Of a stretch of 64,000 bases of DNA, positions 1 through 64,000 are shown piece by piece. A program made the translations under genes and the position numbers. Numbering within the stretch: the first letter of the stretch is position 1; each line of letters starts with the position of its first letter. Under the pieces are notes generated by a model. The model saw only the letters and a program-made list of their open reading frames with translations. It searched no databases and had not been told where the DNA came from. This stretch comes from Bacteroidales bacterium (GTDB lineage Bacteria > Bacteroidota > Bacteroidia > Bacteroidales > WCHB1-69), in the NCBI GenBank assembly GCA_017535665.1, contig JAFXTS010000015.1, positions 9,462-73,461 of the forward strand. Reading direction: 5' to 3'.

Positions 1-1
1 T

Positions 2-1765
2 TCGGAATATGAGCTTGCCGCTATTGCGGGATTTGACCAAAATTTGGCAGAAAGACTATCAAAAATAGTGAACATTGAACCGAAAAAGAGGGGGAGAAAT
101 CGGGCGGCGACTTTCTTTAGGCAGTCGGAGCACACCTTGCTGCTACGATACAGGCAAGTACCTGAGCATCAGTCGGGTTACCATAGAGAGGACGGCAGTG
201 GGTATTTAGGGAATCCCATGCGGTTTAGCTGGAAATACACCATGACGAGTGGCGACCACTTTGCGATGGCCCTTGCCGGAGAGAAAGATGCGGGCGAGCA
301 ATGGTTTCGGGGCACGCAAAAGCAAGGGTTTGACCATTATGCTTGGTATATCAATGTGAAGAATATCGGAGTGCTAAAAAATTTAGTGATAGGAAATTAC
401 ACATTGAGTTTTGGACAAGGCATGATCATGGGAGGGCGTTCTATGGGAGTGAAGGGCGGTGGGGCGGGACAAATCAGGAGGTTTCCCGGGTTGATTCGCG
501 CCACTGCGCCCATGAACGAAAGTGCCTGTATGCACGGGGTAGCGGCTACCATCGGCAACTCACAATATACAGGAACCCTCTTCTACAGTCACAACTTTCT
601 GGACGGGAAGATCGGGAGCGATAGTTTGGGAGCGGTAGTATTTGAGGGTTCGCTCACCTCCACGGGTTACCACCGGACCGAGAAGGAGGTGGCGCAGCGC
701 AACACCAACCGCAACCGATGTTTTGGAGGACACCTGCAAATCAAGCGGCGGATTTTCGAGGTGGGGGTGACGGGCTGCCACACGCAGTTTGTGATTCCCG
801 TGGCGCGAGGGGCAGAACTCTACCAAAGGTACCGTTTTTGCGGGAAAGGTGTGAGCAACGCCGGAGCGAACTACAAAATCATACTGCACAAAACTATTCT
901 GTTCGGCGAGGCGGCGGTAAGCATCCACCAGCGACGAACGGGAGTGGGCGTACTGCAGGGTGGAATTTTCGACCTCGACCCTCGCAGTAAACTCGCTGTG
1001 CTGCTGCGATACTACAGCCGCGATTTCACCAGTCTGTACGGGAGCTCGTTCCATACCAACAGCAGCTGCAACAGCGAGGTGGGCGCCTACGTGGCCGCTG
1101 ACTTCGTGCTGGGACGCAAAACCGAACTGTCGCTCAATGCCGATATCTACCATTTCCTCTGGCTGAAGTATCAAGTAGCGCAACCCACTGTGGGATACGA
1201 CTGTTCGGCACGAATTACCGTCAATCTAAACCGCTATCTTACCCTCAATTTTCGCTATCACTATGCCAAAAAGGAGCAGAATCTATCCCCAAATGAGCAC
1301 CATCCTTTCGCTGATGGAAACGATATGCACAAGTTCCGACTAACCCTCAAGGCTACCCCTTCCGGCCTCCTGACGCTCCAAACGGAAGTGGATTACCTCC
1401 TATCGGTTTCTGCGGAAAAGTCTATATCACAAGGCTTTCTGCTCTTTCAAGACCTCGGCTTGAAAATCGAACGATGGAACTTGAGCCTCAACGGACGGAT
1501 AGCCCTTTTCGCCACCGACAGCTATGCGGAACGCCTATATGCCTACGAACACGACCTATACCAAACCTTCACCATCAACAGTTATTATGGCAAAGGAGTA
1601 CGATATTACCTGATGGTCGGCTACCAATATTCATTTATAAAAATCCAAGCCCGCTTTTCGCAAACCTTTTTCGACGACCGGCACACCATCAGTTCCGGTC
1701 TGGCGGAGATAAAAGGCAATGCAAAAAGCGAAATTGCCCTACAAATGATATTCCATATCCGATGA
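2..1765 (+). CDS. helix-hairpin-helix domain protein with a large beta-rich C-terminal region (N-terminus lies outside the window)
   Basis: The frame is open from nt 2 to the stop at 1763-1765; the track starts it at an internal TTG (44). The first visible residues, SEYELAAIAGFDQNLAERLSKIV, resemble a ComEA-type HhH motif. The rest is a long Gly/Tyr/Ser-rich region. Confidence 0.6.
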   Translation, partial: SEYELAAIAGFDQNLAERLSKIVNIEPKKRGRNRAATFFRQSEHTLLLRYRQVPEHQSGYHREDGSGYLGNPMRFSWKYTMTSGDHFAMALAGEKDAGEQWFRGTQKQGFDHYAWYINVKNIGVLKNLVIGNYTLSFGQGMIMGGRSMGVKGGGAGQIRRFPGLIRATAPMNESACMHGVAATIGNSQYTGTLFYSHNFLDGKIGSDSLGAVVFEGSLTSTGYHRTEKEVAQRNTNRNRCFGGHLQIKRRIFEVGVTGCHTQFVIPVARGAELYQRYRFCGKGVSNAGANYKIILHKTILFGEAAVSIHQRRTGVGVLQGGIFDLDPRSKLAVLLRYYSRDFTSLYGSSFHTNSSCNSEVGAYVAADFVLGRKTELSLNADIYHFLWLKYQVAQPTVGYDCSARITVNLNRYLTLNFRYHYAKKEQNLSPNEHHPFADGNDMHKFRLTLKATPSGLLTLQTEVDYLLSVSAEKSISQGFLLFQDLGLKIERWNLSLNGRIALFATDSYAERLYAYEHDLYQTFTINSYYGKGVRYYLMVGYQYSFIKIQARFSQTFFDDRHTISSGLAEIKGNAKSEIALQMIFHIR

Positions 1766-1797
1766 TGCGATAAAATAACTCAAGAAAAAACTCGTTT

Positions 1798-2103
1798 ATG
1801 AAAAGACTTTATCTGCGACACATGGCCGAAATTCCCATTTCTGCGCTTTTGCACGAGTTCATGAAAAAGAATCATCGTGAACGCGAGTACCAGGAGGTGA
1901 CTGCTACAGAGATTTTCCCGCAGCTGCTTCCAGAAAACCTTCGCACTATGATACAGCGTATTAGCGTGAAAAACGGGGTAATGTATGTACATTCCGACTG
2001 CGCCAGTTTGCGATTTGAATTGATGAACCAGCGTTCTGATTTCATCCAGCAAATCAACGAAAAGTTGGGCGAAGCTATCATCAAAGACATCGTTTTTGCC
2101 TGA
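1798..2103 (+). CDS. DUF721 (DciA-like) domain protein
   Basis: 101-aa ORF with an ATG start. Its size and C-terminal pattern (VKNGVMYVHSDCASLRFELMNQRSDFIQQINEKLG) match the DUF721 family as I recall it. Confidence 0.6.
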   Translation: MKRLYLRHMAEIPISALLHEFMKKNHREREYQEVTATEIFPQLLPENLRTMIQRISVKNGVMYVHSDCASLRFELMNQRSDFIQQINEKLGEAIIKDIVFA

Positions 2104-2151
2104 TTGGGAAACTTTCGTTTTTCACTCCTTGCCAATCTTGCCAAATTTTAC

Positions 2152-2159
2152 TATTTTTG
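2152..2159 (+). promoter_or_regulatory. Bacteroidota -7 promoter motif TATTTTTG (rlmD)
   Basis: Matches TAnnTTTG, 28 nt upstream of ATG 2187. Confidence 0.45.
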
Positions 2160-2186
2160 CACGTTGATTTGATAAGATTTTTGGGC

Positions 2187-3599
2187 ATGAAATTCAAGCA
2201 ATATACCATTGAGAATTTAGAGATATTGGATGCAGGGGCTGAGGGGAAAGCCGTGGCCAAACATGAGGGGCTCACCATCTTCGTTTCGGGCGTGGTGCCG
2301 GGGGATGTGATTGACGCCTTGGTCGTGAAAAAGAAAAAAAGTTATGCGGAGGCGCGCTGTGTGAGAATTGTCACCCCGTCGCCGCACCGCATCGAACCCC
2401 GCTGCGAACACTTTGGCACCTGCGGCGGCTGCAAGTGGCAGATGTTGGACTACTCCCAGCAGTTGTTTTACAAGCAGAAGCAAGTCACCGACAATTTCCA
2501 GCACCTCGGCCATTTCAACTATCCCAAACCACAACCCATTCTCGCCTCCGACGACCAATACTGCTACCGCAACAAATTGGAGTTCACCTTCACCCACCAA
2601 CGGTGGCTCTCGAACGAAGATATGGTCGCCCAACAAGAAGGTAAAACCATAGAAGTCAGAGGGTTGGGATTTCATGTGCCTGGAAAATTCGACAAAGTAT
2701 TAGACATCGAATTCTGCCATTTACAAGCAGAGCCGAGCAATAAAATCAGACTTGCCGTTCGCAATTTCGCCATCCAAAACGACATCTCCTTTTACAACCT
2801 GCGCAACCACGAAGGCCTGCTGCGCAACATGGTCATCCGCATGTCATCTACGGGCGAACTGATGGTAATATTGGTTGTGACAGATTATAACCAACAATCC
2901 ATCAGTGTATTAGACTTTTTGGCAGAGACATTCCCGGAAATCACCTCTCTGCAATACGTCATCAACCAGAAGATGAACGACAGCACCTCCGATCTTGAGT
3001 TCCACACCTATCGAGGCAAAGATTCTATGATGGAGAAGATGGGCGATCTGATGTTCAAGGTCGGGCCGGCCTCATTCTACCAGACCAACAGCCGCCAAGC
3101 GTTCAAGCTCTATTCTGTGGCCAAGGAGTTCGCGGCCGTCACCCCCGAAGATACCGTTTATGACCTCTATACCGGCACGGGTACTATCGCCAATTTTGTG
3201 GCTCGTGACGCCAAGAAAGTAATTGGCATTGAGTATGTTGACGCAGCCATCGAGGATGCGAAAGTCAACTCCGCCCTCAACGACATTCACAACACGGAGT
3301 TTTTTGCCGGCGACATGGTGAAGGTGCTGACCCCCGAGTTTGTGGCGGCGCACGGCAAGGCCGACATCATCATCACCGATCCGCCGCGCAGCGGTATGCA
3401 CGCCGACGTGGTGAAGCAACTGCTGGTGATGCAGCCCAAACGCATCGTGTACGTGAGCTGCAACCCCGCCACACAGGCCCGCGACCTCACCCTGCTGGCA
3501 GAAAAGTACCAGGTACGCCGCATCCAGCCTGTGGATATGTTTCCCCACACCCAACATGTGGAGAATGTTGTTTTATTAGAATTAACAGAAAATCAATAA
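2187..3599 (+). CDS. rlmD: 23S rRNA (uracil-C5)-methyltransferase RlmD/RumA
   Basis: TRAM-like N-terminus, Fe-S Cys cluster CEHFGTCGGCKWQ, SAM motif DLYTGTGTI and catalytic VSCNPAT. I moved the start from the track TTG at 2157 to ATG 2187 because a TAnnTTTG motif (2152-2159) lies inside the extension. Confidence 0.9.
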   Translation: MKFKQYTIENLEILDAGAEGKAVAKHEGLTIFVSGVVPGDVIDALVVKKKKSYAEARCVRIVTPSPHRIEPRCEHFGTCGGCKWQMLDYSQQLFYKQKQVTDNFQHLGHFNYPKPQPILASDDQYCYRNKLEFTFTHQRWLSNEDMVAQQEGKTIEVRGLGFHVPGKFDKVLDIEFCHLQAEPSNKIRLAVRNFAIQNDISFYNLRNHEGLLRNMVIRMSSTGELMVILVVTDYNQQSISVLDFLAETFPEITSLQYVINQKMNDSTSDLEFHTYRGKDSMMEKMGDLMFKVGPASFYQTNSRQAFKLYSVAKEFAAVTPEDTVYDLYTGTGTIANFVARDAKKVIGIEYVDAAIEDAKVNSALNDIHNTEFFAGDMVKVLTPEFVAAHGKADIIITDPPRSGMHADVVKQLLVMQPKRIVYVSCNPATQARDLTLLAEKYQVRRIQPVDMFPHTQHVENVVLLELTENQ

Positions 3600-3602
3600 G
3601 AT

Positions 3603-4325
3603 ATGATAAAAGTTGCAATTCTCGGTTATGGGAAAATGGGAAAAGAGATTGAGAAAGTCGTGCTCCGCGAAGGCATGAATATCGTGGCCCGCATCGACAA
3701 CGAAGAGGATTGGGAAACCCAGCGCGAGGCCTTCCTCTCCAGCGATGTCGCCATCGAGTTCTCCACCCCCGGCACCGTGGTCAAGAACCTCACCCGCTGC
3801 TTCGAGGCCAACATCCCCGTGGTGTGCGGCACTACCGGCTGGACCAACGTGGAAAAGGACATCATCAAGCAGTGCCAAGCCACCTCCAACGCACTCATCT
3901 ATGGTTCGAACTTCTCCATCGGTGCCAACATGTTCTTCAAAATCAACGACTTGATGGCGCAACTGATGAACCAGCAGCCGCAGTACGATGTCACCATCGA
4001 GGAGACGCACCATATCCATAAGAAAGATGCGCCCAGCGGTACGGCCATCGCCATCGCCAACATCATCATCAACCAACTCGACCGTAAGAAAGAGTGGGCA
4101 TTGGAGGACGACAGCGATGCCGCTGACATCAACATCATCGCCCACCGATTCGGCGAAGAGGCAGGCACCCATGCCGTGAAGTACAAGTCGGATGACGACT
4201 GCATCATCCTGTGCCATAAGGCGTTCAATCGCGCCATCTTTGCACAGGGGGCAGTACGGGCAGCCCGCTGGCTCGTCAAAAACAGAGGCATCTATCCCTT
4301 CTACGATATTTTCCTCAACATTTAA
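3603..4325 (+). CDS. dapB: 4-hydroxy-tetrahydrodipicolinate reductase
   Basis: N-terminal Rossmann motif VAILGYGKMGK and the DapB signature EETHHIHKKDAPSGTA. Length 240 aa. Confidence 0.92.
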   Translation: MIKVAILGYGKMGKEIEKVVLREGMNIVARIDNEEDWETQREAFLSSDVAIEFSTPGTVVKNLTRCFEANIPVVCGTTGWTNVEKDIIKQCQATSNALIYGSNFSIGANMFFKINDLMAQLMNQQPQYDVTIEETHHIHKKDAPSGTAIAIANIIINQLDRKKEWALEDDSDAADINIIAHRFGEEAGTHAVKYKSDDDCIILCHKAFNRAIFAQGAVRAARWLVKNRGIYPFYDIFLNI

Positions 4326-4346
4326 TCAGATTTCTTCTACCACAAT

Positions 4347-4955
4347 ATGAAAATGTTGAAGTTCAAATATTTAATCATCCTCTTTTGCATCGGCTTGTGC
4401 TCTATGCCCTCATTGCAGGCACAACGGTTGGAGCTGCGGTTCAACAAAGAGTTTTCGAACGACAAGATGATCAACAAGACGCTTGGCGCAGGAGGCTCAT
4501 TCATCATCGACGGGTGGGCGGACCACTTGGATTTTCAGATCAACTTCGACTATGCAGGACACAAGGAAGATGCTGATTACACAGGTGTTAGCACAAAAAT
4601 CGCCAAATACAAAGGCGGAGTTTCAGCCCTCTACACCCGTCCCATCGGGCGACTTGTGCACTTGCGAATAGGTGGAGATCTCTCATACAACTATATCAAT
4701 AAAGTCAATACTCTGTGGGATAATGGCAACCACTACAACACGGCCCATCGCGCCCATGCGTTGGGTATCGGAGCTATTGCACAGCTACAAATTCAGTTGG
4801 GACAGATGTTCCGCATCGGGGCTGGCCTCATTCCAACCTACCTCATTCCACTCGCCACCGATGTCAGCCAGCCCAATGTGGAGTGCGACTTCAAGAAAGG
4901 AATATTTGTGCTGCAACTGCAAATCGGACTGGAAATCCGTTTAGTCAAAGAATAA
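4347..4955 (+). CDS. secreted hypothetical protein, probable small outer-membrane beta-barrel
   Basis: Signal peptide MKMLKFKYLIILFCIGLCSMPSLQAQ. The body has alternating hydrophobic beta-strand-like segments. No family recognised. Confidence 0.55.
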   Translation: MKMLKFKYLIILFCIGLCSMPSLQAQRLELRFNKEFSNDKMINKTLGAGGSFIIDGWADHLDFQINFDYAGHKEDADYTGVSTKIAKYKGGVSALYTRPIGRLVHLRIGGDLSYNYINKVNTLWDNGNHYNTAHRAHALGIGAIAQLQIQLGQMFRIGAGLIPTYLIPLATDVSQPNVECDFKKGIFVLQLQIGLEIRLVKE

Positions 4956-4975
4956 AAACTTAAACTACTGATAAT

Positions 4976-6358
4976 ATGTCACTTATTAAATCCATCTCTG
5001 GTATTCGCGGAACAATCGGCGGAAAGGTGGGCGACAATCTCACCCCGATTGACGTAGTTCAATTTGTGTCGGCCTTCGCTACATTTTTAGGAAAAGACGA
5101 GCGCCCGCTCACCCTCGTGACGGGTCGCGATGCACGCATCTCTGGAGAAATCATCAACAAACTCATTTGCAGTACGTTACAATCGCTTGGCGTACATGTG
5201 ATTGATTTAGGACTTTCCACCACTCCGACAGTGGAAATGGCTGTGGTACAGCATCATGCCGATGGTGGTATTATTCTGACGGCCAGTCACAACCCGATGC
5301 AGTGGAATGCCCTGAAACTGTTGAACGCCCGAGGTGAGTTTATTTCCGCCGCTGATGGCGCAAAAGTTTTGGAAATTATTGAGAAACAAGATTATACATT
5401 CTCCGATGTGCATCATTTGGGAAAATACACCTCCTATGATCAGGCCATCAACGATCACATTGACCATATTATGAAGCTGGAATTAGTGGATGCGGAAGCC
5501 ATCCGAAAAGCGAATTTTTCGGTGGCATTAGACTGCGTAAACTCCACTGGTGGAATTGCTTTACCCTTGTTGCTCAAAAAGTTAGGCGTTGAAAAGGTGC
5601 AGGTTTTGAACGGGGATGTTTCCGGCATTTTTGCCCACAACCCCGAACCGCTACCACAACATTTGGTAGATATTGCTCAAATGATGCAGCAAGGCGGTTT
5701 CGATGTCGGTTTTGTGGTGGATCCCGATGTGGACCGGCTGGCCATTTTGAACGAAGACGGCTCAATGTTCGGAGAAGAATATACCCTGGTGGCGGTGTCC
5801 GACTATATTCTTCAGCACAAAAAAGGAAATACTGTCTCCAACCTCTCCTCCACTCGTGCATTGAGAGATGTAAGTAACAGATATGGTGTGAGTTATAATG
5901 CTTCCGCAGTGGGTGAAGTGAATGTGGTGGAAAAGATGAAAGCGACGAACGCCATCATTGGTGGCGAAGGAAACGGAGGCGTTATCTATCCCGAATTGCA
6001 TTATGGCAGAGACGCTTTGGTGGGCATCGCCCTCTTCCTTACCTTCATGGCCAAATCTGGGAAAAAGTGCAGCGAAATTCGCAGTCAGTATCCGGCCTAC
6101 ACCATCTCCAAAAACAAGATTGAGTTGCAGCCCAACATGAACGTGCCGGAGATTATGCAAAAGATGGCGGCCAAATATTCTGATTATGAAGTCAATACAA
6201 TAGATGGGGTAAAGATTGACTTCCCTGATGGCTGGGTACACCTTCGTCCATCGAATACGGAGCCCATCATCCGCATCTATGCAGAAGCGCAATCGGAAGA
6301 ACACGCAGCATCATTGGCGAATCAGATTATAACGGATATCAAGGCTATTATCGGTTAA
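4976..6358 (+). CDS. glmM: phosphoglucosamine mutase (alpha-D-phosphohexomutase family)
   Basis: N-terminal SGIRGTIGG, phosphoserine loop TASHNPMQWNALK and Mg loop FVVDPDVDR. 460 aa, typical of the Bacteroidota GlmM type. Confidence 0.85.
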   Translation: MSLIKSISGIRGTIGGKVGDNLTPIDVVQFVSAFATFLGKDERPLTLVTGRDARISGEIINKLICSTLQSLGVHVIDLGLSTTPTVEMAVVQHHADGGIILTASHNPMQWNALKLLNARGEFISAADGAKVLEIIEKQDYTFSDVHHLGKYTSYDQAINDHIDHIMKLELVDAEAIRKANFSVALDCVNSTGGIALPLLLKKLGVEKVQVLNGDVSGIFAHNPEPLPQHLVDIAQMMQQGGFDVGFVVDPDVDRLAILNEDGSMFGEEYTLVAVSDYILQHKKGNTVSNLSSTRALRDVSNRYGVSYNASAVGEVNVVEKMKATNAIIGGEGNGGVIYPELHYGRDALVGIALFLTFMAKSGKKCSEIRSQYPAYTISKNKIELQPNMNVPEIMQKMAAKYSDYEVNTIDGVKIDFPDGWVHLRPSNTEPIIRIYAEAQSEEHAASLANQIITDIKAIIG

Positions 6359-6521
6359 AGCGGGTAGTGTTTTAACCTAAATATATTCCTAATTTTACAT
6401 TTTAACTCTGCTAAATTTTAGCATTGTTAATAATTATGCATTTACAATGGTGTCATTGATTGGTGTTTATGTTAATAAAAATTTAATTATTAACATTTGA
6501 GATTTTATTTCATTTTCTACC

Positions 6522-6529
6522 TATTTTTG
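6522..6529 (+). promoter_or_regulatory. -7 promoter motif TATTTTTG (candidate sRNA)
   Basis: Matches TAnnTTTG. It lies in the middle of the glmM/dpp4 spacer, about 240 nt from the next annotated start. Confidence 0.4.
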
Positions 6530-6536
6530 CATCACA

Positions 6537-6736
6537 ACATCAGAAAATGAAAATGACCTCATTATACGCTATACGTGTCGGTGCCACCTATTGGAAAACA
6601 ACCTGCGCTCCACTCTCTACCCGTTGGCGACGCCACCCGAACCGCCTTGGTCTATCACCCTCGGCACCGGCACTATTTCAGAAAGAACGACCATAAATCC
6701 GTAAAAGATTTTTCTTTGAAAATCAAGATTTTTACG
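6537..6736 (+). ncRNA. candidate small RNA, or transcript carrying a 49-aa ORF (6547-6696); function unknown
   Basis: A TAnnTTTG motif sits at 6522-6529. It is followed by a GC-rich island in an otherwise A/T-rich spacer. An 11-bp long-range stem pairs GTGTCGGTGCC (6575-6585) with GGCACCGGCAC (6663-6673). An AU-rich nested hairpin spans 6700-6736. The downstream gene has its own promoter motif at 6737-6744. Confidence 0.3.
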
Positions 6737-6744
6737 TAAATTTG
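6737..6744 (+). promoter_or_regulatory. -7 promoter motif TAAATTTG (DPP-IV gene)
   Basis: Matches TAnnTTTG, 24 nt upstream of ATG 6768. Confidence 0.45.
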
Positions 6745-6767
6745 CCGCTTGATAAAATCAACTATCT

Positions 6768-8999
6768 ATGAAAAAATTTTTCTTATTCGCACTGCTGATT
6801 TTAGTGGTAAATGGCATTTTCGCACAATCAGAAACCATTGATTTACAAGGCATTTTCAAAGGAAAATATCGGTACGACAGGGTTCGCTCCCTCACATGGC
6901 GGCCACAAACTACCGAGTACACTTTTTACAATGATGAGAAAGATGCCATCATGTCGGTGGATGTCAAAAAAGAATCTTCACCCAAAAACGAAAAGGTTCT
7001 GTTTGAGTTTTCCAAACTCTATGGCTATGCTCTAGGTAAAAACAGTGCTACCAAAGAAGACTTCAACGCCGCTGGCGGTAAGGTTTCCACCGCGTGGGAA
7101 TGGATCGACAAGAACAGCTTCCGCATCTACGCCATGCTGCCTGGCAAAGACCCCTGCTATGTAACGTACCAAATTTCATCGCAGTCGTTCTCCACTGCTG
7201 CCGACCCAACCGACGGTATCGACATTGTGGACCAGGATGCCAACAATTCCCTTTACATCTATCATGACGAAGACGCTGACGGCTTCTATGTCAACGACCT
7301 GAAGAATCCCGTGAAAGCGAAAATCATTCTCTGCCCCGACACCGCCAAGGATGTGGTCTTCGGCGAGCCCGTTCACCGCAGCGAATGGGGCATCAACGAA
7401 GGCTGGTATTTCTCGCCCAACAGCAACTTCATCGCCTTCTACCGCATGGACCAGTCAATGGTGGAAGACTACCCGCTGCTGCAGACCAGCGAGGATGACG
7501 GCGCCGCCCATATCGCCTACTTCAAGAACATCAAATACCCCATGGCCGGCCGTACCAGCCATCAGGTGAAAGTCGGCATATTCGACGCCCGCCAGTCGTT
7601 CCAGAAAAAGACCTGTGTCTATCACTACATTCAGACCGACCCTGCCGACGGCGAGTTTCTGACCAACGTCACCTTCTCACCCGATGAAAAATATCTGTAT
7701 ATCACCCACTTGAACAGAGAGCAGAACCATTCCAAACTCATCCGCTACGAGGTGGCCACCGGCAAGAAACTGGCCGTGCTGATTGAAGAGAGCGACAGTC
7801 GCTACGTAGAACCCCTCCACCGCATCATCTGCCTCAACAACGGCAACTTCATCTACCAGAGCGACCGCGACGGCTGGAACCACTTCTACCTCTACACCTT
7901 CGACGGCAAACTGGTGAAACAGATCACCAAGGGCAACTGGCCCGTGATAGAGACCCTCGGCATGGACGATGCCCAGCAGAACATCTACTTCATGACCAAC
8001 AAGGACAACCCTGTTGACCAATACCTTTACTCTGTCAACATCGCCAGCGGCAAACTCACCAACCTCACCCCGCTGTCGGGCACCCACACCATCGTCCTGT
8101 CGGAAGACAAAAAGAACTTCTTCGACTATTTCTCCAACCTGCACACCCCGCTGGCCGTTTACGCCGGCAGCACGGATGGCAAATACCTCCGACTGGTGAA
8201 AGAGTCGCGCAACCCCTACCGCGACTGCGAACTGGGCTACGATACCATCTTCTCACTGAAAAATGCCCACGGCGATGACCTCTACTGCAACATGATTTTC
8301 CCGCCCAAATTCAACAAAAACGAACAATATCCCTGCTTGGTGTATGTGTATGGAGGTCCTCATTCTCAGTTGGTTACCAACAACTTCATGACCGCTGGCC
8401 CTTTCCTGCACTACATGGCGCAGAAAGGCTACATCATCTTTGTGCTCGACAACCGCGGCACCAGCAACCGCGGAGCCGAGTTTGAAAAGTGCATCCACCG
8501 CCAGCTTGGCGTGCTGGAGAGCGAAGACCAGATGGTGGGCATCAACTACCTGCGCTCGCTGCCCTACGTCAACAAAAACCGCATGGGCATCGACGGCTGG
8601 AGCTTCGGCGGCTTCATGACACTGACCATGGTGACCGAGCATCCCGACATCTTCGCCTCCGCTACCTGCGGCGGCCCCGTGGTCAACTGGGAGTGGTACG
8701 AAATCATGTACGGCGAACGCTACATGGACACCCCGCAGGAGAACCCAGAAGGGTACGAACATGCCAACATCATCAACAAAATCCACAAACTGAAATGCCC
8801 CCTGCTGATCATGCACGGTCAGCAAGACAACACTGTGGTTCAGCAACATAGCCTCGAACTGCTGCACCAGTCGGTACTCGATGATGTACAAATCAACTAC
8901 TTCCCCTACACCACCCACGAACACAATGTGAGAGGTCTCGACCGCGTGCAGATGTGGCACAAAATCGAACAGTTCCACGACAATATTCTGATGAAATAA
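6768..8999 (+). CDS. dipeptidyl-peptidase IV-type serine peptidase (S9B family)
   Basis: Signal peptide, long DPPIV-type beta-propeller N-region, and a C-terminal alpha/beta hydrolase with the nucleophile elbow GWSFGGFM and HGQQDNTV. 743 aa. Confidence 0.88.
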   Translation: MKKFFLFALLILVVNGIFAQSETIDLQGIFKGKYRYDRVRSLTWRPQTTEYTFYNDEKDAIMSVDVKKESSPKNEKVLFEFSKLYGYALGKNSATKEDFNAAGGKVSTAWEWIDKNSFRIYAMLPGKDPCYVTYQISSQSFSTAADPTDGIDIVDQDANNSLYIYHDEDADGFYVNDLKNPVKAKIILCPDTAKDVVFGEPVHRSEWGINEGWYFSPNSNFIAFYRMDQSMVEDYPLLQTSEDDGAAHIAYFKNIKYPMAGRTSHQVKVGIFDARQSFQKKTCVYHYIQTDPADGEFLTNVTFSPDEKYLYITHLNREQNHSKLIRYEVATGKKLAVLIEESDSRYVEPLHRIICLNNGNFIYQSDRDGWNHFYLYTFDGKLVKQITKGNWPVIETLGMDDAQQNIYFMTNKDNPVDQYLYSVNIASGKLTNLTPLSGTHTIVLSEDKKNFFDYFSNLHTPLAVYAGSTDGKYLRLVKESRNPYRDCELGYDTIFSLKNAHGDDLYCNMIFPPKFNKNEQYPCLVYVYGGPHSQLVTNNFMTAGPFLHYMAQKGYIIFVLDNRGTSNRGAEFEKCIHRQLGVLESEDQMVGINYLRSLPYVNKNRMGIDGWSFGGFMTLTMVTEHPDIFASATCGGPVVNWEWYEIMYGERYMDTPQENPEGYEHANIINKIHKLKCPLLIMHGQQDNTVVQQHSLELLHQSVLDDVQINYFPYTTHEHNVRGLDRVQMWHKIEQFHDNILMK

Positions 9000-9017
9000 C
9001 CCCCTAATCCGTTTCCC

Positions 9018-9902
9018 ATGAACCAAACCTCCTTCAACCGCACCCTCTGGCTGCTGAATACCATTTACCAGGCCGGTCCCGACGGACTGAGCTTCGAAGA
9101 TATTGGTCAGCAATGGCTGAAAAGCGACCTGTCGAAAGGCCAGAGCTACCCGCTGCGGTCGTTTCACAACCATAGGAAAGAAATCAGCGACACCTTCCAC
9201 ATCTCCATCCGCTGCCGGAAAAACAACAACCATTACTATATCAAACCCAACGGCAATGCCGACCAGCTGATGGTCAAGATTTTAGGAGAGTTGAGCCTGC
9301 ATCATGCGGTGCAGACCACCCCACAGTCGCTCTTCTCCTTCTCCTCCACTACTGGCGGCGAAGGACACCTGTCTGCCGTCACCTCCGCCATCCGAAACCA
9401 AAAGAAACTGAAGGTCGTTCTGGAGAACGGAAACGAAAAGAAGGTTTACGAAGAATTTAAACCGTTGGGAATCAAGGAGTATAGAAGTTGCTGGTACCTG
9501 CTGGGACAGACGGAAGACGCCGACTACGAATACCTCAACCTCGCCTTCACACAAGAGATTACCCCCTTAGAGGAAAGCCAGTTCGATGCGAAAGATGAGC
9601 CCATTCAGGAACTTTTAGTGGAGAATTACGGCGGCACGCTGGAGAACATCCCGACGGAGGAAATCACCTTCAAGACCTCGGCCGACACCGCCCGCCAACT
9701 CAGCCGTTTTCCCCTCCACCCCTCACAGCGCGTGCTGGAAGAGAAGCCCACGCACACCATCTTCTACCTCAACCTCAAGCCTACCACCGACTTCATCCGC
9801 GACCTGATGACCTTCGGCAACACCATCGAAATCATCACACCCGAGGTGATCAAAGAAAAGCTGATCAACGAAGCACGAAAAATCATCAAGAAAAACCAAT
9901 AA
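9018..9902 (+). CDS. HTH-WYL domain transcriptional regulator
   Basis: N-terminal winged-helix-like region (FNRTLWLLNTIYQAGPDGLSFEDIGQQW ... RSFHNHRKEISDTFHISI), central WYL motif (YRSCWYLLGQ) and a C-terminal extension. 294 aa. Confidence 0.75.
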   Translation: MNQTSFNRTLWLLNTIYQAGPDGLSFEDIGQQWLKSDLSKGQSYPLRSFHNHRKEISDTFHISIRCRKNNNHYYIKPNGNADQLMVKILGELSLHHAVQTTPQSLFSFSSTTGGEGHLSAVTSAIRNQKKLKVVLENGNEKKVYEEFKPLGIKEYRSCWYLLGQTEDADYEYLNLAFTQEITPLEESQFDAKDEPIQELLVENYGGTLENIPTEEITFKTSADTARQLSRFPLHPSQRVLEEKPTHTIFYLNLKPTTDFIRDLMTFGNTIEIITPEVIKEKLINEARKIIKKNQ

Positions 9903-9922
9903 CCGATAAAAATAATAGTACT

Positions 9923-11143
9923 ATGAAATACGAATTAGTTTGCCTAAAATGCGGAGAGAAGATTTCTTCCTTCAAAGAATGGTTTGACCATGACCAAGTT
10001 TGTCCGAAATGCGGAAGTAATTATGTAGAAGTTCATTACAACACAAATTACCATCAACTTTCGGAACTTTTTAAAGGACATCCTGCCAGTTTTTGGCATT
10101 ATTTCGACTTTTTACCCTTGGAAGACAAGGCCAACATCATCACCTGCAATGAAGGCGCCATTCCGATTGAGGAGTGGGACTTTTTGGAGAGATATGCCCA
10201 GGAAAAATACGGCATCAACTGCAAGGTGATGGTATATCGGAACGACCTAAACGGTGGCACCAACACCTTCAAGGATGTGGCCGCTGCGATGGGGGCTGCC
10301 ATCATGAAAGAAAATGGCATCAAGGAGTACTGCATCGCCTCGACGGGCAACACGGCGACCGCCTTCAGCAAATACCTGTCGTTGGCGGGCATCCGGCTGA
10401 ATGTTTTTGTGCCGAACTGCTTGTGCCACGACACGGTGGAGGAGATTCGTTCGTACGGCCAGAATCTCGTGGTTTCGGAAGGCGACTACGGGGCGGCCAA
10501 AAAAGAGGCGGCGGACTACAAGAAGGCGCACGGGCTGCTTATCTCGGGCGGCAACATCGACCCCATCCGGGTGGAGGCCAAGAAGACGATGGTGTTTGAG
10601 TTTCTGCGGCAGATGGGAAAGATGCCCGATGTGTACGTGCAGGCCGTGAGTGGCGGCACGGGCCCCATTGCCGTGGACAAGGGCGTGCGCGAAATCAAGG
10701 ATGCCTTCCCTGAGATCCAATTGCCGAGAATGATTTTGGTACAGCAGGATACCTGCGACCCGATGGTGCAGGGCTGGGAGAATGCCGAAAAAGCCGGATT
10801 CCCAGAAGGTTACGAAAAGAACTTCCCCTCCATCGCCAACCCGCAGACCAAGGTATCCATCCTTTCTACTGGCACGCCGGGCATGTTCCCCATTGTGGCT
10901 CCCATCGTGCGCAAGAGCGGAGGCGGTTTCGTGAGAGTGAAAGAGTCCGAGTTGGTGGATTATGCGAAGATTGCGAAACGCGAGCGCAACGTGATGCTGG
11001 GTCCGGCGGCGGCGGTGTGCTTTGCCGGCTTCTACCAGGCCTTGGCAGAGGGGAAAATCAAAGATGGCGAGACCGTGCTGATCAACACCGGCGAGGGTGC
11101 CGCCCGTGCGAAGGACTTCGCGGCAGCGGTGGAGAAGGCATAA
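9923..11143 (+). CDS. threonine-synthase-like PLP enzyme with N-terminal zinc ribbon (candidate cysteate synthase)
   Basis: CxxC...CxxC at residues 7/10 and 27/30. PLP-lysine context GGTNTFKDVAAA, plus STGNTATAF and a SGGTGP loop typical of fold-type II PLP enzymes. The specific activity is inference. Confidence 0.6.
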   Translation: MKYELVCLKCGEKISSFKEWFDHDQVCPKCGSNYVEVHYNTNYHQLSELFKGHPASFWHYFDFLPLEDKANIITCNEGAIPIEEWDFLERYAQEKYGINCKVMVYRNDLNGGTNTFKDVAAAMGAAIMKENGIKEYCIASTGNTATAFSKYLSLAGIRLNVFVPNCLCHDTVEEIRSYGQNLVVSEGDYGAAKKEAADYKKAHGLLISGGNIDPIRVEAKKTMVFEFLRQMGKMPDVYVQAVSGGTGPIAVDKGVREIKDAFPEIQLPRMILVQQDTCDPMVQGWENAEKAGFPEGYEKNFPSIANPQTKVSILSTGTPGMFPIVAPIVRKSGGGFVRVKESELVDYAKIAKRERNVMLGPAAAVCFAGFYQALAEGKIKDGETVLINTGEGAARAKDFAAAVEKA

Positions 11144-11202
11144 GAACAACAACATTTTAACGGCGGTGGTTATGTTCGATTCTTTTTCTGAAACCGACAA
11201 CC

Positions 11203-12189
11203 ATGACTTCCCTACAGAAAGCATACGAATTTATTAAAAGCTCTCCCAAGCTTTTACTCCTATGTGATTTGTATGTTCAAATCAGCCTTTTTTTGGTTGT
11301 GGGCTTGTTGGGACTTGGTCTTTTGGGTTTTGTTTTTGATGGAAATATTGTGGGCATGCTGCTTGCTGTGTGCATAACCAGCATCTTTGCATTCCAATTC
11401 TATTTCCTCTACAAAAAGAAGGAAATTCTATTTACCACGAGTAGCCTTATCATTCTTGTAATTTATTTTTTGGGAACTATTGGGGGAATTGGGGGAATTG
11501 TTTGGGCTATATCAGACGGTGGATTAAGTGAATTACTTTACTTCCTCACACCTATTGTTTTTTGTATCACCGTAGCCGCGTGCAACAGCTTTTTCTGGTA
11601 TTACCGACGAAATGACAAGGAGACCCATGACGGGTTCAGAATATTTGTCATGTTGGAACTCGGATTTCTTCTTTTCCTGCTGATTTCATATTTCTTTTGT
11701 TTTTTTGCGAATGGGACTGTGGTATTTCTTGTTGTTTTTGAACTCTGTACGCTGTTGTACATTGTCGCTCACAAGATGTTTCCTCCTTTGAAAAAGCTTA
11801 CGGAGCTGTACTGCAAGGCTGTTTCAGCACAACAAGGTATAATCGGCAACGAAACGCAAAATTCCCCCATCTCTACCGAAAGAAAATCGGATTTTATGTG
11901 CTATTATTTCGTGGGATTCTTTGCCCTATACTCACTTACAGCCCTTGCTTTTTGGATGGAAACGTTGCGAAAAATCAACAACCATCTTTATATGTCCGAT
12001 CCACCGATGCCCTTCATGAACGGATTTCTTCCTGTTTCTATCGCCATGCTTCTCTTTTGTATAGCATGGGGGGTGTTTCTTCTTGCCAACCCCAAAGGAT
12101 TGGGCTCCAAGATTTGCACAGTCGCAGCCGCAATAGCCAGCATTCCCTGCATCGTCTTCTTCTTTTTCAAATTTTTTCTGCCTTGGTAA
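11203..12189 (+). CDS. polytopic integral membrane protein, unknown family
   Basis: 328 aa with about 8 or more hydrophobic helices (for example LFLVVGLLGLGLLGFVF, LFLLISYFFCFFANGTVVFLVVF). Codon use is visibly more A/T-rich than in the flanking genes. Confidence 0.6.
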   Translation: MTSLQKAYEFIKSSPKLLLLCDLYVQISLFLVVGLLGLGLLGFVFDGNIVGMLLAVCITSIFAFQFYFLYKKKEILFTTSSLIILVIYFLGTIGGIGGIVWAISDGGLSELLYFLTPIVFCITVAACNSFFWYYRRNDKETHDGFRIFVMLELGFLLFLLISYFFCFFANGTVVFLVVFELCTLLYIVAHKMFPPLKKLTELYCKAVSAQQGIIGNETQNSPISTERKSDFMCYYFVGFFALYSLTALAFWMETLRKINNHLYMSDPPMPFMNGFLPVSIAMLLFCIAWGVFLLANPKGLGSKICTVAAAIASIPCIVFFFFKFFLPW

Positions 12190-12268
12190 AATCAGCAAAA
12201 AGCTGTATCTTTGCGACGAAAATCATCCCCAACAATTAGCAATATCATTAAAATTCTTCTATAAACTT

Positions 12269-12898
12269 ATGTTGCATTCAACGAAAATAATCTCCGCTTC
12301 GCTTACTGTTGCATATCTCGCCCTTATGGTCTCTTGTGGGGAAAAACCTCAAAATGAAGACCACTATTTCCAATACATTGCAAAAGAATCTGACAGCATC
12401 GTTCCCTTTTCCTTTCAAGGAGACATCCAATGCCTGAAAGCAAATATTTTTATTTCTGACGAGAACCTGTACATCGGTCTTCCCTATTATATTGACACTT
12501 TACAAGACGAGAACCAGATTGTTCAGAAAAAAGTCGGCACTATACTTTTCAATCCTGTAGATTACGGCATCAACATTGACACTGCCTCCTATCAATTTAT
12601 AGTAAAGGATATGATTGCTAAGGATGAGAACCACGTATATGCCTATCCTAAAGGATTGTTTAAATTGCCTTTTATCCAAGTACTAGACCTCAACCCTGCT
12701 CACACTATTGTCCTTGACCATGAAGCGACCTATCTGCGAGATGACAGCCTCGTATATTGCTTTCCCACCAACACCTATCTGGACGTTAAAGCAAAAGATT
12801 TTGAAGTAATATATATCCAACACGTACCATTTGGAAAATATCACAGTATACTATACTATTGGGACGAACCACAAGAATTACCCACGACATCAGAATGA
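12269..12898 (+). CDS. hypothetical lipoprotein (possibly DKNYY-repeat-like)
   Basis: Lipobox LALMVSCG. Repeated motifs of the type DENHVYAYPKG and DDSLVYCF recall the DKNYY family; that family call is low confidence. Confidence 0.5.
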   Translation: MLHSTKIISASLTVAYLALMVSCGEKPQNEDHYFQYIAKESDSIVPFSFQGDIQCLKANIFISDENLYIGLPYYIDTLQDENQIVQKKVGTILFNPVDYGINIDTASYQFIVKDMIAKDENHVYAYPKGLFKLPFIQVLDLNPAHTIVLDHEATYLRDDSLVYCFPTNTYLDVKAKDFEVIYIQHVPFGKYHSILYYWDEPQELPTTSE

Positions 12899-13719
12899 AA
12901 CCGCTAACATTCCCATTGTTATTCCTCGCTCTCCTGCTGTGCGCCGCCTGCACGGATTCAAATACCTCGTCACAACTGACGGAAGCATTACAAACGCCTA
13001 CACAAGAGTATATCTTCGAGGGAACAGAACCCTTCTGGCAAATGGAAATCCATAATGACTCCATCCTTCTTTTTTGCGACAACAAGGAGGTGCAAATGCG
13101 TGCTACGTTTGTTGAAAAAAGCGTAAATGGCAACACCATCGGCTTTTCCAATGACGAAATCTATGGCATTATCAACGAGAACTGGGAACACAACTGCTGC
13201 TATTCCATCACTGAAAAAGATTCCTTACCCTACGAGATTTTCTTTGTTTTTGAAGGGAAAACCTACAGAGGGTGCGGAGAGAAACGACATTCCTCTCTAC
13301 ATTTTTCCGACGGAGAATTGGCCACAATCATTAATAAATATCTGAATTACAATAATATTGACTCTATCAACGTCTCCCAAAAATCGTTTGATGCCACCTA
13401 TCACCACTGCGGCAAAGGGCATTTTGATTTTCATAAACAGGATTTGAAATTCATCAAGGACAAAACGTTGCGGGAAGAGATTGCCTACTACTATGTCATT
13501 CGGAATGGTGAGGAAAATCTGTGCGAAGAGCCCACCGCTGTCCTGCTATCGCAGGGAGGAGAGGAGTTCTATCTCAACACATTGAAAGGGGTGGAAAACG
13601 CCTGTGGTTTTCCTGAAAACACGCCTGTCACCTGCCAGGCCTACTGGCTGAAAATTCACACCCCCAACGGCGTTTTCGATGAGGTGGTGATTTACGATAT
13701 GAAAAACACCGTGAAATAA
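12895..13719 (+). CDS. hypothetical lipoprotein with a COG3650-like N-domain
   Basis: ATGA overlap with the upstream stop. Signal/lipobox MKPLTFPLLFLALLLCAAC. GTEPFWQMEI ... YRGCGE resembles the (G/N)EPFW...GCG pattern of COG3650-type domains; I am relying on recall, so confidence in that is low. The track start at 12859 was trimmed. Confidence 0.5.
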   Translation: MKPLTFPLLFLALLLCAACTDSNTSSQLTEALQTPTQEYIFEGTEPFWQMEIHNDSILLFCDNKEVQMRATFVEKSVNGNTIGFSNDEIYGIINENWEHNCCYSITEKDSLPYEIFFVFEGKTYRGCGEKRHSSLHFSDGELATIINKYLNYNNIDSINVSQKSFDATYHHCGKGHFDFHKQDLKFIKDKTLREEIAYYYVIRNGEENLCEEPTAVLLSQGGEEFYLNTLKGVENACGFPENTPVTCQAYWLKIHTPNGVFDEVVIYDMKNTVK

Positions 13720-13849
13720 CGGACACACGCGGTGCGTCCCGAATGAAACAACCGATTGGCCACCCTTCTATGACGGCCCTACATGCACTTCCTTAACTCA
13801 CTAACCTTTCAATTTTCATTTTTCAACTTTCAGTTTAACGAACTTGTTG

Positions 13850-13857
13850 TATCTTTG
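13850..13857 (+). promoter_or_regulatory. -7 promoter motif TATCTTTG
   Basis: Matches TAnnTTTG, 29 nt upstream of ATG 13886. Confidence 0.45.
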
Positions 13858-13885
13858 CGGGCTGAATACCAACCAATTTTTGCGT

Positions 13886-16219
13886 ATGAAACCCCTAACA
13901 TTCATATTATTGTTCCTCGCCTTGCTGTTGCCTACCACCGCTGACGCACAGCAACGCGACCGATTGGCGGAACTTAACGTGGCGTGCCTCAACGAGTTTG
14001 TGACCTACACCTCAGTGGCTCCCGATGGCTCATTGTGGATGGCAACTGATTGTGGAGAAATCTTCCGCGCCGACGACATCCACTCGCCATGGATTACCCT
14101 GAAAAAGGAATCCCATGGAAGAGACGAGATAGACGAGACTTTTGAGAATATCGTGGCCTTTGACCGCAATACTGCCATCATCGTGGGCAATATGTGGGGC
14201 GACTATTTCAAACGCACCACCAATCGAGGCAAAACGTGGAGCAAAGTCAAATATGATAGTAAACGTTGGGAGTGGTTCCACCCCGTATGGCGTGGCCAGA
14301 ATGGCGAAATGTGGACCGGCTCCCAGAAAGGCTATCTGACCTTCAGCAATGACTACGGACGCACCTTCCACACGCTGCAAAACGATGCCTTTGACGACCA
14401 GACAGACATCCGAGAAATCTACATGCTCTCGTCTGACAGCGGCTGGATCGCCGCTGGTGCCGATAAACTCTACAGCACCTCCAACAACTGGCACACCGTT
14501 CACCGTTGGTCCACCCCCAACCATAAAGGCGTGAGCCGCGTGCGCCCATGGAAAAACTACCTGCTGGTAACCCAATCGCAAAAGAGTTATTACACCATGC
14601 TGGATGGAAATGGCCAATGGCAACGCACCCCGCTGGCACTATCCGACTTTGAGGTGGATACCCTCACAGGGAAACTGTGGGCCATCGATGACGATGGGGA
14701 AATCCTCCTGATGGAGGATATCGACCAGTGGAAACCAATGGGGAAAACGGCAATGTTCATCATCGGCATACACGACGGTTTTCTCTATTGCAGAGTTGAC
14801 GGAGGAGTAATGCGCGTGAATGCCGACGGAGTGGTGGACCACTGTCCGCTTCTCACGGCCGAGAGCCATCTCAAAAAGCCAAAGAATATCCTCTCCCACG
14901 GAAATTATCGCTGGGGGTACGACGAGAACTCTGTCTATCTCCACGATGCCAAAAGGTGGTACCGCGTGGCACGTCCGCTCAACATCGCCAGCATGACCCC
15001 CGACCCCGACCGTAAAGATCGTGTCATCATCTTGAACCAATGGGGCGAGAATTTAAGTATCGACATCGACGGCAGGACGGAACCCTACACCTATTCTCAG
15101 CCACTGGCGGCTTTCGTTAAGCCGGGTCTGAAAAGTTTGGAAATCACAACCTACAGCACATTGGGGTGGAACATCCATCAAGAGACCATCAGCTTTCTCC
15201 GCAGTGGTGATTCTCTGATAGAAAATGCCCGCACAGAAACCAGGGCAAGTTACGACCCTCGTATTGGCACAAGCACCTCCCCAATGGCTGCCAATGACGC
15301 CCCCCGCCATCTGCTGACAGCATCCTTAGAGAAAGCTCTGCTGGCTCTCGGCGAACGCTACTCCGTTTTCCCTACCCCGCAGGATTTCGGCCTGGAAGAC
15401 ACCTTGCTGGACCTGAACGAGGTTTATGCCGAAAGGGAAGAATACAGCACCAACAAATACGGCTACGCCATTACCTTCATCAACCAAGCCGGTGAAACAC
15501 TGACCGTTGAAGGCCAGACCTCCGCCCACGTTGACCTTGGCGGAAGCACACACTATCCATGGCTTCTGCCGATGGTGGCACGGTGGCGCGAAGCGGAGTT
15601 TATGACCTACCAGCCCGTTCTGTGGCAAGCCCTGCGAGAGGCAATGCCCGACAGTATGCAACTGCGCGAATACCTCGACAACAGCACCTTACATCCGAGG
15701 CATACGCTTCAAAGCGGTGACCTGATATTTTGTAAAGGGTGGTCTGAGATGGATAAGGCCATTACCGCCAGTACAGGAGAATACACACACGTAGCGTTAG
15801 TGGAACGCGACAGCGCGGATAACGTGTGGATCATAGAGGCCTTACCAGAGAAAGGTGTGCTGCGGAGATCTTTTGGAGAGTTTGAAAGAAGGTTCTCCAT
15901 GTTAAGTACCTTTGACGTATATCGCCTTACCCAACCCTTTGACACCTCCGCCGTTATCGCCCGTGCCAATAGTCTTGTCGGAAAACCATACGACGAGGCC
16001 TTCCTGCCCGACAACGACGCCTACTACTGTTCGGAACTTATTGAGGTGGTCTTCGGCGGCCTTTTCCCGTCGAAACCGATGAACTGGCGCGATGCTAAAG
16101 GCAACCTGCCCGCGTATTGGAAAAAGCATTTTGAAAAGCTCGGCGTGCCCGTACCCGAAGGGGTCCCCGGCACCAATCCCACCGACCTGAGCCGCACCCC
16201 GATACTGAAAAAGTTGTAG
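13886..16219 (+). CDS. secreted multidomain protein: BNR/Asp-box beta-propeller-like N-region plus C-terminal permuted papain-like (YiiX/peptidase C92) domain
   Basis: Signal peptide MKPLTFILLFLALLLPTTADA. Asp-boxes TNRGKTWS and SNDYGRTF. The C-terminus GDLIFCKG...EYTHVALV...GKPYDEAF...YYCSELI matches the His-before-Cys YiiX family pattern. The start was trimmed to the ATG after the TAnnTTTG motif at 13850-13857. Confidence 0.65.
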   Translation: MKPLTFILLFLALLLPTTADAQQRDRLAELNVACLNEFVTYTSVAPDGSLWMATDCGEIFRADDIHSPWITLKKESHGRDEIDETFENIVAFDRNTAIIVGNMWGDYFKRTTNRGKTWSKVKYDSKRWEWFHPVWRGQNGEMWTGSQKGYLTFSNDYGRTFHTLQNDAFDDQTDIREIYMLSSDSGWIAAGADKLYSTSNNWHTVHRWSTPNHKGVSRVRPWKNYLLVTQSQKSYYTMLDGNGQWQRTPLALSDFEVDTLTGKLWAIDDDGEILLMEDIDQWKPMGKTAMFIIGIHDGFLYCRVDGGVMRVNADGVVDHCPLLTAESHLKKPKNILSHGNYRWGYDENSVYLHDAKRWYRVARPLNIASMTPDPDRKDRVIILNQWGENLSIDIDGRTEPYTYSQPLAAFVKPGLKSLEITTYSTLGWNIHQETISFLRSGDSLIENARTETRASYDPRIGTSTSPMAANDAPRHLLTASLEKALLALGERYSVFPTPQDFGLEDTLLDLNEVYAEREEYSTNKYGYAITFINQAGETLTVEGQTSAHVDLGGSTHYPWLLPMVARWREAEFMTYQPVLWQALREAMPDSMQLREYLDNSTLHPRHTLQSGDLIFCKGWSEMDKAITASTGEYTHVALVERDSADNVWIIEALPEKGVLRRSFGEFERRFSMLSTFDVYRLTQPFDTSAVIARANSLVGKPYDEAFLPDNDAYYCSELIEVVFGGLFPSKPMNWRDAKGNLPAYWKKHFEKLGVPVPEGVPGTNPTDLSRTPILKKL

Positions 16220-16370
16220 CGGGAGAGGGTAAGATTTTTACGACATCTTATATACTATTTCTTCCATTCTCAGCGTTTTATTTCTCGGATTTTGTGCAAC
16301 GGACTCCACAAAGTCTATGTCAGGTGCGTGTCATGCCATGATGAAAAACAGATGTCCATTGAAAAAAATC

Positions 16371-17726
16371 ATGTCTAAAAGGTCCAATCTTTTCCTGTTT
16401 TTGAAGGCCCTCATCATTTTGGGGCTGATTCTTATTCTTTTAATTCCGGCCATGCTGATCAGTAATTTGATTGACGAAAGAGAGTCATTGAGAAGCGAAG
16501 CCGTAGTAGAAGTTTCTGGAAAATGGGGCCACGACCAAAACCTGGTCGGTCCCTACCTCTCCATCCCCTATTACAATGAAAACGGGAAAGCCTCTGAGAA
16601 ATGTTTCTTGCAGGTGATGCCTGAAAACTTGAAGATTGCAGGCGATGTGACCACAGAAACCTTACATAGAGGTATTTACGATGTAGTGGTGTACCACTCG
16701 AACCTGAAAATCACGGGCAATTTTAGCAAAAAAGATTTCAAAGATATTCCCCTGGAAGAGCTCTGCCTCGAACGCGCCATTTTATCAATGGGTATCACCG
16801 ACTTACGAGGAATAGAAAACCAATTAGACATTCTACTTGGCGACCAAAACTATCGTTTTGAGGCCGGACTTTATAATCAAGACGTGGTCTCTGGTGACGG
16901 GGTACATGCCATCGTAAATCTTGAAGATGCAAGTTCAACAGATGATTCTCTTTTGAACAACATTCCATTCTCCATGTCGCTTTCGCTGAAAGGTTCCGAG
17001 CAACTGATGATTTCGCCTATCGGCGGTAATACTGATGTGAAGCTCCACTCCAACTGGAACAATCCGAGTTTCACGGGTGATTTTCTCACTTCTGACAAGG
17101 AAATCCGTAAAGACGGCTTTGATGCACATTGGAAAATGATGCACCTCAACCGCGATTTCCCGCAATCATGGACTACTCGTGATCATGAAAAGAATTTTTT
17201 TCCCCAACACACCACCTTTGGTGTCACTTTCCTATTGCCGGTAGATGGCTACCAGAAGGCCACCCGCTGCGTGAAATACTCGATCCTCTTCACTACCATC
17301 ACCTTCCTGGTCTTCTTCTTTGTGGAGATTTTGCGCAAAAAACGTGTCCATCCGCTACAATACCTATTGGTGGGCGTTGCGCTGATTGTGTTCTACACGT
17401 TACTGGTTTCCCTCTCCGAGTATTTGGCCTTCAATTTAGCCTATATTCTTGCCGCTTTGGCCACCATCATCCTCATCACCTTATACTCTAAGGCCGTGCT
17501 GAAATCATGGGCACAAGGCGGTTTTGTGGGCGGTGTGCTGGTGGTGCTTTACGGTTATCTTTTTACCATCATCCAGCTGCAGGATTACGCCCTGTTGGCA
17601 GGCAGTATCTTTATCTTCATCATCCTCGGTGTGGTGATGTTCTTCTCACGAAAGGTGGATTGGTACAATTTGAACGGAGGCGGCAAAGATGAGGCTAACA
17701 CCCCGCCGCCACCGGAAATACAATAA
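16371..17726 (+). CDS. creD: cell envelope integrity protein CreD
   Basis: N-terminal anchor, then LISNLIDERESLRSEAVVEVSGKWGHDQNLVGPYLSIPY, and a C-terminal bundle of 5-6 TM helices. This is typical CreD architecture. The start was trimmed to MSKRSN. Confidence 0.8.
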   Translation: MSKRSNLFLFLKALIILGLILILLIPAMLISNLIDERESLRSEAVVEVSGKWGHDQNLVGPYLSIPYYNENGKASEKCFLQVMPENLKIAGDVTTETLHRGIYDVVVYHSNLKITGNFSKKDFKDIPLEELCLERAILSMGITDLRGIENQLDILLGDQNYRFEAGLYNQDVVSGDGVHAIVNLEDASSTDDSLLNNIPFSMSLSLKGSEQLMISPIGGNTDVKLHSNWNNPSFTGDFLTSDKEIRKDGFDAHWKMMHLNRDFPQSWTTRDHEKNFFPQHTTFGVTFLLPVDGYQKATRCVKYSILFTTITFLVFFFVEILRKKRVHPLQYLLVGVALIVFYTLLVSLSEYLAFNLAYILAALATIILITLYSKAVLKSWAQGGFVGGVLVVLYGYLFTIIQLQDYALLAGSIFIFIILGVVMFFSRKVDWYNLNGGGKDEANTPPPPEIQ

Positions 17727-17735
17727 CTATTGTAA

Positions 17736-17770
17736 ACAAAAAAAGCCGCAGGAATCTGCGGCTTTTTTTT
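17736..17770. terminator. bidirectional rho-independent terminator
   Basis: AGCCGCAG-gaat-CTGCGGCT hairpin (17744-17763) flanked by an A-run and a T-run. It lies between the convergent creD and DUF3467 genes. Confidence 0.8.
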
Positions 17771-17786
17771 GTTCGTAATCTGCTTT

Positions 17787-18083
17787 TTACGCCAGTCCGC
17801 CGTCACCGCCCATCATGGGAATCACGCCCTGCTGGCGCTCGTCGATACGGCCGTTCTTCTCCTCGAATTTGCGGATGTTGTCGCCCAGCGCTGCAAGAAG
17901 ACGCTTGGTGTTCTGGGGCGTCATGATGATGCGCGACGTCACATTCCCCTTGGGCATACCGGGCATCATAGCCACGAAATCAAGGATGAACTCGTTATCG
18001 GAATGGGTGATAATGGTCAGATTGGAATAGGTTCCTTTGGCTACCTCTTCGCTGAGGTTGATGTCGATTTTTTGCTCTTGCAT
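17787..18083 (-). CDS. DUF3467 domain protein
   Basis: 98 aa. IDINLSEEVAKGTYSNLTIITHSDNEFILDFV...PKGNVTSRIIMTPQNTKRLLAAL matches DUF3467, which typically follows rpoC in Bacteroidota. Confidence 0.75.
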   Translation of the reverse strand: MQEQKIDINLSEEVAKGTYSNLTIITHSDNEFILDFVAMMPGMPKGNVTSRIIMTPQNTKRLLAALGDNIRKFEEKNGRIDERQQGVIPMMGGDGGLA

Positions 18084-18103
18084 ACTATTGGTTTTTCTTT
18101 TAA

Positions 18104-18136
18104 AACAAAAAAAGGGGTCAGTTGTTCACTGACCCC
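18104..18136 (-). terminator. rho-independent terminator after rpoC
   Basis: On the minus strand: GGGGTCAG-tgaacaa-CTGACCCC followed by TTTTTTTGTTTT, 9 nt after the rpoC stop. Confidence 0.8.
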
Positions 18137-18144
18137 TTTGGAAT

Positions 18145-22431
<4,287 letters not shown>

Positions 22432-22455
22432 TTTCTATATAGATTATGTTTTTTA

Positions 22456-26259
<3,804 letters not shown>

Positions 26260-26366
26260 TGTTGATTTACTTTTTAGGTTGGTGAAAAAAAGTGAATTGG
26301 GTCGGTATTATCGGCAAGTTACCGGAGCGCAGGGTTGTGTACCGTCAGGCACACAAAAAATACAAT

Positions 26367-26403
26367 AAGTACAAGCCCCCACTTCGGCGGGAGGCTTGTA
26401 CTT
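26367..26403 (-). terminator. rplL-rpoB intergenic hairpin (attenuator/partial terminator)
   Basis: On the minus strand: AAGTACAAGCCTCCCGCCGAAGTGGGGGCTTGTACTT followed by ATTGTATTTTTTG. A second 9-bp hairpin (TTGTGTGCC-tgac-GGTACACAA) lies just downstream in the rpoB leader. Confidence 0.7.
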
Positions 26404-26424
26404 GATTGTTGGAGGTAAAACGAA

Positions 26425-26802
26425 TTATTTCAATTCGATCACTGCGCCGACTTCTTCCAAAGCCTTCTTGAGGCCTTCGGCTTCGTCTTTGGAGATACCT
26501 TCCTTGACAGCCTTCGGAGCGCCGTCCACCAATTCCTTGGCTTCTTTCAGTCCGAGACCAGTGAGTTCCTTCACAGCTTTCACAACGGCGAGCTTCTGGG
26601 CACCAGCTTCTTTGAGGATAACGTCGAATTCGGTCTTTTCCTCTTCAGCGGCGGCGGCACCAGCAGCGGGACCAGCGGCAACTGCAACTGCGGCTGCGGC
26701 GGGCTCGATACCGTACTCGTCTTTCAAAATCTGAGCTAACTCGTTAACTTCTTTAACGGTCAAATTAACTAATTGTTCTGCAAATGCTTTCAAATCTGCC
26801 AT
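26425..26802 (-). CDS. rplL: 50S ribosomal protein L7/L12
   Basis: 125 aa. Ala-rich hinge [21 protein letters not shown] and C-terminal [16 protein letters not shown]. Confidence 0.98.
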
Positions 26803-26847
26803 GATTTCTATTTTTTTAAATGGTTTCTAATTTTGTTGATTTTTTAA

Positions 26848-27366
26848 TTATGCTCTTTCTGACAAAGTTTTTACGATGCCAGCAAGTTTGCCACCACCCG
26901 ACTGAAGAGCGGAGATGACGTTCTTTGCGGGAGACTGCAACAGACCGACGATGTCGCCGATGAGTTCCTCTCTCGACTTGATGTTGCAAAGATTCTCTAA
27001 TTGGTCGTCACCAATGTAGGAAGCGCTTTCAATGAATGCGGCCTTTACAATGGGTTTTTTGTTCTTCGCACGGAAGTCCTTGATTAACTTAGCCGGTGCG
27101 TTACCCACGGTAGAGAGCATGATTGCGGTGCTGCCTTCCAATACCGGATAGATTTCCGAGTAGTCAGCTGCCGACTGGTCCATAGCGCGTTTCAGCAGGG
27201 TGTTTTTCACCACCTTCAGCTTGATCTCACGTTTGAAGCACTGTCTTCTCAGCTGGTTGACCATTTCAACGGTGAATCCGGAAATATCCGTTACATAAAC
27301 GTTCGGATAATTAGCTAAATCTTCAGCAATCGCTTCAATAATCTGAGCTTTTTGTTCTTGTTTCAT
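26848..27366 (-). CDS. rplJ: 50S ribosomal protein L10
   Basis: 172 aa, positioned between rplA and rplL, with L10-like sequence (LRRQCFKREIKLKVVKNTL). Confidence 0.95.
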   Translation of the reverse strand: MKQEQKAQIIEAIAEDLANYPNVYVTDISGFTVEMVNQLRRQCFKREIKLKVVKNTLLKRAMDQSAADYSEIYPVLEGSTAIMLSTVGNAPAKLIKDFRAKNKKPIVKAAFIESASYIGDDQLENLCNIKSREELIGDIVGLLQSPAKNVISALQSGGGKLAGIVKTLSERA

Positions 27367-27385
27367 ACTAATTTAGCTTTTTGGA

Positions 27386-28081
27386 TTAAATGGTAACCGA
27401 TTTAACATCGACTTGTACACCAGGACTCATGGTTGAGGAGATGTAAATGCTCTTGATGTAGGTTCCCTTTGCAGCGGACGGTTTCAACTTGATAATGGTT
27501 GCCATCATCTCGCGGGCGTTCTCCACCAGCTTGTCAGCGCTGAAGTTCACCTTGCCGATTCCGGTATGGATGATACCATATTTGTCAACCTTGAAGTCGA
27601 TCTTACCGGCCTTCACATCTGCAACCGCCTTGCCGATTTCCATCGTAACGGTACCGGCTTTCGGGTTCGGCATCAAGCCACGGGGACCCAAAATCTTACC
27701 CAGCGCACCAATCTTGGGCATCACGCTCGGCATGGTGATGATCACGTCCACGTCGGTCCAACCTTTCTTGATCTTATCAACGTATTCGTCCAAGCCTACG
27801 TAATCTGCGCCGGCAGCCTTTGCCTCTTCCTCCTTGTCAGGAGTACAAAGTACCAACACTCTCACCACCTTGCCAGTGCCGTGCGGGAGGGTCACAATAC
27901 CTCTCACCATCTGGTTGGCCTTACGAGGGTCAACACCCAGACGGACGTCAATATCGAAGGACGCATCAAATTTGGTGTAGGTGATGTCCTTGACGATATT
28001 TACGGCTTCTACCAACGGGTAAGCTTTGGTCTTATCAAACTTTGCAAAAGCCTCTTTGCGTTTTTTTGATATTTTAGCCAT
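27386..28081 (-). CDS. rplA: 50S ribosomal protein L1
   Basis: 231 aa with L1 motifs ([33 protein letters not shown]). Confidence 0.97.
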
Positions 28082-28104
28082 TTTGTTTTACTTTACTTGA
28101 TTAA

Positions 28105-28554
28105 TTAATTTTTCTCAAAAGGATTCGTGCCACCCTTCACCACAATACCCATGCTGCGTGCGGTACCAGCTACCATCGACATGGCAGACTCAACCGTGAA
28201 GCAGTTCAGGTCGGGCATCTTGTCTTCGGCAATCGTCTTCACCTGGTCCCACGTGATCGTGGCTACCTTGTTGCGGTTAGGCTCTGCAGAGCCCTTCTGC
28301 GCCTTCGAGACTTCCTTCAGCTGCACAGCAACCGGAGGGGTCTTGATGATGAAGTCGAAAGACTTGTCCTTGTAAACAGTGATGATCACAGGAATGACCT
28401 TTCCGGCCTTGTCCTGCGTACGAGCATTGAACTGCTTACAGAACTCCATGATGTTCACACCCTTAGAACCCAATGCGGGGCCTACTGGCGGTGACGGATT
28501 GGCGGCACCTCCCTTGATTTGTAACTTAATAAGTCCAGCTACTTCTTTTGCCAT
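28105..28554 (-). CDS. rplK: 50S ribosomal protein L11
   Basis: 149 aa. [21 protein letters not shown] is the L11 signature. Confidence 0.97.
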
Positions 28555-28598
28555 TTTTTAACTTTTTTTAATTTGTGTAACAATTTGTCGCCGGCAAA

Positions 28599-29150
28599 CT
28601 ACAGCTTCTCAACCTGCATAAAACTTAATTCGAGAGGAGTTTTACGGCCGAAGATCTTCACCATGACCTTCAGCTTCTTCTTCTCGGCGTTGATCTCTTC
28701 GATCACACCGTTGAAGGTGTTGAATGGGCCGTCCACCACTTTCACTTCCTCACCAATCATGAAGGGGGGAGCAAAGGTCTCGTCTTGCTCAAGCAATTCG
28801 TCAACCTTCCCTAACATTCTGGTGACTTCTGCAGGGCGCAAAGGAGTCGGCGTGTCTGTCTTGTGCTTGCAACCTACAAAGCCCAAAACGCCCGGAATGC
28901 TCAACAAAAGATGCAACACGTCCGTCAGGTTCATGACTTCCACGAAGACATAACCCGGGAAGTAGGTCGTCTCTTTGCTGATTTTCTTTCCGTTGCGGAT
29001 CTGATAAACTTTCTCGGTCGGAATCAGAATGTTCGTGACAAAGTCCCGCAAATGTGAATTAGAAATCTCATTCTCGATGTTCTGCTTCACCTTCTTCTCG
29101 GTGCCCGTCACAACTCTGATGACATACCACTTTCTCTCAATTTCTGCCAT
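28599..29150 (-). CDS. nusG: transcription termination/antitermination factor NusG
   Basis: 183 aa. NGN domain (KWYVIRVVTGTEKKV, FPGYVFVEV) and KOW domain (GEEVKVVDGPFNTFNGVIEEI). Confidence 0.96.
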   Translation of the reverse strand: MAEIERKWYVIRVVTGTEKKVKQNIENEISNSHLRDFVTNILIPTEKVYQIRNGKKISKETTYFPGYVFVEVMNLTDVLHLLLSIPGVLGFVGCKHKTDTPTPLRPAEVTRMLGKVDELLEQDETFAPPFMIGEEVKVVDGPFNTFNGVIEEINAEKKKLKVMVKIFGRKTPLELSFMQVEKL

Positions 29151-29195
29151 ACAGCCAAAGTGTTTACGATAAATTTGCCAACTAATTATTCAACT

Positions 29196-29396
29196 CTACG
29201 AAAGAGGAGGGAACATGAACGGAAGGCCCATGAACCATGAAAAAAAGACATCCATCAACCATACGATTAACGCAATGATTAGGGAAGCAATGGATACTAC
29301 AACAACGCTGCTCTGCAGGTCATCAGCCGACGGCCACGTTACCTTGTTTACCAGCTCGTCGTACGTCTCTCTTAAATATCTACCTAACTTTCTCAT
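29196..29396 (-). CDS. secE: preprotein translocase subunit SecE
   Basis: 66 aa, single TM helix, YLRETYDELVNKVTWPS motif, located immediately upstream of nusG. Confidence 0.9.
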   Translation of the reverse strand: MRKLGRYLRETYDELVNKVTWPSADDLQSSVVVVSIASLIIALIVWLMDVFFSWFMGLPFMFPPLS

Positions 29397-29699
29397 GTTT
29401 GAATAATTTTTCGTTTTTAATCAATTTTGGAAGTTTTGGAAGTCAATTTTTACATTTTCATCGTCAAGTCTTATGAATTTTCGTGGCTTAAGAGAGTATG
29501 CCAACCTCCTTATAAAGAGTAATTTACAAGGTCTGGTTTGCTTCATAACTCCCCTCCGCACACTATACTTCAATAAGCTGGCAAATATACATTTTTTTTC
29601 GCTTCTGTACACCTGTTGAAAAAAAATGATAAAAAATTTTTTATTTTTCGATTTTTTTACAATAAACCATACCCCACCTTGTAATTGATTTTTTTCATG

Positions 29700-29707
29700 T
29701 AATTTTG
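29700..29707 (+). promoter_or_regulatory. -7 promoter motif TAATTTTG (PNP gene)
   Basis: Matches TAnnTTTG, 33 nt upstream of ATG 29740. Confidence 0.45.
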
Positions 29708-29739
29708 CACTCTTTTACTTGACCATATATTATAAAGGT

Positions 29740-30558
29740 ATGTTAGACATCGAAAAAATTAAAGAAAGCGCCCGGTTCATCCAACAAAACATCCCCTCCT
29801 GCCCCAAAATCGCCATCGTGCTCGGCTCCGGCCTCGGCGGCCTCGTGGAGGAAATCCAAAATAAAAAGGAAATCAACTACAAAGATATTCCCAACTTCCC
29901 CGTCTCCACCGTACAGGGCCACCGCGGCACCCTCATCTTCGGCACCCTCAACGGCACCCCCGTCCTCGTTATGAGCGGCCGCTTCCACTACTACGAGGGC
30001 TACTCGATGCAAACCCTCACCTTCCCCATCCAGGTGTTCAGCCAACTCGGCATCAAAAAACTCATCCTCTCCAACGCCGCCGGCGGCCTCAACCCCTCCT
30101 TCGACATCGCCGACATCATGATCATCACCGACCATATCAACTTCATGGCCAACAACCCCCTGCTCGGTCCCAACAACGACCAACTCGGTCCCCGCTTCCC
30201 CGACATGAGCGAAGCCTACTCGCGCCGCATGGTGAAACTGGCAAAGAAGGTGGCCGAACAACATAATATCAAACTGCAACACGGCATCTATATCGGCGTT
30301 ACCGGTCCCTGCTACGAAACACCCGCCGAATACCACGCCTTCCACATCCTCGGCGCCGACGCCGTGGGCATGTCCACCGTGCCCGAAACCATCATGGCCC
30401 GCTACCTCGGTATGGAGGTGTTCGCCCTCTCGGTCATCACCGACCTCGGCGTGCTCGGACAAATCGAAAAGGCCTCCCATGAGGAGGTGCTCAACGCCGC
30501 CCACAAGGCCGAACCCAACATGATCAAGCTCGTCAAAGAGCTCGTGCCTCAGCTGTAA
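29740..30558 (+). CDS. purine nucleoside phosphorylase (trimeric PNP/PunA type)
   Basis: GSGLG, GRFHYYEGY and GADAVGMSTVPE motifs. The start was trimmed from the track TTG at 29719 to ATG 29740, downstream of TAATTTTG (29700-29707). Confidence 0.88.
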   Translation: MLDIEKIKESARFIQQNIPSCPKIAIVLGSGLGGLVEEIQNKKEINYKDIPNFPVSTVQGHRGTLIFGTLNGTPVLVMSGRFHYYEGYSMQTLTFPIQVFSQLGIKKLILSNAAGGLNPSFDIADIMIITDHINFMANNPLLGPNNDQLGPRFPDMSEAYSRRMVKLAKKVAEQHNIKLQHGIYIGVTGPCYETPAEYHAFHILGADAVGMSTVPETIMARYLGMEVFALSVITDLGVLGQIEKASHEEVLNAAHKAEPNMIKLVKELVPQL

Positions 30559-30977
30559 ACCCGCAACCGCCGGCCGTCATAGCTGGTGTGATACATCTTT
30601 AATGGGTACTGCGACGGCCCGTCAATCATCGAGCCATCCAATATGTTGAACCGTGAACCACAATGCTGGTCCACAATCATCAATCCGCTCTCATCTACTT
30701 CCAACCATGCCTTCGGATCTTCCCAGTCGTACGGACACGCCCGGTCGTAAGCCACAAATGTGGTCATGTCGATCCGATAAACGATGATGCCGGCCACGCC
30801 ACCCGTGAAATACTCGTATCCGCCAATGTAATTCAAATTCTGATAGTTCACATTATCGGGATAAATCGTGAAGTTGACATGCACATTGGGAATCGTGGAA
30901 TGCTCGTAGCCGTTGCAACGCATGAATAGCGCCGACAACACCAGCACAGCAAGGGTCAGATGAATGATTTTTTTCAT
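30549..30977 (-). CDS. hypothetical lipoprotein, Rieske-fold-like but lacking the His ligands
   Basis: Signal/lipobox LSALFMRC. ACPYDW...(22 aa)...HCGSRFNILDG aligns by eye with Rieske CPH...CPxHGxxF, with Tyr and Ser in place of the two His residues. Confidence 0.45.
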   Translation of the reverse strand: MKKIIHLTLAVLVLSALFMRCNGYEHSTIPNVHVNFTIYPDNVNYQNLNYIGGYEYFTGGVAGIIVYRIDMTTFVAYDRACPYDWEDPKAWLEVDESGLMIVDQHCGSRFNILDGSMIDGPSQYPLKMYHTSYDGRRLRVYS

Positions 30978-31001
30978 ACTATATTATATATAGGTGTACT
31001 T

Positions 31002-31598
31002 CTATTCTTCTTTTACCTTCTCAGCTTTCACACTCAATGATTGAATGCCCGTGAAGGAAAACCTTCCATGCCCCGGCGCCATCTCCACCTTGAAACGCGC
31101 CTCCCCAGTAGAGGAGAACTTCATCCCGGGGAAAACGCGGCGGGTGTTCCTCTTCAAAACACGACCATCCTCTTTGCCAATTTCCTTGGTTTGCACAGTA
31201 TCGTTGAAAATCAACTTGTACTGCTGCGTACGCCGGCTGGCCGAATCGGGCGAGATGGCCGTCACCACAAACAGACAGTCGGCCACATCCACATCGTCAT
31301 AGTAATCGGTCACCAAAGTGATGTCGTACGTGGCCTCCGCATCGGGAATTTGTCCCTTCAGCCAAACTTCGGGATGCAAGATGATGTCATCGTTGGGCAA
31401 AATCTCTTTGCTGGGTTTGAACGTGTTGTTGGGGAAAACATACGTGTTGACAAAGCCATCGGCAGCCGCCACCTTCAGTTCTGCCTCCGGCGACTGCTCC
31501 TTTGACTTTCCACCATCTTTTGTTTTACAAGATATTACTAATACACTTATTGTCAATAAAATAGAAATAATCGAATAAAAAGTCAGATTTTTTTTCAT
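31002..31598 (-). CDS. hypothetical lipoprotein
   Basis: MKKNLTFYSIISILLTISVLVISCK lipoprotein signal. No family recognised. The track start at 31643 was trimmed to this ATG. Confidence 0.55.
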   Translation of the reverse strand: MKKNLTFYSIISILLTISVLVISCKTKDGGKSKEQSPEAELKVAAADGFVNTYVFPNNTFKPSKEILPNDDIILHPEVWLKGQIPDAEATYDITLVTDYYDDVDVADCLFVVTAISPDSASRRTQQYKLIFNDTVQTKEIGKEDGRVLKRNTRRVFPGMKFSSTGEARFKVEMAPGHGRFSFTGIQSLSVKAEKVKEE

Positions 31599-31720
31599 CT
31601 TCCGAATTTTTGAGTTTGGATTTTTAATACTTTCGCATTCCAATTTGGCTGCAAAATTACATTAAATTTTATAAACACGAACTATCTGTCATTCTATATA
31701 TTAACTAAATCTCATATTCG

Positions 31721-32356
31721 ATGAAAGTGAAAAAATATTACGTGGTTTGGAACGGGCGCATCCCGGGAATTTACGAATCGTGGAACGAATGTAAGGCGCA
31801 AGTCGATGGTTTCGAGAACGCCAAGTACAAGAGTTTCGAGAGTTTGTCGGAAGCCCACAAACAGTACCGAGCGGGTTACGAAAACTACTGGAAAAACCAC
31901 CCGGTGATTCCCAAAACTCCGCCCCAATTAGATTCCGATGAGGTTACCCCGCCCATCTGGGAGAGCATCGCGGTGGATGCGGCCTGCAACATGGCCACCC
32001 GCGTCATGGAGTACCGAGGCGTGGACACGCGCAGCGGCAAGGAGATCTTTCATGTGGGCCCCTTCCAGAACGCCACCAACAACATGGGCGAATTTCTCGC
32101 TCTCGTACACGGACTCGCCTACCTCAAACAGAAAGGCAGCAACATCCCCATCTACTCCGACAGCATCACCGCCATTGCGTGGGTGAGACAGAAAAAACAC
32201 AAGTCCACCATCAAACCTACTGCCGAAAACGCAAGATTGTTTGACTTACTCACAAGGGCTGAAAATTGGCTGAAAACCAACACTTTCACCAATCCCATCC
32301 TCAAATGGAACACGCCAGTATGGGGCGAAATCCCCGCCGACTTCGGACGAAAGTAA
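31721..32356 (+). CDS. rnhA: ribonuclease HI with N-terminal hybrid-binding (viroplasmin-like) domain
   Basis: The N-terminal KKYYVVWNGRIPGIYESWNECKAQVDGFENAKYKSFES is the RNase H1 HBD. The catalytic D/E/D contexts are present: IAVDAAC, MGEFLALVHGL and IYSDS. Confidence 0.85.
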   Translation: MKVKKYYVVWNGRIPGIYESWNECKAQVDGFENAKYKSFESLSEAHKQYRAGYENYWKNHPVIPKTPPQLDSDEVTPPIWESIAVDAACNMATRVMEYRGVDTRSGKEIFHVGPFQNATNNMGEFLALVHGLAYLKQKGSNIPIYSDSITAIAWVRQKKHKSTIKPTAENARLFDLLTRAENWLKTNTFTNPILKWNTPVWGEIPADFGRK

Positions 32357-32372
32357 AGGTTTTAAAACACCG

Positions 32373-32396
32373 ACGCACTCCTTTTCAGGAGTGCGC
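32373..32396 (-). terminator. hairpin terminator downstream of prs (between convergent rnhA and prs)
   Basis: CGCACTCC-ttttca-GGAGTGCG stem. On the minus strand it is followed by GGTGTTTTAAAA. Confidence 0.5.
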
Positions 32397-32420
32397 CAGC
32401 ATCAACAAACAAAAAACATC

Positions 32421-33365
32421 TTATATGTTTCCCACCTCAAAATGAGAAGCAATCGAGGTATGATCCATCACGCTCCGAATCACGTCTGAAACCAACGGTG
32501 CAATAGAAAGCACCTCCACCTTGTCAGAGGGCCGTTTCAGCGGAATGGTGTCGGTAACAATAATTTTGTCCAAAGAGGATTCCTCCAAGCGATCCAGCGC
32601 ATTACCGGAAAGTAGCGCGTGGGTACACATGGCATAAACTTTCTGCGCGCCAAGAGCTTTCACTCTATCGGCAGCCTTGCAAAGCGTGCCGCCCGTATCC
32701 ATGATATCATCCAACAAAATCACATTTTTACCTTCCACATTACCAATAATTTGCAGAGCTGCCACCTCGTTGGCTTTCACACGCTGCTTGAAACCGATGG
32801 CAAAATCGCAGTCGAGGGCCTTTGCGTAGGTAGAAGCACGCTTGGTACCACCCGTGTCAGGAGAAACGATGCAGAGATTATCCCAGTTCAACCCACGGAT
32901 GTAGGGCAAGAAAACGGTGGAAGCATACAAATGATCAACGGGAACTTCAAAGAAGCCTTGAATCTGGTCGGCATGCAAATCCATGGTGATCAGACGGTTG
33001 ATACCGGCAGCGGTCAAGAGGTTGGCCATTAATTTGGCACCAATGGAGGTTCTCGGCTTGTCTTTACGGTCTTGACGAGAATAACCATAATAAGGTACCA
33101 CCGCCACAATCTCGGCTGCTGATGCGCGTTTGGCGGCATCAATCAAAATGAGCAGTTCGAGAACATTTTCCGCTGGGGAGAAAGTAGGCTGGATGATGAA
33201 AACATGACGGCCACGGATGGTTTCATTGTAGTATGCCTGAATTTCACCATCCTTAAATTGTACGATTTCTTCATCTAAAAGAGAGGTTCCTAAATTCTTG
33301 GCAATCTTTTCGGCCAATTCACGGTTTGAACGTCCAGTAACCAATGCGATGTCGCTTGTATTCAT
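32421..33365 (-). CDS. prs: ribose-phosphate pyrophosphokinase
   Basis: PRPP synthetase motifs (YYGYSRQDRK, DLHADQIQGFF, VSPDTGGTKRA, ILLDDIMDTGGT). The start was trimmed to MNTSDIAL (ATG 33365). Confidence 0.95.
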   Translation of the reverse strand: MNTSDIALVTGRSNRELAEKIAKNLGTSLLDEEIVQFKDGEIQAYYNETIRGRHVFIIQPTFSPAENVLELLILIDAAKRASAAEIVAVVPYYGYSRQDRKDKPRTSIGAKLMANLLTAAGINRLITMDLHADQIQGFFEVPVDHLYASTVFLPYIRGLNWDNLCIVSPDTGGTKRASTYAKALDCDFAIGFKQRVKANEVAALQIIGNVEGKNVILLDDIMDTGGTLCKAADRVKALGAQKVYAMCTHALLSGNALDRLEESSLDKIIVTDTIPLKRPSDKVEVLSIAPLVSDVIRSVMDHTSIASHFEVGNI

Positions 33366-33409
33366 AATGTATTGATTTTGTGATATTAAATTCTCCAACA
33401 GCGGTGGTG

Positions 33410-33417
33410 CAAAAATA
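33410..33417 (-). promoter_or_regulatory. -7 promoter motif TATTTTTG (prs)
   Basis: The minus-strand sequence matches TAnnTTTG, about 45 nt upstream of ATG 33365. Confidence 0.45.
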
Positions 33418-33462
33418 AATGATTTTTCTGAAGTATATTCGCTTTTTTTGAAAATAATCTTG

Positions 33463-33470
33463 TAATTTTG
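33463..33470 (+). promoter_or_regulatory. -7 promoter motif TAATTTTG (DUF4296-folA); predicts a leaderless mRNA
   Basis: Matches TAnnTTTG. ATG 33476 begins only 5 nt after the motif. Confidence 0.45.
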
Positions 33471-33475
33471 CGGCC

Positions 33476-33964
33476 ATGAAGAAAATCGCCCTCATATCGC
33501 TTGCAATTGCTGCCGTTGTGTTCGTTTCCTGCGGCCATTCCACCGCCCGATTACAGAAAAAACCCGCTAATCTGATTCCCAAAGATACGATGGTGGTGAT
33601 GATTGCCGAACAACTTATCTACGAAGCCACCCTCGACTTTGTCAAGCAGGAAATTGAACGTGAAGATACCACCCTCTGCCAACAGGTGAATACCTTGGTG
33701 GAAGGTGAAGTCATCACCCTCGACTCACTGAAGATGGGCTCCATGCACGTGCTGTCGAAACTCTCAGGTAACTATTACGGTCCTTGGCTCAACAAAAGGG
33801 GTTACACCTTTGAGCAGTACGAAGAATCGCTCATCTACTACTTCAACACTTCCGAAACTACTCAAGATATTATGAGCCAGGTGAAAGATTACATCACCAA
33901 AAAGTACGGCGGGCTCATCCCGCCCCCAACGCCCAGCCCCGAAATGCCTCATACACCATTATGA
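33476..33964 (+). CDS. DUF4296 domain lipoprotein
   Basis: Lipobox VFVSCG, then KPANLIPKDTMVVMIAEQLIYEA, which is typical of DUF4296 as I recall it. Confidence 0.6.
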   Translation: MKKIALISLAIAAVVFVSCGHSTARLQKKPANLIPKDTMVVMIAEQLIYEATLDFVKQEIEREDTTLCQQVNTLVEGEVITLDSLKMGSMHVLSKLSGNYYGPWLNKRGYTFEQYEESLIYYFNTSETTQDIMSQVKDYITKKYGGLIPPPTPSPEMPHTPL

Positions 33965-34461
33965 TAAAATTTAGCTTTAGCATCATCGTAGCCGCCGGAC
34001 AAAACGGCGAAATCGGCCTCAACAACCAACTACTCTGCCACCTTCCGGCAGACTTGCGCCGCTTCAAGGAACTCACTACCGGTCACCCCATCGTGATGGG
34101 CCGAAAGACATGGGAATCTCTTCCCATCAAACCCCTCCCCAACCGAACCAACATCGTACTAAGCCGAAATTTGGCATTATCTATCCCAGAAGCCACCGTT
34201 GTTCACACTCTAGAAGAAGTGGGTAAAATCATTGATAATGAGGAAGAAGTGTTTATCATTGGCGGTGAAAAGGTATATCGCGACAGCATTGATTTTGCCC
34301 ATACCCTCTACCTCACCCGCATCGAACACGCCTTCACCGCGGATGCCTATTTTCCCGCTATTGATGAAAAAAAATGGCAGATGGTGGAAGATGTTTTTCG
34401 CGCCAGCGATGAAAAAAATCAATACGATATGCGCTTCCAGAAATGGGTTAGAAAGGCGTAA
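33961..34461 (+). CDS. folA: dihydrofolate reductase
   Basis: IVAAGQNGEIGLNNQLLCHLPADLRRFKELTTGHPIVMGRKTWESLP is canonical DHFR. ATGA overlap with the upstream gene. Confidence 0.93.
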   Translation: MIKFSFSIIVAAGQNGEIGLNNQLLCHLPADLRRFKELTTGHPIVMGRKTWESLPIKPLPNRTNIVLSRNLALSIPEATVVHTLEEVGKIIDNEEEVFIIGGEKVYRDSIDFAHTLYLTRIEHAFTADAYFPAIDEKKWQMVEDVFRASDEKNQYDMRFQKWVRKA

Positions 34462-34990
34462 CAAACTCCTTTAAGGTAGGCCCTACACTATCTTTTTCCG
34501 ACAAAATAGGTTGCTCCACCCCCCACTCCACATGGATGTCGGGGTCGTTGTAAATGATATTTCCCTCGGATGCTTTGTTATAAAAGTTGGAACATTTGTA
34601 TGCAAAGATGGTCTGGTCTTCCAATACCGAAAACCCATGCGCAAATCCTTCTGGGATAAAGAGTTGATGATGATTTTCTCCCGTCAGCAAAGCCGAAACA
34701 TATTGTCCGTAAGTGACACTTCCCGCCCGGAGGTCAACCGCCACATCCAATACCGCACCCTGCACCACACTCACTAACTTCGCCTGGGCATACGGCGGCC
34801 GCTGGAAATGAAGTCCCCGCACTACGTTTTTCTGCGAAAAGGATTGGTTGTCCTGTACAAACCGTACGTTGATGCCAGCAGCCCTGTACCTTTCCTCGTT
34901 ATAGGTCTCGTAAAACCAACCTCTTGCATCTCCAAATATTTGAGGCTTAATTAGTTTCACCCCCTCAATGGGCATCTCTATTACTTCCAT
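34448..34990 (-). CDS. rfbC: dTDP-4-dehydrorhamnose 3,5-epimerase
   Basis: FGDARGWFYETY, RGLHFQ and HGFSVLED motifs. 180 aa. Confidence 0.93.
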   Translation of the reverse strand: MEVIEMPIEGVKLIKPQIFGDARGWFYETYNEERYRAAGINVRFVQDNQSFSQKNVVRGLHFQRPPYAQAKLVSVVQGAVLDVAVDLRAGSVTYGQYVSALLTGENHHQLFIPEGFAHGFSVLEDQTIFAYKCSNFYNKASEGNIIYNDPDIHVEWGVEQPILSEKDSVGPTLKEFVTPF

Positions 34991-35004
34991 TTTTCTCTCT
35001 TTTT

Positions 35005-35778
35005 TTACTCAAAAACCTTGGCCTCTATGCCAATTTTTTTCACACGCTCGGCGATTTTTTCCAACTCGGGCTGGTGTACCTTCACCAACTGCTTCGCAGG
35101 CGTCTCCCGATCCAGCGAGTACAACACCACCTTCCGGGGCTTTACCTCCTCCAAGACCTTCAACCACGCCGCCACGTTCTCTTCGGCCGTGTTGTCGAAT
35201 TTCACTCCGTCGATTTCCCCTTTCAAGAACATGCTCTGCATCACGAAATTACCGTTGAAAGCCCGCATGCCTTCCACTGTGTCTTTCATCGTCACAGGAA
35301 TGGTGGGACGGTTGATGAGCTGGTACAGCTCCGGCAGCCCAGCATCCAATTTCAACATCGGGTTCTCAATCTTCAACAACGCCTCCCGCACCTTCACATC
35401 CTGCAACTTTGTGGCATTTGATAAGCAAGTGATGATGGCTGTGGGATAATATTTATCTCTGAGTACCAGTAAGTTATCAATAATCTCGCCAAATTGTGGA
35501 TGCAAGGTGGATTCGCCATTGCCCGAAAAGGTGATACTGTCGATGTGGGTGCCTTCCGCCTGGCAACTCTGCAACTTTTTTTCAATTGCCTGCGCTACTA
35601 TGTCGGCGGTGGCATAGTGCGTAGAGGTGATGTCCTTCTCCAACGTCCAGCCGCACTCACAATAGATGCAGTCGAACGAACAAATTTTCACATCCGTGGG
35701 CGAAATGTTGATGCCCAACGAACTGCCGAGCCGGCGACTATGAATAGGTCCAAAAGCGATACTTTCCCAAAGAAACAT
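35005..35778 (-). CDS. radical SAM protein, function unknown
   Basis: FGPIHSRRLGSSLGINISPTDVKICSFDCIYCECGW carries the CxxxCxxC cluster motif. 257 aa. Confidence 0.75.
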   Translation of the reverse strand: MFLWESIAFGPIHSRRLGSSLGINISPTDVKICSFDCIYCECGWTLEKDITSTHYATADIVAQAIEKKLQSCQAEGTHIDSITFSGNGESTLHPQFGEIIDNLLVLRDKYYPTAIITCLSNATKLQDVKVREALLKIENPMLKLDAGLPELYQLINRPTIPVTMKDTVEGMRAFNGNFVMQSMFLKGEIDGVKFDNTAEENVAAWLKVLEEVKPRKVVLYSLDRETPAKQLVKVHQPELEKIAERVKKIGIEAKVFE

Positions 35779-35835
35779 TTTTGATCTAATTTTAAATGAC
35801 GAAAAATAACGATGGTTTTTCTCTAATATTGTAGT

Positions 35836-36390
35836 TTAGCGACGGTCGCGCAACGCTTGATCCACCTGCGCATACAGCTCATCCAACGAGCCGTCGTTGG
35901 TCAGCACCGCCGAGGCACGACGGATGCATTCCGAGAGGTTCTGCTTGTTGGGATCGTCGGAGGTCATCTCGCGTTTTTCGTTAGCCATAAAGGTATCAAA
36001 ATCAATGTGGTCGGTTTCTGAGGCACGCAGCACCACCCGCTGGTAGCGAATCTTCGGGTCGGCATTTACCGCCCAAAGGCTGAAATCGGCCTTGCCCTCT
36101 AAGGAGTCGATCTCGCCCGGCGTGCGGATGCTCTCGATGATGGCATTCTGGCCCGATGCCGCTGCTTGAAGATACAGCTGGTCAACAATATACGACGGGG
36201 TGTGGTGCGCCCGCAGGTCGTTGGCCACCGAGGTGAACGAGTCGCGGTTCGGCTCCATACCCCGCTTCAGCACTTCACCGCGCAAAAATTCGCGCACCGA
36301 AAAATGCACAAAGCCATACTTTTCTTTCAAATAGTCCACCACTGTGCCTTTACCTGCTCCTAATGTTCCTGTAATTCCTATGATGATCAT
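35836..36390 (-). CDS. P-loop nucleotide/nucleoside kinase-like protein
   Basis: Walker A GITGTLGAGKGT at the N-terminus. The 184-aa size and layout resemble dephospho-CoA kinase / dNMP kinase-like proteins. Substrate unknown. Confidence 0.55.
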   Translation of the reverse strand: MIIIGITGTLGAGKGTVVDYLKEKYGFVHFSVREFLRGEVLKRGMEPNRDSFTSVANDLRAHHTPSYIVDQLYLQAAASGQNAIIESIRTPGEIDSLEGKADFSLWAVNADPKIRYQRVVLRASETDHIDFDTFMANEKREMTSDDPNKQNLSECIRRASAVLTNDGSLDELYAQVDQALRDRR

Positions 36391-36402
36391 ATCGTAAGTT
36401 TT

Positions 36403-37536
36403 TTATTTCCAACATTTTTCTACTACTCTACCCATCACTTCGCGCACCTTTTCCTGCTCCTGTGCTGTCAACTCCGTATGCATCGGCAACGAAAGCACGG
36501 TGTCCGCCAGGTGCTCCGCCACCGGAAAGTCGCCGCGCCGGTAGCCCAACTCCGCAAATACGGGCTGGAGATGCAGCGGCACGGGATAATACACCATCGT
36601 GGGCACCCCCTCGGCTCGTAACAACTCCTGCAACTGGTCGCGATTCACCCTGTCGGCGAGGCGTACCGTATATTGGTGAAACACATGGGTGCTGTATGAA
36701 GCGCGGTACGGCACTGTCAGCCAGTCGCAATCCGCAAAGAGTGTGTCGTACCGGTCGGCAGCAGACTGCCGGGCCTGCGTGAACTCACCCAAATGGCGTA
36801 ACTTCACGTTCAAGATGGCCGCCTGCAGCGTGTCGAGCCGCGAGTTGACGCCCACCCGCTCATGATGGTACTTTATCTCGGCACCGTGGTTGGCTATGCA
36901 GGCGGCCAATTTCGCCAATTCTGCATCGTGCGTGAACATCGCACCTCCATCGCCATAACAACCCAAATTCTTGGTGGGGAAAAAGGAGGTGCAGCCGAAG
37001 GTTCCCATCGTGCCTGCCATTTTCCGCTGACCATCGGCAAAAATATACTCGGCCCCTATCGACTGGCAGGCATCCTCCACTACGTACAACCCATGCTTTT
37101 CGGCAATCTGCAGCAGGGGGTCCATGTTGGCGCTCTGTCCGTACAGATGCACCGGCAGGATGGCCTTCGTGCGCGGAGTGATGGCCGCGTTGATTTGATG
37201 AATGTCAAGATTAAAAGTATTTTCTTCCACATCTACGAACACTGGCTGAACACGCAACAGGGCCATTACCTCAGCAGTAGCGATAAAGGTGAACGGCGTG
37301 GTGATCACCTCATCGCCAGGTTGCAGGCCGAGTGCCATCAGCGCAATCTGCAAGGCATCGGTGCCACTGCCGCAGCCGATAACGTGTGGGATGGAAAGAA
37401 AACGGGAAAGATTTTCCTGAAATTCAGTCACTTCCGTACCTTTTATATACGCGCCAGAGGCCAACACTTTCTCCACGACCTCATCTATTTCGGCCTTCAG
37501 TCTCTCATATTGACCATTTAAGTCCACCATTTTCAT
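36403..37536 (-). CDS. DegT/DnrJ/EryC1/StrS family sugar aminotransferase
   Basis: GSGTDALQIAL and the PLP-lysine motif SFFPTKNLGCYGDGGA. The start was trimmed from the track TTG at 37563 to ATG 37536 (or 37530). Confidence 0.88.
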   Translation of the reverse strand: MKMVDLNGQYERLKAEIDEVVEKVLASGAYIKGTEVTEFQENLSRFLSIPHVIGCGSGTDALQIALMALGLQPGDEVITTPFTFIATAEVMALLRVQPVFVDVEENTFNLDIHQINAAITPRTKAILPVHLYGQSANMDPLLQIAEKHGLYVVEDACQSIGAEYIFADGQRKMAGTMGTFGCTSFFPTKNLGCYGDGGAMFTHDAELAKLAACIANHGAEIKYHHERVGVNSRLDTLQAAILNVKLRHLGEFTQARQSAADRYDTLFADCDWLTVPYRASYSTHVFHQYTVRLADRVNRDQLQELLRAEGVPTMVYYPVPLHLQPVFAELGYRRGDFPVAEHLADTVLSLPMHTELTAQEQEKVREVMGRVVEKCWK

Positions 37537-37618
37537 CCTTCGTTCATTTTTTTGAAACGGCAAAAATACTAAAAAAATATAATTTTCTCATAACGACGAT
37601 TATTTCATTAAAAAATTG

Positions 37619-37626
37619 TATCTTTG
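37619..37626 (+). promoter_or_regulatory. -7 promoter motif TATCTTTG (T9SS cargo gene)
   Basis: Matches TAnnTTTG, 37 nt upstream of ATG 37663. Confidence 0.45.
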
Positions 37627-37662
37627 CCGCCGAAAATCATTTATTAACCAAATTATATTATT

Positions 37663-39024
37663 ATGAAAAAGTTATTTACATTTTTTGCGGCTATGGCTCT
37701 GGTTTCCATGTCATTTGCCCAGTTGAACGAGACGCCTGTCACTAACGTTCAAAATCCTGGAAATGTAGACCGTTCAGAATGGTATGGTTTTACTTCCAAC
37801 TCTTCGAGCGCTTACATTTTCGCTGCTGAAGCTGAATATCTGCTTCGTATTCCTGCCGGTGCTTTAACGCCTGGTACCTTAATTACCAAAGTGATGTTCC
37901 AGCACTTAACCAGTGAAAACTTCTCTGATTACACTGGAGATCCTTTTGGATGTGAAACCTACACTATCAAAATTTACACCGGAACTTCTTATGAGACCAT
38001 TACTTACATCGGTTCTGATGAACAGGAGCACACTTATGATTCTTTGAATCCTGGTACCCTTGCTTATTCCATGTTCTACAGCCCGACCGAAACTGGTCAG
38101 CAGATTGTTACCTTAGGTCAAGCTTTCACCGTTCCGAATGGTGATTTCTGCGTTGCTATCTACGCTCCTGACAAGAGTGCTGGTGGTCTTTGCCCGGAAG
38201 ATACTGCTTGCGCAACCCAATCATACGCTTACATGGATGATGCGGATGGCTGGCAGCACTATCAGTTCGGTAATGGTGGTGTATATACCGACAAACCGTG
38301 GTATCTGGCTGTTTTCAACGATGACGGTCAACCCATTGTACATAAATGCGACTGGAAAGTTGCTCTCCACGATCCTAATGACGCACAAACCTTCCCGGAT
38401 GAAATTACCTCTATGACTGTTGACTCCTATGTTGACTCTCTCTATTTAGCTTTCGAGATGGGCAATATGGGTCCCGACACTGCTTACGGTCACGTTTATT
38501 TTGACTGCTACGTAGAATGCAATGGCATCACCACTACGCTTATTGAAGACGATGATTGGGATCTTTCTCAAACTACCAATGGTTACATGCTTCCTGGTTA
38601 TGGTTGGTGGTCTGTAGATGGTGGTGGTCTTTTCGACTTCGCCAACGATTTTGTTGAGCTCGGTCTCTCCTTCCCGTTCGAACTCTGCATTCATTGCGAC
38701 TGGGTGGGCAACCAAAGCAACGACTACGATCCGGATACTACAAACAATACCTATTGTATCACCGTTGACTATGACAATGGTATTAACGAGAAAACCAACG
38801 ACCTGATGGTTTACCCGAACCCCGCTTGCAACGAAATCACTATCGACAACGCTGCCGGCGCTCAGGTTTCCATCTACAACGTGGCTGGTCAGGAAGTGAT
38901 GAGCATCGAAAATGCTAACGCCTCCGCTACCATCAACGTGATGAACCTCACCGAAGGTTTGTACATCGTTCGCGTTGTGAACGGCAACGAAGTGGCTACC
39001 AGCAAGGTGAACATCGTTCGCTAA
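37663..39024 (+). CDS. secreted protein with T9SS C-terminal sorting domain; passenger domain unknown
   Basis: Signal peptide MKKLFTFFAAMALVSMSFAQ. C-terminal LMVYPNPACNEITIDNAAGAQVSIYNVAGQEVMS...GLYIVRVVNGNEVATSKVNIVR is a type-A Por/T9SS CTD. Confidence 0.75.
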   Translation: MKKLFTFFAAMALVSMSFAQLNETPVTNVQNPGNVDRSEWYGFTSNSSSAYIFAAEAEYLLRIPAGALTPGTLITKVMFQHLTSENFSDYTGDPFGCETYTIKIYTGTSYETITYIGSDEQEHTYDSLNPGTLAYSMFYSPTETGQQIVTLGQAFTVPNGDFCVAIYAPDKSAGGLCPEDTACATQSYAYMDDADGWQHYQFGNGGVYTDKPWYLAVFNDDGQPIVHKCDWKVALHDPNDAQTFPDEITSMTVDSYVDSLYLAFEMGNMGPDTAYGHVYFDCYVECNGITTTLIEDDDWDLSQTTNGYMLPGYGWWSVDGGGLFDFANDFVELGLSFPFELCIHCDWVGNQSNDYDPDTTNNTYCITVDYDNGINEKTNDLMVYPNPACNEITIDNAAGAQVSIYNVAGQEVMSIENANASATINVMNLTEGLYIVRVVNGNEVATSKVNIVR

Positions 39025-39053
39025 TTCTGAACCACTTATTCTATAATAAAAAA

Positions 39054-39080
39054 ACACCTCCACTGCGGAGGTGTTTTTTT
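39054..39080 (+). terminator. rho-independent terminator
   Basis: ACACCTCC-actgc-GGAGGTGT followed by TTTTTT. Confidence 0.85.
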
Positions 39081-39132
39081 GTACAATATTTTCATACTTC
39101 CGCCGTTGAAAAGCAGTGTAAATCCATCCATC

Positions 39133-39741
39133 ATGTTCCTCTTTACTGGCTTCCGATTAGAACTTTCAAAAGAGTATGATCCTCTGATTGCCGAGCTACA
39201 CCGCCGCACTCATTACGATACCATCACTTGGGTAAAACCCGATCTTTTCCATATCACCCTCCGCTACATCGGAAAAACGCACTCCTCTCAAGTGAAATCT
39301 ATCGCAGAAACACTACAAAATATCGCAGCCAATACGCCAGAAATTGACCTCGAAATCAACAAACTGGGAGTTTTTGGATCCCATTACAAACCAAAGTGTA
39401 TCTGGCTCGGCATTCAGAATACCCCACAACTCCAACAACTTTACAATATAGTCGATAGCTCTCTCCCACAACTCGGAGTGAAACTAAAAAATGAAAACTT
39501 TGTTCCTCACATCTCTTTAGGAAGAACGAGAAAAATAGACAATAAGAATAGATTTTCTCAAATGCTGGAAGAATTACAGCCCACCTTCCACCAAAAATTT
39601 CATTTCACCCATTTCTCTCTCATTCGCAGCCAACTTGAAAAAGAAGGACCTATCCATACCACCCTGTACGACTTCCCACTTTTAGGTAAGAATATGCCAG
39701 AAAATGGCATTTCTACACCCTCTTCAGCCCCATCAATATGA
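39133..39741 (+). CDS. thpR: RNA 2',3'-cyclic phosphodiesterase (2H family, LigT/ThpR)
   Basis: Two HxTx motifs (FHITLRYIG and PHISLGR). The start was trimmed to MFLFTGF (ATG 39133), downstream of the terminator at 39054-39080. Confidence 0.8.
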   Translation: MFLFTGFRLELSKEYDPLIAELHRRTHYDTITWVKPDLFHITLRYIGKTHSSQVKSIAETLQNIAANTPEIDLEINKLGVFGSHYKPKCIWLGIQNTPQLQQLYNIVDSSLPQLGVKLKNENFVPHISLGRTRKIDNKNRFSQMLEELQPTFHQKFHFTHFSLIRSQLEKEGPIHTTLYDFPLLGKNMPENGISTPSSAPSI

Positions 39742-40739
39742 AAGCTCTCCCCTACATCCTCACCCCCATCGTTCTGATAGCCGCCGCATTTCTGGCCGCT
39801 ACCATCGGCGTGGTGAATATTCCCCATGAGGCCATAGGGGCCATCCTGAAAGCCAAACTTACCGGCGGAGATGTGGCCGAAAATTGGCAGATTTACGAGA
39901 TGACGCTATGGAACCTGCGCATTCCCCGCATCCTGATGAGTCTGCTGGCCGGCAGCGCATTAGCCATCTGCGGCGCCGCCTTTCAATCCATCTTCCGCAA
40001 CCCCATCTGCGACCCCTATATCCTTGGCATCTCCTCTGGTGCTTCCCTCGGCGCCGCTATCGCCATCATCACTGGCCTCTCTGCCTTTACCTTCGGACTG
40101 CCCGCCGCCGCCATGATCTCCGCCCTCGGCACTCTCTTCCTGATCATCGGTATCGCATTTATCGGACGCCAAAAGTCAGTAAAAACGCTCCTTCTCGCCG
40201 GTATCGCCATCAACTTCCTCATTTCGGCTATCATCACCCTGCTGATGGTCGTTCACCAAGAATCCTTCGAACAGATTATCTACTGGACCATGGGTAGTTT
40301 CGCCTCCTCTTCTTGGACTTCTACCATCATCCTATTCTTCATGCTTACCGCTTGCTCTATCTTTCTTTTCTTCAATACTAAAAATCTCAACATCTTACAA
40401 TTAGGGCGCGATACGGCGCAATCTTCTGGAGTGAATGTACAAAGAACCACCTTAAGCGTGCTCATCGTTTCTTCCATACTGATTGCTGCCACAGTGGCCT
40501 GTTGCGGTGTCATTGGTTTCGTCGGACTCATTATCCCTCATATCGTACGTCTCATCTTCGGCAACAACAACCGCACCGTCTTCTTCTTCTCCCTCTGCTT
40601 CGGCGCCATCTTCTGTCTCTTCGCCGACACTCTCGCCCGCTCCATCGTAGCCCGCTCCGAACTTCCTGTTGGTAGTATCACCGCCCTAATCGGAGCTCCC
40701 TATTTTATCTTCTTACTGTTGGCTAAAAAAAGAAAATAG
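39738..40739 (+). CDS. FecCD/BtuC-type ABC transporter permease (iron-chelate/cobalamin family)
   Basis: 333 aa, about 9-10 TM helices, typical motifs (RIPRILMSLLAGSALAICGAAFQSIFRNP, GSITALIGAPYFIFLL). ATGA overlap with thpR. No ATPase or binding-protein gene is adjacent. Confidence 0.85.
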   Translation: MKALPYILTPIVLIAAAFLAATIGVVNIPHEAIGAILKAKLTGGDVAENWQIYEMTLWNLRIPRILMSLLAGSALAICGAAFQSIFRNPICDPYILGISSGASLGAAIAIITGLSAFTFGLPAAAMISALGTLFLIIGIAFIGRQKSVKTLLLAGIAINFLISAIITLLMVVHQESFEQIIYWTMGSFASSSWTSTIILFFMLTACSIFLFFNTKNLNILQLGRDTAQSSGVNVQRTTLSVLIVSSILIAATVACCGVIGFVGLIIPHIVRLIFGNNNRTVFFFSLCFGAIFCLFADTLARSIVARSELPVGSITALIGAPYFIFLLLAKKRK

Positions 40740-40746
40740 GGTATTT

Positions 40747-41064
40747 TTATCAACTCGTAAATGTTGACAAATATTGATAACTTTGCCTTTATCAACACAA
40801 AAATTTCTACCGCCGCGCTCACCAAAAAGTTTTCAGATTTTATCAAAAGATTGCCAACATTGTCCGCTTCAATTTTCAACATCCAAAATAATTTTTACCC
40901 TTTTCAATTTTCAACAAAAGCATTTTTCAACACATTTTAATAGAAATTTTTCTCGCTTTGGTCATCAGTCATTTACTCCAAAAAAAATTGTTGAAAAACG
41001 GTTAGTAAATGCTGACAACTTAAAAAGCAAATATTTTTCCAAAAAATTATCCCAATTGTCAACA
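40747..41064. repeat. array of TTNTCAACA motifs (7 exact, 5 one-mismatch, both orientations) in a non-coding A/T-rich gap
   Basis: Exact copies: 40762-40770 (rc), 40789-40797, 40873-40881, 40908-40916, 40924-40932, 40989-40997 (rc), 41056-41064. Near copies start at 40747, 40772 (rc), 40840, 40851 and 41010 (rc). Confidence 0.8.
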
Positions 41065-41140
41065 CCATTAATATGTCTAATAAATTCCTTTGTTTTTAAA
41101 AAAAGAAATTTTAAAGAATTAATCCCGTTGAAATAATGCT

Positions 41141-41148
41141 TACTTTTG
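41141..41148 (+). promoter_or_regulatory. -7 promoter motif TACTTTTG; predicts a leaderless mRNA
   Basis: Matches TAnnTTTG. ATG 41153 begins 4-5 nt after the motif. Confidence 0.4.
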
Positions 41149-41152
41149 CACG

Positions 41153-41938
41153 ATGAAAAAATGGACTCTACTTTTGCTGTTGCTGATGCTCTATGGAGTG
41201 GGAATGGCGCAAACCAAGAAGTTGGTGGGTACGGTCTATAATTCATCAGGCATCGTTCCGATTGTGGGTTGTCAGGTGCATAATTTAAATACTGGAGAGT
41301 ACGTTTTTGGCGATGATAATGGTCGCTTTATCATGTCGGTTTCGGTGAACGACTCCTTAGTTGTCTCCCATTCCGGCTATTCACAGTCTTTGGTGGTGAT
41401 AGATAATCGCGACTATTCTCGCGGCCGCAAGGATATCATTTTGTATCATAAGGCATTCATGCTGCCCAATTTTACTTGCTATGGTCTCAATCCCTCTTAC
41501 GAGGGTTTTAAACGCGATGTGGCCACGGTTAAACTTCCCGATTCTTACAAAAATATTGATGATGTTCATCTTACGAAAGAGGAACGCCGGAATGCCACTT
41601 ATACCGAAGAAGCTCCTAATATATTGAAAAATACCAAGTTAGCAAGTCCTATTACTTGGTTATATTCTACTTTTAATAAGAAAGAAAAGATGCGCCGCCT
41701 CTATTATGAGATGGAGGGTTATGGGGAAGAGGTACAACAGGTGCAGTTGAAATATAATAGAGAGCTGGTGTCTGAAATTACAGGTTTACAAGAACCTGAA
41801 TTATTGGATTTTATGGTCTATTGTCATTTCAGTTATTATGATCTGATACGCTGGTCAAGAGAAAAAATCATAGACGAAGTACGTACTAAATTCTATGAGT
41901 ATCAGTATTTTAAAGCATTAGAAGAAGATGATAAATAA
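41153..41938 (+). CDS. carboxypeptidase-regulatory-like domain protein
   Basis: Signal peptide, then LVGTVYNSSGIVPIVGCQVHNLNTGEYVFGDDNGRFIMSV, which is typical of CarboxypepD_reg-like domains. The remainder is unknown. Confidence 0.6.
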   Translation: MKKWTLLLLLLMLYGVGMAQTKKLVGTVYNSSGIVPIVGCQVHNLNTGEYVFGDDNGRFIMSVSVNDSLVVSHSGYSQSLVVIDNRDYSRGRKDIILYHKAFMLPNFTCYGLNPSYEGFKRDVATVKLPDSYKNIDDVHLTKEERRNATYTEEAPNILKNTKLASPITWLYSTFNKKEKMRRLYYEMEGYGEEVQQVQLKYNRELVSEITGLQEPELLDFMVYCHFSYYDLIRWSREKIIDEVRTKFYEYQYFKALEEDDK

Positions 41939-42146
41939 GGAGTTTTTTCAGAAGAATTTCAATAAGTTTCATATTGCTGGATGCATTCTTTGCATCCTGT
42001 TGGCCATTTTCTATTGGTGGCTTTCAGGCAAAAACCAGCCGCAGATTTACAAAAACAATATCGCCTTGGTCATCGTATGGGGACTCTTGGTAGGATGGAT
42101 CTCCGCCGACTTCATCTTCAACGCCCGCAACCGCCACGACGAGTAG
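41928..42146 (+). CDS. small two-TM membrane protein
   Basis: 72 aa with two hydrophobic helices (IAGCILCILLAIFYWWL and IALVIVWGLLVGWISADFIF). It overlaps the upstream gene by 11 nt. Confidence 0.45.
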   Translation: MINKEFFQKNFNKFHIAGCILCILLAIFYWWLSGKNQPQIYKNNIALVIVWGLLVGWISADFIFNARNRHDE

Positions 42147-42174
42147 CCTCTCCTCCCCCATTATGAAATTTCAG

Positions 42175-42311
42175 ATCTCTCAAATCTCTCAAATCTTTCA
42201 AATTATTTGTTGCTCGCTGCGCTCACATTTGCAGATTCGATGCTCACTTCGTTCGCATTTGAACTCGCTGCGCTCGTATTAACAATCTTTCAAATCTCTA
42301 AAATCCCACAA
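42175..42311. repeat. composite direct-repeat region: 9-mers ATCT(C/T)TCAA x3, three ~20-nt TGCTCGCTGCGCTC-type units, then 9-mers again
   Basis: 9-mers at 42175-42201 and 42285-42311. 21-mers at 42211-42231 and 42241-42261 (17/21 identical), plus 42262-42280, which shares CTCGCTGCGCTC. The last 9-mers overlap the 3' end of the OmpA-family gene. Confidence 0.75.
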
Positions 42312-44262
42312 TCTTAAACTCCGTCCGGCGGTTCAAAGCTCTACCCTCTTCAGTTTCATTCGTGGCGATTGGCTGACTCATCCCATACCCCTTAAAGCTC
42401 ATTCTGTTTTTATCTATTCCTTTGGAAATCAAATAATTATAAACAGATTTTGCTCTTTCAAGAGAGAGTTTTTCGTTGTATTCGGCACTACCTTGATTAT
42501 CGGTATGTCCGCCAATTTCAATCTTGACTGTGCCATTTTCTTGCAGATAAGCGGCTAATTTATCCAGCTCGATGTGGGACTCCTTTTTGAGCGTGCTCCT
42601 GTCAAAATCGAAGAAAACGTTGCGTAAAACGAAGGTTTCGCCCACTTCCGGACGGCGCAAGGGAATATCTTTATGATAAGGTTCGAGTTCGGTGTAATTT
42701 TTCTCCAATTGAAAGTTTTCAGAATAGAAAGGATAATAGGGATGCGACACACTCATCCCGATATTGGAACCGGTACGAATGCAGGCTAAAAACTCGCCAG
42801 TATTGGGATCCGAAAAGGTGGAAGTTATAACTGTACTATCCTCTAAATCAATTAATTCAATAGATGCTTTGAGCGGCTGGTGGGTCACCTCATCATACAC
42901 TTTTCCTTTAATGTAGGTGACCGGTGTAGGACGAAGCCGTTCGTCTAACGGGGTAAAGTAGTAGAGATCGAGTCCCCCATACCCTTCTTTTTTATCAGAT
43001 GAAAAATAGGCAGTGGTACCTACCGCATTGATGATAAAATTGGTTTCATCGTTTTCTGTATTAATGGGGTAACCCAGATTGACAGGTTGTGTCCATCCTG
43101 TATCGGTACGGGTGGCGAAGAAAATGTCGAGTCCACCCATTCCGGGATGTCCGTTGGAGGCAAAGTAGAGCGTCCTTCCGTCTGCATGAATAAACGGCGC
43201 AGCCTCGTCATATTCTGTATTGATGGTGGGCCCAAGATTTTCAGGAATCGTGAATACGCCCTCTTCGATCATTTCCGTTTTCCAAAGGTCTATCCCACCA
43301 TACCCTCCTGGGCGATTAGAAATGAAATAGATGGTTTTTCCATCAGGTGCGATGGAAGGCTGTGATTCCCAGTGCTTTGTGTTGACAGGTTCACCAAAAT
43401 TTTGAGGTCTTGACCAACGATTACCAATTCTTTTAGCCCAGTAAAGATCGCAACTTCCTGAACCTGTTTCTTTTACGTCACAAATCGTGTAGAAAAGATA
43501 TTTTCCATCTGGCGAGATGCAATGGGCTCCCTCATTGTAGCCTGTATTAATGGGATAAGGCAATTTATAACGTGGCTGCCATTCTCCATCTTTTTTCATA
43601 CTGCCATAAAAATCCTCTTCCATCTCACAGAGAAAACATTGCGTCTTTTCATCTCGGGGTCTTTTCAACGTATAGACAATTTCCTCTTCGTCGGCGGTAA
43701 TTGCAGGCAGGTATTCGTCGTATGCCGAGTTGATGTTGGGTCCCATATTGACAGGAGCCCACGGCACAGGATCTTTCAAGGCCATCAAGGCAAATTTGCA
43801 GTTCTGGATGGCAAAAAGCGTCTCTTTTTGTAAGGGTTCGTTGGGTTGGGTGCGATTTAAATATTCTTCAAAATGTTGTAAGGCTTCTTGATACATGGCG
43901 GATTTCCACTCCTCATTCGCCGTAACGTAGAATAAGATTGGTTTGGGATTTTTTGCTAAACGGATAGCCTTATTGTAACATTCCACCGCTTTTTTCGATT
44001 CCAGAGAAAAATTATAAATATCTCCTTCAATAATGTAGATATCGGCGAATGTAGAGTCTATTTTTTTAGCTTTTTTAAGATAGCTTTGTGCCTTGTCGAA
44101 GTTGTGTTCATTAATCTCATGTTTGGCCTTCTTACAGAGGTCAACTACTTTATGATTAGCACCTTGTTGGGAAAATCCATAGAAAGATGCGCCGATGAAA
44201 AACACAAAAATCGACAAGATTTTGCCGATTTTTTTCATAATGGAAGGATTATTTTTTTTCAT
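42298..44262 (-). CDS. OmpA-family protein with TPR, TolB-like (PD40) beta-propeller and C-terminal OmpA domain
   Basis: Signal peptide, TPR-like N-region, repeated PD40-like segments (SPDGKYLFY, APDGKTIYFISNRPGGYGGIDLW, HADGRTLYFASN) and the C-terminal OmpA motif GHTDNQGSAEYNEKLSLERA...NRRTEF. An alternative start is ATG 44238. Confidence 0.85.
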   Translation of the reverse strand: MKKNNPSIMKKIGKILSIFVFFIGASFYGFSQQGANHKVVDLCKKAKHEINEHNFDKAQSYLKKAKKIDSTFADIYIIEGDIYNFSLESKKAVECYNKAIRLAKNPKPILFYVTANEEWKSAMYQEALQHFEEYLNRTQPNEPLQKETLFAIQNCKFALMALKDPVPWAPVNMGPNINSAYDEYLPAITADEEEIVYTLKRPRDEKTQCFLCEMEEDFYGSMKKDGEWQPRYKLPYPINTGYNEGAHCISPDGKYLFYTICDVKETGSGSCDLYWAKRIGNRWSRPQNFGEPVNTKHWESQPSIAPDGKTIYFISNRPGGYGGIDLWKTEMIEEGVFTIPENLGPTINTEYDEAAPFIHADGRTLYFASNGHPGMGGLDIFFATRTDTGWTQPVNLGYPINTENDETNFIINAVGTTAYFSSDKKEGYGGLDLYYFTPLDERLRPTPVTYIKGKVYDEVTHQPLKASIELIDLEDSTVITSTFSDPNTGEFLACIRTGSNIGMSVSHPYYPFYSENFQLEKNYTELEPYHKDIPLRRPEVGETFVLRNVFFDFDRSTLKKESHIELDKLAAYLQENGTVKIEIGGHTDNQGSAEYNEKLSLERAKSVYNYLISKGIDKNRMSFKGYGMSQPIATNETEEGRALNRRTEFKIVGF

Positions 44263-44286
44263 TTTTTAAGCAAAACAAATTCAACA

Positions 44287-45057
44287 TTAAGGCTCCAATG
44301 ATTTGGCCTGCTGCCACAGTTGTTCCATCTCGTCAAGATTAAGCTCTGCGATGGAGCGGCCTTGTTCGCGGGCAGTGTCTTCAATGTATTTGAACCTTCT
44401 GATAAATTTCTTGTTGGTCTTTTCCAAAGCGTCTTCCGGGTGAATGCCACTGTGGCGGGCGTAGTTGATGAGCGCAAACATTAGATCGCCAAACTCCTCT
44501 TCTCTCTTTTCAGTGTCGTTGTTCATCTCCGCCTTAAACTCGGCCATCTCCTCCTCCACCTTGTCCCACACTTGGTTAGCATCGTCCCAGTCGAAACCCA
44601 CCCCGTGGGCTTTGTCCTGTATGCGGTAGGCTTTCACCATGGCCGGCAGCGATTGTGGCACACCGCCCAACACAGATCGGTTGCCCTCTTTCAGCTTGAT
44701 TTTTTCCCAATTCACCTTCACATCTTCCGCATTGTCCACGTGAGTAGTGCTGAAAATGTGGGGATGCCGGCGAATCAGCTTTTCGCAGATGCCATTGAGC
44801 ACATCTGTAATGTTGAAAAGATGCTGTTCATCCGCTATTTTACTATAGAAAACAAGATGAAGCATTAGGTCGCCGAGCTCGCCACGCATGTCATCGGTTT
44901 TATTCTCTAAGATGGCATCTGTGAGCTCGTAGGTCTCTTCGATGGTAAGGCAGCGAAGCGTTTCAAAGGTCTGTTTCTTGTCCCACGGGCATTTCAGACG
45001 CAGCTCGTCCATAATATCGAGCAGACGTTTGAAAGCTTCTAAGCGGGGATCTTCCAT
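44287..45057 (-). CDS. mazG: nucleoside triphosphate pyrophosphohydrolase MazG
   Basis: Tandem MazG domains (CPWDKKQTFETLRCLTIEETYELTDAI, GDLMLHLVFYSK, EEFGDLMFALINYAR). Confidence 0.9.
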   Translation of the reverse strand: MEDPRLEAFKRLLDIMDELRLKCPWDKKQTFETLRCLTIEETYELTDAILENKTDDMRGELGDLMLHLVFYSKIADEQHLFNITDVLNGICEKLIRRHPHIFSTTHVDNAEDVKVNWEKIKLKEGNRSVLGGVPQSLPAMVKAYRIQDKAHGVGFDWDDANQVWDKVEEEMAEFKAEMNNDTEKREEEFGDLMFALINYARHSGIHPEDALEKTNKKFIRRFKYIEDTAREQGRSIAELNLDEMEQLWQQAKSLEP

Positions 45058-45080
45058 GGGAAATCTTTTAAAAAAAAGAG

Positions 45081-45153
<73 letters not shown>

Positions 45154-45186
45154 ATGGGGTTGACGGGCAACCCAGTATTATGAAAT

Positions 45187-45654
45187 TTATTTTTTATCGC
45201 AGCAGCCTTCTTTCTTATCTTTATCGCAGCAGCCTTCTTTTTCGCCCTTGCAGCATTTCTCAGGCATCACAGCGTGTTTCCAATGAGCATTGTCGAACTC
45301 ATCGATGAGCGCTTTTTTACCAGCTTGGTCAGCAGCGGCAAAACCTTTCCACTTGGTTTGGAATTCCTGGATAGCCTGCTTTGCGTTGGGGCATTCCACT
45401 TTTTCCAAATCAACTTCTGCGAGAACTTTGGTGATGCAACCACCTTTTTTCTCAATCAGGGAAGCCTGTTCTTCTGCGGTGAGGTTATCGAAGTTGGCCC
45501 ATTTTTCCATCATCTCTTTGCAGCAGTCCTTCTTTTGGCATTCGGTCTGCTCGCACTGAGTCTTTTCTTCGTTGGCAACCTCTTCGGTTTTCTGATTGTT
45601 GCAAGCCACAAACATCATGCAGCAAGCGGTAAGCATCAAAAATAATTTCTTCAT
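45187..45654 (-). CDS. Cys-rich lipoprotein with CC-dipeptide repeats (possible metal binding)
   Basis: Lipobox MMFVAC. DCCKE, KCCKGEKEGCCDKDKKEGCCDKK tail encoded by a near-perfect tandem nucleotide repeat (45190-45245). The start was trimmed to MKKLFLML. Confidence 0.6.
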   Translation of the reverse strand: MKKLFLMLTACCMMFVACNNQKTEEVANEEKTQCEQTECQKKDCCKEMMEKWANFDNLTAEEQASLIEKKGGCITKVLAEVDLEKVECPNAKQAIQEFQTKWKGFAAADQAGKKALIDEFDNAHWKHAVMPEKCCKGEKEGCCDKDKKEGCCDKK

Positions 45655-45766
45655 TTTGTTGAAATTTTGATTCATAATTTAAGCGTGCAAAAATACACTT
45701 TTATTTCGGATTTTTAGGGGGGAAGAAAAAATTTTTTCTGAAAGCGAGGATATTGGAAATTTTTTG

Positions 45767-45774
45767 TATTTTTG
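45767..45774 (+). promoter_or_regulatory. -7 promoter motif TATTTTTG (tRNA-Cys)
   Basis: Matches TAnnTTTG, 12 nt upstream of tRNA position 1. Confidence 0.5.
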
Positions 45775-45786
45775 CAGCCTCAATCA

Positions 45787-45857
45787 GGTCGTGTGGCCGA
45801 ACAGTCAGGCACAGGTCTGCAAAACCTGCTAAAGCGGTGCGACTCCGCTCGCGACCT
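45787..45857 (+). tRNA. tRNA-Cys (anticodon GCA), atypical D- and T-loops
   Basis: Acceptor GGTCGTG/CGCGACC, anticodon arm CAGGT-CTGCAAA-ACCTG, T arm AGCGG-TGCGACT-CCGCT, discriminator U73. The D arm has only 3 bp, and its loop (G)AACAGTC(A) has no GG. It has its own TAnnTTTG motif (45767-45774) and a terminator (45864-45896). Confidence 0.7.
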
Positions 45858-45863
45858 CAACAA

Positions 45864-45896
45864 AACCTGTTGTATTTCAATGCAATAGGTTTTTTC
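45864..45896 (+). terminator. rho-independent terminator after tRNA-Cys
   Basis: AACCTGTTG-(10 nt)-CAATAGGTT stem followed by TTTTTT. Confidence 0.7.
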
Positions 45897-45901
45897 TTTT
45901 T

Positions 45902-46420
45902 ATGGATAAAATCTTCATAGTCGGTTTTTCTGGTGCGGGTAAAAGCACGGTTGGTAAGCGGTTGGCTTCGCGCTTGGGTTGGCAATTTTACGACACCGAT
46001 GCCTTCATAGAAAGCAAATATCATCTTTCCATTCCCGATTTTTTTGAAAAATATGGAGAAAATGCGTTTCGAATTTGCGAAAAAGCAGCTTTGAAGGAGT
46101 TACTCCACGAGCAGCAGGCCGTCATCGCTACGGGTGGTGGTACCCCCTGCTTTTTTGACAACATGGACGAGATGTTGCAGCATGGATTTGTGGTCTATTT
46201 GAAACTGTCTGCTCCATCGCTTTTTATCCGTTTGCAGCAATCGCACAAGGCACGTCCGCTCACCACCGGCAAAAACGATGCCCAATTGCTGGAGTATATC
46301 GAAACTACCTTACAGTTCCGCGAAACCTATTATAATAAAGCGCACTTCACCATGAAAGGCGAGAGTTTATCATTACCCTCTTTGGTGGAAATAGTGAAAG
46401 AAAAAGTTTTGGAAAAGTAG
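45902..46420 (+). CDS. aroK: shikimate kinase
   Basis: Walker A GFSGAGKSTVGKRLA, with FYDTD and GGGTP motifs. 172 aa. Confidence 0.9.
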   Translation: MDKIFIVGFSGAGKSTVGKRLASRLGWQFYDTDAFIESKYHLSIPDFFEKYGENAFRICEKAALKELLHEQQAVIATGGGTPCFFDNMDEMLQHGFVVYLKLSAPSLFIRLQQSHKARPLTTGKNDAQLLEYIETTLQFRETYYNKAHFTMKGESLSLPSLVEIVKEKVLEK

Positions 46421-46489
46421 CCCCGCCGGGAATCGAACCCGAATTTAAAGTTTAGGAAACTTTCGTTCTATCCATTGAACTACAAGGCC
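46418..46489 (-). tRNA. tRNA-Arg (anticodon CCT) with a G-U-rich acceptor stem
   Basis: D arm GTTC-AATGGATA-GAAC, anticodon arm AAAGT-TTCCTAA-ACTTT, T arm TCGGG-TTCGATT-CCCGG. The acceptor GGCCTTG/CGGGGCT pairs with three G-U wobbles, including 1-72. The 3' end overlaps the aroK stop codon on the opposite strand. Confidence 0.7.
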
Positions 46490-46553
46490 AATTTCAGGCT
46501 GCAAAAATACGCATTTTTTACATCCCCTGCTGCCGCACTTCCCCAAATTTCTG

Positions 46554-46561
46554 TATTTTTG
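46554..46561 (+). promoter_or_regulatory. -7 promoter motif TATTTTTG (ybeY-mnmG)
   Basis: Matches TAnnTTTG, 16 nt upstream of ATG 46577. Confidence 0.45.
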
Positions 46562-46576
46562 CCGAAATTTTTCGAT

Positions 46577-47002
46577 ATGGTACTTTTTCACTCCGAGACC
46601 CGTTTCCAACTTCGTCAGAAGATGACGTATAAAAAGTGGTTGACCGCCCTGGCCGCCACTCACGGAAAAAAGTTGGGCGACATCAATTACATCTTTTGTG
46701 ACGACAACTATCTGCTCCAACTCAATCTCCAGTATCTGCAGCACGATACCCTCACCGACATTATCACGTTCGACTATGTGGAGGGCGACCTCCTGAACGG
46801 CGATATCTATATCAGTGTGGAAAGGGTGCGCGAAAATGCCGAAATCTTCGGGGTGACTTTCGATGAAGAATTGCTTCGGGTTCTCGCTCACGGACTGCTC
46901 CACCTTTGCGGTTTCAAGGACAAGTCGAAGAAGGATGCGGCGGAAATGCGCCGCCAGGAAGCTGCAGCTATGACGCTTTTTCATAATTTATTAAATAATT
47001 GA
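46577..47002 (+). CDS. ybeY: rRNA maturation RNase YbeY
   Basis: Metal motif AHGLLHLCGFKD. The track ORF start at 46475 overlaps the tRNA, so I trimmed it to ATG 46577, which follows TATTTTTG (46554-46561). Confidence 0.9.
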   Translation: MVLFHSETRFQLRQKMTYKKWLTALAATHGKKLGDINYIFCDDNYLLQLNLQYLQHDTLTDIITFDYVEGDLLNGDIYISVERVRENAEIFGVTFDEELLRVLAHGLLHLCGFKDKSKKDAAEMRRQEAAAMTLFHNLLNN

Positions 47003-47022
47003 TAATCAATTTATTAAATAAA

Positions 47023-47036
47023 TTTTCACGTGAAAA
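47023..47036. promoter_or_regulatory. 14-bp perfect palindrome TTTTCACGTGAAAA overlapping the mnmG GTG start
   Basis: Exact sequence read at 47023-47036. An identical 14-mer lies at 49952-49965, and the 12-bp core TTTCACGTGAAA at 48399-48410. Confidence 0.5.
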
Positions 47037-48913
47037 CTGACACAAATTTTGATGTTTTGGTGGTGGGTGCTGGTCACGCGGGCTGTGAAGCCGCCGTGGC
47101 CGCCGCCAAGATGGGGGCCCGCACCCTGCTCGTGTCGATGAACCTCTACCTCGTCGCCCAGATGTCGTGCAACCCCGCCATCGGTGGCATCGCCAAAGGT
47201 CAGATCGTGCGCGAAATCGATGCCCTCGGTGGTATGTCCGGCATTGTGACCGACAATACCATGATCCAGTTCCGGATGCTCAACAGCTCGAAAGGTCCCG
47301 CCATGTGGAGCCCCCGCGCCCAGTGCGACAAACAACAGTTCACCCTCTTCTGGAAGTCCATCCTCGAAAACCAAGAGAACCTCTCCCTCCGCCAAGATAC
47401 CGTCACCGCCCTCGTCATCCGCGACAATGAGGTGTGCGGGGTGAAGACGATGCAGGGACAGACCATCACCGCCAGCAAAGTGATTATCACCGCCGGCACC
47501 TTCCTCAATGGCCGCATCCATATCGGGGAGGTCAACTTCTCAGGAGGCCGCCTCGGCGAAATGGCTGCCCCCCTCCTCTCCGACCAGCTGCAAGCCGCCG
47601 GCATCACCACCCGCAAACTCAAAACTGGCACCCCCGTCCGCATCGATGGACGCTCCGTTCACTTTGACCGCATGACACCACAGCCCGGCGACGAACAACC
47701 CGCCAAGTTCTCGTTCACAGATAGCCCTCCCCTCACCCACCAACTTCCCTGCTATATCACCTATACCAGCCCCGAAGTCCATGACATTCTGCGTACCGGA
47801 TTTGAAAAATCCCCCATGTTCCAAGGGCGCATACAAGGTGTAGGTCCGCGCTACTGCCCCTCCATCGAAGATAAGATAGAGCGCTTCGCCGACAAAGACC
47901 GCCACCAGCTCTTCCTCGAGCCCGAAGGAAGAAACACCCACGAGTACTACCTCAACGGCTTCTCCTCCTCCCTGCCCGAAGAGGTGCAGACGGAAGCCCT
48001 TCATCATCTTCCCGGACTTGAAGATGCCGTGGTGCTGAAACCCGGTTATGCTATCGAGTACGACTACTTCGACCCCACCCAGCTCCACTTCACCCTCGAA
48101 TCAAAGGTGCTGCCCAACCTCTATCTGGCCGGACAGGTCAACGGCACCACCGGCTACGAGGAGGCCGCCTGCCAAGGGTTGATGGCCGGCATCAACGCAG
48201 TGCTCTCCCTCCGCCACGAGCCACCCTTTATCCTTACCCGCAGTCAGGGCTACATCGGCGTTCTCATCGATGACCTCATCACGAAAGGCGTACAAGACCC
48301 CTATCGTATGTTCACCTCACGCGCCGAATACCGCATCTTGCTCCGCCAGGATAATGCCGATTACCGTCTCACGCCGCTCGGCTATCAGCACGGTCTGATT
48401 TCACGTGAAAGATATGAGGCCATGCAGCAGAAATATGCCGTTCAGAATAACATAGTGGAGTGCTTGAAAACAACCGCCGTCGCCCCTCACCAAATCAATG
48501 ACTATCTCAACCAAATTAACTCCCCTGCTCTTTCTCAAAAAGTGAAACTGGAAGTGCTGCTCCGCCGTCCGGAAATTCGTCTCGAAGACCTGCTCCAACA
48601 CATTCCCGAAATACAAGCGACTATTGCCGCCCTCACCTCCGACAAGCAATTGCTCCTTCAAGCCGAAACCGACATCAAGTATGCTTCTTATATCGAGAAG
48701 GAGGAAGAATTGGCCAAACGAATGGAGAATTTAGAAGGGGTGAAGCTGCCCGCCGATATCGAATACGATCCGCTTTCCTTCCTTTCAAAAGAGGCCCGCG
48801 AAAAACTGAATCGCATCCGGCCACTCAATCTCGGACAGGCTTCGCGCATCAGCGGAGTGAGTCCCGCCGACATTTCCGCTCTTCTTATCTTCCTCCATCA
48901 CTCTTCCAAGTGA
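47030..48913 (+). CDS. mnmG: tRNA uridine 5-carboxymethylaminomethyl modification enzyme MnmG (GidA)
   Basis: FAD motif [15 protein letters not shown] and conserved GidA blocks ([32 protein letters not shown]). GTG start; there is no in-frame ATG upstream. Confidence 0.96.
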
Positions 48914-49058
48914 TTTATCTCCTTGTAAACCAGTATTCCAAAGATTTATTTGCGATTTTAGCCCCTCTACCTCCCTTTTTTGATGCAAGGCTTCAAAATG
49001 TTGGTCTTTCCCAATATTCCCCCCAATTTTGTAAAGCATATTGTTTTTCAGCCATTTA

Positions 49059-49862
49059 TCAGCTGATGAATACCACGGGATTCTTTTTCTTGAATTCGAC
49101 CTTCCCGATAGAGTTTTGTCTCACAAAATCTCGCAGCGCCGGCGCAAATAGTCTGGACACCTTGAACGCCTTTTTGCGGATATAGATCGTATTCAGTTCC
49201 ATTTTCTCGATATGCATGACATTCACGATAACTGATTTGTTGATGCGGATGAAAAGATCTTCCGGCAGTTGCTGACCAAATTTCTTGAGCGTGGAGTTGT
49301 GGTAGGCTACCTTCCCCCGAATAGTTTCTACTTTGAGTGCTATTGGAGTGTTCATGATGAGCGCGATGTCCTCGATGGCCAGTTTGCTCTGTGTCTTCTT
49401 GTATTTCAGAAATACATTGGTGGGTGCTGGTTTCTTTTTGGTGTTGGCGCGATAGGTACTCTTCGGCTCATTGACCAAAAAGGTGGGTTCCGCCGATAAT
49501 GAATTATAAATGTTGAGCACTTTACTCATTTTTTTACAAAAGGTCTCTAAGTCTAATTTTGGCGAAAGATAGTCGAAAAACCCATTGTCTAACAATTCGG
49601 GTATTCTTAATTTATTGCTGGTGATGGCGAAAATGAAAGGAGGCCTATGCACCAATTTTAATGTTTCCAGCACATTAAATCGAGCATTATCTACACATAT
49701 AAACAGAATGCCAGGCCTCACCTTGTTCAGTGTCTCAATCATTTCGATATGATTGTTGAAAATGTTGGTGATTTCAAGCGAATCGAAAAAGTTGATTCTT
49801 TGTGTGATTTCCTTTAGAATGCGGGTGTCACCCGTCAAAATAGCACAGCTGATTTTTTTCAT
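49059..49862 (-). CDS. LytTR-family DNA-binding response-regulator-like protein (degenerate receiver)
   Basis: C-terminal LytTR domain (IALKVETIRGKVAYHNSTLKKFGQQLPEDLFIRINKSVIVNVMHIEKM). The N-terminal REC-like fold has the candidate acceptor FICVD and the T and K positions, but TGD in place of the usual acidic pair. No kinase gene is adjacent. The start was trimmed to ATG 49862. Confidence 0.7.
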   Translation of the reverse strand: MKKISCAILTGDTRILKEITQRINFFDSLEITNIFNNHIEMIETLNKVRPGILFICVDNARFNVLETLKLVHRPPFIFAITSNKLRIPELLDNGFFDYLSPKLDLETFCKKMSKVLNIYNSLSAEPTFLVNEPKSTYRANTKKKPAPTNVFLKYKKTQSKLAIEDIALIMNTPIALKVETIRGKVAYHNSTLKKFGQQLPEDLFIRINKSVIVNVMHIEKMELNTIYIRKKAFKVSRLFAPALRDFVRQNSIGKVEFKKKNPVVFIS

Positions 49863-49951
49863 AATGTAATAATGTGTTAAGATTGCCCACAAATTTAGCG
49901 ATTATTTTCTTTGAATATTCGACAATTTTCAAAAATCGTATTTGTGGTAGA

Positions 49952-49965
49952 TTTTCACGTGAAAA
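49952..49965. promoter_or_regulatory. 14-bp perfect palindrome TTTTCACGTGAAAA in the LytTR/comEC divergent intergenic region
   Basis: Exact sequence read at 49952-49965, identical to 47023-47036. Confidence 0.5.
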
Positions 49966-50110
49966 AAGTTCAATTTCACCCATATCTTTATTTCGCATGA
50001 TAAATCGACCATTTTTTCTTGTTTTTCTTCCATATTTGCAGAAATCATAGCCTTATTTTTTCACCCCCACTTTTTTTCTGTTTCGAGATTTCATTGTATC
50101 TTCGTAGTAA

Positions 50111-52204
50111 ATGCTTCTCACCATGAAAATCCGAAAGTTTCCTGTGCTCTATATGCTCCTTCCCTATCTTGCCGGTGTTCTATTGTCTTATTTCGTTATT
50201 GCATCTTCTCTTAATTTCTTGACATTCATCTTATTTAGTCTCTCCTTTCTCGCCATTGCTCTTCTTTGTCGTTTGGGGTTTCCTCGTTCTGCCCAACTTC
50301 CCGCAATGGGCGCACTCTGCTTCGCTTTCTTCCTTTTGGGCGCCCTTCTCACCAATGTGCATTACCGCCCACCTCATTTTTTGAGCGCTCAAAAAATGGT
50401 AGAAAAAAGCGAATATTTTACACTCCAAATCATCGAAAATCCCATAAAAAAAGAAAAAAGTGTCAAATTGATTGTAAAATTATGCGAAGATAGCGCCCAT
50501 CATCCCATGAAAACGAAAGCAGTTCTCTATCTGGAAAAATGTCCGCAAGCCCTCCAACTTCAATCAGGTGATATCCTCGCAGTGCATGCACATTTTAACG
50601 AAATCTCTCCTCCCATGAATCCGTATGCTTTTGACAATCAAAAGTATATGAGAAGAAAGGGGATCTATTTTACTGCCTATGCCTCCTCGCAGCAATGGAA
50701 ATATATCTCCCACTCCCCCATTCACCCCCTCCGCACGGCCGCCGCCAAAGTCCAACACCACTTCTCCACACTCTTCGCCCAAAACGGACTCCAAGGCGAT
50801 GAATACGCCGTCATCACAGCCGTGCTCCTCGGCAACGACGAGACCATGGAGCCCGATCTGAAAGCCCATTTCGCCTCCGCCGGCGTTAGCCATATCCTCT
50901 GCGTCTCAGGTATGCATGTGGGTATTATCTTCATGATTATCAATTTTTTACTAAAACCACTCGACCGCTTCCCCCGTATGCAAATCCTGAAAGCCATCAT
51001 CCTTCTGCTCACGATTTGGATCTACGCCCACATCACCGGCCTCGCCCCTTCTGTAAGAAGAGCGGCCACCATGTTCTCATTCGTCACCCTCGGCTCCCTC
51101 CTCCACCGACCCACCTCCATCTTTCATAGCCTGTTCGCTTCAATGTTTATCCTTCTACTATTCAACCCCTTGCTCTTCTTTGAAATCGGTTTCCAAATGA
51201 GTTATCTCGCCGTTTTTGGCATCGTCACCATACAACCCAAACTTGCCGGATTATGGACCCCTAAGTATAAAGTTATCAACTACTTCTGGGAATTAGCCAC
51301 CGTCTCTATCGCCGCCCAACTGGCCACCTTTCCCCTCTCTCTCTTCTATTTTGGACAGTTCCCCAACTACTTCCTCCTGGCCAACCTGTCGGTCATCTCC
51401 CTCTCCTTTGTTATCGTGATGACGGGTATCGCTCTGCTCGCTCTTTCGTGGCTCTCTCCTCTCTCCCGCCTTGTAGGTCAACTCCTTACGTACGAAATCA
51501 AACTTCTCAATGCTATCGTCACTGGCATTGAATCCCTCCCGGGCTCCGTCACCGAAAATATTACCGTCAGTTTCCTCCAGATGATGCTAATTTATGGCAT
51601 AATCTTGACCATTTTTCTTTACTGGAATAAAAAATCATTTCTACTCAAAACCCTTGCTCTATCTACGTTTCTCGCATTGGGCATCACCCTTTTCTTCGAT
51701 AAATATTTTTCAAAAAATCTCAACCAACTCACCTTTTATTCCATCGAGAAAATGAGCGCCGTTGAATGTAATGCCGGCACCCGTGGCGTTCTCCTTCTCG
51801 ACTCCGCGGCGCAAAATAACCCCAACGCTTACGAATTCAACATCCACAATCATGTGTGCCAGCAACATATTGAAAACAAGATAGTTTCATTGGATACCAA
51901 TACCTATTCCTGTCCTACCTTGGCCAAACAGGGCGCTTTTTTGCGTTTTGACACGCTTACGGTTTTCTTCCTTTCAGGCCGAGAATGGCTCTACCCTATG
52001 CCCCAGCCCATACAAGTGGATGTGCTCTGCCTTCAGCATAATCCCCGTATCCCGATGGGTAAGCTCCTCCAGACGGTGCAATTCCGTGAGCTACTGATAG
52101 ATGGGACCAATTTTCGCTATTGGGAGCAGCGATGGATCGACTCCTGCAAGGCCTATCATATCCCCTATCATTCTACTCGCCAAAATGGTTATTTTTCACT
52201 GTGA
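50111..52204 (+). CDS. comEC: ComEC/Rec2 family DNA internalisation channel protein
   Basis: 697 aa. Polytopic competence domain (GVSHILCVSGMHVGIIF and many TM helices) with N-terminal OB-like and C-terminal regions. An alternative start is ATG 50123. Confidence 0.85.
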   Translation: MLLTMKIRKFPVLYMLLPYLAGVLLSYFVIASSLNFLTFILFSLSFLAIALLCRLGFPRSAQLPAMGALCFAFFLLGALLTNVHYRPPHFLSAQKMVEKSEYFTLQIIENPIKKEKSVKLIVKLCEDSAHHPMKTKAVLYLEKCPQALQLQSGDILAVHAHFNEISPPMNPYAFDNQKYMRRKGIYFTAYASSQQWKYISHSPIHPLRTAAAKVQHHFSTLFAQNGLQGDEYAVITAVLLGNDETMEPDLKAHFASAGVSHILCVSGMHVGIIFMIINFLLKPLDRFPRMQILKAIILLLTIWIYAHITGLAPSVRRAATMFSFVTLGSLLHRPTSIFHSLFASMFILLLFNPLLFFEIGFQMSYLAVFGIVTIQPKLAGLWTPKYKVINYFWELATVSIAAQLATFPLSLFYFGQFPNYFLLANLSVISLSFVIVMTGIALLALSWLSPLSRLVGQLLTYEIKLLNAIVTGIESLPGSVTENITVSFLQMMLIYGIILTIFLYWNKKSFLLKTLALSTFLALGITLFFDKYFSKNLNQLTFYSIEKMSAVECNAGTRGVLLLDSAAQNNPNAYEFNIHNHVCQQHIENKIVSLDTNTYSCPTLAKQGAFLRFDTLTVFFLSGREWLYPMPQPIQVDVLCLQHNPRIPMGKLLQTVQFRELLIDGTNFRYWEQRWIDSCKAYHIPYHSTRQNGYFSL

Positions 52205-52225
52205 AAACGATTTCCAAAAAAAGTG

Positions 52226-52233
52226 TATATTTG
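52226..52233 (+). promoter_or_regulatory. -7 promoter motif TATATTTG (bamD operon); predicts a leaderless mRNA
   Basis: Matches TAnnTTTG. ATG 52238 begins 4-5 nt after the motif. Confidence 0.45.
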
Positions 52234-52237
52234 CAAG

Positions 52238-53227
52238 ATGGAAAATTTTAAAGGATTTTCGAGAATAATGCTGATTTTCAGCGTGTTGTGTGCTATGCTG
52301 TGGAGCGGAAGTGTGTCTGCTAATGGCAAAAGTTTTCATTTTGTCGCGCCGTCTCTCCCCTCCCCCTCATCCGTGGCTATCTTGCCTACTGTCAGCGACT
52401 ATCCGCCGGTAGATACCAATAAGCGCAAAGGTAAAGGCAAGACCACGCAGCCTAAGAACAAGAAAGTGACCTTCGAAACCTACGAGGAGAATTATAAAAA
52501 GGCCATGCAATTCTATAACAATCAGCTATATATCAGCGCTGCTCGCCTTTTTGAAGAACTCTATCCCCTCTCCCTCGGTACCCCTCGCGCCGACACTGTC
52601 CTCTTCCTCTTCGCCGATTGCTACTACAACAACGAAGACTACGAAATGGCCGCTTTCCATTTCAAAGAGTATGCCGGAAAATATTCCTCCAGCCCTCGCG
52701 CCGAAGATGCTCATTATAAGGCAATTCTCGCTCTCTCTAATATTTCGCCCGAATATAGCCTCGACCAGACCGAGACCTATTACGTCATTGAAGAAATCCA
52801 GTTGTTTATCCGCACCTATCCCGCCAGTTCCCACATGGAAGAGTGCAACGAACTGCTGGACAAAATGCGTAACAAGTTGGCCCGTAAACAGTTCGAGATC
52901 CTTAGTCTGTACTACAATACCGAAAACTACAAGTCAGCCCAAATCATTGCCCGCAACTTTTTCAAAGACTACAGTTACTCCGAATATTGCGATGATGCCT
53001 ACGCGGTTTTGGTGAAAAACAACTACGAATATGCGCGCCATAGCGTGGAAAGCAAAAAAGTAGAACGATATACGCAATGTGTTGAGGCATACCAAAATAT
53101 GAAAATTTACTGCCCGACTTCCGACCTCCTGAAAGAGGCCGGCAAGTATGCGGAGGAAGCCCAAAATATTATCGACAAGAAAGAATTCAAAAAATCAAAA
53201 AAGAAAGAGAAAAAGCATGAAGACTGA
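52238..53227 (+). CDS. bamD: outer membrane protein assembly factor BamD (TPR lipoprotein)
   Basis: TPR-like repeats (YKKAMQFYNNQLYISAARLFEELY, YEMAAFHFKEYAGKYSSSPRAEDAHYKAILA) and conserved synteny with rpoZ-coaBC. The start was trimmed to the ATG 5 nt after TATATTTG (52226-52233). Confidence 0.75.
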   Translation: MENFKGFSRIMLIFSVLCAMLWSGSVSANGKSFHFVAPSLPSPSSVAILPTVSDYPPVDTNKRKGKGKTTQPKNKKVTFETYEENYKKAMQFYNNQLYISAARLFEELYPLSLGTPRADTVLFLFADCYYNNEDYEMAAFHFKEYAGKYSSSPRAEDAHYKAILALSNISPEYSLDQTETYYVIEEIQLFIRTYPASSHMEECNELLDKMRNKLARKQFEILSLYYNTENYKSAQIIARNFFKDYSYSEYCDDAYAVLVKNNYEYARHSVESKKVERYTQCVEAYQNMKIYCPTSDLLKEAGKYAEEAQNIIDKKEFKKSKKKEKKHED

Positions 53228-53558
53228 TTTCAAACACAGCAATGCGGAAACGATGGCCATCACCCGCAACATCCGCGAATTTGACAAAGAAACCAACAAC
53301 ATCTACGAAACCGTGGTGATTATGTCGAAACGCGCCGACCAGATCTCCCTCGAAATCAAAGACGAGATGCAGAAGGAGATGCAGGAGTTTGCCCCCGCAC
53401 AAGACACCCTTGACGAGGTGTACGAAAACCGCGACCAGATTGATTTGGCCAAGTCCTACGAACGTCTGCCGAAGCCTACACTAATGGCTATTAAAGAGTT
53501 CGAGGACCATAAGATTCATTACAAGCTCAATGATGAGCCGACCGAAGAAAATGCCTAA
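53217..53558 (+). CDS. rpoZ: DNA-directed RNA polymerase subunit omega (Bacteroidota long form)
   Basis: NIYETVVIMSKRADQISLEIK...YERLPKPTLMAIKEF matches the Bacteroidota omega family as I recall it. The gene overlaps the bamD 3' end and the coaBC 5' end. Confidence 0.75.
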   Translation: MKTDFKHSNAETMAITRNIREFDKETNNIYETVVIMSKRADQISLEIKDEMQKEMQEFAPAQDTLDEVYENRDQIDLAKSYERLPKPTLMAIKEFEDHKIHYKLNDEPTEENA

Positions 53559-54762
53559 TCAACCGCTGCACATCGTACTCGGTATTTCAGGAGGGATAGC
53601 TGCTTATAAGTCGCTATCCCTCATCCGCTTATTCCAAAAAAATAATGCGGAAGTGAAGGTCGTGGCCACCCCAAATGCCCTTCAGTTCGTCACCCCATTG
53701 TCCTTGCAAACGCTCTCGCAAAATAAGGTCTATACGGACCCCTTCCAAATTTTGGAAAATGTTGATGTAGAGCATATTGCATTAGCAGAATGGGCCGATG
53801 CGCTGGTAGTGGCCCCCGCCACAGCCAATATCATTGGGAAGTTTGCCAACGGCATTGCCGACGATGCCCTCTCGACTCTCTTTTTGGCCTGCGACAAGCC
53901 TGTGTTCATCGCGCCAGCCATGAATACAAAAATGCTGCATCATCCTGCAGTTCAGCAGAATATCCAGACTTTGCACCTGCGGGGCTGCCATATTCTCGAA
54001 TCGTCTGCGGGCTATCTGGCTTGTGGCACCACCGGCGATGGAAGGATGCAGGAACCCGAGGCGCTATGCGAGTTGGTCATGCAGGCTATGAGCCGCCCGG
54101 CGCTATTCACCGGCAAGAAAGTCCTGATAACGGCTGGCCCTACGTACGAACCTATTGACCCAGTGCGTTTTATCGGCAACTTCTCCTCTGGTCTCATGGG
54201 CTTTCGGCTCGCGGAAACTTTCGCCTCCCTCGGCGCACAAGTGACCCTCGTTACCGGTCCCACCCACCTCTCTATCGCTCACCCTAACGTACAGAGAATC
54301 AACGTGCAAACCGCTGCCCAAATGCTGGAAGCGTGCCAGACCGAATTTCCATCTTCCGATATCGCCGTGATGGCCGCTGCCGTCGCCGACTATACCCCCG
54401 CGGAGGTAGCCCCCGAAAAAATTAAAAAGTCTGCCCAAACTTTGCAGATCCCCCTCCAAAAAACGACGGATATTTTAGCTACGCTTTGTAAGCAAAAGAC
54501 TAAAAATCAGTGCGTTGTGGGATTTGCGCTCGAAACCGAGAATGAACTCGAAAATGCCCAAACCAAACTCAAAAATAAAAAGGCAGATATGATCGTTCTT
54601 AATTCACTGCGCAATGAGGGCGCAGGCTTCCAACACGCCACCAATCTCGTTACAATCCTTGATAAAAACGGAAATGTTCAAACTGGTAAGTTGAAAGATA
54701 AGGCTCAGGTGGCAGAAGATATTGTTGGATATATTGCTAATTATCTGAAACTTACAAAATAA
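53551..54762 (+). CDS. coaBC: bifunctional phosphopantothenoylcysteine decarboxylase / phosphopantothenate-cysteine ligase
   Basis: N-terminal flavoprotein motif ILGISGGIAAYK, PAMNTKM, and C-terminal ligase motifs (ITAGPTYEPIDPVRFIGNFSSG, AAVADY). Alternative ATG starts at 53530 and 53533. Confidence 0.93.
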   Translation: MPNQPLHIVLGISGGIAAYKSLSLIRLFQKNNAEVKVVATPNALQFVTPLSLQTLSQNKVYTDPFQILENVDVEHIALAEWADALVVAPATANIIGKFANGIADDALSTLFLACDKPVFIAPAMNTKMLHHPAVQQNIQTLHLRGCHILESSAGYLACGTTGDGRMQEPEALCELVMQAMSRPALFTGKKVLITAGPTYEPIDPVRFIGNFSSGLMGFRLAETFASLGAQVTLVTGPTHLSIAHPNVQRINVQTAAQMLEACQTEFPSSDIAVMAAAVADYTPAEVAPEKIKKSAQTLQIPLQKTTDILATLCKQKTKNQCVVGFALETENELENAQTKLKNKKADMIVLNSLRNEGAGFQHATNLVTILDKNGNVQTGKLKDKAQVAEDIVGYIANYLKLTK

Positions 54763-54777
54763 CCAATTCGATCAGCT

Positions 54778-55674
54778 ATGAAAAAATTTGGCATTTTATG
54801 GATGGTTTTGATGATGGTTTTCTCGCTTTCCGCGCAAGATTTCCAATGTCAGCTTTCCATTAATTCAACCGCAATTTCTGGTTCTAACCGAAACAAATTC
54901 AATACTTTACAACAAGAGCTGTATAAGTTTGTCAACGACAGAAAATGGTGTCAATATACGCTGAAGACAAACGAAAGAATTGAGTGTGCCATCATGATTG
55001 TTCTTACTGGCGCACAGGGAGATACCTATACGGGAGATATGACCGTTCAGCTTCAACGCCCTGTTTTTAACACCAATTATAAGTCTCCTGTCCTCAACAT
55101 GAAAGATAATGATATCAAATTCACTTATGAGGAAGGAACTCCGCTGGAATATTCTGAAAATCAGAATCTTTCAAACCTCACTTCGTTGATAGCCTACTAT
55201 TTGAATATCTTTTTGGGGTTGGATTTCGATACCTTTTCTCTCAATGGTGGAGATCCCTATTTTTCATTGGCTCAGGGGGTTGTAAATGCTTGCCAGAGTG
55301 CGACCGAGCAGGGATGGAAGTCCTACGAAAACGCACAGAAAAATCGCTACTGGCTGATGGAAAACCTCTCCAATCCTACCTACAGCAAGATTCACGATTT
55401 CTTGTACAAATATCACCGGTTGGGCCTCGATATGATGTCGGAATCGGTGGATGTGGGACGTGCCTCTATTCTGGACGCTATTCGTGATTTGCAGAAGGTA
55501 AATTCCCAAAAATCAAACCTTTACATTGTACAAGTCATGGTTCAAGCCAAGGCAGATGAGATCGTCAACATCTTCAAGGAGGCTTCAACAGTGGAGAAAA
55601 CCGAGGTGATCCGATTGATGAAACAAATCGACCCCGCCAACTCCGCCAAATATAACGCTATCAACCAACAGTAA
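54778..55674 (+). CDS. DUF4835 family protein (PorD-like)
   Basis: Signal peptide. Its size and position between coaBC and recN match the conserved Bacteroidota DUF4835 gene. The family call relies on recall. Confidence 0.6.
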   Translation: MKKFGILWMVLMMVFSLSAQDFQCQLSINSTAISGSNRNKFNTLQQELYKFVNDRKWCQYTLKTNERIECAIMIVLTGAQGDTYTGDMTVQLQRPVFNTNYKSPVLNMKDNDIKFTYEEGTPLEYSENQNLSNLTSLIAYYLNIFLGLDFDTFSLNGGDPYFSLAQGVVNACQSATEQGWKSYENAQKNRYWLMENLSNPTYSKIHDFLYKYHRLGLDMMSESVDVGRASILDAIRDLQKVNSQKSNLYIVQVMVQAKADEIVNIFKEASTVEKTEVIRLMKQIDPANSAKYNAINQQ

Positions 55675-55681
55675 CTAACTT

Positions 55682-57337
55682 ATGTTGAACTCGTTGCACA
55701 TCCGGAATTATGCGCTGATCTCCTCTTTGCAGATTCGTTTCGACAAAGGGCTGACGGTCATTACGGGTGAAACGGGTGCAGGAAAATCCATCATTATGGG
55801 GGCACTCTCCCTCATTTTGGGCCATCGCGCCGATACTTCTACCCTCTTCGATCAGTCGGAGAAATGTGTGGTGGAAGCCGTTTTCGATGTGTCAGGGTTA
55901 CATCTTGAGGATTTCTTTACAGAAAACAATCTTGATTATCAGGATGATACAATTGTAAGACGGGAGATTGCCGTGAGTGGTAAAAGTCGCGCTTTTATCA
56001 ACGATACGCCCGTTACCCTTCCGTTGCTGAAAGAGTTCACCTCCCGCCTTATCGACATCCATTCCCAACATCAGAATTTGCTCTTCCAAAATGCCGATTT
56101 TCGGACAGATGTGGTGGATTTATTTGCGGGTATCAAAAGTCAAGTTGCAGAGTATCAAAAGGTTTTATCTGAGCTGAAAGATTCTGAGCGTCAACTTTCT
56201 GAATTAAAACAACAACATCAGGCCGCTCTCGAAAAGCAGGATTTTCTTCAGTTTGTAGTGAAGGAGATTGAAGAGGCACACTTGAAAGAAAATGAGCAGG
56301 AAGAATTAGAACAAAATATTGAATTTCTGACACATACAGAAACCATCAAGTCCAATCTCTTCCAGATTTTGCAAATCCTTTCCGATGAAGAGCCCTCCGC
56401 CGTTTCCTCTCTCCGTGAGGCCAAGAATCTGAGTGCTGCCATCGCTTCCTATCGTGCCGATCTTGATGAGATGAATCAGCGCATCAACTCCTCCTATATT
56501 GAACTAAAAGATATTGCTAATGAACTCAACTCATTGAATGATAGAATTGAATACAATGCCGATGAGTTAGAAGCCATGCGCCAGCGACTCGACTTTATCT
56601 ACTCCTTAGAACAAAAGCATCATCTGACCTCCGTGAGTGAGTTGCTAAATAAGTATCGGTCTGTAAAAGAGGAATTGGATAACTTTTCAGAAGATGAAGA
56701 ACAGTTGAAAAAGTTGACTTTACGCTGCCAGCAACTGCAAGATAAAGCTCATAAATGCGCAGTGCAACTCCATCAAAGTCGAAATAAAGTTCTTCCAGCT
56801 TTACAAACCCAAGTTCTCGACTATGTACACTCTCTCGGAATGCATGATGCTCAGTTTGTTATAAAATTGGAGACATCTACGACTCTGCTAAAAAATGGCA
56901 TAGACGAGGTGAAATTTCTCTTTTCTGCGAATAGAGGAGTGGAGGTTGCGGAATTGGAGAAGGTGGCTTCTGGCGGTGAAATCTCCCGCCTGATGTTGGC
57001 TGTAAAATCCACATTATCAGAGAAATCGGTACTTCCTACAGTGGTGTTTGATGAGATTGATGTGGGTATTTCAGGCGAAATGGCCGGAAAGGTGGCCGCA
57101 CTGATGCAAAAGATGGCCCAACGTCGCCAGCTCTTGGTGATCACCCATCTCCCTCAAATCGCAGCGAAAGGAAATAGCCATTATCTTGTGTATAAAGAAG
57201 TTGAAGGAAATACCAGTCGCACGAAAGTAACCTTATTGGATGCTCAAACGCGAGCCGTAGAAATTGCCAAAATGATGAGCGGCGAAAAGTGGGGAGAAGC
57301 CACCTTGAAAGCCGCGCAAGAACTTATAGAACAATAA
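55682..57337 (+). CDS. recN: DNA repair protein RecN
   Basis: Walker A GETGAGKS, long coiled-coil middle, and C-terminal signature/Walker B (ASGGEISRLMLA, VVFDEIDVGISG). Confidence 0.95.
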   Translation: MLNSLHIRNYALISSLQIRFDKGLTVITGETGAGKSIIMGALSLILGHRADTSTLFDQSEKCVVEAVFDVSGLHLEDFFTENNLDYQDDTIVRREIAVSGKSRAFINDTPVTLPLLKEFTSRLIDIHSQHQNLLFQNADFRTDVVDLFAGIKSQVAEYQKVLSELKDSERQLSELKQQHQAALEKQDFLQFVVKEIEEAHLKENEQEELEQNIEFLTHTETIKSNLFQILQILSDEEPSAVSSLREAKNLSAAIASYRADLDEMNQRINSSYIELKDIANELNSLNDRIEYNADELEAMRQRLDFIYSLEQKHHLTSVSELLNKYRSVKEELDNFSEDEEQLKKLTLRCQQLQDKAHKCAVQLHQSRNKVLPALQTQVLDYVHSLGMHDAQFVIKLETSTTLLKNGIDEVKFLFSANRGVEVAELEKVASGGEISRLMLAVKSTLSEKSVLPTVVFDEIDVGISGEMAGKVAALMQKMAQRRQLLVITHLPQIAAKGNSHYLVYKEVEGNTSRTKVTLLDAQTRAVEIAKMMSGEKWGEATLKAAQELIEQ

Positions 57338-57340
57338 ATT

Positions 57341-57982
57341 ATGAAAAAGAAACTGTTGGTATTTGTGATTCTGCTTTCGCTGTTCACTGCCCCCGTCGTG
57401 AACGCCCAAACCATGCAGAATACTAAGCATTATCGGTCCCATTTCGCCTATCAAACAGGCTTTGCCTTTAATGCCGGGGTAGGGCAGTTGAAATTTGAAA
57501 ATCGACAGTTGCTCAACAAACTCCCTAATTTCTGCATCGATCAAGTCATTGCCTATCAGTTCAATCCCTATTTTACCTTGGGCGTTGATTTGGGTTTGAA
57601 TATCTGGAAAAAAACGGCCTTTATACCTGTGGGACTGCATCTTAGCGTTGACTTTATGGACTATATCGTCTCTCCCCACTGGTATGCCAATGGTGGCTAT
57701 TCGTTCAAGTGGTATGTGAGTTCAAAGCCTGAAAAGATGACCAAGGTGATTTATGGAGCCGAACCTGGGTGGTATGCTAACACGGGCCTTGGCGTGAAAA
57801 TCCGCCTCAAAGACCAGATTCATCTTATTGTGGCCGCAGATTATAAGATGCAATATTCTTCAATACAGTACTCGGTTACCGACTATACTGCCGACTTCGA
57901 TTACTCGCAGGTGTGGACCAACCGTACCAAAAAACTCTGCTATCACTTTGTCGGAGTTAAATTTGCCCTTCTCTATTGGTAA
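57341..57982 (+). CDS. hypothetical outer-membrane beta-barrel protein
   Basis: Signal peptide MKKKLLVFVILLSLFTAPVVNAQ. Alternating aromatic/hydrophobic strands ending in ...GVKFALLYW. Confidence 0.55.
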   Translation: MKKKLLVFVILLSLFTAPVVNAQTMQNTKHYRSHFAYQTGFAFNAGVGQLKFENRQLLNKLPNFCIDQVIAYQFNPYFTLGVDLGLNIWKKTAFIPVGLHLSVDFMDYIVSPHWYANGGYSFKWYVSSKPEKMTKVIYGAEPGWYANTGLGVKIRLKDQIHLIVAADYKMQYSSIQYSVTDYTADFDYSQVWTNRTKKLCYHFVGVKFALLYW

Positions 57983-58056
57983 ACCTTTTTCAGAATTATT
58001 TGTCAAATCCTTTGTTGTTCATCACTTTATAATAGAAAACCTAAAAACCATATACC

Positions 58057-58608
58057 ATGAAACGTTCCATCCTTATTGTTCTTTTGCTCTCTGTAGTGAC
58101 GTTGGGGTTCGCCCAAAAGAAAAACACACCGGCACCACCGGATATGCCTATTGATAACAACACCCAATTGATTACTTATCAGGATGTTGTACAAGTAGAT
58201 GCTTCCGCAAAGGATCTGTATGACCGCGCATTGAAATGGGCGAAGTCTTTTTATCATAATCCTTCAGAGGTGATCCGCAACCAGGATCCTACCAACTATG
58301 TGCTGAAAATGCGCAGCTCCGTTAGAATTTATTCTCATCAGAAAGATGGTACTAAACTCACTAAAAATGTTGTTTATTACAACTTTACGCTTCAGTGTCG
58401 CGAAGGCCGCTATCGTTATACCATCACCGATTTCAATGAGAAAGCCACTGCCGCCTCGCCCATCGAAAAATGGATGAACCCCGAAGATACCAAATGGGAT
58501 CCCGAATGCTACGTCAATTTGCAAGAGGTAGATGAACAAATCCGTGCATTAATCGATTCTCTTATTGATGGTATGCTTCCGGAAGTTCAAGAAGATGATG
58601 AATGGTGA
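58057..58608 (+). CDS. DUF4468 domain protein
   Basis: Signal peptide, then ITYQDVVQVDASAKDLYDRALKWAKSFY...NYVLKMRSSVRIY...FTLQCREGRYRYTITDF, which resembles the DUF4468 family. Confidence 0.6.
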   Translation: MKRSILIVLLLSVVTLGFAQKKNTPAPPDMPIDNNTQLITYQDVVQVDASAKDLYDRALKWAKSFYHNPSEVIRNQDPTNYVLKMRSSVRIYSHQKDGTKLTKNVVYYNFTLQCREGRYRYTITDFNEKATAASPIEKWMNPEDTKWDPECYVNLQEVDEQIRALIDSLIDGMLPEVQEDDEW

Positions 58609-58610
58609 TA

Positions 58611-59369
58611 ATGAGAAAGTTACCTTTCTTCCTTCTCCTCTTATTGTGCGTAGCCTGTGCCAAAAAACAGCATAGTGGGGACGTAAAAATTCACTTTGAC
58701 ATTCAAGTGGACGGCTCCCATCTCCACTATCATCAGATGCAATATCAAAATGCTGCGGGCAACCGCTATCAGGTCGATGAAGTCAAGTTCTTCATCTCCG
58801 ATGTGGCTTTTCTCACAAGGGGAGGGGAGTGGCATGCCGTTACCGACAACGAGGGCATCCACTATTTTGATTCCGATATAGCCGCATCCTACGACTGGCT
58901 AATTTCTAAAGTTCCTGATGGACAGTTTGATAGCATTACGTTTGTGTTCGGATTGCTGCCTGCACAGAATGTCACCGGCTACTTTGTCAACCCACCCGAA
59001 ATCAATATGGCCTGGCCGGATGTGTTAGGGGGTGGCTATCATTATATGCAGATCAATGGTAAGTGGTTGGCTTCCAATGATACGGTGCGGCCCTTCAACC
59101 TCCATACCGGCATCGGCCAGCGGTACGAAAACGGACAAGTCACCGAGTTTGTTCCCAACCATTTTCGGATGACACTTCCTTTAAGGGATTTTGTAGTAAC
59201 GAAAGATGCCACCATCCAGTTGGATTTTGTGATGAATGTAAATGGCTGGATGTCAGAGCCCAACATCTATGATTTTGATGTCATTGGCGGTAGCATCATG
59301 CAGAATCAGGCGGCGCAGGATATGCTCCGTGAAAACGGTCCTCACGCCCTTTCCGTGAAAGTGCACTGA
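58611..59369 (+). CDS. MbnP-like lipoprotein
   Basis: Lipobox LLLCVAC. YQVDEVKFFISDVAFL and PDVLGGGYHYMQINGKW resemble the Bacteroidota MbnP family as I recall it. No MbnH-like di-haem peroxidase gene is adjacent. Confidence 0.5.
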   Translation: MRKLPFFLLLLLCVACAKKQHSGDVKIHFDIQVDGSHLHYHQMQYQNAAGNRYQVDEVKFFISDVAFLTRGGEWHAVTDNEGIHYFDSDIAASYDWLISKVPDGQFDSITFVFGLLPAQNVTGYFVNPPEINMAWPDVLGGGYHYMQINGKWLASNDTVRPFNLHTGIGQRYENGQVTEFVPNHFRMTLPLRDFVVTKDATIQLDFVMNVNGWMSEPNIYDFDVIGGSIMQNQAAQDMLRENGPHALSVKVH

Positions 59370-59372
59370 TTT

Positions 59373-61985
59373 CTAACGCTTTTTCTTCTCTTTGATAAGC
59401 AGATTCTTGATGTCGTTCAACTTCATCAACGCCTCTACGGGTGTAAGTGAATTGATGTCCAAATCTACAATTTGGTTTTTGACATCTAACAATAAAGGAT
59501 CATCTAAAGCAATGAAACTCAATTGATAACCAGGGTCAGCACGCTTCTCGATGTGCTTCTCGACCTTGTTGTCGTGGGTATCTTCCAGCTGTTTGAGTAC
59601 CTCTTCTGCACGCCGCAGCACACTCGCTGGCATACCCGCCATCCGAGCGACGTGGATACCAAAACTATGCTCGCTTCCGCCTGCTTCCAACTTTCTCAAA
59701 AACAGAATCTTATTGTTGATTTCCTTGACGGAAACATGGTAGTTTTTGATTCTCGGAAACTGCGAAGCCATGTCGTTGAGTTCGTGATAATGGGTGGCAA
59801 ACAGCACCTTGGCACGGTGCCGCGGATGTTCGTGCAGGTACTCGGCAATCGACCATGCGATGGAAACCCCGTCGTAAGTGCTTGTCCCACGGCCAATTTC
59901 ATCCAGCAATACCAAACTTCTGTCGGAGATGTTGTTAAGGATGCTGGCCGTCTCGTTCATCTCGACCATAAAGGTGGATTCGCCAGTAGAGATATTGTCA
60001 GACGCGCCCACACGGGTGAAAATCTTGTCTATCAGTCCGATATGCGCCTCACGGGCCGGTACGAAACAGCCCATCTGCGCCATCAGCACAATCAGGGCGG
60101 TTTGCCGCAACAGGGCCGACTTACCCGACATGTTGGGTCCGGTGATGATGACAATCTGCTGCTGGTCGTTGTCGAGGTGTATGTCGTTGTCGATATACGG
60201 TTCGCCGGGCGGCAACTGTGTCTCGATGACCGGATGCCTGCCGGCCTTGATGTCCAGCACGGTATCTTCTTCAATATCAGGACGCGAGTAGCGGTTCGAT
60301 TCGGCTACGTTGGCAAAGCAGGACAGCACATCCAACCGCGCCACCAACCTCGCATTCAACTGAATCATCGGAATGTAGTCCATCAATGCCAACACCAGTT
60401 CGTTGTACAACCTCCCTTCGATGTTGAGAATGCGGTCTTCTGCTCCTAAAATCCTGCTTTCCAGCTCTTTCAACTCTTCCGTGATGTACCGTTCCCCATT
60501 GGTGAGCGTCTGTTTCCGAATCCACTCGGCGGGCACTTTGTCTTTGTGGGCGTTGGTCACCTCGATATAGTATCCGAACACGTTGTTGAAGCCAATCTTG
60601 AGGGAAGGAATCCCCGTGTTGGCTGACTCTCTTTGCTGGATTTCTGCCAGCACCCCTTTGCTGTTGTTGGCCAGCTCGTTCAGTTCGTCCAGTTCCGCAT
60701 CCACGCCACGGTTGAAAACGCGCCCCTTGTTCAAGGCTACGGGTGCATCCTCATTGATCTCTTTTTCAATGCGTTGGCAGATAATCATACAGGCGTTCAA
60801 CTGTTCCGACAGTTTCTGGAACGCCGGCAGATTCTGTTGTTGACACAGGTTTTGTAGTTTTTGAATAGAACGCAAGGCTCTGGCCAGTTGGAGCATTTCG
60901 CGAGGATTGATCTTCCCTGTTGCAATTTTCGACCCGATGCGCTCAAGGTCGCCAATGCTGCGAGTGCAGGCCTCTGCCTCACTCTTAAAGTTTTCGTTAT
61001 CAATAAAATATTGCACTGAAGACAGTCTTTCCTCAATCAAAGATTTCACCTTCAATGGCATCAGAATCCATTTTTTCAGAAGACGGCCGCCCATCGGGGT
61101 AAGGGTATGGTCGAGGATTTGCAACAGGGTGACGGCATTCTCATTGGGAGAATGAATGAGTTCGAGGTTGCGAATTGTGAAGCGGTCGAGCCACACGTAC
61201 AGTTCCTCCTCAATCCTGTTGATTTTATTGATATGTTGAATTTTATGATTTTGAGTTTCGCTTAAATAATGCAAGGCGGCACCGGCGGCGATGATGCCAA
61301 AAGTGAGGTTCTCTATGCCAAAACCCTTCAGAGAGTTGGTCTGGAAATGTTGGGTGAGGAAGGGGAGGGCATAGTCGGTAGTGAAGACCCAGTCGTCGAA
61401 GGTGGTGAGCAGGATCTTTTCGCCAAAATGTTCCCGAAAATCCGCGCATTTCCCTTTCTGAATCACCATTTCCGCGGGTTTGAAATTTTGCAGCAGCTTG
61501 TCAATATACTCCATGTCGCCTTCGGCGATGTAGAACTCGCCGGTGGAAGCGTCAATGAAGGCGATGCCAATATTCTTGTCGGTATAATGGATGGCCCCAA
61601 GGAAGTTGTTCTCTTTCTGTTCCAATATCTTATCGTTGGTAGCGATGCCGGGAGTCACCAGTTCGGTGATGCCGCGTTTCACAAGCGTCTTGGTGAGTTT
61701 GGGGTCTTCTAGCTGGTCGCAAATGGCTACTCGGTAGCCCGCCCGTACCAACTTGGGCAGGTAGGTGTCGATGGCATGGTGCGGAAAACCAGCAAGATCC
61801 ATGTCAGCAGCCGCCCCGTTCGATCTTTTCGTCAGCACAATTCCGAGAATTTGGGAGGTCTTGACCGCATCTTCCCCGAAGGTTTCGTAGAAATCGCCCA
61901 CCCGAAACAGCAAAATCGCATCCGGATACTGGGATTTGAACTGATTGTACTGCTTCATCAAGGGAGTTTCGCTCTGTTTCGCCAT
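59373..61985 (-). CDS. mutS: DNA mismatch repair protein MutS
   Basis: N-terminal [30 protein letters not shown], Walker [11 protein letters not shown], and [12 protein letters not shown]. The start was trimmed from the track GTG at 62015 to ATG 61985, downstream of TATCTTTG (62004-62011, minus strand). Confidence 0.96.
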
Positions 61986-62003
61986 ATCATCAAAATTTGA
62001 GTG

Positions 62004-62011
62004 CAAAGATA
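62004..62011 (-). promoter_or_regulatory. -7 promoter motif TATCTTTG (mutS)
   Basis: The minus-strand sequence matches TAnnTTTG, 18 nt upstream of ATG 61985. Confidence 0.45.
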
Positions 62012-62056
62012 CCACTTTTCTTCTAAAATTTCAGTCTTCCATAACGAAAAAAGATG

Positions 62057-62064
62057 TAATTTTG
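62057..62064 (+). promoter_or_regulatory. -7 promoter motif TAATTTTG (small repeat protein)
   Basis: Matches TAnnTTTG, 22 nt upstream of ATG 62086. It is divergent from the mutS promoter. Confidence 0.45.
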
Positions 62065-62085
62065 CGCCCTGATAATGCAGCAAGT

Positions 62086-62472
62086 ATGATCTATATTCTG
62101 ATATCCATTTTCATCGTAGCCATTTTGGTGAGTCTGAAGCCAAAGCCGAAAAAAACGCCCCAGCCCACCTCTGCCAATGCTCCCGATTTGCCCCTACCAA
62201 AGACGGCTCGGGCACCTAAGGCTAAACAACCGAAAATGCGGAAAACGGAGACAAATTCTCCGAAAAATGATGAATATTTCACATACGAGACTTTGGAACC
62301 TGAATCTTTCACTCCCGCCACTACTACTTCGACATCTTCAGATTCTTTTGCTGAAAATGAGCAACAAAATGCTGAAAATGAGCAACAAAATAACATTAAT
62401 TTGGAATTAGATGCCGATGAGCTCAAAAAAGGAGTTATCTATTCTATTATTTTAGAAAAACCTGATTTTTAG
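62086..62472 (+). CDS. small membrane-anchored Pro/Lys-rich protein with tandem AENEQQN repeat
   Basis: N-terminal TM helix MIYILISIFIVAILVSL, a basic PK-rich linker, and an acidic tail with an exact 21-nt tandem repeat (about 62349-62390). The start follows TAATTTTG (62057-62064). Confidence 0.5.
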   Translation: MIYILISIFIVAILVSLKPKPKKTPQPTSANAPDLPLPKTARAPKAKQPKMRKTETNSPKNDEYFTYETLEPESFTPATTTSTSSDSFAENEQQNAENEQQNNINLELDADELKKGVIYSIILEKPDF

Positions 62473-62601
62473 ATATTTATAAAGAAAAAAGAAGAAATTT
62501 AAAAATTTAGAAAAAGATGTGGAGGTGTACGCTAAATTTTTTGTAAATTAGCGCGCTAATTTTTTATGGAAAAAATAATGTTTAATATAAATTAGTTTGA
62601 T

Positions 62602-64000
62602 ATGGTAAAAAAGTTACTCTTGACGCTCTTAGTGGTCATTCTTGGTAGCAGTATTTTGCACGGCCAAGGTACAATCAAGGGAACCGTAAAGGACCAGACA
62701 GGTGTAGGTTTGAGCTACATCTACGTGTACCTGAAAAAAGATGGCAACGATGTCAATTATGCGATGACAGATGGCGATGGCAAATACCAATTATTTGGTG
62801 TCGCTCCTGGTACGTATGAATTGGTTTTCGATGCCGAATCAAGCCAGTGCGGCAAAAAGAAAACGATCAGCAACTACCAGTACAATGGCCAAACCAAGAT
62901 TGAGGATGCCGAAATCAATTGCGGTGCCGATGTTATTGATGCAGACGTTACAATCGTCTACCACCGACCGCTCATCGACGCGGATAATACAAAGACGGCC
63001 ACGATCCTCGATGCCGACGCTGTACGTAAGCAGCCCGGCCACGATGTCACAGGTGCTATCTCCACCGCAGCAGGTGTAACTGCTATCGACGGTAAGATGC
63101 AGTCGGTGCGTGGTAACCGTTCCGATGGTCAGAAAACTATGATCGACGGTGTGGTCGTTCGTGGTACCGGCGGCGTTTCCATGGCCTCCATCGAGCAGGT
63201 CGAGTTGATCCAGGGTGGTATCCCCGCTGAGTATGGTGACGGTAACTCCTTTACCATCATCACCACCAAGGGTATCTCCAAAGACCTCCACGGTTCTGTG
63301 GAGTTGATGGGTTCCCTCGAAGGCTATAACAACTTCCTCGCCTCCGTCTCCCTCACCGGCCCCCTGATGAAACCGAAGAGCAAAACGCAGCCTGTCCGCG
63401 TTGGTTTCCTCCTTACCGGTGATATCAGCTACGATAAGGATGCATCTCCCGCTCAGGGTGGTACTTGGAGAGCTTCTCAAGAAGCTATCGACTACCTTAT
63501 CCAAAATCCTTATCGCTACAGCGCAACAGAATTCGGCGCCCACTATTCCAACGCTGAATACATGCAGAGCGAGAATTTCAAAAAACAGCGCGTGAGAGAT
63601 AACGCCGGTCAGCTCAATTACCTCATCCAGGCTAAACTCGACTTCCTCCTTGGCGAACAAAACAATATCAGCATGTCTATCGGTGGTATGTATGAGTTCA
63701 CCCGCTACAGAAATTGGGGTACCTACTATTCCCTCTTCAACGCTCAGAACAATAGCCAAAGCCAAGTCAACACCTGGCGTGTGAATGCCCGTTGGCAACA
63801 CCGTATCCCCCTCAAGAACGATTCCATTATTAAAAATATAATGTATAATATTAATGTTAATTATACACATTATAATACATGGCAGCGTGATATGAGACAT
63901 AAGACCAACCTCTTCGAGTATGGTCATATCGGTTATTATAAGACTACCAGAGCTAAATCTTTCATCGTGGACTCCATCACCATTGATGGCATCACGATCT
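62602..64000 (+). CDS. TonB-dependent receptor-like outer membrane protein (CarboxypepD_reg domain plus plug); 3' end outside the window
   Basis: This ORF is not in the supplied track because it runs off the window. I translated it codon by codon from 63061 to 64000 and read the 62602-63060 part less rigorously, and saw no stop in either part. Signal peptide MVKKLLLTLLVVILGSSILHGQ, GTIKGTVKDQTG...DGDGKYQL, and plug motifs GKMQSVRGNR and IEQVELIQGGIPAEYGD. Confidence 0.8.
   Translation, partial: MVKKLLLTLLVVILGSSILHGQGTIKGTVKDQTGVGLSYIYVYLKKDGNDVNYAMTDGDGKYQLFGVAPGTYELVFDAESSQCGKKKTISNYQYNGQTKIEDAEINCGADVIDADVTIVYHRPLIDADNTKTATILDADAVRKQPGHDVTGAISTAAGVTAIDGKMQSVRGNRSDGQKTMIDGVVVRGTGGVSMASIEQVELIQGGIPAEYGDGNSFTIITTKGISKDLHGSVELMGSLEGYNNFLASVSLTGPLMKPKSKTQPVRVGFLLTGDISYDKDASPAQGGTWRASQEAIDYLIQNPYRYSATEFGAHYSNAEYMQSENFKKQRVRDNAGQLNYLIQAKLDFLLGEQNNISMSIGGMYEFTRYRNWGTYYSLFNAQNNSQSQVNTWRVNARWQHRIPLKNDSIIKNIMYNINVNYTHYNTWQRDMRHKTNLFEYGHIGYYKTTRAKSFIVDSITIDGITI

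Follow-up and report, generated by a model that had tools for sequence, protein, structure and literature searches.

Predicted chromosome origins (oriC) of Bacteroidota are intergenic clusters of DnaA boxes, a few hundred base pairs in length, that have mnmG (gidA) nearby and do not lie beside dnaA. To our knowledge, replication origins are poorly characterized in this phylum and are not known at all in uncultured rumen Bacteroidales. In the closed genomes of Mariniflexile litorale (PMC11278836) and Algorimicrobium bowmanii (PMC12843772), the predicted oriC adjoins mnmG and not dnaA, and gidA is among the Ori-Finder indicator genes (PMC10225481 Table S2). Bacteroidetes origins are commonly distant from dnaA; that of Prevotella intermedia OMA14 is a 476-bp, multi-box region far from the gene (PMC4755523). 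The oriC of Cytophaga hutchinsonii is cited as experimentally confirmed in DoriC 5.0 (PMC3531139). In Firmicute-type origins, the basal unwinding system is made up of a tandem box pair, DnaA-trios, and an A/T-rich region (PMC8287927, PMC6669920).

Here we analyze a 413-bp gap (positions 40740-41152) in a 64,000-nucleotide stretch of DNA, hereafter the window, from an uncultured rumen Bacteroidales bacterium. We place the probability that this gap is the chromosome origin at about 80%. The first-pass annotation had read it as a DnaA-box array marking oriC and had offered an operator array and an iteron-like remnant as other readings; the comparative evidence presented below supports the oriC reading. 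The putative origin belongs to an established type, and its boxes follow a divergent consensus, TTWTCAACA.

Comparison with described origins

Set beside the published Bacteroidota origins by their descriptions, the array resembles them in being an intergenic box cluster of similar extent that is near mnmG, is not beside dnaA, and coincides with a GC-skew transition, here in its relatives. It differs in that the published predictions used the E. coli box with up to one mismatch, whereas 91% of the boxes of this array type have A at position 6. Furthermore, mnmG is adjacent in those genomes but 6-9 kb away here, in an uncultured organism. Specialists would expect biology of this sort, in which a DnaA-box origin lies close to gidA and at a distance from dnaA.

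The arrangement also recalls E. coli oriC (gidA-oriC-mioC), which likewise has boxes in both orientations, an IHF-type site (a candidate here) within the array, and an A/T-rich element on one side; in both, gidA is nearby and transcription of a flanking gene is directed away from the unwinding end. Compared with E. coli, the boxes are more numerous and more uniform, their consensus is different, and there are no 13-mer repeats. The gap contains no GATC sites (0.9 expected), which argues that, unlike in E. coli, there is no Dam/SeqA-type control. As in Firmicute-type origins, a tandem pair of boxes lies right beside an A/T-rich region at the end of a large array. No clear Firmicute-type set of DnaA-trios was recognized: when the trio rule was applied by hand, the 16 bp next to 41056-41064 had no (NAN)x3 on the expected strand. 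Three NAN trios and no more are present 5′ of the weak reverse box at 41126-41134, a minimal set that could easily occur by chance in A/T-rich DNA. A literature search combining DnaA-trio with Bacteroides gave no match.

The box array

The gap extends from the stop codon of a FecCD permease gene at 40739 (Pfam FecCD, E 4e-92) to an ATG at 41153, and is much poorer in G+C than the window as a whole (48%). The seven exact and five one-mismatch copies of TTNTCAACA reported by the first-pass annotation are all present at the positions it gave (Table 1), the seventh exact copy starting at 41056 on the plus strand. Together, the 12 boxes span 40747-41064 (about 320 bp) in both orientations, and three to four weaker boxes accompany them. 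Against an expectation of 3.8, TTNTCAACA occurs 13 times in the whole window, and 7 of these occurrences fall inside 303 bp. Shuffling the gap 20,000 times with dinucleotides preserved never gave seven exact copies (mean 0.10, maximum 3), bearing out the claim that recurrence on this scale exceeds chance. Every other 413-bp stretch of the window contains at most one exact copy, and at most four copies when up to one mismatch is allowed.

Table 1. Features of the gap and its flanks (window coordinates)
Feature	Positions	Strand	Basis
Non-coding gap, candidate oriC module (boxes, bending site, A/T-rich end)	40740..41152	.	28% G+C
Box 1, TTATCAACT, one mismatch	40747..40755	+	Column block conserved in alignment A1
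Box 2, TTGTCAACA, exact	40762..40770	-	Motif count, A1
Box 3, TTATCAATA, one mismatch; close pair with box 2 (TGTTGAcAAaTATTGATAA)	40772..40780	-	A1
Box 4, TTATCAACA, exact	40789..40797	+	Motif count, A1
AAAAAGTTATCA-type half-site (TTTTCAGAT in window), TTATCA, pairs with box 5	40830..40838	+	Conserved block, A1
Box 5, TTATCAAAA, one mismatch	40840..40848	+	Motif count, A1
Box 6, TTGCCAACA, one mismatch; least conserved box among relatives	40851..40859	+	A1
Box 7, TTTTCAACA, exact	40873..40881	+	Motif count, A1
Box 8, TTTTCAACA, exact, nearly invariant	40908..40916	+	Motif count, A1
Box 9, TTTTCAACA, exact	40924..40932	+	Motif count, A1
cATCAGtcatTTA, IHF-consensus-like, candidate bending-protein site	40963..40975	+	Invariant columns of A1
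Box 10, TTTTCAACA, exact	40989..40997	-	Motif count, A1
Degenerate box, conserved GTTAGTAAA	41001..41009	-	A1
Box 11, TTGTCAGCA, one mismatch	41010..41018	-	Motif count, A1
Tandem pair TTATCCCAA + TTGTCAACA, zero spacer, adjoins A/T-rich stretch	41047..41064	+	A1
A/T-rich stretch, candidate DNA-unwinding element	41065..41125	.	82% A+T
Weak reverse box, ATTTCAACG, two mismatches, beyond A/T-rich stretch	41126..41134	-	Sequence
TACTTTTG, presumed Bacteroidetes -7 promoter element (TAnnTTTG), 4 nt before ATG	41141..41148	+	Conserved, all clades
Secreted CarboxypepD_reg-like protein, function unknown; conserved neighbor, marker gene, outside origin	41153..41938	+	
mnmG/gidA, origin-indicator gene, transcribed away from array	47030..48913	+	Pfam GIDA, E 1e-159

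Alignment A1 comprises 14 syntenic gaps of the permease clade. All 14 share TCAAC and both T-T pairs of box 7 without change. The degenerate GTTAGTAAA reads GTTGATAAA, a TTATCAAC box, in loci L006, L011, and L016, and is therefore counted as a degenerate box. Within the candidate bending site, ATCA and TA are invariant and the inner four nucleotides vary; its label derives from likeness to WATCARNNNNTTR, which we take to be the IHF consensus. The site occupies the same aligned position in 13 of 14 permease-clade arrays and is not conserved in the distant clades. We treat its possible role in binding a DNA-bending protein as a lead only.

At the right end of the array, the box-like TTATCCCAA (41047-41055) directly abuts the last exact box. 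An A/T-rich stretch following the boxes, as the annotation had described, is confirmed; its richest 40-mer (41084-41123) has 35 A/T. Every array has such a stretch next to its tandem pair, and in inverted arrays it lies at the opposite end. An exact TGTTGAAAA is found at a position similar to that of the weak reverse box in L008, L107, and L126, and is about 55 bp before the ATG in the latter two. The promoter element, for which we assume TAnnTTTG to be the Bacteroidetes -7 consensus, is directed away from the A/T-rich stretch.

The gap appears to encode neither protein nor structured RNA. The 120-aa ORF that overlaps the array, already described in the annotation as looking non-coding, was rejected as a coding sequence because its open frame is not conserved in relatives: the longest stop-free stretches in the 14 syntenic gaps range from 43 to 138 aa, in differing frames. 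An Rfam scan of 36-46 kb (E ≤ 1) returned two tRNAs and chance matches, with no credible RNA family in the gap, and the predicted RNA fold of the gap is unremarkable (z = -1.4).

Box consensus

Unbiased 7-mer enrichment over 23 dereplicated homologous arrays placed only pieces of the motif at the top (TATCAAC, 15.7-fold; TTTCAAC, 14.4-fold). Position weights from these arrays are T, T, T (57%) or A (39%), T, C, A (91%), A, C, and A (68%). The resulting TT(T/A)TCAACA agrees with the DnaA box at 8 of 9 positions and equals the classical TTATCCACA with A replacing C at position 6. The stringent E. coli box definition differs from the array box at that position. As the annotation had stated, the motif is one to two substitutions from the DnaA box; box 4 is the only one in the gap within one mismatch of E. 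coli TTATCCACA. A cluster of at least three boxes is therefore obtained only with the lineage-specific consensus, and lineage-specific motifs are needed for Bacteroidales metagenome-assembled genomes (MAGs). Most of this variant array would escape standard origin finders that are set to the E. coli motif. TTATCAACA has been treated as a DnaA box elsewhere, as part of an EMSA probe (PMC4674748). Literature searches for TTTTCAACA, or for TTATCAACA with DnaA, returned nothing concerning Bacteroidetes, and the Ori-Finder 2022 supplements list no box or indicator gene specific to the group.

It is possible, though less likely than not, that the DnaA of this large uncultured Bacteroidales/Lentimicrobiaceae clade has a shifted specificity, since about 91% of origin boxes have A where C is usual at position 6. 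If so, the origin would be built almost wholly from sites that E. coli-type DnaA reads weakly, and standard finders would mislocate or miss origins across the whole clade. In a stronger version of this idea, a non-DnaA initiator may read the boxes.

Conservation in relatives

An nhmmer profile detects homologous arrays in 43 loci, on contigs of uncultured Bacteroidales/Lentimicrobiaceae. Long contigs with the array include JAGCUN010000015.1 (228 kb, array about 98.8 kb from one end), JBGUYY010000088.1 (193 kb), and JAEEGG010000720.1 (97.6 kb). The annotation had proposed looking for the array at the syntenic site in relatives; it is present, and the box positions are kept even where the permease is only about 60-95% identical. 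The spacers between boxes diverge and carry indels. One clade has the FecCD permease as left neighbor, and others have rpiB. Furthermore, L101, L104, L116, L126, and L140 carry the complete array in reverse orientation between these rpiB and CarboxypepD_reg-like genes, with scores of 15-32 bits on the minus strand and at most 6.6 on the plus strand. The CarboxypepD_reg-like homologs of L105, L128, and L137 are without an array and still keep the -7 box, and the complete chromosome L015 (OW818690.1) has no array beside its permease. The array is a conserved non-coding module that is autonomous from its neighbors.

The mnmG gene, which the annotation had located about 6 kb away, is found 5.9 kb to the right of the array in the window and 6-9 kb off in every clade. 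It is on the right and the plus strand in the window clade, and on the left and the minus strand in most distant clades. Its presence on either side fits inversions centered on an origin. Neither dnaA nor dnaN was found near the array, and a search with a pattern for DnaA signature motifs, which carries little weight as a negative, was blank in the window and 147 loci.

GC skew

The GC-skew data from relatives are local (±10 kb) and are confounded in part by divergently oriented genes. Of 29 array loci, each roughly 20 kb long, 17 have their cumulative GC-skew minimum no more than 1 kb from the array center, and often it is only a few hundred base pairs from the array. None of 26 control loci has its minimum that close to the locus midpoint. 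The right-minus-left difference in raw GC skew is positive in 33/33 array loci. After strand correction, the jump in GC skew at four-fold sites has a mean of +0.21, with positive values in 19 of 20 lineages, versus 0.00 ± 0.12 in controls (Mann-Whitney p = 6e-7, a value that overstates independence because the loci share ancestry and some synteny). The jump is present in at least four different flank configurations, and also in L006 and L012, where the genes are not divergently oriented. T/A skew across the arrays shows no significant jump.

The window itself and its closest relatives (L001-L005) show no sign change in GC skew. Raw skew is negative throughout the window, and the cumulative curve is still falling across the gap. 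In the window clade, strand-corrected four-fold skew stays below zero to the left and to the right of the array (-0.28 to -0.14 within 10 kb; -0.095 against -0.139 when the whole window is used). Four-fold-site regression in the window ranges from -0.05 ± 0.055 to +0.175 ± 0.06; it varies with the genes included, so the window alone cannot settle the skew. The annotation had proposed that a skew switch and a read-depth peak both mapping elsewhere, with a better box cluster there, would count against an origin. The switch is lacking at the array in the window and its closest relatives, and is found there only in more distant clades with a homologous array.

Origin versus alternative functions

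The gap combines a cluster of well over three boxes in an intergenic region, an A/T-rich stretch that by its composition is a candidate unwinding element and that abuts the tandem pair, and an indicator gene, mnmG, nearby. An origin is favored because the array is conserved in deeply diverged relatives whatever the identity or orientation of its neighbors, because it coincides with local skew minima in most carrying clades, and because mnmG is kept at a similar distance on either side. A DnaA-box cluster could instead serve as a titrating or recharging site near the true origin, in the manner of E. coli datA/DARS or the B. subtilis clusters. Both datA and DARS2 combine DnaA boxes with an IHF site, much as this gap has many DnaA-box-like motifs and a conserved IHF-like site; the flat skew sign of the window clade and the lack of a nearby dnaA would also fit. 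But those clusters contain fewer boxes and lack both an unwinding element and a skew switch, whereas this array has at least 12 boxes next to a stretch of 82% A+T, and its relatives place the cumulative skew minimum on the array itself. Gene inversions apparently occur around exactly this point, and no better box cluster exists within 64 kb. We therefore regard a non-origin cluster as improbable.

Slightly less probable still is an operator or promoter array, in which another factor binds TTWTCAACA and regulates the CarboxypepD_reg-like gene or the divergent pair that it forms with rpiB. The array is nearly always directly upstream of the CarboxypepD_reg-like gene, it ends in a -7 promoter box, and sigma-70-like hexamers are over-represented in the gap (7 versus 1.8 expected). 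Orientation and co-occurrence with the gene are not fixed, however, and the idea is contradicted by the inverted arrays of several clades (at least five loci) and by the array-less homologs of the downstream gene that retain their -7 box. At least 12 sites over 320 bp also far exceed usual operators, and gene regulation leaves the GC-skew jump and the mnmG linkage unexplained. An iteron-type origin of an integrated plasmid or mobile element, remnant or active, would likewise consist of short repeated motifs in A/T-rich non-coding DNA. Here, the repeated unit is a 9-mer that occurs in both orientations and is irregularly spaced, unlike iterons, which are direct repeats of 17-22 bp at regular spacing beside rep. 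The neighbors are chromosomal housekeeping genes with no rep, par, or integrase gene among them, and this context is conserved over an order-level clade. No match to the array was found in 72,556 plasmids by blastn, or in viral contigs with a conserved core pattern of 24 specified bases over 27 positions. These results contradict an iteron origin, which we consider very improbable.

Proposed mechanism and use of the module

If the gap is the chromosome origin, DnaA would presumably bind the 12 or more 9-bp boxes, TT(T/A)TCAACA, that lie in both orientations over about 320 bp, and a protein of the HU/IHF type may bend the array at its central site (40963-40975). A DnaA oligomer on the tandem pair (41047-41064) would then open the adjacent 41065-41125, where the replicative helicase could be loaded. 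The promoter of the neighboring gene, firing away from this stretch, may aid opening through negative supercoiling.

The putative origin module is recognizable by its TTWTCAACA boxes, a tandem pair by an A/T-rich stretch, the CarboxypepD_reg-like gene, and mnmG within 10 kb. It could anchor growth-rate estimates from metagenomic coverage (peak-to-trough ratios), the orientation and checking of MAG assemblies, and the design of oriC-based shuttle vectors for the group. The marker gene has at least 120 homologs, all from uncultured Bacteroidales among the matches listed. The rpoBC and ribosomal-protein operon (17.8-29.1 kb, minus strand) runs in the same direction as a replication fork that moves left from the array.

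Anatomy of the box array

The 413-bp gap between the stop codon of the FecCD-type permease (40739) and the ATG at 41153, which opens a CarboxypepD_reg-like (carb-like) gene, has a G+C content of 28% versus 48% for the window, and probably represents oriC, a reading to which we assign a probability of about 80%. It is marked by an array of TTNTCAACA copies, and motif search reproduced exactly all seven exact and five one-mismatch positions of the first-pass annotation. When the gap was shuffled 20,000 times with dinucleotides preserved, seven exact copies never arose (mean 0.10, maximum 3). Within the window the clustering is special to this gap: any other 413-bp stretch of the window holds at most one exact copy and at most four with no more than one mismatch. 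The remaining 63.6 kb contain six exact copies in total, all on the minus strand (13110, 29614, 31445, 44811, 49754, and 60422). The E. coli box TTATCCACA, searched with up to one mismatch, forms no cluster in the window; its maximum of two per 413 bp is located elsewhere.

The gap does not code for protein. Its 120-aa open reading frame, earlier judged non-coding, is indeed not kept in the relatives, whose stop-free stretches span 43-138 aa and differ in frame. Searches for structured RNA in the gap gave no credible Rfam match and a fold z-score of -1.4. The gap lacks GATC sites, and Dam/SeqA-type control is therefore not expected.

Features of the candidate origin and its surroundings (window positions; A1, alignment of 14 syntenic gaps)
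Feature	Position	Strand	Remarks
rpoC, rpoB, L7/L12 block	17787-29150	-	Pfam
FecCD-type permease	39738-40739		Pfam FecCD, E 4e-92
Exact TTNTCAACA	40762(-), 40789, 40873, 40908, 40924, 40989(-), 41056		Motif search
One-mismatch TTNTCAACA	40747, 40772(-), 40840, 40851, 41010(-)		Motif search
AAAAAGTTATCA half-site, paired with next box	40830-40848		Conserved block in A1
ATCA-N6-TA, IHF-like	40964-40975		Conserved block in A1
GTTAGTAAA	41001-41009		Conserved block in A1
Box-like TTATCCCAA and last box, abutting directly	41047-41064		Conserved block in A1
A/T-rich stretch, 82% A+T	41065-41125		Follows the tandem pair
TACTTTTG	41141-41148		Conserved block in A1; four bases before the carb-like ATG
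mnmG/gidA	47030-48913	+	Side and strand relative to array vary (compared with loci L096-L144)

In A1 the boxes stand out as conserved blocks, several of them invariant, and the intervening spacers vary in sequence and length. The ATCA-N6-TA site, which we take to fit the IHF consensus WATCARNNNNTTR, falls at a single aligned position in 13 of 14 window-clade arrays (relatives with the permease left of the array) and was not found beyond that clade. In three relatives a true box, GTTGATAAA, stands in place of GTTAGTAAA. The TACTTTTG block is the Bacteroidetes -7 promoter element; this TAnnTTTG element lies only 4 nt from the carb-like ATG in every lineage (41141-41155 in the window). A leaderless or near-leaderless carb-like mRNA, starting at the edge of the A/T-rich stretch, is suggested. 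No canonical DnaA-trio set, under the published rule (PMC8287927), is evident beside the tandem pair. Three minimal trios adjoin a weak reverse box at 41126-41134, where chance occurrence is possible given the A/T-rich DNA.

Conservation and autonomy

A permease scan with one genome per species gave 67 loci, the best matches being rumen "Bacteroidales bacterium" MAGs at 89-95% identity. Syntenic conservation is confirmed: the motif cluster occupies the same gap in every relative that keeps the permease adjacent to the 41153 gene (homologous loci L001-L012 and L016; permease identity down to ~60%). A metagenome scan with an alignment of the carb-like family added 80 loci. Motif density is 2.7 per kb from ~560 bp upstream to 60 bp into the carb-like gene, versus 0.16 per kb over the rest of the metagenome carb-like loci, and an nhmmer profile of the array detects it in 43 loci.

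The array does not follow its neighbors. To its left, the window clade has the FecCD permease and the other clades have rpiB. Five loci (L101, L104, L116, L126, and L140) have the entire array turned around between the same two genes, rpiB and carb-like, with minus-strand scores of 15-32 bits versus at most 6.6 on the plus strand, and its A/T-rich end there adjoins rpiB; L023, L082, L088, L141, L119, and L089 have the opposite strand-score pattern. The array is absent before the carb-like homologues of L105, L128, and L137, which another coding gene directly precedes. The changing neighbor, the inversions, and the array-less homologues therefore rule out that the array is an operator or promoter of fixed architecture serving the carb-like gene.

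Box consensus

In an unbiased 7-mer count of 23 dereplicated arrays against their flanks, TATCAAC (15.7x) and TTTCAAC (14.4x) rank highest, followed by TTATCAA and TTCAACA; the top-ranked 7-mers are fragments of one motif only. Weights anchored on TNTCNAC give T(84%)-T-[T 57%/A 39%]-T-C-[A 91%/C 6%]-A-C-[A 68%]. To judge from its sequence, the motif is a DnaA box, TTATCCACA carrying A as its sixth base. Because of this A6-dominated consensus, the array is nearly invisible to a one-mismatch search with the E. coli box, which recovers one box only. Box variants by lineage are well known, such as TTTTCCACA in cyanobacteria (PMC4009838, PMC10225481), and TTATCAACA has been both annotated as a DnaA box and included in an EMSA probe for the predicted origin of the Cyanothece 51142 linear chromosome (PMC4674748). 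Shifted DnaA specificity, or a different initiator, is conceivable in this clade, though we hold it tentatively and think it rather unlikely.

GC skew

In the window and its own clade the GC skew does not change sign at the array, but the homologous arrays taken together show minima and jumps. Left and right of the gap alike, raw skew in the window is negative. Coding strands strongly favor C over G at four-fold degenerate sites (about -0.21), a preference that dominates raw skew in this 46-49% G+C clade and masks replication-related skew in raw plots. With gene strand corrected for, the replication-type component within 10 kb is -0.28 (left) and -0.14 (right); for the whole window the two values are -0.095 and -0.139. 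The best case, obtained with 29-64 kb only, is a local rise of +0.175 ± 0.06. The four-fold skew of plus-strand genes is about -0.21 at 1-17.7 kb versus -0.49 at 29.7-40.7 kb.

The comparison across arrays covers ±10 kb. Right-minus-left raw skew is positive at 33/33 array loci; several clades have divergent genes around the array, an arrangement that is origin-like in itself yet confounds raw skew. The cumulative minimum of the ~20-kb locus falls less than 1 kb from the array center in 17 of 29 loci, often within 350 bp, and control loci place it that near the midpoint in 0/26 and at an end in 20/26. The strand-corrected four-fold jump averages +0.21; of 20 dereplicated lineages, 19 have a positive jump, mostly from negative to positive skew, compared with 0.00 ± 0.12 in controls (Mann-Whitney p = 6e-7, with array loci related rather than independent). 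It is found in at least four flank configurations, and L006 and L012, whose genes are not divergently oriented, show it too. The direction, left negative and right positive, is that of an origin, not a terminus. T/A skew across the arrays shows nothing significant.

Gene order

The first-pass annotation had placed mnmG/gidA about 6 kb away, and in the window clade it does lie 5.9 kb to the right on the plus strand. Most of the distant clades carry it 8-9 kb to the left on the minus strand, so that its transcription leaves the array just as it does in the window clade; L082 and L088 have it ~5 kb to the left and on the plus strand, pointing at the array. The permease also switches side and strand between clades, and L011 and L016 have an inverted ompA-mazG block (12.5-16 kb). 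Genes that swap sides at constant distance are expected from inversions centered on a replication origin, and the changes of mnmG and ompA-mazG resemble repeated inversions centered on the array. The rpoBC and ribosomal-protein operon (17.8-29.1 kb, minus strand) is co-directional with a leftward fork from the array.

DnaA signature motifs were detected neither in the window nor in any of the 147 loci, a weak negative. In Bacteroidetes, dnaA and oriC commonly lie far apart (PMC4755523), and gidA is among the default indicator genes of Ori-Finder. The closed Mariniflexile litorale genome has a dnaA that misfits the GC skew, with oriC predicted beside mnmG (PMC11278836); the Algorimicrobium bowmanii chromosome map labels oriC at mnmG (PMC12843772), and for Prevotella intermedia OMA14 a multi-box oriC of 476 bp is reported, coinciding with a clear transition in skew (PMC4755523). 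These three genome papers agree with the picture obtained here.

Proposed origin function and alternatives

Anatomy, conservation, autonomy, coincidence with the skew, and synteny are direct observations, from which we infer how binding and unwinding would proceed. DnaA would occupy the high-affinity exact boxes and fill the weaker ones cooperatively, and in this clade a bending protein possibly sits on ATCA-N6-TA at the center. An oligomer anchored on the abutting tandem pair would melt the A/T-rich stretch, where the helicase would be loaded. The -7 promoter, directed away from that stretch, may aid opening through its transcription; with the array inverted, the A/T-rich end faces rpiB, itself transcribed away from the array.

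A DnaA-box cluster outside the origin, of the datA/DARS type, would account for the boxes, the IHF-like site, and the missing sign switch in the window clade. It is nevertheless improbable, leaving the skew minima on the array, the A/T-rich end, and the inversions around this point unexplained. An operator array is contradicted by the inverted arrays and by the carb-like homologues that lack one, and we regard it as very improbable. The origin of an integrated plasmid is scarcely credible, given the housekeeping context, the absence of a rep gene, a misfitting repeat geometry, and no plasmid or viral matches. As for the oriC reading, Bacteroidota are already expected to have a DnaA-box origin close to gidA and remote from dnaA; new here would be the origin module of a large uncultured clade, with its A6-dominated box consensus and its marker neighbor gene.

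Flanking genes

The carb-like product (41153-41938, plus strand) looks secreted, with a signal-peptide-like N-terminus, a weak CarboxypepD_reg-like domain, and a conserved C-terminal region of ~150 aa carrying the invariant motifs FC[RH]F[SG]YYD and NPxYEGFK. All 120 homologues listed come from uncultured Bacteroidales, and the family (L001-L016, L068-L147) is confined to uncultured Bacteroidales/Lentimicrobiaceae; the gene is a possible practical marker for this clade's origin. In the window clade no ATP-binding-cassette gene follows the permease. In L023 (6360-8221) it is directly followed by a 256-aa ORF whose N-terminus reads as an ABC ATPase. Relative to the carb-like gene, the permease of L023, L082, and L088 is on the opposite side and oppositely oriented.

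Further ORFs of the rpoBC block were assigned by eye to L10, L1, L11, and nusG; at four-fold sites its coding strand is strongly T-over-A and G-over-C, unlike other genes. About 4 kb right of the array, a small conserved hypothetical gene (45187-45675) sits between two tRNA genes, 45081-45153 (-) and 45787-45857 (+), with Rfam scores of 70.6 and 51.7 bits. Just upstream of mnmG, the ORFs at 46445-46984 (-) and 46475-47002 (+) overlap almost fully, and at most one of them is real.
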